This document shows positions 1-64,000 of a DNA stretch of 64,000 nucleotides, piece by piece. The stretch's first letter is position 1. Every line of letters starts with the position of its first letter. Origin of the DNA: Vicugna vicugna. Taxonomy: Eukaryota. A model generated the notes under the pieces. The model was not told the DNA's origin. It ran no database searches and saw nothing but the letters and a program-made list of their open reading frames with translations. The position numbers were made by a program, and so were the translations under genes. The stretch is from NCBI GenBank assembly GCA_013265495.1, contig MU057378.1:62001-126000 (forward strand). The letters are read 5' to 3'.

Positions 1-334
1 TCAGACAGATATCTCTTCTCCTCAGTGATTCTCTTAACACCGTCTGGGAACTCGCCGCTGCCTCGTGGCCAGCAGAAGCTGCTTCTCCTGTTATCCTGAC
101 ATTTTTTTTAAGCCAAACCTCCTTCTAAAACCATCAAACCATCCTTTGATGGCATTAAACTCTCCAGCTTTAGATCCTTCACATTCCTTTTGCTTTAAAG
201 GGTTCTATAATGATTTCAGTTTTTTCTTGAATCTTATTAGAGTCTTTAGGTATATCTTTCTTAAAGCAATCCTGTACTCATGCAAAAGCTGCAGTTTTGG
301 TATGAGATAAAAAGCTATTTAGCAAAAAGTGCCA

Positions 335-940
335 AGTTCTCATGCTTGCTGGTGTAGCTGCAGCAATGGCTTCATAAATTTCCTTTTCTTTTTTTTTTTT
401 TATAACCATAGTCCTTACACTGGATTCATTTATCTTGAAATGGCAGCAACCACCACTGCAGACCTCAACCTACCATATGTTATCAAGCAATTCAAGTTTT
501 TCTTGTAATGTCATGACTTGGCTTCTTGGCACATTTAGCGTCACTAGTGGCACATCATGGGTCCAATGGTGTTATTCAGGGTTGATGGTGTGACACCAAA
601 CATGATGAAAAGAATGCAAGAACCACAAGAGATCATTTTTTACTGTGATGCACAATTTGGTGGAGAGACAAACTGCTCACGGGAAGATGATGAGCATCAC
701 ATGGCATTTTAAGCAGCAGCAGCAACAGGAGGTGGCTACAAAGTTACTACAGTAGGACGGTGTGTGCTCCGGTTAATTCATTCTGGTACAATTTTTCCCC
801 CAGTTTTATTGAGATATTATTGACATACAGCATTGCTCAAGTTTAAGATGCACAGCACAATGATCCGACCCACATATATTGTGAAATGATTGCTCATTCT
901 GGTATGATTTAATACTGACTCTTTACATTTATTTACATTT
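335..940. mobile_element. Tigger7/MER44-like TcMar DNA transposon remnant, interrupted by a short L1 3' fragment (~790-895)
   Basis: Resembles recalled MER44 consensus (ttcttgtaatgtcatgact...cactagtggcac...gagatcatttttactg...agcaacaggaggtggctac...ctttacattt). The nested L1 tail is flanked by a repeated tcattctggta. Confidence 0.6.
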
Positions 941-1546
941 NNNNNNNNNNNNNNNNNNNNNNNNNNNNNNNNNNNNNNNNNNNNNNNNNNNNNNNNNNNN
1001 NNNNNNNNNNNNNNNNNNNNNNNNNNNNNNNNNNNNNNNNNNNNNNNNNNNNNNNNNNNNNNNNNNNNNNNNNNNNNNNNNNNNNNNNNNNNNNNNNNNN
1101 NNNNNNNNNNNNNNNNNNNNNNNNNNNNNNNNNNNNNNNNNNNNNNNNNNNNNNNNNNNNNNNNNNNNNNNNNNNNNNNNNNNNNNNNNNNNNNNNNNNN
1201 NNNNNNNNNNNNNNNNNNNNNNNNNNNNNNNNNNNNNNNNNNNNNNNNNNNNNNNNNNNNNNNNNNNNNNNNNNNNNNNNNNNNNNNNNNNNNNNNNNNN
1301 NNNNNNNNNNNNNNNNNNNNNNNNNNNNNNNNNNNNNNNNNNNNNNNNNNNNNNNNNNNNNNNNNNNNNNNNNNNNNNNNNNNNNNNNNNNNNNNNNNNN
1401 NNNNNNNNNNNNNNNNNNNNNNNNNNNNNNNNNNNNNNNNNNNNNNNNNNNNNNNNNNNNNNNNNNNNNNNNNNNNNNNNNNNNNNNNNNNNNNNNNNNN
1501 NNNNNNNNNNNNNNNNNNNNNNNNNNNNNNNNNNNNNNNNNNNNNN
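941..1546. other. Assembly gap (N run)
   Basis: Run of n. Confidence 1.
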
Positions 1547-1652
1547 GGTATTTTTCTTTCTTTTCCTGACTGACTTCACTTAGAATGATGGTCTCCCAGT
1601 CCATCCATGTTGCTGCACGTGGCATTATTTTATTCTTTTTTATGGCTGAGTA
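1547..1652 (-). mobile_element. L1 ORF2 end/3' fragment
   Basis: Minus strand translates AATWMDWETIILSEVSQEKKEKY, the typical L1 ORF2 C-terminus. Confidence 0.85.
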
Positions 1653-1951
1653 ATTGAATACTGTTAACTCTTATGTATGTGTAATGGGCCGGGGAAAGGG
1701 GTATCACTCAAAGTTACCATGAAAACAAAGCAGCCATCTCCTCTGAAATGTCTGGGGGCAGATTACTTCTGGTTTCATTAGGCACCGTCCGCCGCAGTGG
1801 GGCTCCACATTGATGCTCACTAGGACTGCTAGGCAGGGAGGGGGAGTCAGAGGAGGGAAGTGAGTCCTGGAACCAGGCAAACCCAGGGGAGGTGGGATGG
1901 AACATACCTGGGGAGGGCCTGGGTCTACCTACACCCGACAATACCAGCTCC

Positions 1952-2070
1952 GGGGAGTGGGTATAGCTCAGCGGTAGAGCGCGTGCTCAGAGTCCGTGGT
2001 CCCAGCACCTCCCTTAAGGGAAAAACAAACAAACATCAGCACCTAAAAGCACATTACTCCTCTCTTCCCA
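1952..2070 (+). mobile_element. Diverged tRNA-derived SINE
   Basis: gggtatagctcagcggtagagcgcgtgct A-box head, followed by an A-rich tail. Confidence 0.7.
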
Positions 2071-2504
2071 GTCCCCGCCATCTCCAACAACACTCGGCTG
2101 CTGCCTAATTTCTGAACTTCCCCGGGGTGGTAAGACTTTCCTTGATTCCACTGCACCTCAGTTCCTCCAAAAGTGTGTCAGAGCTGCCTGTGTATGAAGA
2201 TGGGGAGCTGTCCTTCATCTTCTGAGCACCCCCCTTATTTTAAAAATTAAACATTAAAAACACAGTATCAAGAAGGCGATCCAAGACAAGATCAGTAACG
2301 GGCATTGATGAGGGGGAGAGCCGGGTTTACCACTGGCTCCTTTCTGAGTTGTAACTCACCACGTGATGGGAGGCCAGCCTCAGCACGCAGTCAGCTGTGA
2401 CCTGAGAGGGACTGCAATGGCCTCAGTACAGAAAGGATCACACTAGGGCCTTCCCACACCATGCTAAATCCACACACACACACACACACATTCTCTCATA
2501 GCCT

Positions 2505-2866
2505 CCCATCTTAGCCTGCTCAGGCTGACATGCACAATTCCACAGCCTGGGCGGCTTGAACAACAGAAATGCATTTCTGTGGCTCTGGAGGCTGGAAGGC
2601 CACGATCTAGGTACTGCAGTCTCACTGAGGACTCACATGACTTCTTCGTGTGCTGAATGGGAGAGAGACAGAGAGACAGAGAGACAGAGCGAGCACGAGC
2701 TTCTGGTGTCTCTTCTCACCAGGGCGCTAATCCCAGCATGAAGTGTCCACCCTACCGACCTCCTTGAAGCCTGATTACTCCCAAAGGCACCGTCTCCAAA
2801 TGCCTTTCCACTGAGGGCTAGACTTTCACATATGAATCCTGAACACAAACATTCAGCCCATGACAG
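2505..2866 (-). mobile_element. MaLR (MLT1-like) LTR
   Basis: tcttagcctgctcaggctg...ggcttgaacaacagaaatg...ctggaggctggaag...catatgaat...aaacattcagcccatgaca pattern. Confidence 0.65.
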
Positions 2867-5224
2867 CCCCCAATTCACAATACATAGCACCCAATGCCTT
2901 GCATGCTTCGAGCTCTGTGAACCATGCATTCCTCCCTGGAAAGCACCGTCGCTAGCGGTAACACATCCTCTGTGGTTGTACAGAAAAAGACGGCCCGTTG
3001 TCCATAGCTCTTTGTATGCCATAGGCTGTCTTCCTTCCAATGACTACTGCTTGTCGGACTTGTCACACGGACACACACAGGGCTGTTTCCTTCCAAACAA
3101 CACCCCTCCTGGCTTGTAGTCCCCACCTCGTCCATCTACGGCTGAACGGCTGTTCTACCAGTGCGTCGGTGCAAAGGAAGCCTCAGTGGCTATTTCCATC
3201 CTGAAAACAAGAAGCCAAGTATTTGCACACACTCTTTATGGAGATGTATAAAAAGTCCACCTGAGGTGGGGCGCCTCCTTATTCTATTAGACAAATTGCG
3301 TGGTACTCTTTGCCATTAAAACAGAAGATGTCAAAGCATCCTTACATGAAAGAAAATTGATTTTTACAAAAATTCTACAGGGAACATATTTTGTTGGCAG
3401 CTTTAAATTCCCTGAATTAAGAAAAGTAAATTTTTTTTTGTTTGGTTTATTTTCAGAAACAGGAAAAAGAAATTTTTTTTCTTAACTCCTGTAACCAATT
3501 TAGAAGAGACAAGATGGAAAGGAAGTTGGTGAAAACAGGGGTGGACAGAAGTGCAGCCCCTTTGAACTAAGCAGAGGAACAAATCCTACAGGACCACGAC
3601 ATAGAATGAAAACTCCATCGTTGACAACAGAGACTGAGAATGCTGGTCTCCTTTGAAAGTCTGGAGAAGCAGCACAGAATAGCAACACTGGCCATCGTGA
3701 TGAATGCAATTTGTGCACTACAAATGGTGTGTTTTTAATAAGTTCTTATACTGGTCTATCTCTTTGTTCCAAAGATCCAAAGCCTCCCCAGGTCATTTTT
3801 CTTCTTTCTGATCAGAGCCTCCTTTTTCTAGCAAAACCACAATGCCAATATTAATGGTATAAAATGGATCCGAATAAAAAACCAATTGTGTAACATTGCT
3901 GTAATACCTCCATCCCTGTGAAGCGAACGGCATTGACCGAGGAGGGAAGGTTGGGTGTCATGTCCTGAAGGATATTCATCTGAGCTGGAACATGCCGACT
4001 GTGGGAGTGACAACACCCCGAGGGAGATGGAAGGAAGGACAGCTGTTTGTTCCACTGGTACAGATGTTGGGCAATTCAGGGTCCTGACAAAACCACCGGC
4101 CTCGCAAGATAGTCATGTCCCCTTGACAGCAAACCATCCCCCCTGCACGAGGAAATTCACCATCTTTATCTCCAGAAGCTTAGCAACTAGAAGTCATGGC
4201 TGAAAAAAAGCAAAGCGTGCAAGTTGAGAGATCCTTTCTTACCCTTTCAGACATTGAAGATATGAGATTAGGAGGCTGATCCTTGAGTTTCTTCATAAAT
4301 AATTCCCTCTATTTTACTTAAGGGAATATTCAGAAAAACTTTAATTCAGAAAAATAGTGCTGATTCAAGTTCTAAGTTAGTACACTTTAACTCCAAGTCT
4401 TCTGAAATACAGCGAATGCATGTGTTCACTTACTCCACAATTATTTCCTGACAGGTATTGTGCATATAATGTGATGCTAAGTAACAGAAATTCAGATGGA
4501 TGAGATACGGTACAGTTCAACAGTGGCCTCAAAGCACACAGCTGCTGTCCTGTTTACAAGTCTAAGCACCACCTCACAGAGGTGTCTGCCACCGCCAGGT
4601 CAAATTGTCCTCCCAAATATGTATTTTTCCATGTAATAAATCCATTTCATCATGATAGGGGAGAGGTCATGTGAACTATTGGCTTAAGGTCAGTGTGGTG
4701 TCCCAGTTGTGTGAAAAAGAAATAATTTGGGGACTCAGAGGACTGTAAGCTTCTCTACAGCAGTTGAGGGGGCATGTCTTGAAGAACCAGACTTCTGTGT
4801 CCTCGTCTATAAAGCTGACATAACACCACCTACCCAAATACATCGGGAGATGGTCGCATAGTACCTCTCATCTTTCCTATGCTACATGATCACCCTACAA
4901 TATTCTAATTATAGATACTTACGTAAATTATCTCCTTCCCTCATAAGCCTCAATAATCATGGCTTTCATTATTATGTCGTAGCTTGGCTGTCCAGTTCAA
5001 GAAAGTTTCCAAAAGGGAAGATTAAGGTTTCAGCCTTGTGCCTGTCCACATTAGCTGTCCTGGCCCACTTATATTTTCATTCTGCATCTGAATTCCAATA
5101 TTACGTGTCTTTTGTGCATTAGATTTCAAGTTCCAGACCATCATATTGCAAAAAAATTGTGATTTTTTTAATGTAAAAACAAAGATAAATAAAAGAAAAT
5201 GAGGTTTTAAAAATAGGTTGTCTT

Positions 5225-6151
5225 GAGAGGAGCGGCAACCTGCGGGTCAGCGGGCCCGGAGGAGCCGTGTTTCTGCGGCCGCCCGGCGCGACACCCTGTC
5301 CGGATCCAGCATGTAGGTGCCGGGCGGCTGCCATGAACTCCGGAGCCATGAGGATCCACAGCAAAGGACACTTCCAGGGTGGAATCCAAGTCAAAAATGA
5401 AAAAAACCGACCGTCTTTGAAATCGCTGAAAACTGACAACAAAACCCCAAACAAGTCAATGAAGCAAAGTTTCAAGACGCTGGACAGGAGGAATAAAGGG
5501 CGTGGCCCCTGAGAGACAGGAAGTAAATGAAGTAGGCCTGACCACTGCCCCAGCTTACTCCTTGAAAGAGCATCCAGGCCTCCGTACAGAGAGGGGGAGC
5601 CCAGGCTGAGCCTGATCAGTGCTCTGAGTTGAGTAGACAAGGTTAAGAGTCCAGGGAGACCAAAGAGGCTGCTGGGACCAGAAATCAGATGGGAGGGAGC
5701 CACCCGGAAACCTGCAGAGGGTTCCCTTGAGAACTCAACTGAGTGTTGATCAGCACCTGTGTGTGAGCTGGGGAAAGAACCACCTGGAACAATTGTTGGG
5801 CAGCGTGCCAGTCATATTATCAAATGCCTTATCATGGGGAGTAAAAATTCTTCATATTGATGACATTAGATACTACATTGAACAAAAGAAAAAAGAGTTG
5901 AATTTACTGAAGAAATCAAGCACTTCTGTAAGAGATGTGGGGAAAAGAGTAGGGATCAGCACTCAAAAAGCAAGAACAGGTAGACTCAAAAAGCCTTTTG
6001 TAAAGGTGGAAGATATGAGCCAACTTTATAGGCCATTTTATCTTCAGCTGACCAATATGCCTTTTATAAATTATTCTATTCAGAAGCCCTCCAGTCCATT
6101 TGATATGGATAAGCCGTCTAGCACCCAAAAGCAAACTCAGGTTAAACTAAG
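5225..6151 (+). pseudogene. DBF4: Processed DBF4 (ASK, CDC7 activator) retrocopy, disrupted and running into a gap
   Basis: GC-rich 5'UTR 5225-5332. ATG 5333 gives MNSGAMRIHSKGHFQGGIQVKNEKNRPSLKSLKTDN (DBF4 aa 1-36). 5814-6151 gives ILSNALSWGVKILHIDDIRYYIEQKKKE...KKPFVKVEDMSQLYRPFYLQLTNMPFINYS...QTQVKL (aa ~158-270, motif M) without introns. It starts right after an L1 endonuclease-type site tttt/aaaaataggttgtctt. Confidence 0.92.
5441..5813 (+). mobile_element. Old L1 (L1MC/MD-type) 5' region fragment inside the DBF4 copy
   Basis: Matches recalled L1M 5' motifs: tttcaagacgctggaca, ccctgagagac, tgccccagcttact, gagtccagggagaccaa, ctgcagagggttccc, ctggggaaagaaccacc. Confidence 0.65.
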
Positions 6152-6618
6152 NNNNNNNNNNNNNNNNNNNNNNNNNNNNNNNNNNNNNNNNNNNNNNNNN
6201 NNNNNNNNNNNNNNNNNNNNNNNNNNNNNNNNNNNNNNNNNNNNNNNNNNNNNNNNNNNNNNNNNNNNNNNNNNNNNNNNNNNNNNNNNNNNNNNNNNNN
6301 NNNNNNNNNNNNNNNNNNNNNNNNNNNNNNNNNNNNNNNNNNNNNNNNNNNNNNNNNNNNNNNNNNNNNNNNNNNNNNNNNNNNNNNNNNNNNNNNNNNN
6401 NNNNNNNNNNNNNNNNNNNNNNNNNNNNNNNNNNNNNNNNNNNNNNNNNNNNNNNNNNNNNNNNNNNNNNNNNNNNNNNNNNNNNNNNNNNNNNNNNNNN
6501 NNNNNNNNNNNNNNNNNNNNNNNNNNNNNNNNNNNNNNNNNNNNNNNNNNNNNNNNNNNNNNNNNNNNNNNNNNNNNNNNNNNNNNNNNNNNNNNNNNNN
6601 NNNNNNNNNNNNNNNNNN
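6152..6618. other. Assembly gap (N run)
   Basis: Run of n. Confidence 1.
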
Positions 6619-7745
6619 GGTAAGTTACATCATAATCAAATCATTCAAAATCATGAGAAAGAGGGAATCTTAAAAGCAACTAAAAGAAAAATACACCCTA
6701 TTTATAGGGGTACAAAAATAATGATAATAGCAGATTTCTCATCTTAGAAAGACACAAGAAAATAAAAGTACAAACTAGAAACTGGGAGAAATTATTTGCA
6801 AAGCCCATATCTGATAAAGTGCTTGTAGCCACAATATTTTTTTTTAAACTCTCAAAACTGGCTAATAAGAAAACAATCCAATTTTAAAAGGCAAAATCAT
6901 TTTGGGGGAACATACACTTCATCAAAGAAGATATATGGATGGCAAAAAAGACATGCAAAGATACTCCATGTCATTAGTCACAGGGGAATGTGAATTAAGA
7001 TTATAACTGTGTAGCACCACCCACCTATTAGAACACCGAAAATTAAAAAGACTGACCATAACAAGTGTTGGCAAACATGTGGAGGAACTGGAACTCACTA
7101 CTACCACACTGCTAGTGGTCATGTAAAATTTGAAGTTTGTCACTTTATTAGAAAGTTAAATACACCCACATCACATGGCTCAGCCATTTTTCTCCCAGGC
7201 ATTCGCTCAAGAGAAAAGAAAGCATACACCCATACAAATACTTGTGCACAAATGTTTGTAACAGTTTTATCTGTAATTGCCAACAACTGGAAACAACCCA
7301 AGTTTCCATCAACAGGAGAATGGGTAAACAAACTATGGTACATCCATTCCCTGGAACATTACTCAGCAATAAAAAAGAAATGAACCGCTGATAAATTCAA
7401 TGACATGGATGATTGTCAAAATAATTACACTGAGTGAAAGATGATAAAAGATCACATACTGTGTGAATTCACTTATATAAACTTTAGAAAATGCCAGCTT
7501 ATATACAGTGACAGAAAGAACGGTGGTGGTCTGGGGACTGGTATTAGGTGGGAGGAGGGGGGATTTCAAAGGGGCATAAGGAAAATTTCGGAGGGAATAG
7601 AAATGTTCATTATTCAGATTATGTCACTACTTCCACTGGTGAATATGTATGTCAAAAGTTACCAAAATGTATACTACAAATGCGTGCTGTTTATCATACG
7701 TCCATCATATTGCAAAAAAATTGTAATTTTTTTAATGTAAAACAA
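6619..7745 (+). mobile_element. Old L1 (L1MC/MD-type) ORF1 remnant plus ORF2/3'UTR end
   Basis: atcttaaaagcaact...atagcagatttctcatc (ORF1-like), then gtgttggcaaacatgtggaggaactggaactc and aactggaaacaacccaagtttccatcaacaggagaatgggtaaacaaact. Confidence 0.8.
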
Positions 7746-7789
7746 AGATAAATAAAAGAAAATGAGGTTTTAAAAATAGGTTGTCTTTT

Positions 7790-8045
7790 TTAGAGTAGGT
7801 TTAAGGTCACAGCAATATTGAACCAAGGTGCACACACCCCATTCCCCACACATGCATAGCCTCCTCGCTTACATCCACAGCCCCCACCAGAGTGGTGCAC
7901 TTGTTGCAGTCAATGAACCCACACTGACACATCATCATCACTCAAACTCCAGAGCTGACATTATGCGTCACTCTTGGTGTCGTAGCCAGCATTATGGTAT
8001 CATACAGAATAATTTTGCTGCCCTAAGAATCTTCTGTTCCCCATC
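7790..8045 (-). mobile_element. L1MC-type 3' end
   Basis: ttttagagtaggtttaaggtcacagca...ccccaccagagtggtgcacttgttgcagtcaatgaacc. Confidence 0.65.
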
Positions 8046-11000
8046 TAGAAAATGAAATTTTTATTTAACTTCTCTTAATACTTTCATTTTCACATGTATC
8101 TAATGTGATAATGATTATAAAATTACATTTGCATCTTTTTGACGAACTCAACTACCTTTTGGAAAATGAGTAAATGGTCAAAGAACATATAACTTGGACC
8201 ACTGGGAAAATTCACCTTTAAGTGATATTTGTTCAAGTACATTATAGGTAAAACTTTCTACGCAAGCGTTCCGGAGTTCATGCTTCTTTTAAGAACTGTG
8301 TCACTGCCCGGCTGATCTCCTGCGTGCGTCAGGCTTTTGGACTGAGTGTTGAAATGATTCTTGATGTGAAAAGATTTCATACTGAGACTCCCTGGTGAAC
8401 ACTATAATGAAGGTTGTTGAGTGATATGGTTTTTTGTTCCCACTTTGCCAGTACACTGACCCCCAGGTATTAAGTCTCAGCATGAAGTTGTGTCTACATT
8501 AAATTTATACAACACAGTCACCCATAACACTTCCGGGATTTTATATCGTGGTGCCAAGGTCATCTTCTCTCAGTTTTGCAAAACCACTGGGCCCTAAACT
8601 TATGGCCGCTGCTTATCAAAACAGTATTTTTAAAGATTTTTCTTATCAAAGTCATGTTTGACATGAACATCAGGGCAAAATTTCCCTGTGCCATTACAAA
8701 GTTCCTTTATCACCTTATTTTTTCGTGACTAGTTGATTGTCTGCACATGATGTGTCATAAGCTCCAGGAATTTTTCCAATATAACATTCACTGATTAGAG
8801 AATTTCAGAAAAAAAGAAAACCTTTAGAAAAAAAAGTTCCTCTGATTTTTTCCATTGTATTTTCATCAATATATTACCAAACTACTTTAAATATTGGATT
8901 TTATCACGCCATTGATGAGTGTTCAACAATGATTCTTCATAATCCACCACCTACAGTGGAAAACAAGGACATTTTTTTATAAGCACAAACCACATTAAAA
9001 TTCAGAGAATCCTAGGCTAACACTCAAAAATAGAAAATCACATTTATAGTGCATTTGATTTCTTGTTTCAAATAAGACAACACACGTTTTCAGGAGCCCT
9101 AAAAATTGTTTTGATGTCTTGTCTTGGTGTCCTTGGAATGACACCATTTTTCAAAGTTTTGGTACAGGTCACAAAAGGTAAATAAATTCATGTCTTTATT
9201 CTTTTTAGGGGAGGGTGGGAAGGGGGAGGCTATTCAGATGTTGGTAAAATTAGACTTACCATAGCAAGAAGGCCCAGTGTTGAAGACTGTTTCAGTGACA
9301 TTAGTTTATTCTTACTATGAGGACCCTGTAGTTTATACACTGAGATTTCATTCAACAAGCCAAGGAATGAACTCTAACAGGAACGTCCTAGTTCACCTTC
9401 CAGTAAAGCCATGATGGGCCAAATGCATGTACACACTTCTAAGGGGAAGTCCACAGAGTCCTTGGTCCGCAATTAACTGAGAAACAGCACAATGGAATGA
9501 TACCCTCTTACACAGGCCCAATTGTATATCAAATCTTCGGCATTTTCAACTGTGATCATAAGATGTCCTGCATGATGTCGGACTCCTAACGGTACAAACA
9601 GAGGCCCCACATATGGCCTGAAAGTATAACAGTAAATAGCACAAAGTAAAAGGGAAATTAGTTAAACTTCATTGTGTGGAAATCTAGAAGTCAAAAGTAA
9701 CTACAAAAATTTACCCCTGAACGTGCTCATTAGGCTAAATAACCAACAGTGGTGTGTGGGGGACACTTTGTAGCACATGGACACCAAGGATGGTCAGGAG
9801 AGAAGAGGCTTTCTCTGGATGTTGGAAACAGCTACACCCTCAGGGGGTTAAAGGCTGGAGCAGAAAATGTTTGGGAAACAGACGCCATAATAGAGAAACA
9901 CAAATTATAACTGAAATGACATACCATAGGTTTTATCAACTTGGAAAAAACCTTCTTAGAGCCTGGGGTTGTTAGTACGTTGCTGATACAAGTATAAATC
10001 TCTACGCTTTCTCAGGGAAAGCAATTCGGCAACGTGTATCAGAACTGCAAGCGCCCGCCCCCTCTCACACAGCCGTCCCACGTCCGGTAACTCTGCCTAC
10101 AAACGCACTCACGCATGCGCAAAGTGACCCGTGCACTTAAGTATACCTAGTGAGCGCCAACTGCATACCAGCTACCATTCTAGGTGCTGGGGACAGAGCA
10201 GCAAACAGTAGGGTCTCATGGAGCTCATACTGGTCAGGGGGGTAGGCTGTAAATGAATCAATGCATAATGGGTCAAGTGGCAGCATGAAGACAGAGTAAG
10301 AGGGGTCGGAAGGAAGGAGGTGGTTTACAGAAGGCAGCTGAGGGGGTGACGTTTCAACAGGGATCTGGCGGGATGAAGAAAATGCTAAGCAAGGACCTAT
10401 GGGATGAGGGCTCTAAATACACAGAATCATTCCCAAAAGTTCAAGGCAACCTAAAGAGTTGCCAATAGGAGTCTGATTAAATAGCCTGTAGGTGGGGGCT
10501 GGTTAGACAGGTAGCGAGTATATAAAAAAATGCGTGCATTATACAATATATGTCTAAACATAAAGACAAAAACGATCTGGCGGCCACAGAGGCGTGCTGG
10601 GCGTCTGGGGTGCCGACATTCCTAACAGACTCTCTCTTTGTCCCTTTTGAACGATGTACCACACGCATGCGTGCTCACACACAAAACACCACATGATGTG
10701 GTTCATGTTAAATAAATGTGCAGATTTGACTGAGGTAAAAATATCTATCTTGCTTAAACTCTGTCTGGGAGTTCTGAACATCCCAAATGATAAGAGTCTG
10801 GAGCCTACAATGCCTGGAGAAGTTTCTGTACAAATACACACCACGTGTGCTACGCTATTTCTGGACTTTCTGGTAAAGACAGGGTCCGGAACAAGAAAAA
10901 AATTGTACCTTTGGAAAAGAGCAATTCGAGCAATACATCATTATCATCTGTGTCACTCTGCAGGACTGAATGTCACAGATCCAGTCTCATGCCGAGTTTT

Positions 11001-11329
11001 TAGGAATTCACACACACACACAAAGATTTTATATTTTTCCCTTCTAGATTTTAATGGAAGTGGTCCTAAAGCAAAAGCCTGTAATTCAAAACAAATTCAA
11101 ACCAAAAACTAGCACAAGTCCGAAGAAGCACACAAACACTGAACTCGGGGTCCTCATGAAAACCCACAGGAAACACCTTCGATTTCCCCGTCTTTGCCTT
11201 CATTTCCCGGAGCAATGTGACCTTGTGGAGAAGTCACAGGTTCGCTGGAGGCAGAGGCGACAGGACAGAAGACAGCGTTCGTTGGAGGACAGGTTTCCAG
11301 TGTTTAACTGACTCGCTCCCTGATGGGGG

Positions 11330-11710
11330 CACACATCCCGGGAGCGGTGGCCGGTCCCCAGCTGGTCTCAGCGACACTGTACACGAGGTGGGGATGGCCC
11401 TGTGGGCGGGCCCGCCCCGGGAGCGCCGGTGCCCGTGAACCTGGGCTGCCCTCCTGGCGCCCTCCCCCGGGCTCGGGCTGCACCCTCCCCCGCTGCTGGT
11501 AACTCCCGCTGTTATCCCACTGAGCAGCCTTGGTAAGCAGAATTCCTGGGGTTCTATTCGTCTTCTTTACTTACTTTCAAGGCTGAGATTTAAAAAGTGT
11601 AAACGTTACAGAGGACGTTGAAGCTAGGGAGGTGGTGGCCGGGGCAGGGATCACCTGCTTCTGCGGGCGGGGTACCACCGTCCCCGAGCTGTTCCTTGGT
11701 AACGCTCAAC
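11330..11710. promoter_or_regulatory. Small CpG-rich island; possible promoter or enhancer
   Basis: High GC with many CpGs, GC boxes (gggcggg ~11404, ccgccc ~11412, gggcgggg ~11665) and a consensus donor G|GTAAGC at 11532/11533. Confidence 0.45.
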
Positions 11711-13067
11711 GGTGCTCTGAAGTTTGGACTCAGGAGACAAGCGTTTGCAGGCAAGCTGAGAACTTCCCACGTCTACTTTTAGATCCTTGTTATGTACGCG
11801 TTCATCTCACCTGGTGTACGTCGAACAAAGCATCCCCACTGCACCTTCGAATGAAGACGATGACACCTACACTGTCGCTCCCTTCCAGGTGGTCCCCTCC
11901 CTGCTCATCCTCCAGAACATTCTTGTCGTCCTTCAGTCACATCCAGCCCTGCTGAAATCAACCACCGAAATCTCAGAGATACCTTAAAATCACATCCTTT
12001 CTATCTGTGATTCAGAGCTCAAAGTATAGTTACAGGATGTTATTTTCCATGACCCGGTAGCCATCGAGTCCCGCCGTGGGAGTGGTATGAAGCCAGGGAA
12101 ACCAATGAGTCATGAATAGCATGTCTGGCTGTCAACGTGTACATGTCATAGACACTCATTCATAAAAGCATTAAGTGAATCTGCTGTAATAGTTCTATTT
12201 GATTGCATTGCTATGTACATAGATAGCAATACAGGATTTCTCTGTGAAGAGAGGAGGGGGAAGGAAGCTGAAAACTGACAGTAATGGGGAGGAGGTTGCC
12301 TAGAAGCAAACAGCTAAAGATTTAAAAGGCTCTTCTGAAAGCATCCCTCTGGCATTCTGACAGTTTCAAGGATGAAATCAACATCCTGTTGAACATTTTC
12401 ACCCTCACATTTTCTTCCCACCTCTACAGCCCAGCCAGCAGATCTGCACACAAGGGCGCACAGACAGCAGGCCCCGGGTCTAGCTCACGGCTCCTAGAAA
12501 TGACAGCAGGAACAACAGATCTAGCTGGGTGGAGAAAGCACCGCTGCTTGCACGGAGCCCCACAAGCGGTTCCAGGACTTGGAAGCCGGTGCTGTACTGG
12601 GCTTTTTAGTTTCCTGCGCAGATGTAGGTGCACACAGTGAATAACAATAATCCTCATGCTGTAAAACAAGCCATAGCTTTTTTGAGACTTCAATCTGTTT
12701 CCAAGGCAATTGAAATTTGAAACCTTAGAACTGAAGAACATTGTAGGAGAATCTTATTGATGGAGATTTCATCTTGCGTGCAACCTTGGAGGTCCTTAAA
12801 AGTGATGTAAGATACTGTCAATAAAAGATCAGAATAAGCTTGTTGGATACAACTGGAATATAGTTGTGGTAAGATCTAAGTATGCTCTCCGTTTCTAACA
12901 AAGAATTTATCGTGGTGATCCAGGAGAGGATAATTGAGAAAAAAGGGTGTGGAACTCTCTTAATGACAGATAACTCTGGCTACTGGTGAGCTAGCCAGGT
13001 ATGTGGCTGCTGTGAATCAAAACCGCCAGACGAAACAGACACAGAAGCTGCTCTCAAATCAAGTGCT

Positions 13068-13630
13068 TGCACCATTTACAATAGCCAACCTAAATGTCCG
13101 TCAACAGAGGACTGGATAAAGAAGCCGTGGTGTATAGATAAACAATGGAATACTACTCAGCCAGAATAAAGAATAAAATAATGTCATTGGCAGCAACATG
13201 GATGGAACTGGAGATCATCATTCTAAATGAAGTCAGCCAGAAAAAGAAAGAAAAATACTATATGATATCATTCATATGTGGAATCTGAAAAAAAAAAAAG
13301 ACACCAATGAACTTATCTACAAAACAGAAACAGACTCCCAGACACAGTAAACAAATTTATGGGTATGGAGAGGAAAGGGGGTAGGGAAGGACAAATTGAG
13401 AGTTCGAGATTTGCAAATATTAACTAGTATTGCATAAAAAACAGATAAAAAACAAAGTTCTTCTGTAGAGCACGGGGCACTGTATTCAATACCTTGTAGT
13501 AACCTATAATGAGAAAGAATCTGAAAAGGAATCTATGTGTGCATTTTCATGACTGAAACATGATGCTGTACACCAGAAATTGACACATGTTAACTGACTA
13601 TACTTCAATTAAATAAACAAATATAAATAA
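13068..13630 (+). mobile_element. 5'-truncated L1, ORF2 end and 3'UTR
   Basis: aacctaaatgtccgtcaacagaggactggataaag...caccagaaattgacaca...tatacttcaattaaa. Confidence 0.9.
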
Positions 13631-13816
13631 ACACGTGCTTGCAAAGAATGCAATGGAAACTAATTGTGCTGGGTCCAAACGTGGCGCAGTAAATTCAACA
13701 GCCAGCCTTCACCAAGCAAAAGTAACACGAGGCTGTGGGCAGAGAGGGAGGCACAGGGCCTGTGTTTGAACCCAGCGGTACGAGCCCATCATCAATTTAA
13801 AATCAGCTTCTCACGA

Positions 13817-13925
13817 GGGGAGGGTATAGCTCGGTGGTAGAGTACATGTTTAGCATGCATGAGGTCCTGGGTTCGAGCCCTAACCCTTCCATTATATTAG
13901 TAAATAAAATAAAAAATAAGTAAAT
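13817..13925 (+). mobile_element. tRNA-derived SINE (camelid vic-1-like)
   Basis: ggggagggtatagctcggtggtagag...gaggtcctgggttcgagccc (A and B boxes) plus A-rich tail. Confidence 0.85.
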
Positions 13926-14946
13926 GATTAAGATAGGTTCAAATCTTCCTTTTATAAAAAAGACACATCTGACCACATTGAAAATAAGTAAAATCAATTT
14001 GTTTTTCTGTGATTAAAAACACTTTAGAACTTTTTTAACACTCGGGATTCAGCTTAAACTGAGGTGTTTGGAGATGTGGGTTCATCAATTGAGAGATTCT
14101 TATTAGTACATCATTTTAGGAAATGTGGCATCCGCTTTTCTGAGTTATGAAACCTGGTTTGTGCCAGATTCGATTCTAAAATATCTTGAGAGTAATCAAC
14201 AATGTCAATTACTTTACCTTCCCAAAGGACCAGTGTGACTTTCAAAATGACGTTTACCTGCCCTTACTAGTTCACATGAGGCCATTTCCGCTTCCAGATT
14301 TTTCTGGACAGAGGAGCAAAGCAAAGCGTCTGCAGCACAAGAGCAGCCTTACCGTCCCCCCAACACTTTCCCCGGGCTTCTCACTTTCCCGCCCCTGAGA
14401 AGTTTTCCTGATCTGTCACTGAGCGCTCCCTGGAGCTCCACAAAAGCACGGAAAATGTGACCAGACACTTCAGCCATGCCCTCAGTGGGGGAGCTGCAGA
14501 CACCGCCCTCATCCGGCTGTCAAGATTCTTTAGGACGTCTTGTGTCTCAGAGACAGAAGTTATTTTAGAGTGATTGACGGAGGCAGGGCTTCTGGAATTA
14601 GAACAGGTGTGATTTGCATCCACATCTGTTTGGCCATAAAATATTGGCAAGTAAGTGGGATATCCAGGTTCACAGCTGCTTTCCCAAAGCTCCACGCTGC
14701 AGTTAATACCCTCCTCAGACAGCAAGAGCGGGGAGTGGAATATTCTCTCAAAAACGAGATTATCCATGCTGTGTTTACGATTTAGCCCATGTTTCTGAAT
14801 ATTTAATAAAGTTAAGTCATCTGCATTCGTTGATTCTAATACCTCCCTTTGTTTTAAGATGCCTGTTTTCTTTTCTTACTCCATGTGTTTTCGTCGTTCC
14901 CTTGGAATAAACCTCTGAGGCATAAGTACAATATCCCCCCTTAAGA

Positions 14947-15035
14947 GGGGAGGGTGTAGCTCAGTGGTAGAGCGCATGCTTAGCATGCATGAGGTCCTGG
15001 GTTCAGTCCCCAGTGCCTCCATTTTAAAAAATGAT
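14947..15035 (+). mobile_element. tRNA-derived SINE
   Basis: ggggagggtgtagctcagtggtagagcgcatgcttagcatgcatgaggtcctgggttcagtcccc. Confidence 0.85.
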
Positions 15036-15466
15036 TTTAAAATGTATACATTTCTTCTTAAGAGGGAAGAGCTCCCGCAGAGAACACACGTGCACACCCT
15101 TACACCCAGTTAGGCCATTCCACTGATACTCGTTTCTTTTCTGTTGTAAAGATACATTTAATAAGTATTGACCGATTCTGAGATGGAGGTTTTCAGGAAT
15201 ACTTGATAAATGTTTTCAGACAGCCAGGCGTTTGCATTTTAGTAGTACTATATTAACTCATGCTTAGAAAAAATAAATTTTTCCTTCTGTAATTCCACAC
15301 AAATATTGTCCCAGGCTGGGAAACAAATGACCAGAGGGAAAAAATCATCCTGACTTTCACACCAAGATATAAGTTCCCCTTAGTTTCTCTCTCCACAAGG
15401 CCAGTGTGTCTAATGAGATAGGTTGCTTGTGGCAAGATTTTATATTCATTAGAAAATCATGTCTTG

Positions 15467-15733
15467 TGGGGGAAATGGGGTGGGAAGGGATAAATTTGGG
15501 AGTCTGAGATTTGCAAAGGTTAACCACTATATATCAAAATAGATTAACAAAAAAAAACAAATTTCTTCTGTATAGCATGGGGAACTATATTCCATATCTT
15601 ATAAACTTTAATGAAAAAGAATATGAAAATAAATATATGTATATATATGCATGGCTAGGACATGATGCTGTACACCAGAAATTGACACGTTGTGACTGAC
15701 TCTACTTCAATAAAAAAAGAAAAGAAAAGAAAA
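15467..15733 (+). mobile_element. L1 3'UTR fragment with TSD
   Basis: Same 3'UTR as other copies, A-rich tail, flanked by repeated agaaaatcatgtct. Confidence 0.88.
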
Positions 15734-16217
15734 TCATGTCTCGGAGGTGATTTTCATCGGCAGCTGCAAGGGAACTTGACACAAAAGCCATCTGATTTTA
15801 AGTCGCTTAAGGCAAAGAAAAACACCTGGCCATCACTAGATTCCTCAAATGACCTACTACAAATGTGCATTCCCCAACTGTCAGCCCACTCCCTAGTGAC
15901 TATCAAGACCCTCACTGAAATTAGCAGGTGTTTCACGTAGTAATTCCCTAGCACTTCTGAAACGCACATGAAGTTCTGAGCACAGTAAACCTACATTGAG
16001 TGGAGCCTAGCAGACTGTGGGCCAGACAGAACGTGAAAGAAGGGTCCTCCTCGCCCTGTTCCAAGGGCAGCCTCTGCCTGCTGCCGGAGAGAAGGCGGGG
16101 GCGGGGGTGGGGGCTTCCAAAGCTCGCGGGTGAGAAGGCAGGGAACTGAAGGCTGGAGACAAGCTGTCTGCCCAAAGGCCCAGCTCCAGCCTCAGATGAT
16201 GTAAGAATCAAGAACCC

Positions 16218-16415
16218 TGAACTATATATAAAAATAGGTAAAAAATAAATTTCTTCTGTATAGCACAGGAAACTATATTCAATATCTTCTAATAACCTTT
16301 AATGAAAAAGAATATAAAAATGAATATATGTATATATATATGCATAACTGGGACATTATACTGTACACCAGAAATTGACATGTTGTAACTGACTATACTT
16401 CAATTCAAAAAAAAA
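16218..16415 (+). mobile_element. L1 3'UTR fragment
   Basis: ttcttctgtatagcacagg...caccagaaattgaca...polyA, with flanking aagaaccctg repeat. Confidence 0.85.
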
Positions 16416-16539
16416 GAACCCTGGGGAGGTCGGGTCAGGTACCAAGACTCTCTCCCTTGGCCATTCCCACAGGTCCTATCAGCATTCTCAGCAGGACCAC
16501 ATTAAATCCACTCTCCATGCTGCTACAATTCCTGCCCAT

Positions 16540-16677
16540 TTTTAATTTTGTTTTTGTGTTGTTGTTGTTTGGGGGGAGTAATTTTATTTACTTACTTACT
16601 TATTTTAACAGAGGTGTCAGGGACCTCGTGCGGGCATGCTAAGCACACGCTCTACCACTGAGCTCTACACTTCCCCT
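16540..16677 (-). mobile_element. tRNA-derived SINE
   Basis: gcatgctaagcacacgctctaccactgagct is the reverse complement of the SINE head. Confidence 0.8.
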
Positions 16678-18846
16678 CATCTTTTAATAAACAGCTCATT
16701 CTACATAAACGGGGGGGGGGTCTTTCTGCTTATTCCTGGCTTTGTTAACCTTCGCTTTCCTACACCACTCATTTTGACCATTTATCTATTATCATCCATT
16801 CCTAGATTGATGTGTACACATAGAATAGAGCAGGTAGCTTGACAAACACTTACAGAAGAATGAACAAAGGCACCAGCATGCAGTTCGATTGTCCATGGGG
16901 TGAAGAGCTGAGAAGCGGTCAGCACAGGAGTCCAAGCTGAGCCAGGGGTCCCTGATCCTTGTCGACTCTTCAGTTGCCATTGCTAAATGCCCAGTTGGCA
17001 CCAAGTTTTTATGTGAAATTACTTCTCAGAAAAAAACGTGAGAATAAATGTAACACTGAAGCATCCATTTCCATCGAACATGTCTGGGGAAAAAACTAAC
17101 TTTGGCTTAGGTATAGCAGGATTTTATTTCCTGATATTATATATATAGAGAGAGAGAGAAAGGAAATAATATATTAAAATTTCATGTGGCCAAAATAGAA
17201 ATCCCAGAAGGACAGGAGACCCAGGGATCATTTTGTTAAATGCCTTTTCACATCAAAAATGAAAATGTCCAGTGTTCATGGGCAACAATGTGTAGTCAAA
17301 TCATCAAGATATGCAAATAGAAAAATAGAAAAGTCAGTAGTATCTGTAAAATATGAACTCTTTTAAAATCTACAGTCATTTGAGAATTATCTAATTAACA
17401 AGGTAGAGCTTAATTAAAAAAAAATGTGGTACTGTGTACCAGATCCAGTGCTACAAAGCGTGCTCATTTAGTCTTCTCGATAAATCTATGCATTAGAGAC
17501 CATCGTCATTTCCATGTTTCACTTGGGGAAACTGAAGCCCAGGGCTGAGAAACTCGCCTGAAATCACCCAGCCAGTAGGGGGCAGAGCAGGCTGTGGCCC
17601 CAGCAGTGCAGCTGCACCTGGGAACACGCCCTGGGTCAGCTTCCTCGTCCAGGCAGGTGGGGCTAATGATAACGCGTGTGGCATCGCCATCTGTGGTGGG
17701 GCCAGGGCTGGAAGATGAAGTCTGGCTCAACTCAGAGGAACAGGAAATATTCCGGACATTTTCAAGACACTGAATTTTGGCCAGAATCCTCTTTAAAAAC
17801 TCTCTTGCTTTATTGTTCGTTTCAGTATCATTATCACCTTATTCAATAGAACTAATGGACTTCCAAACACCTCACCGGTTTATGAAGAACTAGGTCAAGA
17901 AATAGAAAGCATCCCTACCGATATTTTAATCCCTGCTGAAATGGGAGAGAAAAATAGCAGATCTAAAAAGCAGACAAAATCCTTGACAGCTCTGTTCTGG
18001 TGGGTAAAGTGTAACACAATGAGCTTCCTCACTCCAGCAGCCTGGAAAGAAAGTTTTCAAGTATTCAGAGGAAGATATTTGATGTTCAGTGGCTGCATAA
18101 AGTTCACAGCAATGGAATCGTATACACATTACAGTGTGACCTTTGGGGAGTTAATTTATTCATGGGTTTATGTCTTCATCTGTCAAGTAAAAGGACGGAT
18201 GGCTTCTACTAACATCATTTATTCCTTAATGTACTTATATCCTTATTCCTTACATGTGGTTTAAATGATACAGAATTTGAAATAATTGTATGATCTATAA
18301 ATATTCCTTTCTATCTAAATAATCATTTAATACCTTGATGGTGAATTTTGTTGTCTTTCATTCCTCTAGTTTTTTTACTTTGACAAATTGCAAAGCTATG
18401 AGAAATTGAAAGAAAAGTTCAGTGAACACCGTACACCCCCTGCCTAGACCCACGAGGTGTCAAATGTCTTTCTACATTTGCTCTGTCCTCCCGCTGCCCA
18501 TCTCTCTCACACACGCAGACGTGACACCACACATACGACGAAACGTCCTCATTAGTTACACCCTATACATCTCTTCAGAACAAGAACTCTTACATAAACA
18601 CCATTACCATACCCCCAGAAAGTTGACATAGGTACCAAATTGTTTAATATGGAGTCCGTATTCAAATTTCTCTGATTATCCACAAAAATGTCCTTTCTAG
18701 CTGTGTTTTTTTAAACCCTAGATCCAATCAAGGATTATGCATTTCATGTAACTGTCATGTCGCTTTAGTTCCCTTGAACTTAGATAGTATCCTGCCTTTT
18801 TGTTTGTTGTTTATGACTGATGATTTTTGAAGAATCCAGGTCAATA

Positions 18847-19325
18847 GTAAAACTGAGCAGGACCCTGTGGGGCCGTCCCAGGGACAGACTGCCCCCACTC
18901 CGTGTTCCCTGCATCTTGTTTGTCAAAAAGCTTCAGCCTCCTAGGCCCTCCCTAAGTTCCAAAGAACAGATGTAATCAGAGAAGTTTAAAAATAGAGAAA
19001 CAAAGAAAAACAGTCACACAAGACAAAATAATAATAGTTTAACCATAAAACAAAGTCAAAACCTTTAGCTCCTCCTCAAGGGCTATAGATAATATCCTGG
19101 GCCTGATCCTTGAGCTGTTCTGCAGGCACTAAAACCCCACCAGGTGGAGGAAGTTGGCTAAATGCTGACCGTGAACACGTAGACCCCAGACCGGTTGGAA
19201 CCAGAAGGCGGTTGATTGACATTTCTGAGATAGCACTCTGTTATCTGACCACCAACCAATCAGAAAACTGTACACCAGCTGATCACACATCTGTGACCCT
19301 CTCCCTCACTCTGTCTTTAAATACA
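18847..19325 (+). mobile_element. ERV-type LTR (partial)
   Basis: aactgagcaggaccctgtgggg start, accaaccaatcaga CCAAT and ctttaaa TATA-like motif, as in ERV1 LTRs. Confidence 0.55.
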
Positions 19326-19366
19326 AGACTGGAAATATTCTGAATTTTGTCAACATTGAGTATTCT

Positions 19367-20400
19367 TTTTTTTTAATTGAGATATGGTCAGTTATAATGT
19401 GTCAGTTTCTGGTGTACAGCATAATGGTTCAGTCATACTATACATATATTTATTTTCATATTCTTTTTCATTATAGGATTTCATTATAAGATATTGAATA
19501 TAGTTCCCTGTGCTATACAGAAGAAATTTGTTTTTTTTTCCCTGTGCTATACAGAAGAAATTTGTTTTTTATCTATTTTATATATAGTAGTGAGTATTTG
19601 CACATCTCGGACTCCCAATTTATCCCTTCCTATCCCCATCCCCCTGGTAACCATAAGTTTGTTTACTATGTCTGCGAGTCTGTTTCTGTTTTGCAGATAA
19701 TTTCATTAGTGTCTTCTTTTTTCTTTTCTTTTTCTTTTTTTTTAGATTCCAGATATGAGTAATATCACATGGTATTTTTCTTTCTCTTTCTGGCTTACTT
19801 CACTTAGAATGATCTCCAGGTCCATCCATGTTGCTGCAAATGCCATTATTTTATTCTTTTTTTATTGCTGACTAGTATTTCATCACATAAGTATACCACA
19901 ACCTCTTTATCCAGTCATCTGTCGATGGATACTTGCTTCCATGTCTTGGCTATTGTAAATAGTGCTGCTATGCACACTGGGGTGCACGTATCTTTTCAAA
20001 GTTGAGTTCCCTCCAGATATACGCCTAGGCGTGAGATGGCTGGATCATATGGTAAGTCTGTTTTTAGATTTTTGAGTAATCCCCATACTGTTTTCCATAA
20101 TGGTTGCACCAAACTGCATTCCCACCAACAGTGTAGGGGGGTTCCCTTTGCTCCACACCCTCTCCAGCATTTGTCATTTGTGGACTTTTGAATGGTGGCC
20201 CTTCTGACTGGTGTGAGGTGATGCCTCATTGTACTTTTGATCTGCATTTCTCCGAGAATTTGTGATATGGAGCATTTTTTCATGTGTCTATTGGCCATTT
20301 GCATGTCTTTACTGGAGAATTGCTTTTTTAGCTCTTCTGCCCATTTTTGGATTGGGTTGATTTTATTTTTGTTATTAAGTGGTATGAGCTGTTTACATAT
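19367..20400 (-). mobile_element. L1 3' portion (ORF2 C-terminus and 3'UTR)
   Basis: Minus ORF 19996-20304 [12 protein letters not shown]...[29 protein letters not shown]...LPYDPAI is L1 ORF2; polyT at the left end. Confidence 0.93.
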
Positions 20401-20892
20401 TCATGCATTTCTTTATATTTTTTTGCTACAAGTGTAAAAAATGTGTATATTGCTAAGTAATAGTCAGTACTGTTTGCAGGTTTATAAACCTTATAGGAAC
20501 GGTATTATATTGTATGCATTCCTCTGCAGTTTATACTTTTCACTGAAAATGACGTTGCAAGAATCACCTGGGTGGATATAGATTGCTCTAGTTCCTTAAT
20601 TTTCACTGACAAATATCATTCTATGATTTGATTACACCACAGTTTACTTATACATTCTCTTATTAAACATTTAGGCTGTCTCTAATTTCTGCTAATACAA
20701 ATTCTATCATCATTGTTGTAAGTGCATTCGGTGCGCCTGCGTGAGAGCTCCCCTAAGGTGTAAATGTAGAAATAAATTCCTAATTCGAAGGATGTTGTAT
20801 CTCAAAGTTGCCCAGTTATTGCCATTTTATTGTCCAAAGTGGTTCTTCCATTTTATTCTCCCATTGCGGGTTCTGTTATTCTGATAATGGGT

Positions 20893-21240
20893 GCTATGAT
20901 CTGAGCGTTTGTGTCCCCCACCAAATACATACACTGAAACGCTAACCCCCAAAGGTGACAGTCTTAGTAGGTGGAGCCTTTGGGAGGTGCTTAAATCGTG
21001 AGGGTGGAGCCCTCACCAATGGAATGAGTGCCCTTTTAGGCTCCAGGGAGCTTCCACACTACCTCCACCACTCAAGGGCACAACGAGAAAGCTGAGACCT
21101 GGACGAGGGCCCCCACCTGACCATGGTGCACCCTGACCTTGGACTTCCAGCCACCAAGACCAGCGAGCAATAAACGTCTGCTCTTTATAAGCCACCCAGT
21201 CTGGGATATTTTGTTACAACAGCCCAAACAGACTGAGACA
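20893..21240 (+). mobile_element. MaLR (MLT1A/MST-like) solo LTR
   Basis: tgctatgatctg...ggagcctttgggagg...gcaataaacgtctgctctttataagccacccagtc...gactgagaca, with TG...CA ends. Confidence 0.8.
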
Positions 21241-23519
21241 ACAGGTATCTTCTGACTTGTCATTTTTGCCCATCTGACAGATACTTCATTATGGTTTTAC
21301 GTTGTAATTTCCCAATCACTAGTGAAGTTAAGCATTTTTTCACTATCTGTCAGTATGATTCCTCTCCTGCACATTGCATTTTTCTCTCCTTTTTTCTGTT
21401 GGACTGTTTTGGCCTTTTCCAACTAATATGAAGGAATCCTTTTACATTTTTTTCCCCGGAGTCCAGTTTGAGACAGACATGTGTTTTTTTGTCTTTTGGT
21501 TTTTTTCCCTCCCTTTTCAACCAGATGGTGACTTCCAGCACACTCTTTTCTCACTGAAGATCTACCCCGAGGAACTGCTTTATTCAGAAGTGTCAGCCCC
21601 AGCTCCCCATGTGCACAGGCCCCAGCCTTGCCCCCATCCCCTACTTTGAATCACGGCTGTAGACAGAGAGCCTCAGAGTTTTCCAACTCTTCTTTCTTTT
21701 GGGCCCCTGTGAATATTTCTTACTTTCTTGCAACTTAATCTGTGCCTTCAAATGCTTGAGTGTTTGTTATATTTTATCCTGCGAATGGCTTTTCATGATA
21801 TCTGCTTTTATTTTGCTGGAAGTTCAAGCCCTCCCTTTTATATTGTGAACGTACCATGATATGGTTAACCATGTCCCTGCTGACGCACATTTAGATCACT
21901 TTTATTTTATTTTATTTTTAGTGGTCCAGGTGGGAGAATTTTACTTTTGTGGGCGTTATTTTAATTCAGACTGAAAATGTTTTTTTCCCTGGAGAGATTG
22001 CCGTCTCTGAATGTGTGTTTCCAAAGAAGTAATTTTTTTCCTGCTTTGACCTGTGCCCGTCCCACATCTAAGCCAAAGCTTAATTTCTGCTAGAGGCCTG
22101 TCAGCCCTGCCCTTCAGCCTGGGACCTGCCTGGGGGCCCCAGTCAGATACAGCTCTCATGGGAAACTCACCACTGAAATTAGATCATTTTTAATGTTTCA
22201 GGACAAACAGAAAAGTCTCAGTAAAGACTCCTGTGAACTTGTTATTGTGCCTACATGAAAGTATTTCTATTGCATGAACTTCTAGATGTAAACTTGCTGT
22301 TTCCAAAGGTATGTGATTTTTAGTTTGCTCATCAAAAATTTGCATAAACTCCCATTTCCATGAATGTCAGCTGGCAGTGACCAAGGTTCCCGTCACCTCA
22401 ACGATACTAAATCTTACCCATCCTTGTCAGGCATTAATTTCTTCTTTCTCTTCTGAATTGGCTATTATATTTTGTCTGTTTTAGGCTATAGTGTTTTGCA
22501 TAATAATATATTTTAACACAATCAACATAATATGTTTTGCATTATATGTGTTCTGTTTTCTTATTACTTTGAAAAGATGGTTTTATCATTCAGACAGTAA
22601 TTCTTTTCTATATGATTCAAATATTTTACCCAGTCTGTTTGTCCTTCAAGTTTATTCATAATAAACACCTTTTTCAAACAAGTTTTAATTTATGTCAATC
22701 CAAATATGACATTTTTCCTTTGTTTCTTTTTATTTGCCATGATTATAGAAATATCACACTGTATCACACACATTGAAAGAAATTTTAATATTTTTCAGGC
22801 TTTCAGAAACCCAGCTGGGAATTATCCTTATATGATAAGAAGCAAATATCAAAGCTTTTTTTAATCAGTGCTAATTTCTCCAATATTATTTAATTGTCCA
22901 TGCTTCCCTCATTAACTTGATATTTTATAGATGTGAGTGTGTCTGTGTGTGATATAAAATTTTTCACACTACTCCTTTAATCTGTTGGCCCTTTTCTAAG
23001 CCAATACCATGCTGTTTTGATTACTGTGACTTTATAAATGTTTTGATATTAGTGGGATAAAACACCATTCAAAAAAAGGAGCCTCCAAAACCCTCTGGCT
23101 ATTACTATACATGTCCAGATGAATTTTGAATTCATTATTTTGTCACAGTCCTCCAAAGGGATTTCATTTTCTTACTTTCTAAACACACAAACACTTTCCT
23201 TCACCAAATTGGGTACTTAAAGGATCCTTTATGAGTCAATTAGAAGACCTGAAAATTGAGTTCTAGGGAAGAAATAAAACATAACAACAAAAACACCCCT
23301 CACCATCACTTTTCCTTTGAATGCTTAATAAACACGATCTCATTTCTTCCTCTTAACAACCCTGCGAGGGATGTTCTGTTGAACTCATTTTAACAGTGAA
23401 GACACTGAAGTTTGGGAAGCTTCATCAGCTGAGAGTCCACCCAGCTGGAAAGGTGGTGAAACAGAGCTGCTAGCTCACTCTCAGACTAGAATGCACAACC
23501 CCTTCAGTTTCCCTTATCT

Positions 23520-23705
23520 CTAGAGCCATGGTTTGCACGGTGCCAGACCCATAGCATCAGAATCACCTGGGAATTTATGGGAAACGCAAATTCCCTGGCC
23601 CTGCCCCAGAAGGACCAAATTAGAAACTCTGAGCATGAAAGTCCAGCCACCAAACTTATAAAAGGTGTCCTGCTGCAGGTGGCATTTGAGAACCACTGGT
23701 CTAGA
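23520..23705. mobile_element. MER5A-like hAT element
   Basis: gcatcagaatcacctggg...gcaaattcc...ttgagaaccactggtctag. Confidence 0.7.
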
Positions 23706-26700
23706 CTCTAAAGACTGAGGAGGGTACGAGACATTGTGTGAGGGTGAATAAAAGAGAAGAGAACAGCTTTCACTGAAATGAGCAAGAAGAAATACTACAG
23801 ACATTCCAGCTTTTTATCAAATGAATGTTGTGTGGATAATAAAAATCATGCTACGTGGCTCAGAGGATAACAAAACAGAAAGCAATGAGCTCAAGCAGTC
23901 CCCTCCTACTTTCCAGGTCAGAAACCTGAGAAACCATGAACGGGAGCGTATAAACCTCGAAGACGCATCACCCCAGCTCTCTGAGATCTGTACTCCAGAA
24001 ACGCATTCATTACCCTTTGCTGAGACGCGGATCCCCATCCGTGTGAATTTCATTTCCCCTAGAGGCCAGGATCGGATCTGAAACCTGAGTGAGGAAGTCT
24101 GGGAGAAAGAATTCTGGCAGAGAACAGAAAATCAGGGGAGACGGCTGAGAAAGACCAGCGTCAGGGAGCCGTGCAGCCGAGGCCGGGAGGAGGGGAGGAG
24201 GCCACCTGGGTGGACATCAGAGAGGACCAGCCGCAGCATCACCTGGGGTGACCAGGTGAGCCATGCGCCCGGCGTATCTGGGGACTTCCACAGCCATCTC
24301 TGTGATTTAAAAGGGAACCAAAAAGTAACTTTTTTTGTTATTATTTTTGAATGGGATACACTGACCATTATTTGCAACCACATACAGTCCGGCCAAAGAC
24401 TCATTTCGTGAAATTAGGGTTTAGAGCCAGCTGGATTTGCTCATGCAAAGAGGACTCAGTGGGTTCAGGTGTCCAGCCTCTTAGTAAGAATTACCTATTA
24501 ATTAAGTGATTAGAGATAATCAGCGTTTCAGCTGGGCTTCCTGACAAGAGGAGGGATCCGATCTTGGAGAAGCACAGGCTTGGGCTAAATACGTTTAAAA
24601 TGTTCCCTGGGTCTTTTATTCCGAAGTGAGGTGCCTGCTTGTCTTAGAAAAATTCAGCACACAATTTCAAAACGACCTACACACAGGCAGACCGTGACTG
24701 TAAGCGTATCTTCACCACCCTCTTGGAATTTCAAGCAGCATTTTCATGGTTTATTATTTGTACTGGTTTTAATAGGATTCTTTTATGAACCAGTTTAACG
24801 AGGAGTATTCAATTATTGCTTCCTGAAACCACTGCTGTAATATCAGACTCTGTGCTGCGAGGCCTTTTTCAGGAAAAGTGTGTGTGATCTGAATGGAAAA
24901 ATAAAAGAACTATTAAATAGCCATTCGTTTGCTTTACTGTATCAAACTTTCTGTTTGCCTGTGTTGGTGAAGAGTGGATGTATGCAAATACTCCATCTTT
25001 CTAGCTTGGTAAAGCCACTGCATTTTAAAAGAACATGTGTTCAAATCTTGAAGCCCCTATGATGTGACCCTTATCAGATAAGGAGTTTTTCAGAATGAGA
25101 CCATCTCTATTTCCTTGGACGAATCAGGAAGCACTGGGCAGATTTCTAAACATAGAGACGATGCCTCAGGCACAACTCAAGAATCCAAAACCAAACATGC
25201 ACATTTACTATGTAAAGCTCAATCTGGAGTTTTAAATTGGACCAAGCCCCTTGGAGCCTGTGCCCCAAGGCAAGGCTCAGAGACGGATACCCCAGAAGGA
25301 AGAAACTCAAACCGTTAATCCACTTTTAATCACTCATCAGGAGAGATTTTGCAAATGCTTGATAAAACAAGCCAGCATGCCACTTGAGCTGAAAGTGTGA
25401 CTTGCCTTTTATGTATATTTCATTACAGCTATGAAAGCTCCCAAGAGCTCATGTACGTAGGAGATGATGTTTCACTCTTAGGAATGATGACTGGGAATGT
25501 TTGAAGCTGGTTTAGAAGATTCTAGAATCAGGCCATCACTGATGTAATGACCATGATGATTGGGGCGGGGAGAACAGACTTATCCTGACCAAAGAAAGAC
25601 CAGGCTCTTCCTCCCCTGAGTACCAACGGGCAGTACTCAAATTCTGAACCTGTGTATAGACAGGAGTATTAGCCCCTTGTCACTCAGACATCTGATGCCT
25701 GATAGCAGACCACTTCACGTATGATGTGAAAAAATTTTTATTAACTGCCACAGAGACCCTCCTTTAGCATTTCAGTCTTACACAGGTTAGCATCGTCCTA
25801 TGAGATAATGACATGAAACAGAAATTATAGGACCAGTAACAAAAACTACACAGGAATGATGCCTGCGGTAGGCATACTGGTGTGAATAAATTACTTGGAG
25901 TTCTGAAAAGGCAAAAAGCACCAAGCACCAGCCACCAAGAAGAAGAAGCTTGTGAAGAGAGGGACTGAGGCAGCTGGACACCCCCTCCTCACCTCCGGGA
26001 CCCCTCCTACCCTACATGCTCCCTCCAGTCTTTGCCATTTTCTCCATCTTAGGCAAAGAGCTTGTGAATGGAACCTCAAGACAAGTCTCCCAGCCTCCTC
26101 CCCTCCTTCCAACTAGACTGCCACCCTCTCCTCCTACAGGGGACTTCCGGCTCTGGGATCATAGAAATGGTAATTACTACTGGGTTGCACTATTATTGCT
26201 GTTACTATGACCATTATATTCCCAGGTGAGACTAGGGATTCACAGAACTTCCTGTGATAACCTTCTCCCTCCTCCTGAGCTGGAGATTACACCAAGTTTC
26301 TGTTCATCATGCAAGGGACGCCCAGACGTGGGGATATTTTGTGACAATATTCTTCGTAACAGTCTGACGACTTGGTTACTATGATAATCCTACTTAATTG
26401 AAATGGGGGAAACACTGAGGCAAAGAGAGAGCCATGCACTAAAGTTAACATCGTTGGAACTCACATGCCCTGACTTTCTCACTAGTAGTCGAGCAAGTTA
26501 TAAAATAAAAAACCACTGCCATCCAAGGAAGTGTTTACCCTGGGGGAAGGCAAATTAATATAAATGAACTTACCTTGCTGGTTCTCCAGAATACTGATCC
26601 TTAGCACTCATTCATCAGCTACATCGGCTATTAGACAATCCCATCGCTATTGAAAAATCTTAACAGGAAGAGAAATGTCCCACCGTGAATCATGTGGCCC

Positions 26701-27289
26701 AATTTAACCAGCCTTTCCTGAGTACACACCCGTAAAAAGGTACCAGACCAGGGCCTTAGATTTTCAAAGATAAGCCAAGCTTGACCCTACCTGTAAAGCC
26801 TCCAATATGGCCCCATGTTTTGTTCATCCCATCATTGGAGCAATTCCAACCTGTTGACACCTGGCACAAATATCACTTCAGATACTAGGTTCTGGGATTC
26901 ATATAATCCACTCCTCAGCCTCCAGCACACCCATGTGCATCAAATTCCAATCCCTGAACTCATCCTTTTCTTTCCTCTCATCATCCAGTGACACCACAGG
27001 AGCAGCCAGCCCATCTCATGAGACCCACTGATTTGCCAAAAACATTTGAAATATACATACACAATCACCTAGATCCTTGATTCCTAGAAATGGTTGGTTA
27101 AGAGCATCCAGTGGTGACATTTTTCATATGTCTACTGCCAGATCAAGGCTCAGACTGTCAGTGATCTCTTAACTACCAGAAATCATCATTAACATCTTTA
27201 AAACTAATCAGATTAGAGTCAATTTTCAGAACCAATTCAGAAAACTCATCCTTAAAAGTCTGTTCCTCTAGAAATACTCTTGGTACCAA

Positions 27290-27826
<537 letters not shown>

Positions 27827-28587
27827 AAAAATTTTAGGTTAATCCAAGTTAGAATTCACCAGTTTCTGCCATCTCTGTGTTCTCTTCTCCAAAGACCAGC
27901 ACAGCAGGAAGTCCCCAAATGTTAATATTACTAAAATAACTTCAGGTTGAATTAAAATCAGGTCAAGCAATAATTCTGAACACCAGATGTGCAGTATGTG
28001 GGTTCAGGAGCCAACACTTCTTCTGTGCTGATAAAATTCTACAACAATAACAAACATGGTGGCATTTTCCCTTGAACCTGAGATTTTACACCATCTCTGC
28101 TCAACTATATATAACATGGCATCAAGAGGTGCATCTCTCAGGGACACTGTGCTGCCCAGTTTCACTGCAAATGAGTCTTTGCTTTGCCTTTTCTGATGGC
28201 TGATTCTCTTCCTCACCATTCTAGAAGCTCTTTGAGTACCTTACTCAGTTTTAATCACCTTTAAATTCGCAATATCCTAACCAGAGCCTGGCACACACTA
28301 AATGCAAAATTAAACCATTTCACAGCTCTTATGTATATAAAACGTATGTGCATAAATATACACACATGTATACATATATATATAATTAAAACAGTTTTTT
28401 ACCTGTGGCACGTACCATCTGCCTTATGCATTATGGACATGCCCTTATACATGGTGTTAGATTACAGACTGCCTTGTCATTGGCTTCCCAATTATCGTTA
28501 AGGATTTCCTGTCTCTCACATGAGTAAGTTCTTCAAATGTCAAGGATCACGACTTCCTCTTTTTGAATCATGTTTATGAGCTAAAAC

Positions 28588-28690
28588 GATATGAAAATGA
28601 ATCTATGCATGTATACGCATGACTGGGACATGATGCTGTACACCAGAAATTGACACATTGTAACTGACTACATGTCAATAAAAAATTAAA
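28588..28690 (+). mobile_element. Short L1 3' end
   Basis: gcatgactgggacatgatgctgtacaccagaaattgacac, with flanking atgagctaaaacg repeat. Confidence 0.8.
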
Positions 28691-29233
28691 CACATGAGCT
28701 AAAACGGAAACTGCTCAATAAAAGCTGATGAGTCATACACCTTTGTATTCCCGCTTGAATAAATGAAAGACAAAATTGACTGCCAAGCCCTCCGATATAC
28801 TCAGTGTCTGGTTTCCCTAAGGAAGGGGCGGGAGGGGCATCTCCTGACTAGCAATAAAGTTACTCCGCATCAAAAAGCCGAAACACTCATCTGGTCTCTT
28901 CTTTATTTTACATTTTAGATCAACATAAACAACAGTGTTCTTGGAAATGGTATTCTTTAAAGCACTGCTCACTCACAGCAACTCTCAGTTATTCAGAAAC
29001 TAATTATTCAGGGGGTGTAATCCCCCCTGAGGGGGATCAAATGCAAGGGCACTAGAGAGATGCCACCTTTGTAGCCTTCTTGAAAAAATTATTTGAAGAC
29101 AAACAGAGAGAAGAAGTATAATTAACAACTCAAGAACAGGAAAGTGGGCATCAGAGGAGAGGCAGTGGATGTGGAGAACAGATAAAATGAGATATCTAAG
29201 TAGCTGTAAATCTGGTTATAAAACTAGAGACAC

Positions 29234-29400
29234 GGGGAGGGTACAGCTCACTGATAAAGTGTATGCTTAGCATGCACGAGGTCCTGGCTTCAATCCCCAG
29301 TGCCTCTGTCAAAATAAATAAATAAATATAAATAAGTAAACCTAATTACCTTCACCTCCAAAAAAAGGTAATAAAGTTAAAGATGTTAAAATATATATTT
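29234..29400 (+). mobile_element. tRNA-derived SINE
   Basis: ggggagggtacagctcac...gaggtcctggcttcaatcccc plus aaataaata tail; aaactagag on both sides. Confidence 0.85.
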
Positions 29401-30216
29401 TTTTAAACTAGAGGCAAATGTCAAAATGAGAAGTTTTCTTGGTGAAAAAGTCTTAATAATAAGATAGATCTGAACGGATTTTATTAACCAACGCTGGGTA
29501 ATGAGGAAAAAAATGGAAATCCTCTTAAATAAAGACTGTTTACCATTTTATTGTTCATTTTGACAGTTATGGAACATGTTCATGGCACTTTAGAAAAAAA
29601 AAAACTTAAAATAATCATATATAAGATGAAAAGCAAGATACACAGTTTCCAAAACACTGAGGAAGATTAAAGTAAAGAAACAGTTTATTTATTCACTTAT
29701 TAGATATCTTTGGAGTGCTCAGGCTTGCTGGCTCCACTCTGGTTTGAGGGTTTACAGTGTAGGGCTTTGCAGTCAAGAGACCAAGTGGTAGGTGATGTCT
29801 CTCAAATTGGGTCTAAAAATGAGTCAGAAAAAATATGGACAGGAGCTTTGGCAGAGCCCAGAGGAAAGGTGACTAGGATCTGGCTGTGAAAATGGGGGGA
29901 AAAAAAAGAGGCAGATATTTTTAAATGTTACCCAAGAATAGATGCTTGCTCTCTGCACCTTCTGCATTTAGATTCATAGAGTTGTGAAAAGGTCACAGGA
30001 CTGGTACCCAATAGCAGCAAGGCTGTATCTCCATTTTTCTGTTTCCATTCTAAGTTTAAGGAAAGGAATCAGTGAATATAAGATCAGGAACATTTTTGCA
30101 TTCCATCAGACTCACAGGGATGATATTTCTATTTTTTTTCCCAAACTGGGTTCCTTTATTTTAATGGTCTTGACAGACTGGAGTGTCCTTTATATGTAGG
30201 CACAAGTAGGCACACG

Positions 30217-30470
30217 GGTGGGAAGGGATAAGTTTGGAAGTTTGAGATTTGCAAAAGTTGACCACTATGTATAAAAATAGATTAAAAAACAAGTTTCTTC
30301 TGTATAGCACAGGGACCGATATTCAATATCTTGTAACAACTTTTAATGAAAAAGAATATGAAAACGAATCTATGTATGTGTATGCATGACTGGGACATTG
30401 TGCCGTACACCAGAAACTGACACATTGTAACACACTGTAACTGACTACACATCAATTTGAAAAAAAAAAA
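30217..30470 (+). mobile_element. L1 3'UTR fragment
   Basis: gggtgggaagggataagtttgg...polyA, with flanking aagtagg repeat. Confidence 0.88.
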
Positions 30471-33072
30471 GTAGGTACCCTTGATCCTCTTCGGCTCCAT
30501 TCAGCCTTTGTTTTCCAACACAGATGCCAAACTGAAACGGTTTTTATAGACATTAATTATTTCTGCACCTATCAAAGGTTACAGGATGCCTTGGAAGGGA
30601 TAGTTTACGGACATACTATTTGTCTCCAAGGTAATTTTTTTTAGCTTCAGCAAAATGTCCAGGCAATCTGCACTGTATTCTAATAAGCCATCTAGGACAC
30701 TTGTCAAGTCCTTTTCTTTCTGAGACATAAGTTTTAAAGGTAAATATTTGACCCCATTTACATACAGCACCCCAATTTTTTAAATATTTCAGCTCTTTTT
30801 TTCTTTTTGTCCCAATCTGCCCTCGCGCCCAACAATATGAAGAATCTGCACAACAGGTGGCTTACTGATGTGCCCTGGAATTTTAAATGCCTGCTCTGGT
30901 TCTCCAGAAAGAAACGATGAGCTGTCTTTCTGAAAGACAACAGGCCACATAAAAGAAACTAATGAAAAGAACACGATGGTGCCCCAGAGGTGCCTACTAC
31001 ATAGCGAATTCTGTTATAAATACAATCTGATCATTTTTTGTTTCTTTCAGACGCATCCGCCAAGCTTGTCTCTCATTTTGCTGCAGGAAATTCTTTACTG
31101 ACAATGAATTGGAGAAGTGATTCTTTTCCCCAAATGATGGCTTTGTGCTTCTGGAAAGATGACTTTCAACATGCAAATTGGATGCATCAGAAATCATTCT
31201 GATGCAAGACCAGAGCTTCACAACTCTTTACAATTTCAACATGAGTCTGTTGCCCAAAGGAAAACATCAAACACAACAAAGCTGGAGAAAGAGAGCAAGT
31301 GCTCTAAGCAGCTTAGAAATTCCTCCCTGCCCAATGAACTATTTTTATTAAAGACATTTTTTTTTCCAATTTTGAATAGATGTTTCTAAAAATGGATGAA
31401 AGCTGAGAAGGCAAGAGGAAAGAAGTTGACACACTTGTAACCACTGTGGTATCCAGACTCAGACAACAGAATGGAAACAATGAAATAGGAAAGATACTGC
31501 TGACAGAATCATGATAGCAAGTAATTACACGTTGTTTACTGTGTAGCAACTCATTTTCACAAGAGGAAGTCTCATTTCCATTTTACAGATGAAGAAATTG
31601 AGCCACAAAAAAAAGATTGAATAAGTTGCCCAAGTAAGGGAGTCAGGATTTAAACGCAGGCAGCTCTGACTCCAGATTCCAGGGTCTATCTGTCACCATG
31701 CAACTCTGCCTAAAACAGCCAGCTTAGGGTCACTAAAGATGTCCCGTGGGTCTGAAAGAAATCACTGGACTGTTTTCTCCAGACAACAAGAGGGAGGAGA
31801 GACTACATCCTTCCTCACCTTTCAGATGTCTTCACAGTTTCTTACAGGAGTGAAAGAAATGTTTCCCAGGGTAACTGGTGCCAAGGAAGTGATTAGAAAC
31901 AGCAACACTGACTACAGCTCCACAAATCATCTTCCAGCACAGCAGTGGTCTGTTTCAACCATCCCTCCTACCATGTTAATAGACCAAGCTGTTGAGATAC
32001 ATTCCTTGCAAGCTTTTACTGCAAAATTAGGTTTACAGACAATGTGTCTGGGGGAGAAAAACCAACAGAGAACATCCCTGTGTTTTGGTGGTAAATGTAT
32101 TTTATTATGATACGTTAGTGGGTAGAGAGCTCTCCAAACTGGAAAGCCCACCAAAAGTGTGGGTCCTTGCCTGCCTTTTGAGGAAGAATTCTCAGCAGAG
32201 GCAGAGGCGGAGGGGCAAAGTGAAAGGCACAATGCTTTACTGTTCGAAAGAGGAAAAAGGAAGAAAGGTGCTTGACTGGGGAGCAGTCAGCCAAGAGAGT
32301 CAGTCAACACAGCTCCGGTCCCTGATCGGGCCATGTGGGTTTCTGCCATCATGTCCTCCTTCTCTATCATCTTTATCACCAGCTGCTTAAACCTGCTCTT
32401 TTATGACTCAGGGAGGCCTGGGAGACTTCTGAGCCCAGCATCACACTAGACTTATTACTCGTAAGGTAATCTCGTTCTCACAAAGATAGCTTGCCTGTTG
32501 TTCTCAGCTTGCATTCAGGGAGAGACACACAGGTAGCCATCACCTTTCCCAAGCTCATGAGGTGGTAAGTATCAAACTGAAGTCCAGCCCGTGGTCCTCT
32601 GACAGCATCGCCCAAGTTCTTTCCACCCCAGGACCTGCCTCCCTTTACCCCTCCCTGGACACAGAAACCAGCTGGCAGTTCCCTTCCTGGGGCCCAGGTG
32701 AGATGGAGGCTACAAAGATGCTGGCAGGCGGAGGCGGTCTGGGTACCAGCATTAAGCAGTGTGGCACCAGGGCTGCACCGCTCTGCTCCACGCTGTTTGT
32801 GCCCAAGGAAAGTGTGAGGTTTTGTATTGGCGGTAATTGGATTACTGTTCAGAGGTATTCAGCCTCTTCCCCTACTTCTGGGGAGGCGGAGGAGGCTGTT
32901 CAGCTTAACTAATGTTCAGTTTGGTCGTGTGACTCCCTTTGGTCAACTTCCATTGTTAGCAGACTTGATATTAGTGGATTTGACACAATTGGAGATTTTG
33001 GGTGTGCTCACATGGTTGGGTTCAATCTGTGTGGCTTCCATCATCACCCTGGGAAGAATATAGTCCTGCCTG

Positions 33073-33370
33073 GAGATGAGAGACACGTGGACTCCCTAAT
33101 GTGTAGCCAGGATCAAGATTGAACCATGTTATTTTGAGCTACTGAGATTTGGGGGTGGTTTTTATGCAGTAACAGCTGAGTGACTCACCATTTTAGACCA
33201 AGAGTCTAACTCACTGAGATCTACCCCCAAAACTTGCCTTTAACTCCAGCCATTTTATGAAACCAGATTTCCCATTGTAGGCTGATGGTCTAAGGTTCTG
33301 GGCCACTTTTCTTACATACTAACCTTGCCATAGAGGTTATTTAAAATAAAGATTAAATTGGATAGTTAGA

Positions 33371-33420
<50 letters not shown>

Positions 33421-34234
33421 CAATAATAAAGCTGGAGGCGAGGTGGTAGTGAGCTTTGTGTATATGCTTATGTGTGTATTTGTGTATAATGTGTGTGTGG
33501 TTTTAACAAAAACTGCAGCATCTACACAAAGTCTACCTTGTTTTTGTGAATAACACACTTCACTTGACCATTTTAGGAACCACACTTGTTGACACTGAAT
33601 ATACTGATGATATTTCTGGGAAGAAATGTTTAATTGACATAAAGCTTAAAAAAACACATTGAAAATGATAACAGCTAGTGAATAGAGATGAGAGACATGT
33701 GGACTCCCTAATGTGTAGCCAGGATCAAGAGTGAACCATGTTATTTTGAGCTACTGAGATTTGGGGGTGGTTTTTACGCAGTAACAGCTGAGTGACTCAC
33801 CATTTTAGACCAAGAGTCTCACTCACTGAGATTTACCCCCAAAACTTGCCTTTAACTCCAGCCATTTTATGAAACCAGATTTCCCATTGTAGGCTGATGG
33901 TCTAAGGCTCTGGGCCACTTTTCTCACATGCTAACCTTGCCATAGAGGTTATTTAAAATAAAGATTAAATTAGATAGAGAGACAGACAGACACAATAATA
34001 AAGTTGGAGGTGAGGTGGTAGTGAGCTTTGTGTATATGCTTATGTGTGTGTGGTTTTAACAAAAACTGCAGCACCTACACAAAATCTACCTTGTTTTTGT
34101 GAATAACACACTTCACTTGACCATTTTAGGAACCACACTTGTCGACACTAAATACTGATGATATTTCTGGGAAGAAATGTTTAATTGACATAAAGCTTAA
34201 AAAAACACATTGAAAATGATAACAGCTAGTGAAT
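33073..34234. repeat. Tandem duplication, ~612 bp unit (33073-33684 and 33685-34234)
   Basis: Direct alignment. Scattered substitutions; the second copy has a shorter GATA/GACA tract and a small deletion. Confidence 0.95.
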
Positions 34235-35419
34235 TCTTATTCCTTGCATCTACAGAACACCTTCCCATCAGAGAGCTTGGGTGGTTTTTTAATTCCCTCT
34301 TGGCCCTTGGATGGACTTTAAAATAAAAAGTCATTTACGAGTCAATACATGATGTAGGAATATCCAGGGAACCTGTGGGACAATTACTTTCCTGTTTTGC
34401 CTCTTTTATGATTCTTTGCCAATCTGATGTTATTTCTCCAAAAAAGCTAGAGAAAAATCTACTTCCTTCACATAACGGTAAACAGGCTGAACCTCACAGT
34501 GTGTTTATTTTTCCTTTTACTGCAGTTCCACCAGACTCATCTATGTCTTCAATCCATGTTACAAATTTTAAAATTGATGACTAAGGGCTGTCATTACTCA
34601 GTCTCCCCTCCCTCTCCCTTTCGGATGGAGAACTTACTAAAGTGTCAACTACAGGGAATTTTCATGGTTGGAGAACATTCTTGTGATGAAGAAGAATATT
34701 TTAAAATCGTTTAGGAAAAATCTATTCCAATCACGGCTGTGTTTGTTCTCAGATATGCAAATATTGCGTCTTGTCATATTTGTGGGATGAACAGGTGAAA
34801 CAAAGGAAGCAAAAACTTGATGAAGGTAATGCTGGCCTGGCCCTCTTCTCAGCCAGGTGCCAGCTGGTACCCACTGAACAGTGACCCGTCTCCTTCATTC
34901 GTTGTTTCTTGCCACCCACCCTTCTGTAATCGCCAATGTTTCACTCCAGGCTTTCAGCTGGGCCAGACAACATCTGTCAGTGTTTTACACTGTGCACAGG
35001 CAGCACAAAAAAATATTAGTCTGATTTTTACAGAGCTAACACCATAGCAGTTACAGGGGTAACTGCATATCATTTATGCTACAGCAAATTTATGTTTTTC
35101 TAAAACTATGGGTTTAAACTACAGGGCAAAGAAGTCCTCAAAACATTCCTTTCTTATTCTTTACTTTTATCTCACACAGAGCAATAGTAATCCTATTTAA
35201 AGTACAATGACCAGTTCATCATGAAAGCATTGTTTAAAGACTTAAAAGATTTTTTGAATTAATTTATTTTTAACACCTTTTTTGTGGTATGACTCCTGTA
35301 CAGTACACTACATATATCTCAGATGTACAACTGGATGGATTTTGATAGATGTCTACACCCGTGAAACCACCACCACAGTCAAGACAGCTCACATTTCCAT
35401 CACTTCCCAAGAGGTGCAA

Positions 35420-36088
35420 ATTTTGAATTTCCAACTTACCCTTACCCATCCCCATCACCCACTGGAAACCATAAATTTGTTCTCTATGCTGCAGGTCAGT
35501 TTCTGTTTTGTAGATGAGTTCATTTGTGTCTTTTTTTAGATTCCACGTATAAGTGATATGGTGATTTCTCTTTCTGGCTGACATCACTTAGAATGATGAT
35601 CTCCAGTTCCATCCATACTGCTGCAAATGGCATTATTTTATTCTTTTTTGTGGCTGAGTAGTATTTCTGTGTGTGTGTGTGTGTGTGTGTGTACACCACA
35701 CCTTCTTTATCCAGTCACCAGTCAATGGACATTTGGGTTGTTTCCATGTCTTGGCTATTGTAAATAGTGCTGTGAACATTGGGGTCCATGTGTCTTTTTT
35801 AATTATATTTTCCTCCAGATATATGCTCAGGAGTGTGATTGCTGGAGTATATGATAAGTCTATTTTTAGTTTTTCCCTCCATAGTGGCTGTGCCAGTTTA
35901 TATTCCCACCAGCAGTGTAGGAGGGTTCCCTTTTCTCCACACCTTCTCCAGCATTTATCATTTGTAGACTTTTTAATGTTGGCATTCTGATCAGTATGAG
36001 GTGATACCTCACTGTAGTTTTGATTTGCATCACTCTAACAATTAGTGATGTTGAGCATCTTTTTGTGTGCTTGTTGGCCATCTGGATG
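35420..36088 (-). mobile_element. L1 3' portion
   Basis: Minus [31 protein letters not shown] is L1 ORF2, followed by 3'UTR motifs. Confidence 0.9.
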
Positions 36089-36444
36089 TTAAAGGCTTAA
36101 GATTTTTAAAGGTTTGTTTAAAAGTTTCTTTACAATATTTCTTTTAAAAAAATAGATGCTCTTTCTAAGAAGACAGTGTGTCACTATGATGAAATGTAAA
36201 GGATATTTGCTTCAAGGTCAAAAGACTTCAGCTGCTATCCCTGGTCAGCTCAAAGTTTTGATTTGGGGTAAGGCACTACCTTTTCTAAATGTCAGTTTCC
36301 TCTTTTATAATATAAAAGTAATATTACTATGTCATCAAAATAAAGTTGTAGGGAGTATGAAATGATAGAATGCCCAGGATTCATCTAATTTATGTTCAAA
36401 TGGCATCAGAAGTTTTTAAACCTCAGTTTAAAAATAAAGAATGA

Positions 36445-36570
36445 GGTGGGAAGGTATAGCTCAGTGGTAGAGGGCATGCTTAGCATGCACAAGGTCCTGG
36501 GTTCCATCCCCAGTACCTCCATAAATAAATAAACAAACAAATAAACATAATTACCCCCTCCTCCCAAAAT
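36445..36570 (+). mobile_element. tRNA-derived SINE with TSD
   Basis: SINE head, with TSD taaaaataaagaatga on both sides. Confidence 0.9.
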
Positions 36571-36721
36571 AAAAATAAAGAATGAAAAAAGATAATGATT
36601 AACTTAAAATTAGCGACACTCAGTGCTCAGATATACCATCCCATTTTAAGGACAGTTTAATAAAAGTACTGAGGCTCCTTATAGAATTTTGGAGTTCATC
36701 ATTTGAGAAATCCTTACAGGG

Positions 36722-37205
36722 GTGTGGTAAGCTGAGAAATGACCCCCTCCTCAAAAAAATAAAAAAAGATATCCATGTTCTAATTTTTGCAACTTATGAA
36801 TGTTACCTTATATGAACCAAAATTGGTCTTTGTAGATCTGATTAAGCTGAAGATCTCATGATGGGGAGATTACCCTGGATCACCAGGATGGGCCTTGAAT
36901 GCAGCCACAAGCACCCCTACTAGGGGGAGGCAGAGGAAGATCACCCATGGGAAGGAGGCAGTGTGATGCAGGGACAGCTGGAACTAACTCAGCCCCAAGC
37001 CAAGGGGTGCTGGCAGCCACCAGGAGCTGGGAGAGGCCAGAAAAAGGAAGTCCTCCCTCGGGACCCCCAAGGGAGCACAGCTCTGCTGACACCTTAGTCT
37101 TGGTGGGTGAAACTGACTCCAGACTGAGAAGAGAATACGTTTCTGTTGTTTTCAGCCCCTCCGTTTGTGGTGATTTGCTGTAGTGGACTCAGGAAACGCA
37201 CACAG
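36722..37205 (+). mobile_element. MLT1C/D-like MaLR LTR
   Basis: tgtggtaagctga...tgaatgttacctta...ggagattaccctggat...gtttgtggtgatttgct...ggaaacgcacaca. Confidence 0.75.
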
Positions 37206-37657
37206 ATGCTCGAGCCCTGCAACTACTACAGCTCTTTGTATAGAAGGCAGGCCAGATCTGCTTAATACAAAATGTCGCTTCTTAATCAGTAAGTTATGTA
37301 AAGCGACAGGCAGAGAGCAGGTGCACGTTAAGTGTAAGTCTTTGCTCTTAAATTCTGTGAAAAGGTGGCAGAACAAGGTTCTGTCAAATGGCTACTTTGT
37401 ACTGAGGGTTCAGCAGAGTCCAACTTCTGTTTTACATGTTTCATTGGCATTAACTTGATGTCACCTTCATAATAATGCTCTCATCCCATTTTTCCAATAA
37501 AGACATCCAGTCTCAGAGAGGTTATGTAACTTGCCCCGGCCACACAGTAATTCACAAATCCGGAACTCTCATCCAGAGGCCACTTTTTATCCCTCATACA
37601 ACACAGGGTCCCAGTGTAACAAAGCAAGACACAAAGGCAATTCTCAAGGGAGTTGCA

Positions 37658-37718
37658 GGCACCACGCATAAAGATAGAAACTATGTGGCACCACGCATCA
37701 AGATAGAAACTATGTGGC
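37658..37718. repeat. 29-bp tandem repeat x2
   Basis: ggcaccacgcat(a/c)aagatagaaactatgt twice, then ggc. Confidence 0.95.
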
Positions 37719-39479
37719 TATTTTATCGACTTATGTATTATGTAATACCCGCTGGTTTCTGCCCAGAAAAGATCACGTGTACTCAGGCTCCTCTTAGGCG
37801 CTCATTCAGCACAGAGCTACGTGCATAACGGTGCAGCCCCACCTCTCCCAGGGAGTCCAGACGCAGAGACATGGGATCTGTCCAGAGCCCCATATTTTAC
37901 AGCCTTAACCAAAGTGGCCTGAAGCTCGTCCCTTGTCAGTGTAGTTGACAGTGTCTTTCACTCATCCAATCAACAGATGGTTATGGAGCGCTGATTACAT
38001 GAAGAGTGAGGTCACGGAGCTCCTGCAGGTGGTGCAAAGGTGAACAATACACACCTCCTGCCCTGAAGGAATTGACAGTGTGGCAAGCCACGCGGGCTGC
38101 AATTCTGTGCTCACAAAGAACCTAATGACCGTGTGTCTAAAATCCACTGGGCTCTCCCTGCTTACCGGAGACCACGGTGAGATCAGTTTTACTTGGTGCC
38201 ATTTGAAATACTTTTATTTGTAAGCCTTGCTGGAGGTCTCATTTCCATCATAAACAGAGTTTTCCCTTGGAATACTTAGAACGGTATTTTAAGGACAGCC
38301 GCTCTTAGGTACGCTGGTCCTGTGGTGCATTGTGCCTACAGGCGCTGAGCTGTGAAAGTGACCAGGCGAAATCGCGAATGCGCGTCCTCCTGTTCACAAA
38401 CCAGTTCAGATCCTGTGTTCCTCCTGGAAGAGCTGGGACATGAGTAGCATCTAAAGCAGAGTCCTCTCCTGCACTGCCTGGGAGTCTTCAGATCTTGAGA
38501 TAATAAAGAGAAGCTTCTTGTACTGTTCCCATGTAAAAGAGAGAGGGCTGACATCTCAACTTTTTTTTCATGACAGTCTGATTCCTCTTTCTCAGAGCCA
38601 TGTCAGAAAACCTTGACCTGTTTTTCTGAAACAGGTTGCATCCGTTAAGATCTTGTTTTACTTAAAATGTGGAAACAGTCCATCCTAAGCCTGGAGGGAA
38701 GGAAAATGCACTTGACCTCCAGAGGTCATCTTTTACCCAAATTTAGAAACTTTACTCCCCACGTTCCAAAATATTCTTAAGAGAAACTAAGACAATGATT
38801 GCGTGCAATTTTTATGTAATTGGAGAATCTCATCTCTGAAGTGTGATTCCAATTTTCAAGATATTAAAGCGTATCAATTAACGAACACCAGCACAAACAT
38901 TTTCTTCTCTCGAATTCTGCGTGCTCACGCAGAGGGATTTTTAACTGAGAGACTTTTTGTGACCTTGCGTCCTGAACAAGTCTAGCAGCAGCAGCCTTTC
39001 TTGATGGACAGCCATGAGTTTCTCTTATTTAAGGTCAAGGATTCACAGCTGTCTGTTACATGCCGTGAAAAGATGTATCAATATGTGGGAAACGAATAAT
39101 GTACAGTTTGGCACCTGCCCACAAAAAATAACTGTGAACACTGCGTTATATGAGGACACTGTGCTCAATGCCTTCAATGTGAAGCCTTTTTCCAAACTCC
39201 TACTATGTTCCAGGTAATGTTTTATGTGCTTTAAATGTATTGTTTCCAACTCCCCGACGTTACTGAGAGATACTATGGTCCCCGGTTTATAGATGGGATT
39301 CTGAGACGTCCCGGGATCAGTATGTTGCAAGGTTTAAACTCCGTCCTGTGACTCCAGCGCTCCCGCTGTCTCCCCAGGTGGTGAGCGGCACCAGGCAGAA
39401 GTGCCACAAGAACCCATCTGGGAGTTTCTCCCGAGCCCATCAGGGGAAGTCCTGCGAATCCGAATGAAACTTACCGAGT

Positions 39480-39972
39480 GTGGATGGAAGGAAAACGTTT
39501 CCTTTGTCTCACATAAGGTCACTGACTGGTTCTGAAAATTAAACTAACGGAGACAGACTCCTGGGAGGAAGACAGACAGATGTATGGAATATAAGTTTTA
39601 CATGATAAGGAAATTACATAAGAAAATGAAGACCTGAAGAAACAGACCTGAATGTTTTTATGCTGGATTTGAGGGGCTCGGTCATGGGAGAATGTGACAG
39701 GTTAAGGAGTGGGAGGTAATATAGTGGGGAAGGGGGAACTTGGCAAGGCTTGTTTGTAAGGATTCTTCTGGGTGTCCCTTTGTCTTCAGGGACAAAGATG
39801 CTCCCTCCCCCCAGGTACAGGGAGGGCACCTCTCACAGAAGGGCTGTCTGACCAGGAGAGAAGGGCAGAGTGACCTTCCTGCTTCTACTGTTTTCTCAGC
39901 CTCCTGTAGCTTAAAATATTCCATATGCCGAGATGCCATATTTGAGGGGAAGCATGCCCGAACCCCACCACA
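39480..39972. mobile_element. Probable ERV1-class solo LTR
   Basis: gaaaattaaactaac...gcttgtttgtaaggattcttct...cttaaaatattccatatgcc...tttgagggg...ccccacca resembles MER-type LTRs. Confidence 0.5.
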
Positions 39973-40711
39973 TGGAAGGGAAATCAGTGGAAGTATACTG
40001 ATTGCAGAGATACAATTGATTAAAAAAAAATAATAAAAAAAAAGGAGGTCGACCAGATGCTGTGTATACTTAGGCAATGAAAGACATTTGTGAAAGTCAG
40101 TGTAGTCCATTGGCCAGAACTCTCCAAAACCAACTGGAAAATTCATGCATCCATCCACGCATGCCCACTCATACATCCACCCATGCACGTGCCTGTATCA
40201 CACACGTATATTTACAACCCATCCTTCCCATCCTTGATCGCTAGTCATAGAGATGGAAGGAAACACATGAAATGGACCACAGTTAGGTCTCCCCACCCCC
40301 ACCCGCACACCCACACCCAGGCTGGGTATCTTGGCAGAATCCCTTGGGCCCTCGAACACAGAGGTACAGAAGTCCTGAGCTCCTAGATCGCCGCAAAGAT
40401 CTACCCTAGAAATGGCACTGGCATTTTTCAGGACCAGTGGGGGTGCCCCTGGTGACTCTTCTCATTGGAATGACATGGAAAAGTGTTCAGTCTCAGGTCC
40501 ATCCATGCACTCTCTTGACCTTCTGTCTCATCTCCAAGTGAGATTGTTAATGCCTGGGGACGAACATGAGCCTTCACTGAGGTGCTGAGGTGCTAAGGTA
40601 CGTAAACGTGACAAGCCCCCTGTCTCGGCCAGGAGGGACGCGCAATAAATTAAAACGAAGTACCTGCAAGGACACTGCAGTTCTTCCAAGTGATCCTCAG
40701 AATTTCTGGAG

Positions 40712-40800
40712 GTTTTTGGGTTTTTTTTTTTTCAGTGGAGGTGCTGAAGGTTGAACCCAGGACCTCCTGCATGCTAAGCATGCGCTCTGCCCTGAGCTAT
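40712..40800 (-). mobile_element. tRNA-derived SINE, 5'-clipped
   Basis: ttgaacccaggacctcctgcatgctaagcatgcgctct...gagctat, with TSD agaatttctg. Confidence 0.85.
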
Positions 40801-42034
40801 AGAATTTCTGCTAACTTCAAAGCTTAATCAGCCTTAGGAGAAAGCAGCAGGTTAGTTCAAGATAATTTTGGAGGTGCTGGAAAGGCTCCCCACCTCCCAC
40901 GATCTCCCCCATTGCCTTTAATCCCTCCTAAAGGCTCATCCCTTTGAGTTCTAAAGCCTTTGGGGTCTTTAGAAGACTCCTATTAAGACACGTCTGCCTC
41001 TGGGAACTCTGCGGGCGGACGTGTGGAGACAATGCCTACCAGCGGGCGTTTCTGCTGTGACAGTCAGCAAAAACTAACCCTTTCCAGGAACAAGCGCAAG
41101 ACTTGTGCCCCGGAGTGACCGGGGAGCCTGGCGCTGAGCGGTGTGCAGAGAGAGCAACAGAGACCAACCTCGCCGATTTCACGGTATTGCCCGAGGCCAG
41201 CCCTGCTAAGGTGCTATCATAAAGACATCTCGCTGACAACGTCAGAGCCCACGGCAGGCTGCTGTGCGCTTGGCACCGCTGTCGGGCGGCTAGTCAGTTA
41301 CCGCTTCAGCGCAGGGAATGGTGCCCCGTAGAGGGAAGGAGAGATGGCAATTCCCTCTGCTGACTGTGTGAGGAGCACAGCTCACGCCAAAGGAACTGTC
41401 TTACACCCTCGTGGAGTCTGCCTCTGTAATGTCTGCCTTTTACTGGTGCACTGGAAGCTAAATCTTAAATCACGGTATTTCTCCTATGGGGCCCCCAAAA
41501 GACACAGGTTCTAACATTTTTATAACAACTGTCAATTTCCTATTCTAACCAGGCATTTTACCCAAATGTTTCCAAATTCTAACAAAAACTTGCAAGCTAA
41601 GTATTATTATACCTAGTTTACAGTTGACATTGAGGGAAGAAATATACACTTCCAGATCACAAAATTCCTAAGGAATAGAGCTTGAATTTGATGACAGGTC
41701 CAGGCACATCCCAACACATTCCCTCTCCCACCGCCAAGGCGGATCCTGCATTCTCATTATTTATCCTGCTGATCGTCTTCGCCATCGTCATAGACCAGAA
41801 CGGAGGGCCTATTGGTCATCAAGAAACCACAGCACAGAGAAGTAGCTCCTCAGAGGAGACACGGACTGGATAGATATCATGAAAAGACGACTCACAGTTC
41901 AAGACCACTCGTGTTATTGCTTAAGGGACAACACCAACAATAATGGCTCCAGAACTTTTAAGTCAATAAGATCTCTGAAGATCAGAATAAAGGCAATAAA
42001 GACTATCTTCTTAGCACCCATTAAAATGTTGTAG

Positions 42035-42255
42035 AAGGTTCTTAACCTAGACACTATTCATGCCTTGGGTTGCGTAATTCTTTGTTGGGGGCTGGGGAGT
42101 GTCTGTCCTGTGTATTGAAAGATGTTTAGTGTGTCCCAAGCCTTGACCCATTCAATGCCAGGAGCAGCCCCCATTCATGACAATCAAAACTGTCCCCAGC
42201 CATTGTCAAATGTCCCCCGGGAGAGCAAAATCACTCTAGTTGAAAACCTGCTGTA
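42035..42255. mobile_element. MER20-like hAT element (second partial copy at 44504-44655)
   Basis: gttcttaacct...attctttgttggggg...gacaatcaaaactgtccccag...aaatgtcccc...gttgaaaacc. Confidence 0.75.
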
Positions 42256-45200
42256 GAAAAATACTTAGAAACATGAAAAGTTTTATAGTATATTATTTTT
42301 AAGGGAAATAGCTACAAAATAAAATGCAATATATAATCTAGCTTCATTTTTTTGAAAAAAATAAATATATACAAAAATATGGAACTTTAAGAGCATCAAA
42401 ATGTTAAAGTGGTCAGCTGGCGGTAGAATAATAGGCAATTTTTGTTTTCTTTTTTGTGTATTTTCTGGATTTTCCACATTCACTACAACGTACAAAAATG
42501 TCTTTTGTAGCAGATTCTGACAGCACAGGAATTGTAGGCATGCATTTATTTTAACTTTGCATTGTAAGACAACAGGGAAACTTGTCTAACTCTGAACTCA
42601 AGACAAAAGAAAAGGGAGAGAAGAGTATCCCCTGATACATTTAAACTCCAGATTTGTAAGTCACATAATTTTGTAATTTTTTTAAATTGAAGTATAGTTA
42701 GTTACAATGTGTCCATTTCTGGGGCACAGCACAGGGTCCCAGTCATGCATATACATACATATGTTTGTCTTCGTATTCTTTTTCATTAAAGGTTATTACT
42801 GGGCATTGGATATGGCTACTTTTGTGGTCTGGGGAACTCTAAACTGAGAAATTCCCACAAAAATCAGTCTCGGATCTGTGCTGCCCCTGGGTCATATAGT
42901 ACACGGAATTGCAGAACTGCCCTGGAGGAATTCTCCTGCACCTTAGGCTGCCACGGGAGATTTCCACCTAAAAAGAAAAGCAACAAACAAATCTCCCCTA
43001 AAGGGAGTCACAATCACTTGGGGACAAACCCACCACGGGAAAGAGTCAGTAGACGCAAACAAGAGGTTCAAGCTGCAAGCCACCGACCTGAAGGACCCTC
43101 TGACAGAGGATGTGAAAACAACGTGTGTAAGACAAGATAAGGCAAAAAATTAACCACCCTGCCTCAGAAGGTAACATTGTGGAAATAAATACGTAATCAG
43201 TAACTGTCCAGGAAAAATCAAAGGGAGCTTCAGGAAATAAAATCTACAGCTGAAAAGGAAATTAGAGAGCTGAAGAGACAGGTCTGAAAAAAGTACTGCA
43301 GCCCAGAGGTGGAGATCATAAAAGACAAGCTGAAAATCATGGAAAACTAACTAAGAAAGTCCAATATTTTTTAAGTAGGAGCTTCCAGAAGAAGAGAATT
43401 GAATGAAAGGGAGAGAGGCAATATTTAAAGAGCTGAGAATTTTCCAGACTTGATTACATCTATGAATTCTCAGGTTCAAGAAGCTCTAAATGAAGAAGGT
43501 AAAAATCCACAGCCATACACATGGCAGTGAATTGATGAAACATGAAAGGTGTAACAGAAACTAGATTGATAGCCAGTTTCACAAAAGCAACCATAGACTT
43601 TGGAAGGCAATGGGGAAATAACTTCAAAACGTTATGAAAAATAACTGTCAGCCAAGTATTTTTTTTNNNNNNNNNNNNNNNNNNNNNNNNNNNNNNNNNN
43701 NNNNNNNNNNNNNNNNNNNNNNNNNNNNNNNNNNNNNNNNNNNNNNNNNNNNNNNNNNNNNNNNNNNNNNNNNNNNNNNNNNNNNNNNNNNNNNNNNNNN
43801 NNNNNNNNNNNNNNNNNNNNNNNNNNNNNNNNNNNNNNNNNNNNNNNNNNNNNNNNNNNNNNNNNNNNNNNNNNNNNNNNNNNNNNNNNNNNNNNNNNNN
43901 NNNNNNNNNNNNNNNNNNNNNNNNNNNNNNNNNNNNNNNNNNNNNNNNNNNNNNNNNNNNNNNNNNNNNNNNNNNNNNNNNNNNNNNNNNNNNNNNNNNN
44001 NNNNNNNNNNNNNNNNNNNNNNNNNNNNNNNNNNNNNNNNNNNNNNNNNNNNNNNNNNNNNNNNNNNNNNNNNNNNNNNNNNNNNNNNNNNNNNNNNNNN
44101 NNNNNNNNNNNNNNNNNNNNNNNNNNNNNNNNNNNNNNNNNNNNNNNNNNNNNNNNNNNNNNNNNNNNNNNNNNNNNNNNNNNNNNNNNNNNNNNNNNNN
44201 NNNNNNNNNNNNNNNNNNNNNNNNNNNNNNNNNNNNNNNNNNNNNNNNNNNNNNNNNNNNNNNNNNNNNNNNNNNNNNNNNNNNNNNNNNNNNNNNNNNN
44301 NNNNNNNNNNNNNNNNNNNNNNNNNNNNNNNNNNNNNNNNNNNNNNNNNNNNNNNNNNNNNNNNNNNNNNNNNNNNNNNNNNNNNNNNNNNNNNNNNNNN
44401 NNNNNNNNNNNNNNNNNNNNNNNNNNNNNNNNNNNNNNNNNNNNNNNNNNNNNNNNNNNNNNNNNNNNNNNNNNNNNNNNNNNNNNNNNNNNNNNNNNNN
44501 NNNTCTGTCCTGTGTATTGAAAGACATTTAGTGTGTCCTGAGCCTTAACCCATTCAACGCCAGGAGCAGCCACCATTCGTGACAATCAAAACTGTCCCCA
44601 GCCATTGTCAAATGTCCCCCGGGAGAGCAAAATCACTCTAGTTGAAAACCTGCTGTAGAAAAATACTTAGAAACATGAAAAGTTTTATAGTATATTATTT
44701 TTAAGGGAAATAGCTACAAAATAAAATGCAATATATAATCTAGCTTCATTTTTTTGAAAAAAATAAATATATACAAAAATATGGAACTTTAAGAGCATCA
44801 AAATGTTAAAGTGGTCAGCTGGCGGTAGAATAATAGGCAATTTTTGTTTTCTTTTTTGTGTATTTTCTGGATTTTCCACATTCACTACAACGTACAAAAA
44901 TGTCTTTTGTAGCAGATTCTGACAGCACAGGAATTGTAGGCATGCCTTTATTTTAACTTTGCATTGTAAGACAACAGGAAAACTTGTCTAACTCTGAACT
45001 CAAGACAAAAGAAAAGGGAGAGAAGAGTATCCCCTGATACATTTAAACTCCAGATTTGTAAGTCACATAATTTTGTAATTTTTTTAAATTGAAGTATAGT
45101 TAGTTACAATGTGTCCATTTCTGGGGCACAGCACAGGGTCCCAGTCATGCATATACATACATATGTTTGTCTTCGTATTCTTTTTCATTAAAGGTTATTA

Positions 45201-46068
45201 CTGGGCATTGGATATGGCTACTTTTGTGGTCTGGGGAACTCTAAACTGAGAAATTCCCACAAAAATCAGTCTCGGATCTGTGCTGCCCCTGGGTCATATA
45301 GTACACGGAATTGCAGAACTGCCCTGGAGGAATTCTCCTGCACCTTAGGCTGCCACGGGAGATTTCCACCTAAAAAGAAAAGCAACAAACAAATCTCCCC
45401 TAAAGGGAGTCACAATCACTTGGGGACAAACCCACCACGGGAAAGAGTCAGTAGACGCAAACAAGAGGTTCAAGCTGCAAGACCACGAAGTCCCTGAAGG
45501 ACCCTCTGACAGAGGATGTGAAAACAACGTGTGTAAGACAAGATAAGGCAAAAAATTAACCACCCTGCCTCAGAAGGTAACATTGTGGAAATAAATACGT
45601 AATCAGTAACTGTCCAGGAAAAATCAAAGGGAGCTTCAGGAAATAAAATCTACAGCTGAAAAGGAAATTAGAGAGCTGAAGAGACAGGTCTGAAAAAAGT
45701 ACTGCAGCCCAGAGGTGGAGATCATAAAAGACAAGCTGAAAATCATGGAAAACTAACTAAGAAAGTCCAATATTTTTTAAGTAGGAGCTTCCAGAAGAAG
45801 AGAATTGAATGAAAGGGAGAGAGGCAATATTTAAAGAGCTGAGAATTTTCCAGACTTGATTACATCTATGAATTCTCAGGTTCAAGAAGCTCTAAATGAA
45901 GAAGGTAAAAATCCACAGCCATACACACAGCAGTGAATTGATGAAACATGAAAGATGTAACAGAAACGAGATTGATAGCCAGTTTCACAAAAGCAACCGT
46001 AGACTTTGGAAGGCAATGGGGAAATAACTTCAAAACGTCATGAAAAATAACTGTCAGCCAAGTATTTT
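42102..46068. repeat. Direct duplication of at least 1.56 kb (42102-43666 and 44504-46068), offset 2402, separated by a gap
   Basis: Identical ORFs at 42283-42495 and 44685-44897; direct alignment of the two segments. Confidence 0.95.
43667..44503. other. Assembly gap (N run)
   Basis: Run of n. Confidence 1.
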
Positions 46069-46139
46069 ATTTCTGGATAAATATTATTCAACAGGGAACA
46101 CGCACACAAAAAAATTGAGGTGAAGACTTAGAGAATTCA

Positions 46140-46530
46140 TCAAGTCACAACTAGAGAAAGACAAATATCATATTACTTACACATGGAACCTAAAAAAATG
46201 ACATAAACAAACTTATTTACAAAACAGAAGGTGACTCCCATATATAGAAAACAAACTTGTGTTTACCAAAAGGGGAAGAAGAGGAGGGATTAACTAGGAG
46301 TTTGGGATTAGCCAATACACACTACTGTATATAAACTAGATAAACAACAAGGACCTACTGTATAGCACAGGGAACCACATTCAGTATCTTGTAATAATCC
46401 ATAACGGAAAAGAATCTGAAACAGAATTTATATATTTACAACTGAATCACTATTCTGTGCACCAGAAAAGAACACAACATTGTAAATCAACTATACTTCA
46501 ATTTTAAAAATTAAATAAAATAAATTTTTA
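46140..46530 (+). mobile_element. L1 3'UTR (older subfamily)
   Basis: gagaaagacaaatatcat...ggacctactgtatagcacaggg...aaatcaactatacttcaat. Confidence 0.85.
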
Positions 46531-46807
46531 AAAAGTCACAACCATCCACATTTACTGAAAGAACTACTAAAAAAATGTCATTTTAAAAGAAGGGAACTGA
46601 AGCCAAAATAAACAAATGGGATGCAAAGTGCAAGAAGGAGCAATAAAATTGGTGGATGTGTTTTTGTGTAAACAACAATAATCGCTAACAAGGGAATGCA
46701 AGTAAGATGGAACCACAATAGTGCACCATTTCTCTAAAGAGAACATGCACAATTATTGACCCTTAAAATGATACCATGTCTCAGGCTTGCTTCAAAATGT
46801 CCAATGA

Positions 46808-46910
46808 GGAGGGAGGGTATAGCTCAGTGGTAGAGCATGTGCCTAGCATGCATGAAGTCCTGGGTTCAATCCCCAGTACCTCCATCTAAAAAAATATTCA
46901 AATAAAATAA
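46808..46910 (+). mobile_element. tRNA-derived SINE with TSD
   Basis: SINE head, with atgtccaatga on both sides. Confidence 0.88.
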
Positions 46911-48851
46911 GATGTCCAATGACAAGTGGGAGGGATGGGGAGATGAAGAGATACAGATGGAACAGAACGGGAGTAATTCAATAATTATTGAAGCCACATG
47001 AAGTGCACATGGAATTTATTACACATTTCTCTATGCTTTTGCGAATATGTGGAAATTCCATTTTGAAAATAATTAGGAAATTGAAATATGAGGTGAAAAA
47101 GGGAAAACTCCACTCTTTGTCTAATTAGGTAATAAAACAAGAGAGTTTGGATTAGGGAAACACTGACTAGTAGCCCAAATGTGACCACTTGTCACTCTAA
47201 GTGACTTACTCAAAAAAAGTAAATATATAAAGTTCCATCATAGTTTTATACATAACAGAAAAGTCAGCTTAGCAGTTAGCTCAATCAATGGGGGATAAGT
47301 GGGTAAAAAAATGTATACAAAGCTGGCATATTTAACCTAGTTTTCTCATTACATATACTTCAAGAATTTATTTAACTTTTGTTGGCCAAGTTGATTATTT
47401 TAATTGGACAGCTTAGTTTTAAAAGCTGGTCAAATTCTTGGATTAACTTGCTGTTCACATTGAATTTCTTTGGCTTTCTTTTTCTCTCTTGTTTCAAACT
47501 CTAAACACTGAATAAACCAAATTGGCAGCCTTGTAGGTAGACAAAACATTAATCTTTATATGAGATCGACGCAGAATGTATGACTTACATTTGCCGACAT
47601 TCTCTACTGACTTTCTAAATCAGCTCTGCATGTGCATTTTGAGGGAATCTCATATTACAGTCTCTCTTTTTATACCACGTAACTGCCCAAAAGCTTGCAT
47701 GTCCCATCATATAACATCCTTCATAAAAACTCAATTTCATCGAAAAACAATACAAAGCCTTCAGCAACTGTCTCTCTTAGACTTTTGTCAGAATAAGAAC
47801 TTGGCCCCAAAAGCCAGTTGTATGTTTCTGCTGAAACTCGACTAATGTACAAATCATATTTTTCTGTTCTGTAAAAGCAATAATCCAGCTAGAACACTGG
47901 GAAAAAGCAAGAGTTACTACTTTAGCAAGGCCAGCAGCTGCGTTAGAACAAAGCTTGCCAGGTGAAGTGAAATGCTGTTTGTTTGTTGTTGAATATGTGT
48001 GGAAAAAAATTGTCAGGGAATAATCACATTTTCTAATAGTTTTGATTTGCATTTGCATTTATAATTCAATAACAGCTCCTGGATATGTTTCAATATAGTG
48101 CTGGTAAGATTTTTTTTTTAATCCTTTCAAAATTACCAGAGAAATTTGTACTTGGCATTCGAGTCTCATTTCTCCTGTATCATTGAGCAAAAATCAATAG
48201 GCTTTTGCCCAAAGTTTCTCCTTTACCCTTAAATTCTCCAGTGAATACAAACGCTTTTTACTGGATAAAGGAGATGTTAATGAAATTTTTCCAGCTTTGC
48301 AATCTATTGAAATCCCTGCAATTCATTTTATGGTCTAAAACCATACTGCTGTGATTTCTGTAAATGAGAAGTAGAGAACATACTTTTTAACATAATAGCA
48401 CTTTAACCTAGAATGACATATTTAAAGCATGTCCCTTATTTTGGGTATTAAAAGAAAATGGAGAACAGAGGGAAAGGAATCATTTGTAGTTACTTGAATA
48501 CATTTATTTGTAAAGAATAAAATAAGGCATTTAGCTGAGACTCATTTATAGAAGCTTAATACTCTTTCTACTTCTGTTCCTTCATCTCGCTCTTATTTCC
48601 CCTGATTGAGAATTGGGCTAAGTTACAAGGAGATCAGCCAGTATTTGGCCATGAAATTAGGTCCAGAGTGAGGGAAATTTTCTCTGACCTAGAAAAGATT
48701 CTCTACAAGTTGTTGGAAAGACACACACAATGGAACAGCTAGAAAAAGTATGTTGTTTATGACGGGAATTGAATGAGGAGGCGTGTATTGTATAAACTAG
48801 GGTTAAGCAAAATTTTGCACATAAAAACACAGTTGGAAGAACTTACTGAAT

Positions 48852-49485
48852 CATAGCAATCCCACTTCTGGGTATATATCTGGGAACTCTAATTTGAAAA
48901 GATACATGCACCCCAATGTTCATAGCAGCACTATATACAATAGCCAAGAAATGGAAGCAACCAAAATGTCCATCGACAGATGACTGGATAAAGAAGCTGT
49001 GGTATATTTACACAATGGAATACTATACGGCCATAAAAAATAAAATAATGCCATTTGCAGCAACATGGATGGACCTAGAGATTGTCATTCTAAATGAGTT
49101 AAGCCAGAAAGAGAAAGAAAAACACCGTATGACATCACTCATATGTGGAATCTAAAAAGAAGAAAAAAAGGACGCTATGAACTTATCTACAAAACAGAAA
49201 CAGACTCACAGACATAGTAAACAATCTTATGGTTACCGGGGAAAGTGGGTGCTAAGGAATAAATTGGGAGTTTGAAATTTGAAAATGTTGGTCACTATAT
49301 ATAAAAATAGATTTTTATAAAAAGCTTTTTCTGTATAGTACAGGGAAATATGTTCAATATCTTATAATAAACTTTAATGAAAAAATATGAAAACAAATAT
49401 ATGTATGTATATGCATGACTGGGACATGATGCTGTACACCAGAAATTGACACATTGTAACTGACTATACTTCAATTAAAAAGAAG
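48852..49485 (+). mobile_element. 5'-truncated L1 with TSD
   Basis: ORF MFIAALYTIAKKWKQPKCPSTDDWIKKLWYIYTMEYY...ICGI is the L1 ORF2 C-terminus; ttactgaatc on both sides. Confidence 0.93.
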
Positions 49486-49934
49486 AATTTACTGAATCCA
49501 CAGTTTACAGTCTGGTGGCATCAGGCTGTCACCTGCAGGGATAACCAAGACCGCAGGCTGGTGACGCACAAGAGGGCTGGGATTTTGTATTTCTCACCAA
49601 GCACCCCAGGGAATGATGGTACTGACCAACATCAGAGGGCTGCTGTGCTGTGATATCTCAAACTGGTCACTAATGTCCCATAAAGTGAGTGTTCTTTCCA
49701 ACATGATTTGAAACACTTAAAGGAGAAAAGAACCTCATACTCTTCTTCCCCCATACCCTTCCACCCCATTAATTATGAATACTGGAATCCTCTTGTATCG
49801 GTTCTTTGCAATTCCATGATTCTTGATAAATTAAGTTAGGGGGTCTGTTTCTGTTTTGTAGATAAGTTCATTTGTGTCCTTCAGGGGTTAAAGGAGGTGG
49901 GAAGTGATAAATTAGGAATTTGAAAATTGCACCT

Positions 49935-51840
49935 CTTGGATTTCCAGTCAAGATGGCGGAGTGGTAGGACCACGAGCTCACCTCTCCTTGCAACTACAGC
50001 AAAACCACAACTGAATGCTAAACAATCATCGAAAAAAGACTGGAAGCCAGCAAAAAAGATCTTCTGCAACTGGAAACATAAAGAGAGAACCACAGCAGGA
50101 TGGTAGGAGGGGCGTGCTTGTGATATAATTGGGCCCCATGCCCCCCGGTGGGCAACCCACAAGCTGAAGATTTGTTAAGCCTCAGAGGCCCTCCCACAGG
50201 GGTGAGAGCTCTAAGCCCCACATCAGGCTCCCCAGCTTGGGTCCCGGCATTGATAAGAGAAGGAGACCCCAGGACGTCTGTTTCTGTAGCCCAGGGGAGC
50301 TTGGTTCTGGAAGCCTCACAGGACTGAGGGAAATGGAGACTCCATTCACTCAGGAAGCATACATGGAAATTCACATGCACCAGGTCCAAGGGCAGAGGCA
50401 GTGATCTCATAAGAACCTGAGCCAGACCTGCCTGCTGGATTCGGAAGGTCTTCTGGGCACATGGGGGATGGATGAGGCTCACTCAGGGGACATAAAAGCT
50501 AGTGGCAGACATTCCAGGTGTGTTCATCTACATGAGATTTCCTGCAGGCTGACATCTTGATTGGATCATTAGCACCAAGACCCAGCCCTACCCAATAGCC
50601 TGTAGAGAAGCCTCAGGCCAAACAAATAGAGGGTGGGAACACAGCCCCACCCATCAGCAGACTTCCTGAGCCACAGAGGCCTCTAGACACAGCCCTACCC
50701 ACCAGAAGTCCAGGACCAAGATTCACCCAGCAGTGGGCAGGCACCGGCTCCTCCTGCCAGGAAACCTGCATAAGCCTCTAATACAGCCCCATCCACCAGG
50801 GCAGATACTAGAAATAAGAAAACAACAATCCCAAAGCCTGTGGAAGGAGTCCGCAAACACATAGAAAGACAGACGATACGAGGTGGCAGAGGAGTATCTC
50901 CCAGGCCAAGGCACAAGGTAAAATCCCAGAAGAAGAAATAAGTGATGAGGAGATAGGCAATTTATCTGAGAAAGAGTTTAAAGTAATGATGGCCAAGACG
51001 TTCAGAGAACTGAAGAGGAGTATAGATGCACAGAGCGAAGTTTTTAGCAAAGAGGTGGAAAAGATAAAGAATATCCAAACTGAGTTGAAGAATAAAATCA
51101 CTGAAATGAATAACACACTAGAAGGAACCAAGAACAGACTAAATGAGGCAGAAGAATAGACCAGTGAGCTGGAAGACAGATGAGTGGAAATCACTACTTC
51201 AGAACAGAAAAAAAGGAAAAAGAATGAGAAGGAATGAGGATAGTCTAAGAGAACTCTGGGACAACATGAAGGGCTCTAATATTCACATTATAGGGGCCCC
51301 AGAAAGAGAAGAGAGAGAGAGAGGACTTGAGAAATTTTTGGAGAGATAATAACCAAAAACATCCCCAACCTGGGAAAGGAAACAGTCACCCACGTCCTGG
51401 AAGCGCAGAAAGTCCCACACAGAATCAGCCCAAAGAACACACCAAGGCACATAGTCATCAAACTGACAATTAAGGATAAGGAGAAAATAATAAAATTAGC
51501 AAGAGAAAAGCAATGAATAGCATACAAGGGAGCTCCAATAAGGTTTATCAGCTGATTTTTCAGCAGAAACTCTGCAGGACAGAAGGGAGGGACATGATAT
51601 ATTTAAAGTGATGAAAGGGGGAAACTTACAACCAAGAACATTCTATCCACCAAGGCTCTCGTTCAGACTTGATGGAGAAATCAAAAGCTTCACTGATAAA
51701 CAAGAGCTAAAAGATTCCAGCACCACCAAACCAGCTTTACAACATGTATTAAAGGAACTTCTCTAGTCATCAAACCATAAGAAAAGGGAACAAAAAGAAG
51801 AAAGAGGGAAAAAAAAAGAGAGAGAGAGAGACCTACAAAA
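49935..51840 (+). mobile_element. L1 5'UTR and degenerate ORF1 (ORF2 absent)
   Basis: caagatggcgg YY1-type start. ORF1 from ~50878 (...EEIGNLSEKEFKVMMAK...ELKNKITEMNNTLEG...) has stops and frameshifts and ends ~51766, followed by an A-rich inter-ORF spacer. Confidence 0.9.
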
Positions 51841-52390
51841 GATTGCTGTGGCTGTTCAGGGTCTTTTGTGGTTCCTTATAAATTGTGGAATTGTTTGTTC
51901 TAGCTCTGTGAGGAATGTCGCAAGTGTTTTGATGGGGGTTGCATTGGATCTGTCAGTTGCTCTGGGCAGTGTGGCCATTTCGATAGTGTGGATTCCTCCA
52001 ATCCAGGAGCACAAGAAATCTTTCCATTTCTTTGTGTCATTTCAGTTTTCAGAGTGTAGGTAACCTCTTTGGTTAAGTTTATTTCTGGGTGTTTTGCTGT
52101 TTTTGATGTAATGGAAATGTCTCTGTCAGTTACAAAATTCTGCTTTTTGAGGTGAAAAAAATAAATGAAAGGCCACAAATGGCAAAATATCCTTCTTTTT
52201 TATGGGTGAGTTGCATTCCATTTCATATATATATGTGTGTGTGTATATATATATATACTGCATTTCCATTATCTATTCAACTATTGATGTGCACTTTGGG
52301 TGCTTCCATATCTTGGCAATTATAAATAATATTGTTGTTAATAGCAGGGTGTATGTATCTTTTAGAGTCAATTACTTTGTGGTTGACTAT
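51841..52390 (-). mobile_element. L1 ORF2 fragments in opposite orientation
   Basis: ggtcttttgtggttcc...ggggttgcattggatctg...tcctccaatccaggagcac is the reverse complement of L1 ORF2. Confidence 0.8.
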
Positions 52391-52499
52391 TCCTTTGAAA
52401 ACATGTAAGTTTAAAAAGCTAAATCTCTAAACATTCTTAGAAACAATGAACAGTACATATATATAAATTAAAAAATATATGTGCAGTTAAAAAAAAAAG

Positions 52500-52805
52500 G
52501 TCTATCAAGCCATGAAAGACATAGAAGAAACTTAAAAGACATATAACTAAATGAAAGAAGCCAGTCTGAAAAGGCTACAAAACTGTACGATTCCAATGAA
52601 ATGACATTCTGGAAAAGGCACAGCTACAGAAACAATAAAAAGATCTTGGTTCCCAGGGGTTTGGGGAGAGGGAGGGAGGGAGGGAGGAATATATGGAGCA
52701 CAAGGGACTTTTAGGGCTTTTTTGGTGGCTGCATGTCATCATGCATATGTCAAAACCCATAGAATGTATAACATCAACTGTGAACGCTAATGTAAACTAT
52801 GGGGA
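52500..52805 (+). mobile_element. L1MC-type 3' end
   Basis: ctatcaagccatgaaagac...gaaagaagccagtctgaaaaggctac...gacattctggaaaaggca. Confidence 0.75.
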
Positions 52806-53988
52806 AAAAAACAACTAATTTCTGAGTCAAAGTAATGCTAAAGGGTTTGGAAGAAAGGTAGAAACCATCAGGGGAGGCACAGAAGGAAAGGGAAGTCAGT
52901 TCATAAAAAAATAAAGCCAACAACAAAACAATTATAAAAATGGAAGACTGTATTGAACTGGTATCTATATCATGGAAGCATTTCAAAGAGAAAGAGAGAC
53001 TGACTGTGTCAAATGAAGCCAATAAAGCAAAGTGTGGGTTGAGAAATCTTTTTTTGCTGTGATAGAATTGTTCTAAAATGGGGTTGTGAGGGAGACACAA
53101 CTCTGCACATCACATACACAAAACCCAAACAATTTTGTATTTAAATGAGTGAATTTATGGCACACAAATTATACCTCAAGAAATCTCTTTCAAAACGAAG
53201 GAGTATTTAGCACATATCTACCCAACAGAGCTGCTCACAGGTAATCATCTCACAGGGTAAATGGAAAATACTTAGAAAAAAGATGCATGCATATATACAC
53301 AAAAATATGTATTAATAATAACCCACACTTGAACTAACCCAAAATGTCCATTATTAAGAAAATGGATTAATATTTTGTGCTATAATCTTACAAGGTCAAA
53401 TTATTCAGCCCTACAAACAGAACGAATGGCATATTCAAATGAAAACATGTAGCTCTAAAAACATTACTTAAAGCAAAAGAGACAGACGTCGAAGTATACA
53501 TTGTGATTTTTTTCATTTTTATCAAGTTCAGCCACCATCAAACTGATGGGTACATGTCGTGAGAGTGTGTGCATTTCAATTGAAATGTGACAAAAGGTAT
53601 ATATTCTGTGTTAACGGATGTGGTTCACACATACGGTTCATACATTGACTTTTCCGATACAGTTGAGGGTTAGGAATTTGAAAGATTCGTGAAATCATAA
53701 ACTTTACATTGACACATTTCACTATTTTTTTATTGTATACAGATATAAACACAAGAAGAAAGAGGTGAGAAAAAATTACCGTGAGACAATAATGGAGAAA
53801 ATGACATTTTAGTCACAACCCTCTCCTCTGACAACCCCCCTCCCCCCACCGACACTGACCTGGTAACTGACCAATCCGGGATGTCAGTTGCTGGCTGGGT
53901 TCCAGGTGGAATGTTGGGGTGTCCCCTGGGGCTTGTTGTGGCTGGTGGCTCCACGGCAACTGGGCAGAGCCCTGGGTGGGCCAGTGCC

Positions 53989-54618
53989 ATGGAGGGGCTG
54001 CCGTCCTCCGTGGAGCTTGGCTTCGGGCTGATCCTGAGAAAGCTGAGTGCGGTCCTGGCTTCGCTGCTGCCCAAAGGCCTGTGTTCCCAGCTCATGTTGC
54101 AGAGCCTCCCATGGGAGACGGTGTTGAGTCCACCTGTCCTCGCCTTATCAGTGGGTCTGTTATTCACTTTCAGACTTATTCAGTCTGTTAGAAGTCAGCT
54201 TAAGAGAAGACATGAAAAGCAACTGGCAAAAACACTGGCTGCAAAGATCCAAGAGAAGTGCCACCTCATCGACCAGCTTTGTGTGGCTAAGCAGGAGTGT
54301 GCCAGGATGGAGACAGCTCTACAGAACGCCAGGCTGGAGAAGGAGCCGGTCGACATACCCAGCCTCGCTGACACCTACAGAAAGCTGATGACCGTCAACC
54401 TGAGCTTGAGGAAGGAGATCAATCTTCTCATCCAAGACCTGAAGAGAGAGAGACCCCTGCAGTCTGTACGGGAAGAGATGGCGGAGATGCTGGAAGTGCT
54501 CAAGTCCCTGGAGGAGGTCACGAGAATCAGCACAGCACAAGGGGCTTTTATAAGCCAGCCAGGGGGCCGAGCGCCAAGTCCTGATGGCCCCTTTCCCAGG
54601 AGTGGGCCCTCGTGTTAA
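53989..54618 (+). CDS. Intronless cTAGE5/MIA2-derived (CTAGE-like) short membrane coiled-coil protein, 209 aa; retrogene or intact-ORF pseudogene. An in-frame upstream ATG lies at 53881.
   Basis: Kozak gccATGG. Aligns to recalled cTAGE5 N-terminus: LPWETV vs FPWELV, QSVRSQL vs RSVRSRL, EKQLA vs EKKLA, IQEK vs IEEK, EEMAEM vs ELMADI, KSLEE vs QSLED. Hydrophobic TM followed by basic residues and heptads. C-terminal GRAPSPDGPFP matches cTAGE5 GREHSPYGPSP. Confidence 0.75.
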   Translation: MEGLPSSVELGFGLILRKLSAVLASLLPKGLCSQLMLQSLPWETVLSPPVLALSVGLLFTFRLIQSVRSQLKRRHEKQLAKTLAAKIQEKCHLIDQLCVAKQECARMETALQNARLEKEPVDIPSLADTYRKLMTVNLSLRKEINLLIQDLKRERPLQSVREEMAEMLEVLKSLEEVTRISTAQGAFISQPGGRAPSPDGPFPRSGPSC

Positions 54619-55098
54619 AGCTGTGCTGGTCCCTTCCCTCCACTCAGGCCTCCCAAGCTGCCAGCTGCATTCACTCACTCAGTCAGATCTCCACCTGAGC
54701 TGCCCTGAGGCCAGTGGACGGAGGGCAGTCCCCTCCTTCGGACCACAGTTCCTCCAACCTACTTCTCATCCAAGACCTGAAGAGAGAGAGACCCCTGCAG
54801 TCTGTACGGGAAGAGATGGTGGAGATGCTGGAAGTGCTCAAGTCCCTGGAGGAGGTCACGAGTATCAGCACAGCACAAGGGGTTTTCACACACCAGCCAG
54901 GGGACCGAGCGCCAAGTCCTGATGGCCCCTTTCCCAGGAGTGGGCCCTCGTGTTAAAGCTGTGCTGGTCCCTTCCCTCCACTCAGGCCTCCCAAGCTGCC
55001 AGCTGCATTCACTCACTCAGTCAGATCTCCACCTGAGCTGCCCTGAGGCCAGTGGACGGAGGGCAGTCCCCTCCTTCGGACCACAGTTCCTCCAACCT
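54424..55098. repeat. 338-bp tandem duplication covering the ORF 3' end and stop codon
   Basis: 54424-54760 vs 54762-55098, 8 substitutions. Confidence 0.96.
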
Positions 55099-58000
55099 TA
55101 CCCGTGAGCACAGCGGTGAGCTCCTTCATGTCAACATCTCTCATCCAAATTCCCAGAACACACCACGAAGCATGGGACTTTTTTATAGTCAGCAAATGTC
55201 TGGATTATCCCTTATTAGTTGTGGAAGAAATGTTGTAATTGAGACTAAACTACTTAGTTTGAACCTCATTTCTCAAGACAGTTTGGGTAACTTTTATGTA
55301 TCAGCAATGTAAGTGAAGTGTATACGTTGTTATTCGGTGTACAAATACTGCATTATAATTTGAAAATATATGCAGTTTATCAATATAAACTTTTAGATGG
55401 CCATAGCATTTATTTCTAAAGTTTAATTTTGAAGTCATAAGTTTCAGTCAAAGAGCCTTTTTTAAACATGAGTTAAATAGTTTAAAAAATAGTTTAACAG
55501 TTTAAATAAAAATAGTTCAAAAAAATAGATGAACTTTTTTAAGGTGAAGTTAAATTGTACTCTTAGAAGAAACTTTTATCATTTGTTTTATATTCTGTTC
55601 TAACAATATCCATAATAAAAACTTAATTTGATAAATTAAAAAGAAAAAGACATTTGTACTTCTTGGGCAGTGATGGAAATATGAGCTATCTTGTTTGTAG
55701 TGTTGGTTTCATGGGTGTGTCCAGCTATTAAAATTCATCAAATTGTACATCTGAGATATGCATAGTTTACTGCACAGGAACTATATCACAATAAAGAGGT
55801 TAAAAATAAAAATGATAAAATCAGTGACTAAAAAAAATTAGGGTAGGGGAAACAAATATACCTAATTTGGGGGCTGTCATAGAATAGCACATGATGAGTG
55901 TATATATCACCCGATCATTAATCCTATGGTATCCTGTAAACGTTTATGCTATTTTACATTTGATACTTTCAAGAGTGTCCCCTCTGGATATTTTGCTGCT
56001 GGTGTCAGTTACAGTGCCCACAAATAGATATGCATCAACATTCTTTCATGTCATGGGCACCTGACACTTAAAAATATATTGTCCTCAGCACTGTAGTAAA
56101 ATGTCAAATAAGATCAAAAGGAAAGATAACATAGGACTTTTACCTTCCACTCGGCCAGTGACAATTATAAGCAAACTCCTAGCAAAATTTTAAAATGTTG
56201 ACATATTGGAAATTTATTGATTTGAAATTTATTCGACTGGTAGGGTGCTGTGTACCATGTGGGCACGTGAAAGTGGGACTGAACATCACACCACAAACGG
56301 TGGTCTATAATCTAATCATAAAACTGCAGACAGGGTAGTAACTATCAGAGTCCAGCCTCCAGAGAAAACTGCATCTAAAAAATTCCTATCAGGCTGTTAC
56401 AGACTCAATGCATAAGTTCTCCAGGAAAAGGAGAAGCCAGTTGCCTTGGTAATGGGTCCCAGCTTCTCACAACATGCCAGTGAGGGCATTTCTCCTGCCA
56501 GAACCCAAGCCCTGGCTCTTCAAAGTGGGTCCTTGACCAGAAGTATGGGAATCCCCTGGGGACTTGGCAGAAATGCAGACTCTGGAACCACCTAGTCTTC
56601 CTGGATCAGCACCTGCATTTTAACAAGGACCCAGGCTGCTCTTGGGCACGTGAAAGTTTGTGAAGCTCCCCCTTAACAGATCAGGCCAAGGGTCTAAATG
56701 GGAAACAAGGGTTTACAGGTCATGAACTAGAACTAGACTTGGACTGAAATGCAGACCATAACTGAAGGTTTCTCCCGACCACATTAGGGACTTTAGGAAT
56801 CAGTGATCAAGCCGCAAAAGGGTGTGTTTCCTGGAGTGGTTTGCAAGGGGAGGAAGGAGCAGCTTCTCCAAAGTTTGGCCACAGATTAAACAAAAGTGGC
56901 CGTTACAGCACACAGAATTATCTACTACAGGCATTCCTCACTGCGCCACATAAGTGTTTTTCAGAAAATGCCAAATTTCTGTGAACTCAATACCATTTTT
57001 TGAGGTTTTTAAAAAAAAAAAACTCAAAGATTGAGTTTCAGTTCTTACTGCTTTTCAGTGATCAATGTTTTCCTAATACCATCACTTTACATTTCTCTTC
57101 CAACCTATTTCCCCCTCAGAGTTACAGGAAAATCTGTTTTAAAAGACCATAACCAACAGCAACCAAACAATATAACCAACAAACAACCAAAAGCATACGG
57201 GCAGGTGGCCCTAGCTACTAATGCACAGCACGCTTGCTACGTGCCGAGAGTCGTATGGATTAAAGAAATTGATTCTTATAGCAAAGGCAAGCTGTAAAGG
57301 CTACACCTGCTCCATTGTACAGATGAGATAACTGAGGCACAGTCATTGTTAACTGATTTTGCGTAAAATCACACAGCCACGAGCAGCAGGCCAGTCCTGA
57401 GCCCACACTCTCTCCATCAGAGTCCACTCCAGGGCACTTAAAGGCACACAGCAGGTAACACATGCTTTATTTTCCATAAATGCTCCTTAAATTCAACCGC
57501 AAGCTCCCACCTGAACAGCTCGTTCTCGGGGCTCCCCCTGTGCACACCCACCAGGAGTCCTAAGATCATAGACAGCGCCCAGCATTGGGGTGGCCGCCTG
57601 TTGTTGGACATCCCTCCACAGGGGTCATTTCTAAATCATAGGCACCTGCCTGGGTGGTTCCCTGCTCTATCAGGCTCCCTGGTCTGCTGCTTCCGAGACA
57701 TTCAAGGACCCAGAAGACTAGGACGCAGCCTCCAGGATGCCCACCAGGCAGCCTCCCTGACTCCTGCCACATCCTGAGCACAACAAAGCACAGAGAGCAA
57801 TCACACTGCTTTCCTCTCTCTGGCGATCGTATCCCACTCAGTTGTTTATGCTTTTGAAAAACAGAGCTGGAATCCTCAGAAACTAACTTCGCTCAGGCAA
57901 GAAGAAAGCCAGGGGTACTATCTACTTGAATTAGGAATGAAAACGTAAAGAAATACTTGAGGCTGCTGTACAGCCCACTTGAAGCCTAGTCACTAGACAA

Positions 58001-58211
58001 ACAACAATTCGGGGCATCAGAAGGGAGCAAGTCTGGTTCCATTAGAATGAAAAGGAACCCCAGGCTACCTAGATGGGCCCTGGGTACCAAGATGCTGAGA
58101 AAGGCAGGGCCCCTTTCGGGCTGGCATGGGGTGGCTGGGGCTGAGCCAGAGGAAGCAAGGTCCTCTTCTGGGGATGTTCTACCCGCAGTCATCAAGAATA
58201 GACCAGGACTG

Positions 58212-58482
58212 CAAACGGTAGATGCTGGCGAGGGTGTGGAGAAAGGGCGCCCTCCTACACTGTGGGTGCGGACTTTTGAACGATGGCCATTCTGACTGGT
58301 GTATGGTGATACCTCTTTGTCCTTTTAATTTACACCTCTCGGATAACTAGCAAGATCGAGCATTTTTCGTGTGCCTGTTGGCCATCTGGATGTCTCTGCT
58401 GAAGAAATGTCTGTTTAGATCTTCTGCTCGTTTGTTGACTGGGTTGTTTGTTTTCTTGTCATTGAATTGTATGAGCTGTTTC
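58212..58482 (-). mobile_element. L1 ORF2 fragment with an internal inversion
   Basis: 58269-58482 is minus-strand L1; 58212-58268 is the immediately adjacent L1 sequence in plus orientation. Confidence 0.75.
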
Positions 58483-59424
58483 TCTCTGATTTAAAAGTTG
58501 GGAGGGAGAGAGGTCAGAGTCGTTTGGTGGCTCTGCTCCAAAGAGCAAGTTTTTAACCTACAGGCGGTGGGAATCTGGGCTCTGCCTTGCAGCTCTGCTG
58601 TGCAAGGCCTCCACTCCCACAGTCACATTATAGTCCCGGATGGCTGCTGTGGGTCCAGCCATCACCCCAGCACTCCAAGCAAAAGGTAGAAAGAAAGGGA
58701 AAATAATTAAAAGGGTAGGGGATATACATCAGTTGTCCTTTGGAGAATGTTCCCAGAATTGCCACAAACGTTATCCCACTGGCCAGAACTGAGTCCAAGG
58801 GACACACCCCAGGGCAAGGAAGACTAGTAAACATGGACTTTCTCCTGGCCAGTGAGTGTCCTTAAAAATTCTTACATTAGAGCAGAAGGAGTTAGTGGAC
58901 ACTGGGGGACCACAGTTGTCTCTGCTGCAAGAGCGAAGCCTCCTGAGTGGAAGTGGAGTCTGAAATACCAAGAAGAATGAGAGGTGGGATTTCTGAAGCC
59001 TTTCTTCCCTGAGGAACACTTGGTCCACGTGCATCACTGGCAACAGTAGAGGCCGTGCTGTTACTTGAGTGTGTTGATGGAAGCCATGTTCAGTGATAAT
59101 GATTTTTTCTTATCATTTTGACCATCACTCCTTGAATGCTTCCTACATCCCAGTCACAGCACTGAGGGGTTTTCTGTTACTGTTCCATTTAATCCTCACA
59201 ATAACCTTATGATATTGGTGCCGACACTGAGGCCCTCAGAGGGTGAATCACTTGCTAATAATTAGAGGAGACGGAATGGCTTCGTAGGTAAACGCGTTCC
59301 AAGAGCCTGCGGTCTCACAGGCCATCAGCACACGCAGCCACACCAAGGCTGGATGAGCAAGCGAAGGCCCAGTAAGATCCGGTCTGCGCATTTGTTCAAA
59401 TGATGATTTATTTTAAAAAAATAT

Positions 59425-59567
59425 CATTTTTTAAACGTTTTTATTGAGTTATAGTCATTTTACAATGTTGTGACAAATTCCAATGTAGAGCACAATTTTT
59501 CAGTTGTACATGAACATACATATATTCATTGTCACTTTTTTTGTTGTTGCTGTGAGATACCACAAGA
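59425..59567 (-). mobile_element. Short L1 3' end with TSD
   Basis: Same tail as the element at 59957; aaaaaaat(a/g)tcattt on both sides. Confidence 0.8.
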
Positions 59568-59956
59568 AAAAAAAATGTCATTTGAGCACATTTATTACCC
59601 ATGAAGCAAGCTGGCCTCTCGGGCTACAAATGGGGAGCAAAAAACTCATAGTGCTTGGAGACTTATAAAGATCACGTCAATAATCAACTAATCCCAAGAA
59701 TAACTGTGATGACGTCCACCAAGGGCATCTCCATGTCACCATAAAAGCACAGAGAGTCCCCACCTGGTCTGGTGGGTCTGGGAAGGCTTCCCTCTGGAAG
59801 AGACATGTGGACTGAGATCTAAGGGTTGATGTTGGGCAGTAGAGGCTGAAAGTATTCTGGACAAACAGTGCAGCATGTGCAAAGGCCCCGAAGTGGCAGG
59901 CAGGTGGCATAATTAGGGAATAGAAACAAGGATGGGTCATTAGACTGGAGTGAATA

Positions 59957-60640
59957 TTTTTTTAAAAACATTTTTTTATTGATTTATAATCATTTTACAA
60001 TGTTGTGTCAAATTCCAGTGTAGAGCACAAGTTTTCAGTTATACATGAACATATATATATACTCATTGTCACCTTTTTTTCTCTGGAGCTACCACAAGAT
60101 CTTGTGTATATTTCCCTGTGCTTTATAGCATAATCTTGTTTATCTATTCTACATTTTGAAATCCCAGTCTATCCCTTCCCACCCTCCACCCCCTTGGCAA
60201 CCACAAGTTTGTATTCTATGTCTATGAGTCTGTTTCTGTTCTGTATTTATGTTTTGTTTGTTTGCTTGTTTTTTATTTTAGATTCCACATATGAGCAATC
60301 TCATATAGTATTTTTCTTTCTCTTTCTGGCTTACTTCACTTAGAATGACATTCTCCAGGAGCATCCATGTTGCTGCAAATGGCATTATGTTGTCGGCTTT
60401 TATGGCCAAGTAGTATTCCATTGTATAAATATACCACATCTTCTTTATCCAGTCATCCGTTGATGGACATTTAGGCTGTCTCCATGTCTTGGCTATTGTA
60501 AATAGTGCTGCTATGAACATTGGGGTGCAGGTGTCTTCTTGAAGTAGGGCTCCTTCTGGATATATGCCCAGGAGCGGGATTCCTGGGTCATATGGTAAGT
60601 CTATTCCTAGTCTTTTGAGGAATCTCCATACTGTTTTTAG
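59957..60640 (-). mobile_element. Young 5'-truncated L1 with TSD
   Basis: Open ORF2 C-terminus KTVWRFLKRLGIDLPYDPGIPLLGIYP...ICGI; TSD tggagtgaatatt. Confidence 0.95.
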
Positions 60641-62817
60641 AGTGGAGTGAATATTGACAAAAGGTGAGGCTAGAGGCATGGGGACCTGACTGTGAAGTCC
60701 ACTGGGAAGACACTGGGTTTCACCCTAAGAACAACCAGAAATCTACTGAAGTACTATAACATGAAGTGGTGTGGAGTTGGGGCGGGGAGGGGGAGTTGGG
60801 AGCCTGACACAGTTTGGGGTGCGTTTTCACAAGGGAAGAACTTTATCATAGTCCCCTCTGGATTCCTTACACACAGTAGATATTAAAATATATATGTAGA
60901 TATAAAATATATATATATATATATGGGATGAACCAACACATTAATAGAAAACTTTGGAGAAATTCACTCTGGCTACAGTCTGGAGCATACTGTTTGGAAG
61001 GGGGAGCGAGAGGGTGCAAGGGAGGCCGCTCAAGGGCTATTTCAGAACCAAATGGAAGGACATGGTGATGGATCGCGTACAGCCAAAGGGAGAAAAAGGT
61101 GTCAGGATGGCTCCTAGGTTTTTGGCATGAGCCATCGGGCAGATGACAGCCCCATTCATCGAGACCAGGAAAAGGGCCAGTTGTGAGGAGGAAGGTCACA
61201 TTGTGGCAGCAGAAGCAGCTCCCACTTATACAAACACAAGCTGCGAACTCTGTCCACAAAGGTAGCAGGAAATCATGAAAATACATCCAAACGGAGCTGA
61301 AACTGTGAATCTGGGACAGGAAGGAGCCCCAGGTCTCCTGCCCCTGTCCAGTCCCCTCGGCTCTGGGAGTCATCACTGGAAGCTAAAATAATACCTCACT
61401 ATGGACCCTCAACATTTGTGAACTAAGACTCAAATAAATCTGAAAAGCCAGTCTGTGTTGGCTGGATATGCACAGCATATAGTTACTGAAAGTGCACTGG
61501 CGTGGCAATAGTAGGGTAGTGAGGGGATGGTAAGTGTAATAGTTTCAAGTCTTTTTTAAAAAATAAATCACCAACTAGAAGACTTTCCACCTCACTCAGC
61601 TGAGGTCCCTTCTGAGCAACTACAGAATTACCAGCAGGTTTCTGGCTCAATCTACCCCTTTTCAGCAGCCCCCACTCTCTGCCACAACCACATCTGCCAA
61701 AAACAGAGAACTCACAGAATGACCTAAGAGCTGATTTCAACAATTTATGACATCCCAGTGGCACTGCGGTCTCATCTGTCTTGAGAAGCTTGCCTATCAG
61801 ACTTGATAACACAGTCTGTTCTAGGAAGGAAAGCTTATGACCCAGGGATCCCGGAGGCATAAGATTACCTGCTTTCTTATGCTGGGAGATTATTCACATA
61901 CTTCAAAATTCTAAGTCTACAATCTATATATCCAGAAATCCATCTGAAGTAAGACATGCTGTTGAAATATCTTTACCACTGGCTTCCTGCTTTCTCCTTC
62001 TGCAGGACAGGAATTTTCCAAAACTAAAATCGCGTGGTTTCCCTGAGGTAAGGATGATTGACAACATCTCCCGCTACAGATGGTGGAGCAGATGTGCACA
62101 CAGGTATGACATCTCGCTGCAGACTAGCCGGCCAATCGGAGAGGAGCTGAGAACTGCATTCTGAAGCAATTATGAATTCTGCCCAGGGAGATCAGAGATC
62201 CATCTTGTACAGAATGGTTCCACTTCCAACCACGTTGGAGCCTAATCAAGGACTGCCCACATCTACAACTAATGTTTCCCCAAGGAGTTTCTGTTCAAGA
62301 GATCCTTTGGTTAAACAATATTTGGGGTTAAGAGCAAAGTCCTTGGAGACAAACAGACCTGATGTTGAATCCTTTGCTCTCTCTGTGAAAATGCAGGCAA
62401 ATTGCTGAGCCTCTCTCAGACTCGGGGCTTCACCTAAAATCTAATGCTATGAAGGAATGTTGTAAGTACAAATGAGGAGACGTGATGAGCATGGTGTTTG
62501 GCAGGTACCAACACCCAAAAGCGTATTAGTTACTTTTAGAACTGTATAAACAGTGCCCTGCAAATCATGGCACAAAAACAATTCATTGTGTCCCTTGACC
62601 AGAAATAATAAGTAAGGCACAGCAGAATGAATCTTAAAAATTCCTATCAAAGGAGAAGAGCTAACTCGATGATTTGGGAGTTACCATCCAAAATAAGCAA
62701 CTGTAAGAAGGATGTTTCTCAGCATTCTCCTGTTTCATCTTTTTAGAAGATGGTAGATTATTTGTTATTCTCCAAACTTCATCATGTGTATTTTAAGATT
62801 TAAAATAATTGCTCTTA

Positions 62818-62962
62818 GGGAGGAGGGTATAGCTCAGTGGTAGAGTGCATGCTTAGCATACACCAAGTCCTGGGTTCAATCCCCAGTACCTCCATCAAAA
62901 GTAAATAAATAAACCTAATTACCTCCCCCAACAAAAAAAATCAACAAAAAAAAAGAAAGAAG
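62818..62962 (+). mobile_element. tRNA-derived SINE with TSD
   Basis: SINE head, with TSD taaaataattgct. Confidence 0.9.
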
Positions 62963-63509
62963 TAAAATAATTGCTTTTAAATAAAATGTTTTCCAGGAAG
63001 ATAGAGCAGATTGATCCCATGCTCCTTGGTGAGATGGTCTGCCTGCCTCTAAGGAGCATATTGAGGAAGGATCAAGAACACTGGAGCCAGATATGAGTTG
63101 AAGGCTTCCATTTTGGGTCAACCTTTACATGGGCAAGTAAGTTAACCCTTTTGGTCTTAGTTTTCCGGTATATAGAGTTATAATAAAAATATGTCCTTCA
63201 CAAGGTTTGCTTCCATAACCTCTCTCCCACCCCTCCCACCCCCACCCCACCACAAATCATGGCACAAAAACAATTCATTGTTTCCCTTGACCAGAAATAA
63301 CAAGTAAGGCACAGCAGAATGAATCTTAAAAATTCCTATCAAAGGAGAAGAGCTAATTCGATGATTTGGGAGTTACCATCCAAAATAAGCAGCTGTAAGA
63401 AGGATGTATCTCAGCATTCTCCTGTTTCATCTTTTTAGAAGATGGTAGATTATTTGTTATTCTCCAAACTTCATCATGTGTATTTTAAGATTTAAAATAA
63501 TTGCTCTTA

Positions 63510-63661
63510 GGGAGGAGGGTATAGCTCAGTGGTAGAGCGCATGCTTAGCATGCATAAAGTCCTGGGTTCAATCCCCAGTACCTCCATCAAAAGTAAATAA
63601 ATAAACCTAATTACCTCCCCCAACAAAAAAATCACAAAAAAAAGAAAGAAAAGAAAAGAAG
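63510..63661 (+). mobile_element. tRNA-derived SINE (duplicated copy)
   Basis: Same head, tail and TSD as the copy at 62818. Confidence 0.9.
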
Positions 63662-64000
63662 TAAAATAACTGCTCTTAAATGAATCATCTTCCAGGAAGA
63701 TATAACAGATTGATCCTATGCTCCTTGGTGAGATGGTCTGCCTGCCTCTAAGGAGTATAGTGAGGAAAGACCAAGAACACTGGAGCCAGATATGAGTTGA
63801 AGGCTTCCATTCTGGGTTGACCTTTACATGGGCAAGTAACTTAACCCTCTTGGTCTTAATTTTCTGGTATGTAGTGTTATAATAAAAATATTTCCTTCAC
63901 AAGGTTTGCTTCCATACCCTCTCTCCCACCCCTCCCACCCCCATCCCACCACTTCCAGCTTTATCAAGTCCCTAGAGGTACAAGAAGACACTATTTTTTA

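What the first reader, a model, noticed from the sequence alone, without database searches (positions are those of the whole stretch)
53989..54618. Minimal cTAGE5-derived retrogene: TM plus first coiled coil kept, most of the rest deleted in frame
Seen: a 209-codon intronless ORF with strong Kozak, one hydrophobic segment (LPWETVLSPPVLALSVGLLFTF) followed by basic residues and a coiled coil, with no stop or frameshift. From recall it is collinear with cTAGE5 aa ~1-185. It then jumps in frame at ~54541-54561 to GRAPSPDGPFP, matching GREHSPYGPSP roughly 320-330 residues later, and stops. Established: cTAGE5/MIA2 works at ER exit sites, binding Sec12 through its membrane-proximal coiled coil, TANGO1 through the second coiled coil and Sec23 through the proline-rich domain. 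Inference: an ORF that stayed open despite heavy amino-acid divergence and an in-frame deletion suggests selection. The product could be an ER-anchored Sec12 tether or competitor lacking TANGO1 and Sec23 contacts.
Basis: partly seen in the sequence, partly recalled or inferred. Interest (0 to 1): 0.72.

Follow-up and report, generated by a model that had tools for sequence, protein, structure and literature searches.

The report
Short cTAGE5 gene riding an L1 retroelement
The 209-codon cTAGE5-like gene is real, but it is one of dozens to hundreds of copies carried around this genome by a LINE-1-derived mobile element, and the copies keep the reading frame open while the protein sequence drifts almost freely.

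Summary
Window 53989-54618 (+) is an intact 209-codon ORF. Residues 1-186 align with residues 1-195 of MIA2/cTAGE5 (32% identity, E 2e-22), and the tail matches residues about 509-531.

This is not a locus-specific retrogene. It is the 3' cassette of a roughly 5.4 kb composite retroelement (49940-55653). The element has an L1 5'UTR, wrecked L1 ORF1, other L1 pieces and no reverse transcriptase. These are followed by the short cTAGE cassette with MIA2-derived 5'UTR, 3'UTR and poly(A) signal.

The own genome holds at least 39 other near-full copies (247 DNA candidates, 466 protein candidates). They share one 3' end and have variable 5' truncations, poly(A) tails, 13-17 nt target-site duplications and one 3' transduction lineage.

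The same in-frame deletion occurs in fox, dog, bat, squirrel and tree-shrew proteins, so it is ancient.

Across copies, missense change is near neutral (omega 0.91, CI 0.74-1.11). Nonsense and frameshift changes are about five-fold depleted, and the depletion is bounded by the ATG and the stop. L1 ORF1 is broken in 10 of 10 of the same copies.

Expression could not be tested. A Sec12-competitor role is unsupported speculation.

The parts
49927..49939 (+). 5' copy of a target-site-duplication-like 13-nt direct repeat flanking the element
   Evidence: Matches 55654-55666 at 11 of 13 positions. Read by eye. Weaker than the perfect or near-perfect TSDs of sister copies.
49940..55653 (+). Full-length copy of the composite non-autonomous retroelement: L1 head, short cTAGE cassette and poly(A). 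It includes a private 338-bp tandem duplication.
   Evidence: Seven other loci start within 49935-49950. Ten or more are 5'-truncated at scattered points. All end at about 55637-55656. TSDs and poly(A) tails are seen in sister copies.
49940..50817 (+). L1 5'UTR-like head. The shared 5' terminus carries an AAGATGGCGG motif resembling the YY1 box of L1 promoters (the resemblance is recalled).
   Evidence: It lies directly upstream of Pfam-verified L1 ORF1 remnants. The same 5' end occurs in 7 other loci.
50818..51770 (+). L1 ORF1 remnant, broken over three frames
   Evidence: Pfam hits: Tnp_22_trimer (E 1.3e-3), Transposase_22 (7.4e-10) and Tnp_22_dsRBD (1e-21) on pieces 51143-51763. Longest open stretch is 113 of 317 codons here and 69-195 in nine sister copies.
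51860..53827 (.). About 2 kb of further L1-derived pieces in both orientations, too short to hold an endonuclease or reverse transcriptase
   Evidence: 52250-52363 matches the reverse complement of another L1 fragment at 48897-49010. 53360-53525 resembles dispersed repeats in MIA2 introns. Assignment to L1 ORF2/3' end is otherwise recalled. No ORF of 80 aa or more with such domains.
53828..53988 (+). 5'UTR of the cTAGE cassette, derived from the cTAGE5-specific first exon of MIA2. It contains the in-frame upstream ATG at 53881.
   Evidence: nhmmer family profile against the own-genome MIA2 gene, 683210-683361, E 1.2e-3. Two copies start at 53822 and 53828. Indels here are 0.62 per 100 bp per copy and 2 of 14 are multiples of three, which is non-coding behaviour.
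53989..54618 (+). The 209-codon short cTAGE ORF, equal to parent residues 1-195 plus 509-531. The stop falls where the parent has codon E532.
   Evidence: Open frame kept in 15 of 22 sampled copies and 16 of 39 DNA-ranked copies (cross-tabulated by eye).
54619..54761 (+). Post-stop remnant of parental coding sequence (parent residues from about 533), now untranslated
   Evidence: Collinear with the parent at nucleotide level. Indels are 0.33 per 100 bp per copy and 1 of 10 are multiples of three.
54762..55099 (+). Second copy of a 338-bp tandem duplication of 54424-54761, private to this copy
   Evidence: 97% identity. In all 20 compared loci the alignment jumps back, showing a single copy.
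55100..55653 (+). Remnant of the end of the last MIA2 coding exon plus the 3'UTR, with AATAAA at 55614-55619 and an A-rich tail at about 55636-55649
   Evidence: nhmmer hit to own-genome MIA2 742386-742617, E 1.9e-4. Sequence read. This is the common 3' end of all copies.
55654..55666 (+). 3' copy of the TSD-like direct repeat
   Evidence: See the first part.

Best explanation
The ORF is the protein-coding cassette of a composite, non-autonomous, L1-mobilised retroelement.

Origin (inferred order): a processed copy of cTAGE5-form MIA2 mRNA lost parent residues 196-508 in frame. It gained a stop at parent codon 532 and lost most of the proline-rich region. This happened long ago, because the same architecture is found in carnivores, bats, ruminants, a squirrel and a tree shrew.

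In this genome the cassette sits downstream of an L1 that keeps its 5'UTR and a decayed ORF1 but has no ORF2 enzyme domains. Transcripts that start at the L1 5' end run through to the MIA2-derived poly(A) signal. Autonomous L1s supplying the machinery in trans then reverse-transcribe them into new sites. The result is full-length and 5'-truncated copies with poly(A) tails and TSDs, and sometimes 3' transduction.

The window holds a young full-length copy with a private 338-bp tandem duplication.

Across the family, lineages that left descendants kept the 209-codon frame open, yet the amino-acid sequence changes at close to the neutral rate. So what is selected is an open, translatable membrane-anchored helical protein or the act of translating it. 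A conserved binding surface is not what is selected.

Shown: homology, processing, element anatomy, mode of spread, and depletion of nonsense and frameshift changes. Inferred: the order of events, the promoter, the level at which selection acts, and any cellular function.
For: Homology and processing
- BLASTP to MIA2 isoform X4 gives E 2e-22 plus the tail match.
- phmmer over 1.84 billion representatives finds 160 hits, the long ones named MIA2/cTAGE5.
- An exon map of the own-genome MIA2 gene on C10971 shows the ORF crossing many exon junctions. This includes the junction inside the tail.
- The family DNA profile hits parental exon 1 with its 5'UTR, and the last exon with its 3'UTR.

Multicopy status
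- The protein search scored 150 matches out of 466 candidates.
- The DNA search scored 40 of 247 candidates. Thirty-nine other loci are 84-97% identical over about 900 or more of the 931 bp.

Retrotransposition
- Of 20 loci compared, all share the 3' end at about 55637-55656.
- Seven start at 49935-49950. The others are truncated at 50845, 50864, 51268 and at points between 53356 and 53828.
- TSDs: 13 nt perfect (L012), 15 nt with 1 mismatch (L022), 17 nt perfect (L017), 16 nt (L015), and 17 nt with 3 mismatches (L020).
- L017, L015 and L020 carry about 611-625 bp of L022's 3' flank. It ends at a downstream AATAAA plus poly(A).
- L1 ORF1 domains are confirmed by Pfam.

Selection on the frame
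- Under a mutation spectrum measured on the elements' own non-coding parts, observed/expected is 1.13 for missense and 1.25 for synonymous changes. It is 0.15 for nonsense changes (0.27 against 1.82 per copy).
- 22 of 39 DNA-ranked copies have no frameshift, against 2-15% expected from flank indel rates.
- The indel rate is 0.62 per 100 bp just upstream of the ATG, 0.08 inside the ORF and 0.33 just after the stop.
- L1 ORF1 is broken in 10 of 10 copies. In the same ten, the cTAGE frame is fully intact in 6. Two more are open but lack the start or the stop codon, and 2 carry a stop at codon 194.
Against: - Expression is untested. The best RNA run holds only 0.23 of the sampled words, which could come from any paralogue.
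- The 21 sequenced sister copies were chosen from the top of a protein search. The excess of in-frame indels inside the ORF (9 of 11) is therefore largely by construction.
- The unbiased figures (22 of 39, 16 of 39) rest on my cross-reading of two tables, not on sequences.
- Copies are related, so the binomial probabilities overstate significance.
- Flanks are richer in A/T runs and may be more indel-prone.
- A group of about 10-14 loci whose protein match ends at residues 154-165 may be a frameshifted sub-lineage that still multiplied. If so, a strict need for the full ORF is doubtful.
- The window copy's own TSD is imperfect (11 of 13).
- Identification of the 5'UTR as an L1 promoter, and of the 51860-53827 pieces as L1 ORF2/3' end, partly rests on recall.
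Confidence: 0.8

Rival explanations
1. First reader's reading. This is a host retrogene kept by selection at this locus. Its product is an ER-anchored fragment that tethers or competes for Sec12 without contacting TANGO1 or Sec23.
For: The ORF is intact with a good start context. It keeps the hydrophobic N-terminus and part of coil1. Coil1 (61-300) is the Sec12-binding part of cTAGE5 (PMC4164946, passages read). Nonsense and frameshift changes are depleted family-wide. NCBI annotates a 210-aa fox relative as 'cTAGE family member 9'.
Against: At least 39 near-full paralogues exist, spread by retrotransposition. The window copy is about 2-3% from its nearest relatives, so it is open by youth. 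Omega is 0.91 overall, and no region is significantly below 1, including the membrane segment and the coil. Only 135 of the 240 coil1 residues are kept, at about 32% identity, whereas the own-genome parental exons are 60-98% identical to the raccoon-dog protein. Binding to Sec12 could not be tested with the tools at hand.
Confidence: 0.08
2. A purely neutral family of dead processed pseudogenes. Open frames are only a by-product of recent copying from one or a few sources, and nothing selects for the ORF.
For: Omega is 0.91 with a CI that includes 1. Variants private to one copy give 1.13. NG86 dN/dS of the true frame (0.57) lies within the range of non-coding controls (0.53-0.83). 23 of 39 DNA-ranked copies are broken. 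The ORF changes as fast as or faster than the flanks.
Against: Source lineages evolving neutrally should pass on stops and frameshifts at the flank rate. Instead nonsense changes are at 0.15 of expectation and frame-intact copies are 56% against 2-15% expected. The change in indel rate coincides with the ATG and the stop. L1 ORF1 in the same molecules is broken in 10 of 10.
Confidence: 0.12

Closest known systems
MIA2 / cTAGE5 (TALI; TANGO1-like ER-exit-site proteins)
   Same: It shares the cTAGE5-specific N-terminus, the hydrophobic membrane segments and the first 135 residues of coil1. It is collinear from residue 1, and the parental 5'UTR and 3'UTR remnants are present.
   Different: It has 209 aa against about 806. 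It lacks parent residues 196-508 (the rest of coil1 and most of coil2), and everything after residue 531 is untranslated, including the proline-rich domain at 651-804. Identity to the parent is about 32%. It is multicopy and mobile, whereas the parent is a single multi-exon gene on C10971.
L1 3' transduction, and gene duplication by retroelement-mediated transduction (for example the SVA-transduced AMAC1 copies in primates, which is recalled)
   Same: A host-derived sequence downstream of a retroelement is co-transcribed and copied with it. Poly(A) tails, TSDs, 5' truncation and nested 3' transduction are seen here. General 3' transduction background comes from PMC13756887 (passages read).
   Different: Here the transduced cassette has become a fixed part of a non-autonomous element present in dozens to hundreds of copies, and it supplies the element's poly(A) signal. 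The cassette's ORF, not the L1 ORF, is the one kept open.
HAL1 (half-L1) non-autonomous L1 derivatives
   Same: It is an L1-derived element that lacks ORF2 and depends on L1 in trans. (HAL1 is described as ORF1-only in PMC13756887, passage read.)
   Different: HAL1 is defined by an ORF1-only coding capacity. Here ORF1 is broken in 10 of 10 copies, and the open ORF is a captured host gene fragment.
Primate CTAGE retrogene family (CTAGE4/6/8/9/15; recalled, no paper on it in the searchable library)
   Same: Intronless, multicopy derivatives of cTAGE5 that evolve fast.
   Different: As recalled, the primate genes are near full length (about 777 aa). This family has about 210 aa with a shared internal deletion, and in this genome it is linked to an L1 head.

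Membership tests
MIA2/cTAGE5 family (homology) | Significant sequence similarity over the N-terminal membrane segment and coil1 | tested here: met
   BLASTP E 2e-22, 32% identity over 1-186 against 1-195. phmmer hits to named MIA2/cTAGE5 proteins, for example E 2.8e-11 for P0085. No Pfam family covers it.
MIA2/cTAGE5 family (functional architecture) | Complete coil1 (61-300), the Sec12-binding region | tested here: not met
   Only parent residues 61-195 are retained. Domain limits come from PMC4164946.
MIA2/cTAGE5 family (functional architecture) | Second coiled coil (301-650), the TANGO1-binding region | tested here: not met
   Parent residues 196-508 are deleted. Only 509-531 are kept.
MIA2/cTAGE5 family (functional architecture) | C-terminal proline-rich domain (651-804) that binds Sec23/24 | tested here: not met
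   The stop falls at parent codon 532. Only a remnant of the last exon survives, in the 3' untranslated part.
Processed retrocopy | No introns across parental exon junctions | tested here: met
   The own-genome MIA2 exon map shows 7 exons for residues 1-197, and the 516/517 junction lies inside the tail. All of these are contiguous in the window.
Processed retrocopy | Parental UTRs, poly(A) signal and A-rich tail | tested here: met
   nhmmer hits to exon 1 with its 5'UTR (E 1.2e-3) and to the last exon with its 3'UTR (E 1.9e-4). AATAAA at 55614-55619 is followed by an A-rich run.
L1-mobilised non-autonomous composite element | Common 3' end with variable 5' truncation among copies | tested here: met
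   All 20 loci compared show this pattern. 5' ends fall at 49935-49950 (7 loci), 50845, 50864, 51268 and 53356-53828.
L1-mobilised non-autonomous composite element | Target-site duplications of L1 type flanking individual copies | tested here: met
   Read by eye in 5 sister copies (13-17 nt, 0-3 mismatches). The window copy gives 11 of 13.
L1-mobilised non-autonomous composite element | L1 sequence at the 5' end and absence of its own reverse transcriptase and endonuclease | tested here: met
   Pfam L1 ORF1 domains at 51143-51763. Only about 2 kb lies between ORF1 and the cassette, with no ORF of 80 aa or more carrying such domains. A dedicated RT/EN profile scan of all six frames was not run.
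L1-mobilised non-autonomous composite element | 3' transduction linking offspring to a source locus | tested here: met
   L017, L015 and L020 share about 611-625 bp of L022's flank at 91-93% identity, ending in poly(A). The flank is not found in the other loci or the window.
HAL1 | Open ORF1 as the only coding capacity | tested here: not met
   The longest open stretch is 69-195 of about 317 codons in 10 of 10 copies.
Functional host gene under purifying selection | dN/dS clearly below 1 | tested here: not met
   Omega is 0.91 (CI 0.74-1.11) against an internal neutral spectrum, and all five regions include 1. The NG86 value lies within the non-coding controls.
Functional host gene under purifying selection | Transcription and translation | not testable with these tools
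Shares of sampled words alone are not evidence.

The most novel reading that the evidence does not exclude
A host-derived signal-anchor ORF has become an integral, selected part of a LINE-dependent retroelement. Its frame is kept open not for a conserved protein function but because translation of the RNA is needed for the RNA to be copied. Translation might act through co-translational targeting of the ribosome-RNA complex to the ER, or through protection of the RNA. That would make this a protein-coding analogue of the ribosome-docking trick of SINEs. An alternative, equally unexcluded, is that the family encodes a fast-evolving germline modulator of ER exit sites that spreads by hitch-hiking on L1.
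Probability: 0.12. Interest if true: 0.8.

Novelty: new variant of a known kind. Interest (0 to 1): 0.5.

Why it matters
The result changes what the finding is. An apparently unique 'minimal retrogene' is a copy of a mobile element, so its open frame cannot be read as locus-level selection.

The family itself is of some interest. It is an L1-derived non-autonomous element whose own L1 ORF has decayed while a captured host ORF is kept open across dozens of copies, with almost no constraint on the amino-acid sequence. That pattern separates 'being translated' from 'what is translated'. It could be used to ask whether translation helps an RNA to be picked up by the L1 machinery.

The same ~210-aa architecture is annotated as 'cTAGE family member' or 'hypothetical protein' in several mammalian orders. 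Genome annotators and retrogene catalogues may therefore be counting retroelement copies as genes.

Tried and rejected
- Pfam and PDB sequence searches of the ORF gave only sub-threshold chance hits.
- The search for homologous proteins with 'longer' lengths found nothing. The parent was reached through the representative search instead.
- NG86 dN/dS was dropped as a test. Non-coding controls in three frames gave 0.53-0.83 against 0.57 for the ORF. It was replaced by a neutral-spectrum comparison.
- Exon skipping as the cause of the deletion was rejected. The 5' edge lies one codon before the exon end at parent residue 196. The 3' edge lies 20 codons into the exon for residues 489-516, with no acceptor-like site there.
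- Segmental duplication as the mode of spread was rejected, except for contig C112. That contig matches the window over 46917-57228 at 93-97%.
- The upstream ATG at 53881 as the true start was rejected on the indel pattern.
- RNA evidence: 8 runs on record as RNA hold 0.07-0.23 of the sampled words, 4 of them labelled reproductive system. These shares are no evidence of expression.
- The metagenome scan for relatives with flanks found none.
- Earlier notes of this scan held nothing.
- The ESM Atlas gave only unnamed chordate clusters and TANGO1-like clusters.
- Literature searches found no paper on a short cTAGE family, on cTAGE retrocopies outside primates or on an L1 link. The searches were 'ctage + retroposition', 'ctage + camel', 'ctage5 + retrocopies' and 'ctage family + primate'. 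Only listings and abstracts of these were seen.
- A maximum-likelihood tree could not be built because the tree programs were unavailable. A neighbour-joining tree on identity distances was used for orientation only.
Full report
OBSERVATION

Window 53989-54618 (+) is an uninterrupted 209-codon ORF with a GCCATGG start context. Pfam and PDB sequence searches give nothing above chance.

A search of 1.84 billion representative proteins returns 160 hits at E up to 1e-3. The long ones carry source names such as 'melanoma inhibitory activity protein 2' and 'cTAGE family member 5'.

Against the 806-aa MIA2 isoform X4 of Nyctereutes, which is the cTAGE5 form, residues 1-186 align with 1-195 at 32% identity (E 2e-22). 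The last 17 residues line up with residues 515-531.

An AlphaFold2 model built on 21 relatives is of low to moderate confidence (mean pLDDT 60.6). It shows helices 6-26, 48-117, 124-154 and 158-183 and a disordered tail.

- an in-frame ATG at 53881;
- a first hydrophobic stretch near the N-terminus;
- a 338-bp tandem duplication, 54424-54761 and 54762-55099, whose second copy lies beyond the stop;
- the fact that the ORF is multicopy.

RELATION TO THE PARENT GENE

The own genome (2.03 Gb, 12,405 contigs) holds the multi-exon MIA2 gene on contig C10971. I mapped its exons with the raccoon-dog protein.

- Residues 1-197 are spread over seven exons across 20 kb. In the window they are contiguous, so the copy is processed.
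- The exon for residues 173-196 ends one codon after the last aligned residue.
- The tail begins 20 codons into the exon for residues 489-516 and runs across the 516/517 exon junction.
- The gap is therefore an internal deletion of parent residues 196-508, not clean exon skipping.
- The family stop sits where the parent has codon E532. Recognisable parental sequence continues after it, out of use.
- A DNA profile of 21 copies finds the cTAGE5-specific first exon with about 95 nt of its 5'UTR (E 1.2e-3). It also finds the end of the last coding exon with the start of the 3'UTR (E 1.9e-4) in the parental gene.
- A second large deletion therefore removes most of the proline-rich region.

THE ARCHITECTURE IS OLD

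Proteins of 199-273 aa with the same junction and tail occur in several species. They include Vulpes lagopus (named 'cTAGE family member 9', 210 aa), Camelus species, reindeer, deer, goat and Canis lupus. [quoted passage not shown]

The deletion is therefore not an event of this locus.

THE ORF IS CARGO OF A RETROELEMENT

A six-frame search of the own genome with the protein scored 150 matches out of 466 candidates. A DNA search with 53830-54760 scored 40 of 247 candidates. Thirty-nine other loci are 84-97% identical over essentially the whole 931 bp.

I fetched 10 kb around 20 of them and compared them with window 45000-59000.

- All share a 3' end at about 55637-55656, just after an AATAAA and an A-rich run.
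- Their 5' ends differ. Seven start at 49935-49950. Others start at 50845, 50864, 51268, 53356 (two loci with a shared flank), 53446, 53536, 53619, 53662, 53683, 53822 and 53828. One runs off the fetched stretch.
- The full unit is thus about 5.4 kb. In the window it spans 49940-55653 and is 338 bp longer because of the private duplication.

Its anatomy is as follows.

- The 5' terminus carries an AAGATGGCGG motif like the YY1 box at the start of L1 5'UTRs (the likeness is recalled).
- It is followed, 0.9 kb downstream, by L1 ORF1 remnants. Pfam identifies these as Tnp_22_trimer, Transposase_22 and Tnp_22_dsRBD in three different frames.
- About 2 kb of further L1-derived pieces follow, in both orientations. 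One piece matches the reverse complement of another L1 fragment in the window. The rest is assigned from recall.
- There is no room for, and no ORF with, endonuclease or reverse-transcriptase domains.
- The cTAGE cassette starts at about 53828.

Individual copies are flanked by direct repeats of 13-17 nt: L012 13 of 13, L022 14 of 15, L017 17 of 17, L015 16, and L020 17 with three mismatches. All have A-rich tails. The window copy has an 11-of-13 repeat at 49927-49939 and 55654-55666.

Three 5'-truncated copies (L017, L015, L020) carry about 611-625 bp of the 3' flank of the full-length copy L022. That flank ends at a downstream AATAAA followed by poly(A) and their own target-site duplications. 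The flank is not found in any other fetched locus. This is classical 3' transduction, and it identifies an L022-type locus as a source.

Only contig C112 shares long flanks with the window (46917-57228, 93-97%). It is a segmental or assembly duplicate.

The family therefore spreads by L1-type target-primed reverse transcription. The window's 'retrogene' is an nth-generation copy of a composite element, not a direct copy of MIA2 mRNA.

IS THE ORF SELECTED?

Among the window and 21 sister copies:
- 13 have ATG, open frame and stop in place;
- two are open but have lost the stop;
- two are open but have lost the ATG;
- three have CGA to TGA at codon 194;
- one has two premature stops;
- one has a stop and a frameshift.

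These copies came from the top of a protein search and are biased towards intact frames.

The DNA-ranked list is not biased in that way. Cross-reading it with the table by eye gives two figures. 22 of 39 loci have a single-frame match over residues 2-204 or more, and 16 of 39 also lack any stop.

Pairwise NG86 dN/dS is 0.57 in the true frame. Non-coding parts of the same elements, read in three frames, give 0.53-0.83, so that statistic cannot discriminate.

I therefore measured the substitution spectrum, with CpG context, on the elements' own non-coding parts. There were 2,205 differences from the majority at 33,177 sites, a mean divergence of 6.6%. I applied this spectrum to the ORF.

- Expected per copy: 30.0 missense, 13.9 synonymous and 1.82 nonsense changes.
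- Observed per copy: 34.0, 17.4 and 0.27.
- Omega is 0.91 (bootstrap CI 0.74-1.11).
- No region departs from 1. This covers the N-terminal hydrophobic part, the membrane segment, the two halves of the coil and the tail.
- Variants private to one copy give 1.13 and shared ones 0.88.
- Nonsense changes are at 0.15 of expectation.

Frameshifting indels run at 0.30-0.64 per 100 bp per copy in five non-coding comparison stretches. These include the 108 bp just upstream of the ATG, the 143 bp just after the stop, and the L1 ORF1 remnant. At those rates only 2-15% of copies should be free of frameshifts, against 56% observed.

Total indel density is 0.62 just before the ATG, 0.08 within the ORF and 0.33 just after the stop.

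In the ten copies that include the L1 head, ORF1 is broken in all ten, with a longest open stretch of 69-195 of about 317 codons. In the same ten, the cTAGE frame is fully intact in six and open but without its start or stop codon in two. Two have the stop at codon 194.

Caveats:
- The copies are related, so the probabilities are overstated.
- The flanks have more A/T runs.
- The excess of in-frame indels inside the ORF (9 of 11) is largely a consequence of how I chose the copies.
- About 10-14 loci whose match ends at residues 154-165 may be a frameshifted sub-lineage that still multiplied.
- I could not fetch more DNA to settle these points.

My reading is that ORF-breaking changes are selected against in the lineages that leave descendants, while the amino-acid sequence is almost free to change.

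MECHANISM

Shown: the homology, the processing, the element's anatomy, its spread by L1-type retrotransposition, and the depletion of ORF-breaking changes.

Inferred: transcripts start at the L1 5' end, because seven copies share that terminus. They then run through to the MIA2-derived poly(A) signal, and autonomous L1s act in trans.

Unknown: the level at which the open frame is selected. Three possibilities remain.
- A few source loci are real host genes for a fast-evolving membrane-anchored helical protein.
- Translation itself favours copying or stability of the RNA.
- Both apply.

The Sec12-competitor idea rests on coil1 (61-300) being the Sec12-binding part of cTAGE5 (PMC4164946, passages read). 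Only 61-195 is kept, at about 32% identity and without detectable constraint, so I give it low odds.

Expression could not be tested.

COMPARISON AND NOVELTY

By descent it is a MIA2/cTAGE5 derivative. It fails three of the four architectural features of that family.

By behaviour it is an L1-dependent non-autonomous element of the 3'-transduction kind. It resembles HAL1 in lacking ORF2, but it fails HAL1's defining open ORF1.

Four literature searches found no paper on a short cTAGE family, on cTAGE retrocopies outside primates or on an L1 link. Only listings and abstracts were seen, and subscription journals are not covered.

I rate it a new variant of a known kind. As a finding about this locus it is ordinary: a young copy of a repeat. 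As a family it is moderately interesting.

Noticed in passing
window 42283-45497: A run of N (about 43660-44500) is flanked by near-identical sequence about 2.4 kb apart. The ORF pairs 42283-42585 / 44685-44987 and 42790-43140 / 45192-45497 have almost the same translations. This looks like an assembly duplication around a gap.
   Followed up: no
G000 contig C2580, about 20600-79900, and many short contigs (C868, C8157, C9603, C6368 and others): Diverged cTAGE-like matches (39-46% identity, residues 1-154, each with stops) recur on C2580 at about 5.3 kb spacing. That is close to the length of the composite unit. It may be a tandem array of an older subfamily.
   Followed up: no
L022 (G000:C12398) and L017, L015, L020: L022 is a full-length copy with a 15-nt TSD. 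About 611-625 bp of its 3' flank has been transduced into three 5'-truncated copies elsewhere. This marks an L022-type locus as a past source.
   Followed up: yes
G000 contig C112 (L010), matching window 46917-57228: This 58-kb contig matches the window at 93-97% far beyond the element on both sides. It lacks the 338-bp tandem duplication and has its own run of N. It is a segmental duplicate or an unmerged assembly copy.
   Followed up: partly
codon 194 of the ORF (window about 54566-54568) in L013, L014, L020: The same CGA to TGA stop appears in three copies that are not each other's closest relatives. It probably reflects recurrent change at a CpG.
   Followed up: partly
G000:C7434:331084-332064 and C8258:6139663-6140478: Long open frames (509 and 501 aa) match only the middle of MIA2 (residues about 184-512, 30-32% identity), which is the part missing from the short family. 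They may be other coiled-coil genes or longer cTAGE-like copies.
   Followed up: no
protein P0047 (Callospermophilus, 1606 aa): This squirrel gene model contains three tandem cTAGE-like units of about 540 aa, each with the membrane-coil start and the tail motif about 360 residues later. That is a different shortened architecture from the 210-aa family.
   Followed up: no
window 48234-49485: Another L1 fragment lies just upstream of the element. It is shared with C112, and other L1 copies in the fetched loci match it at 70-84%.
   Followed up: no
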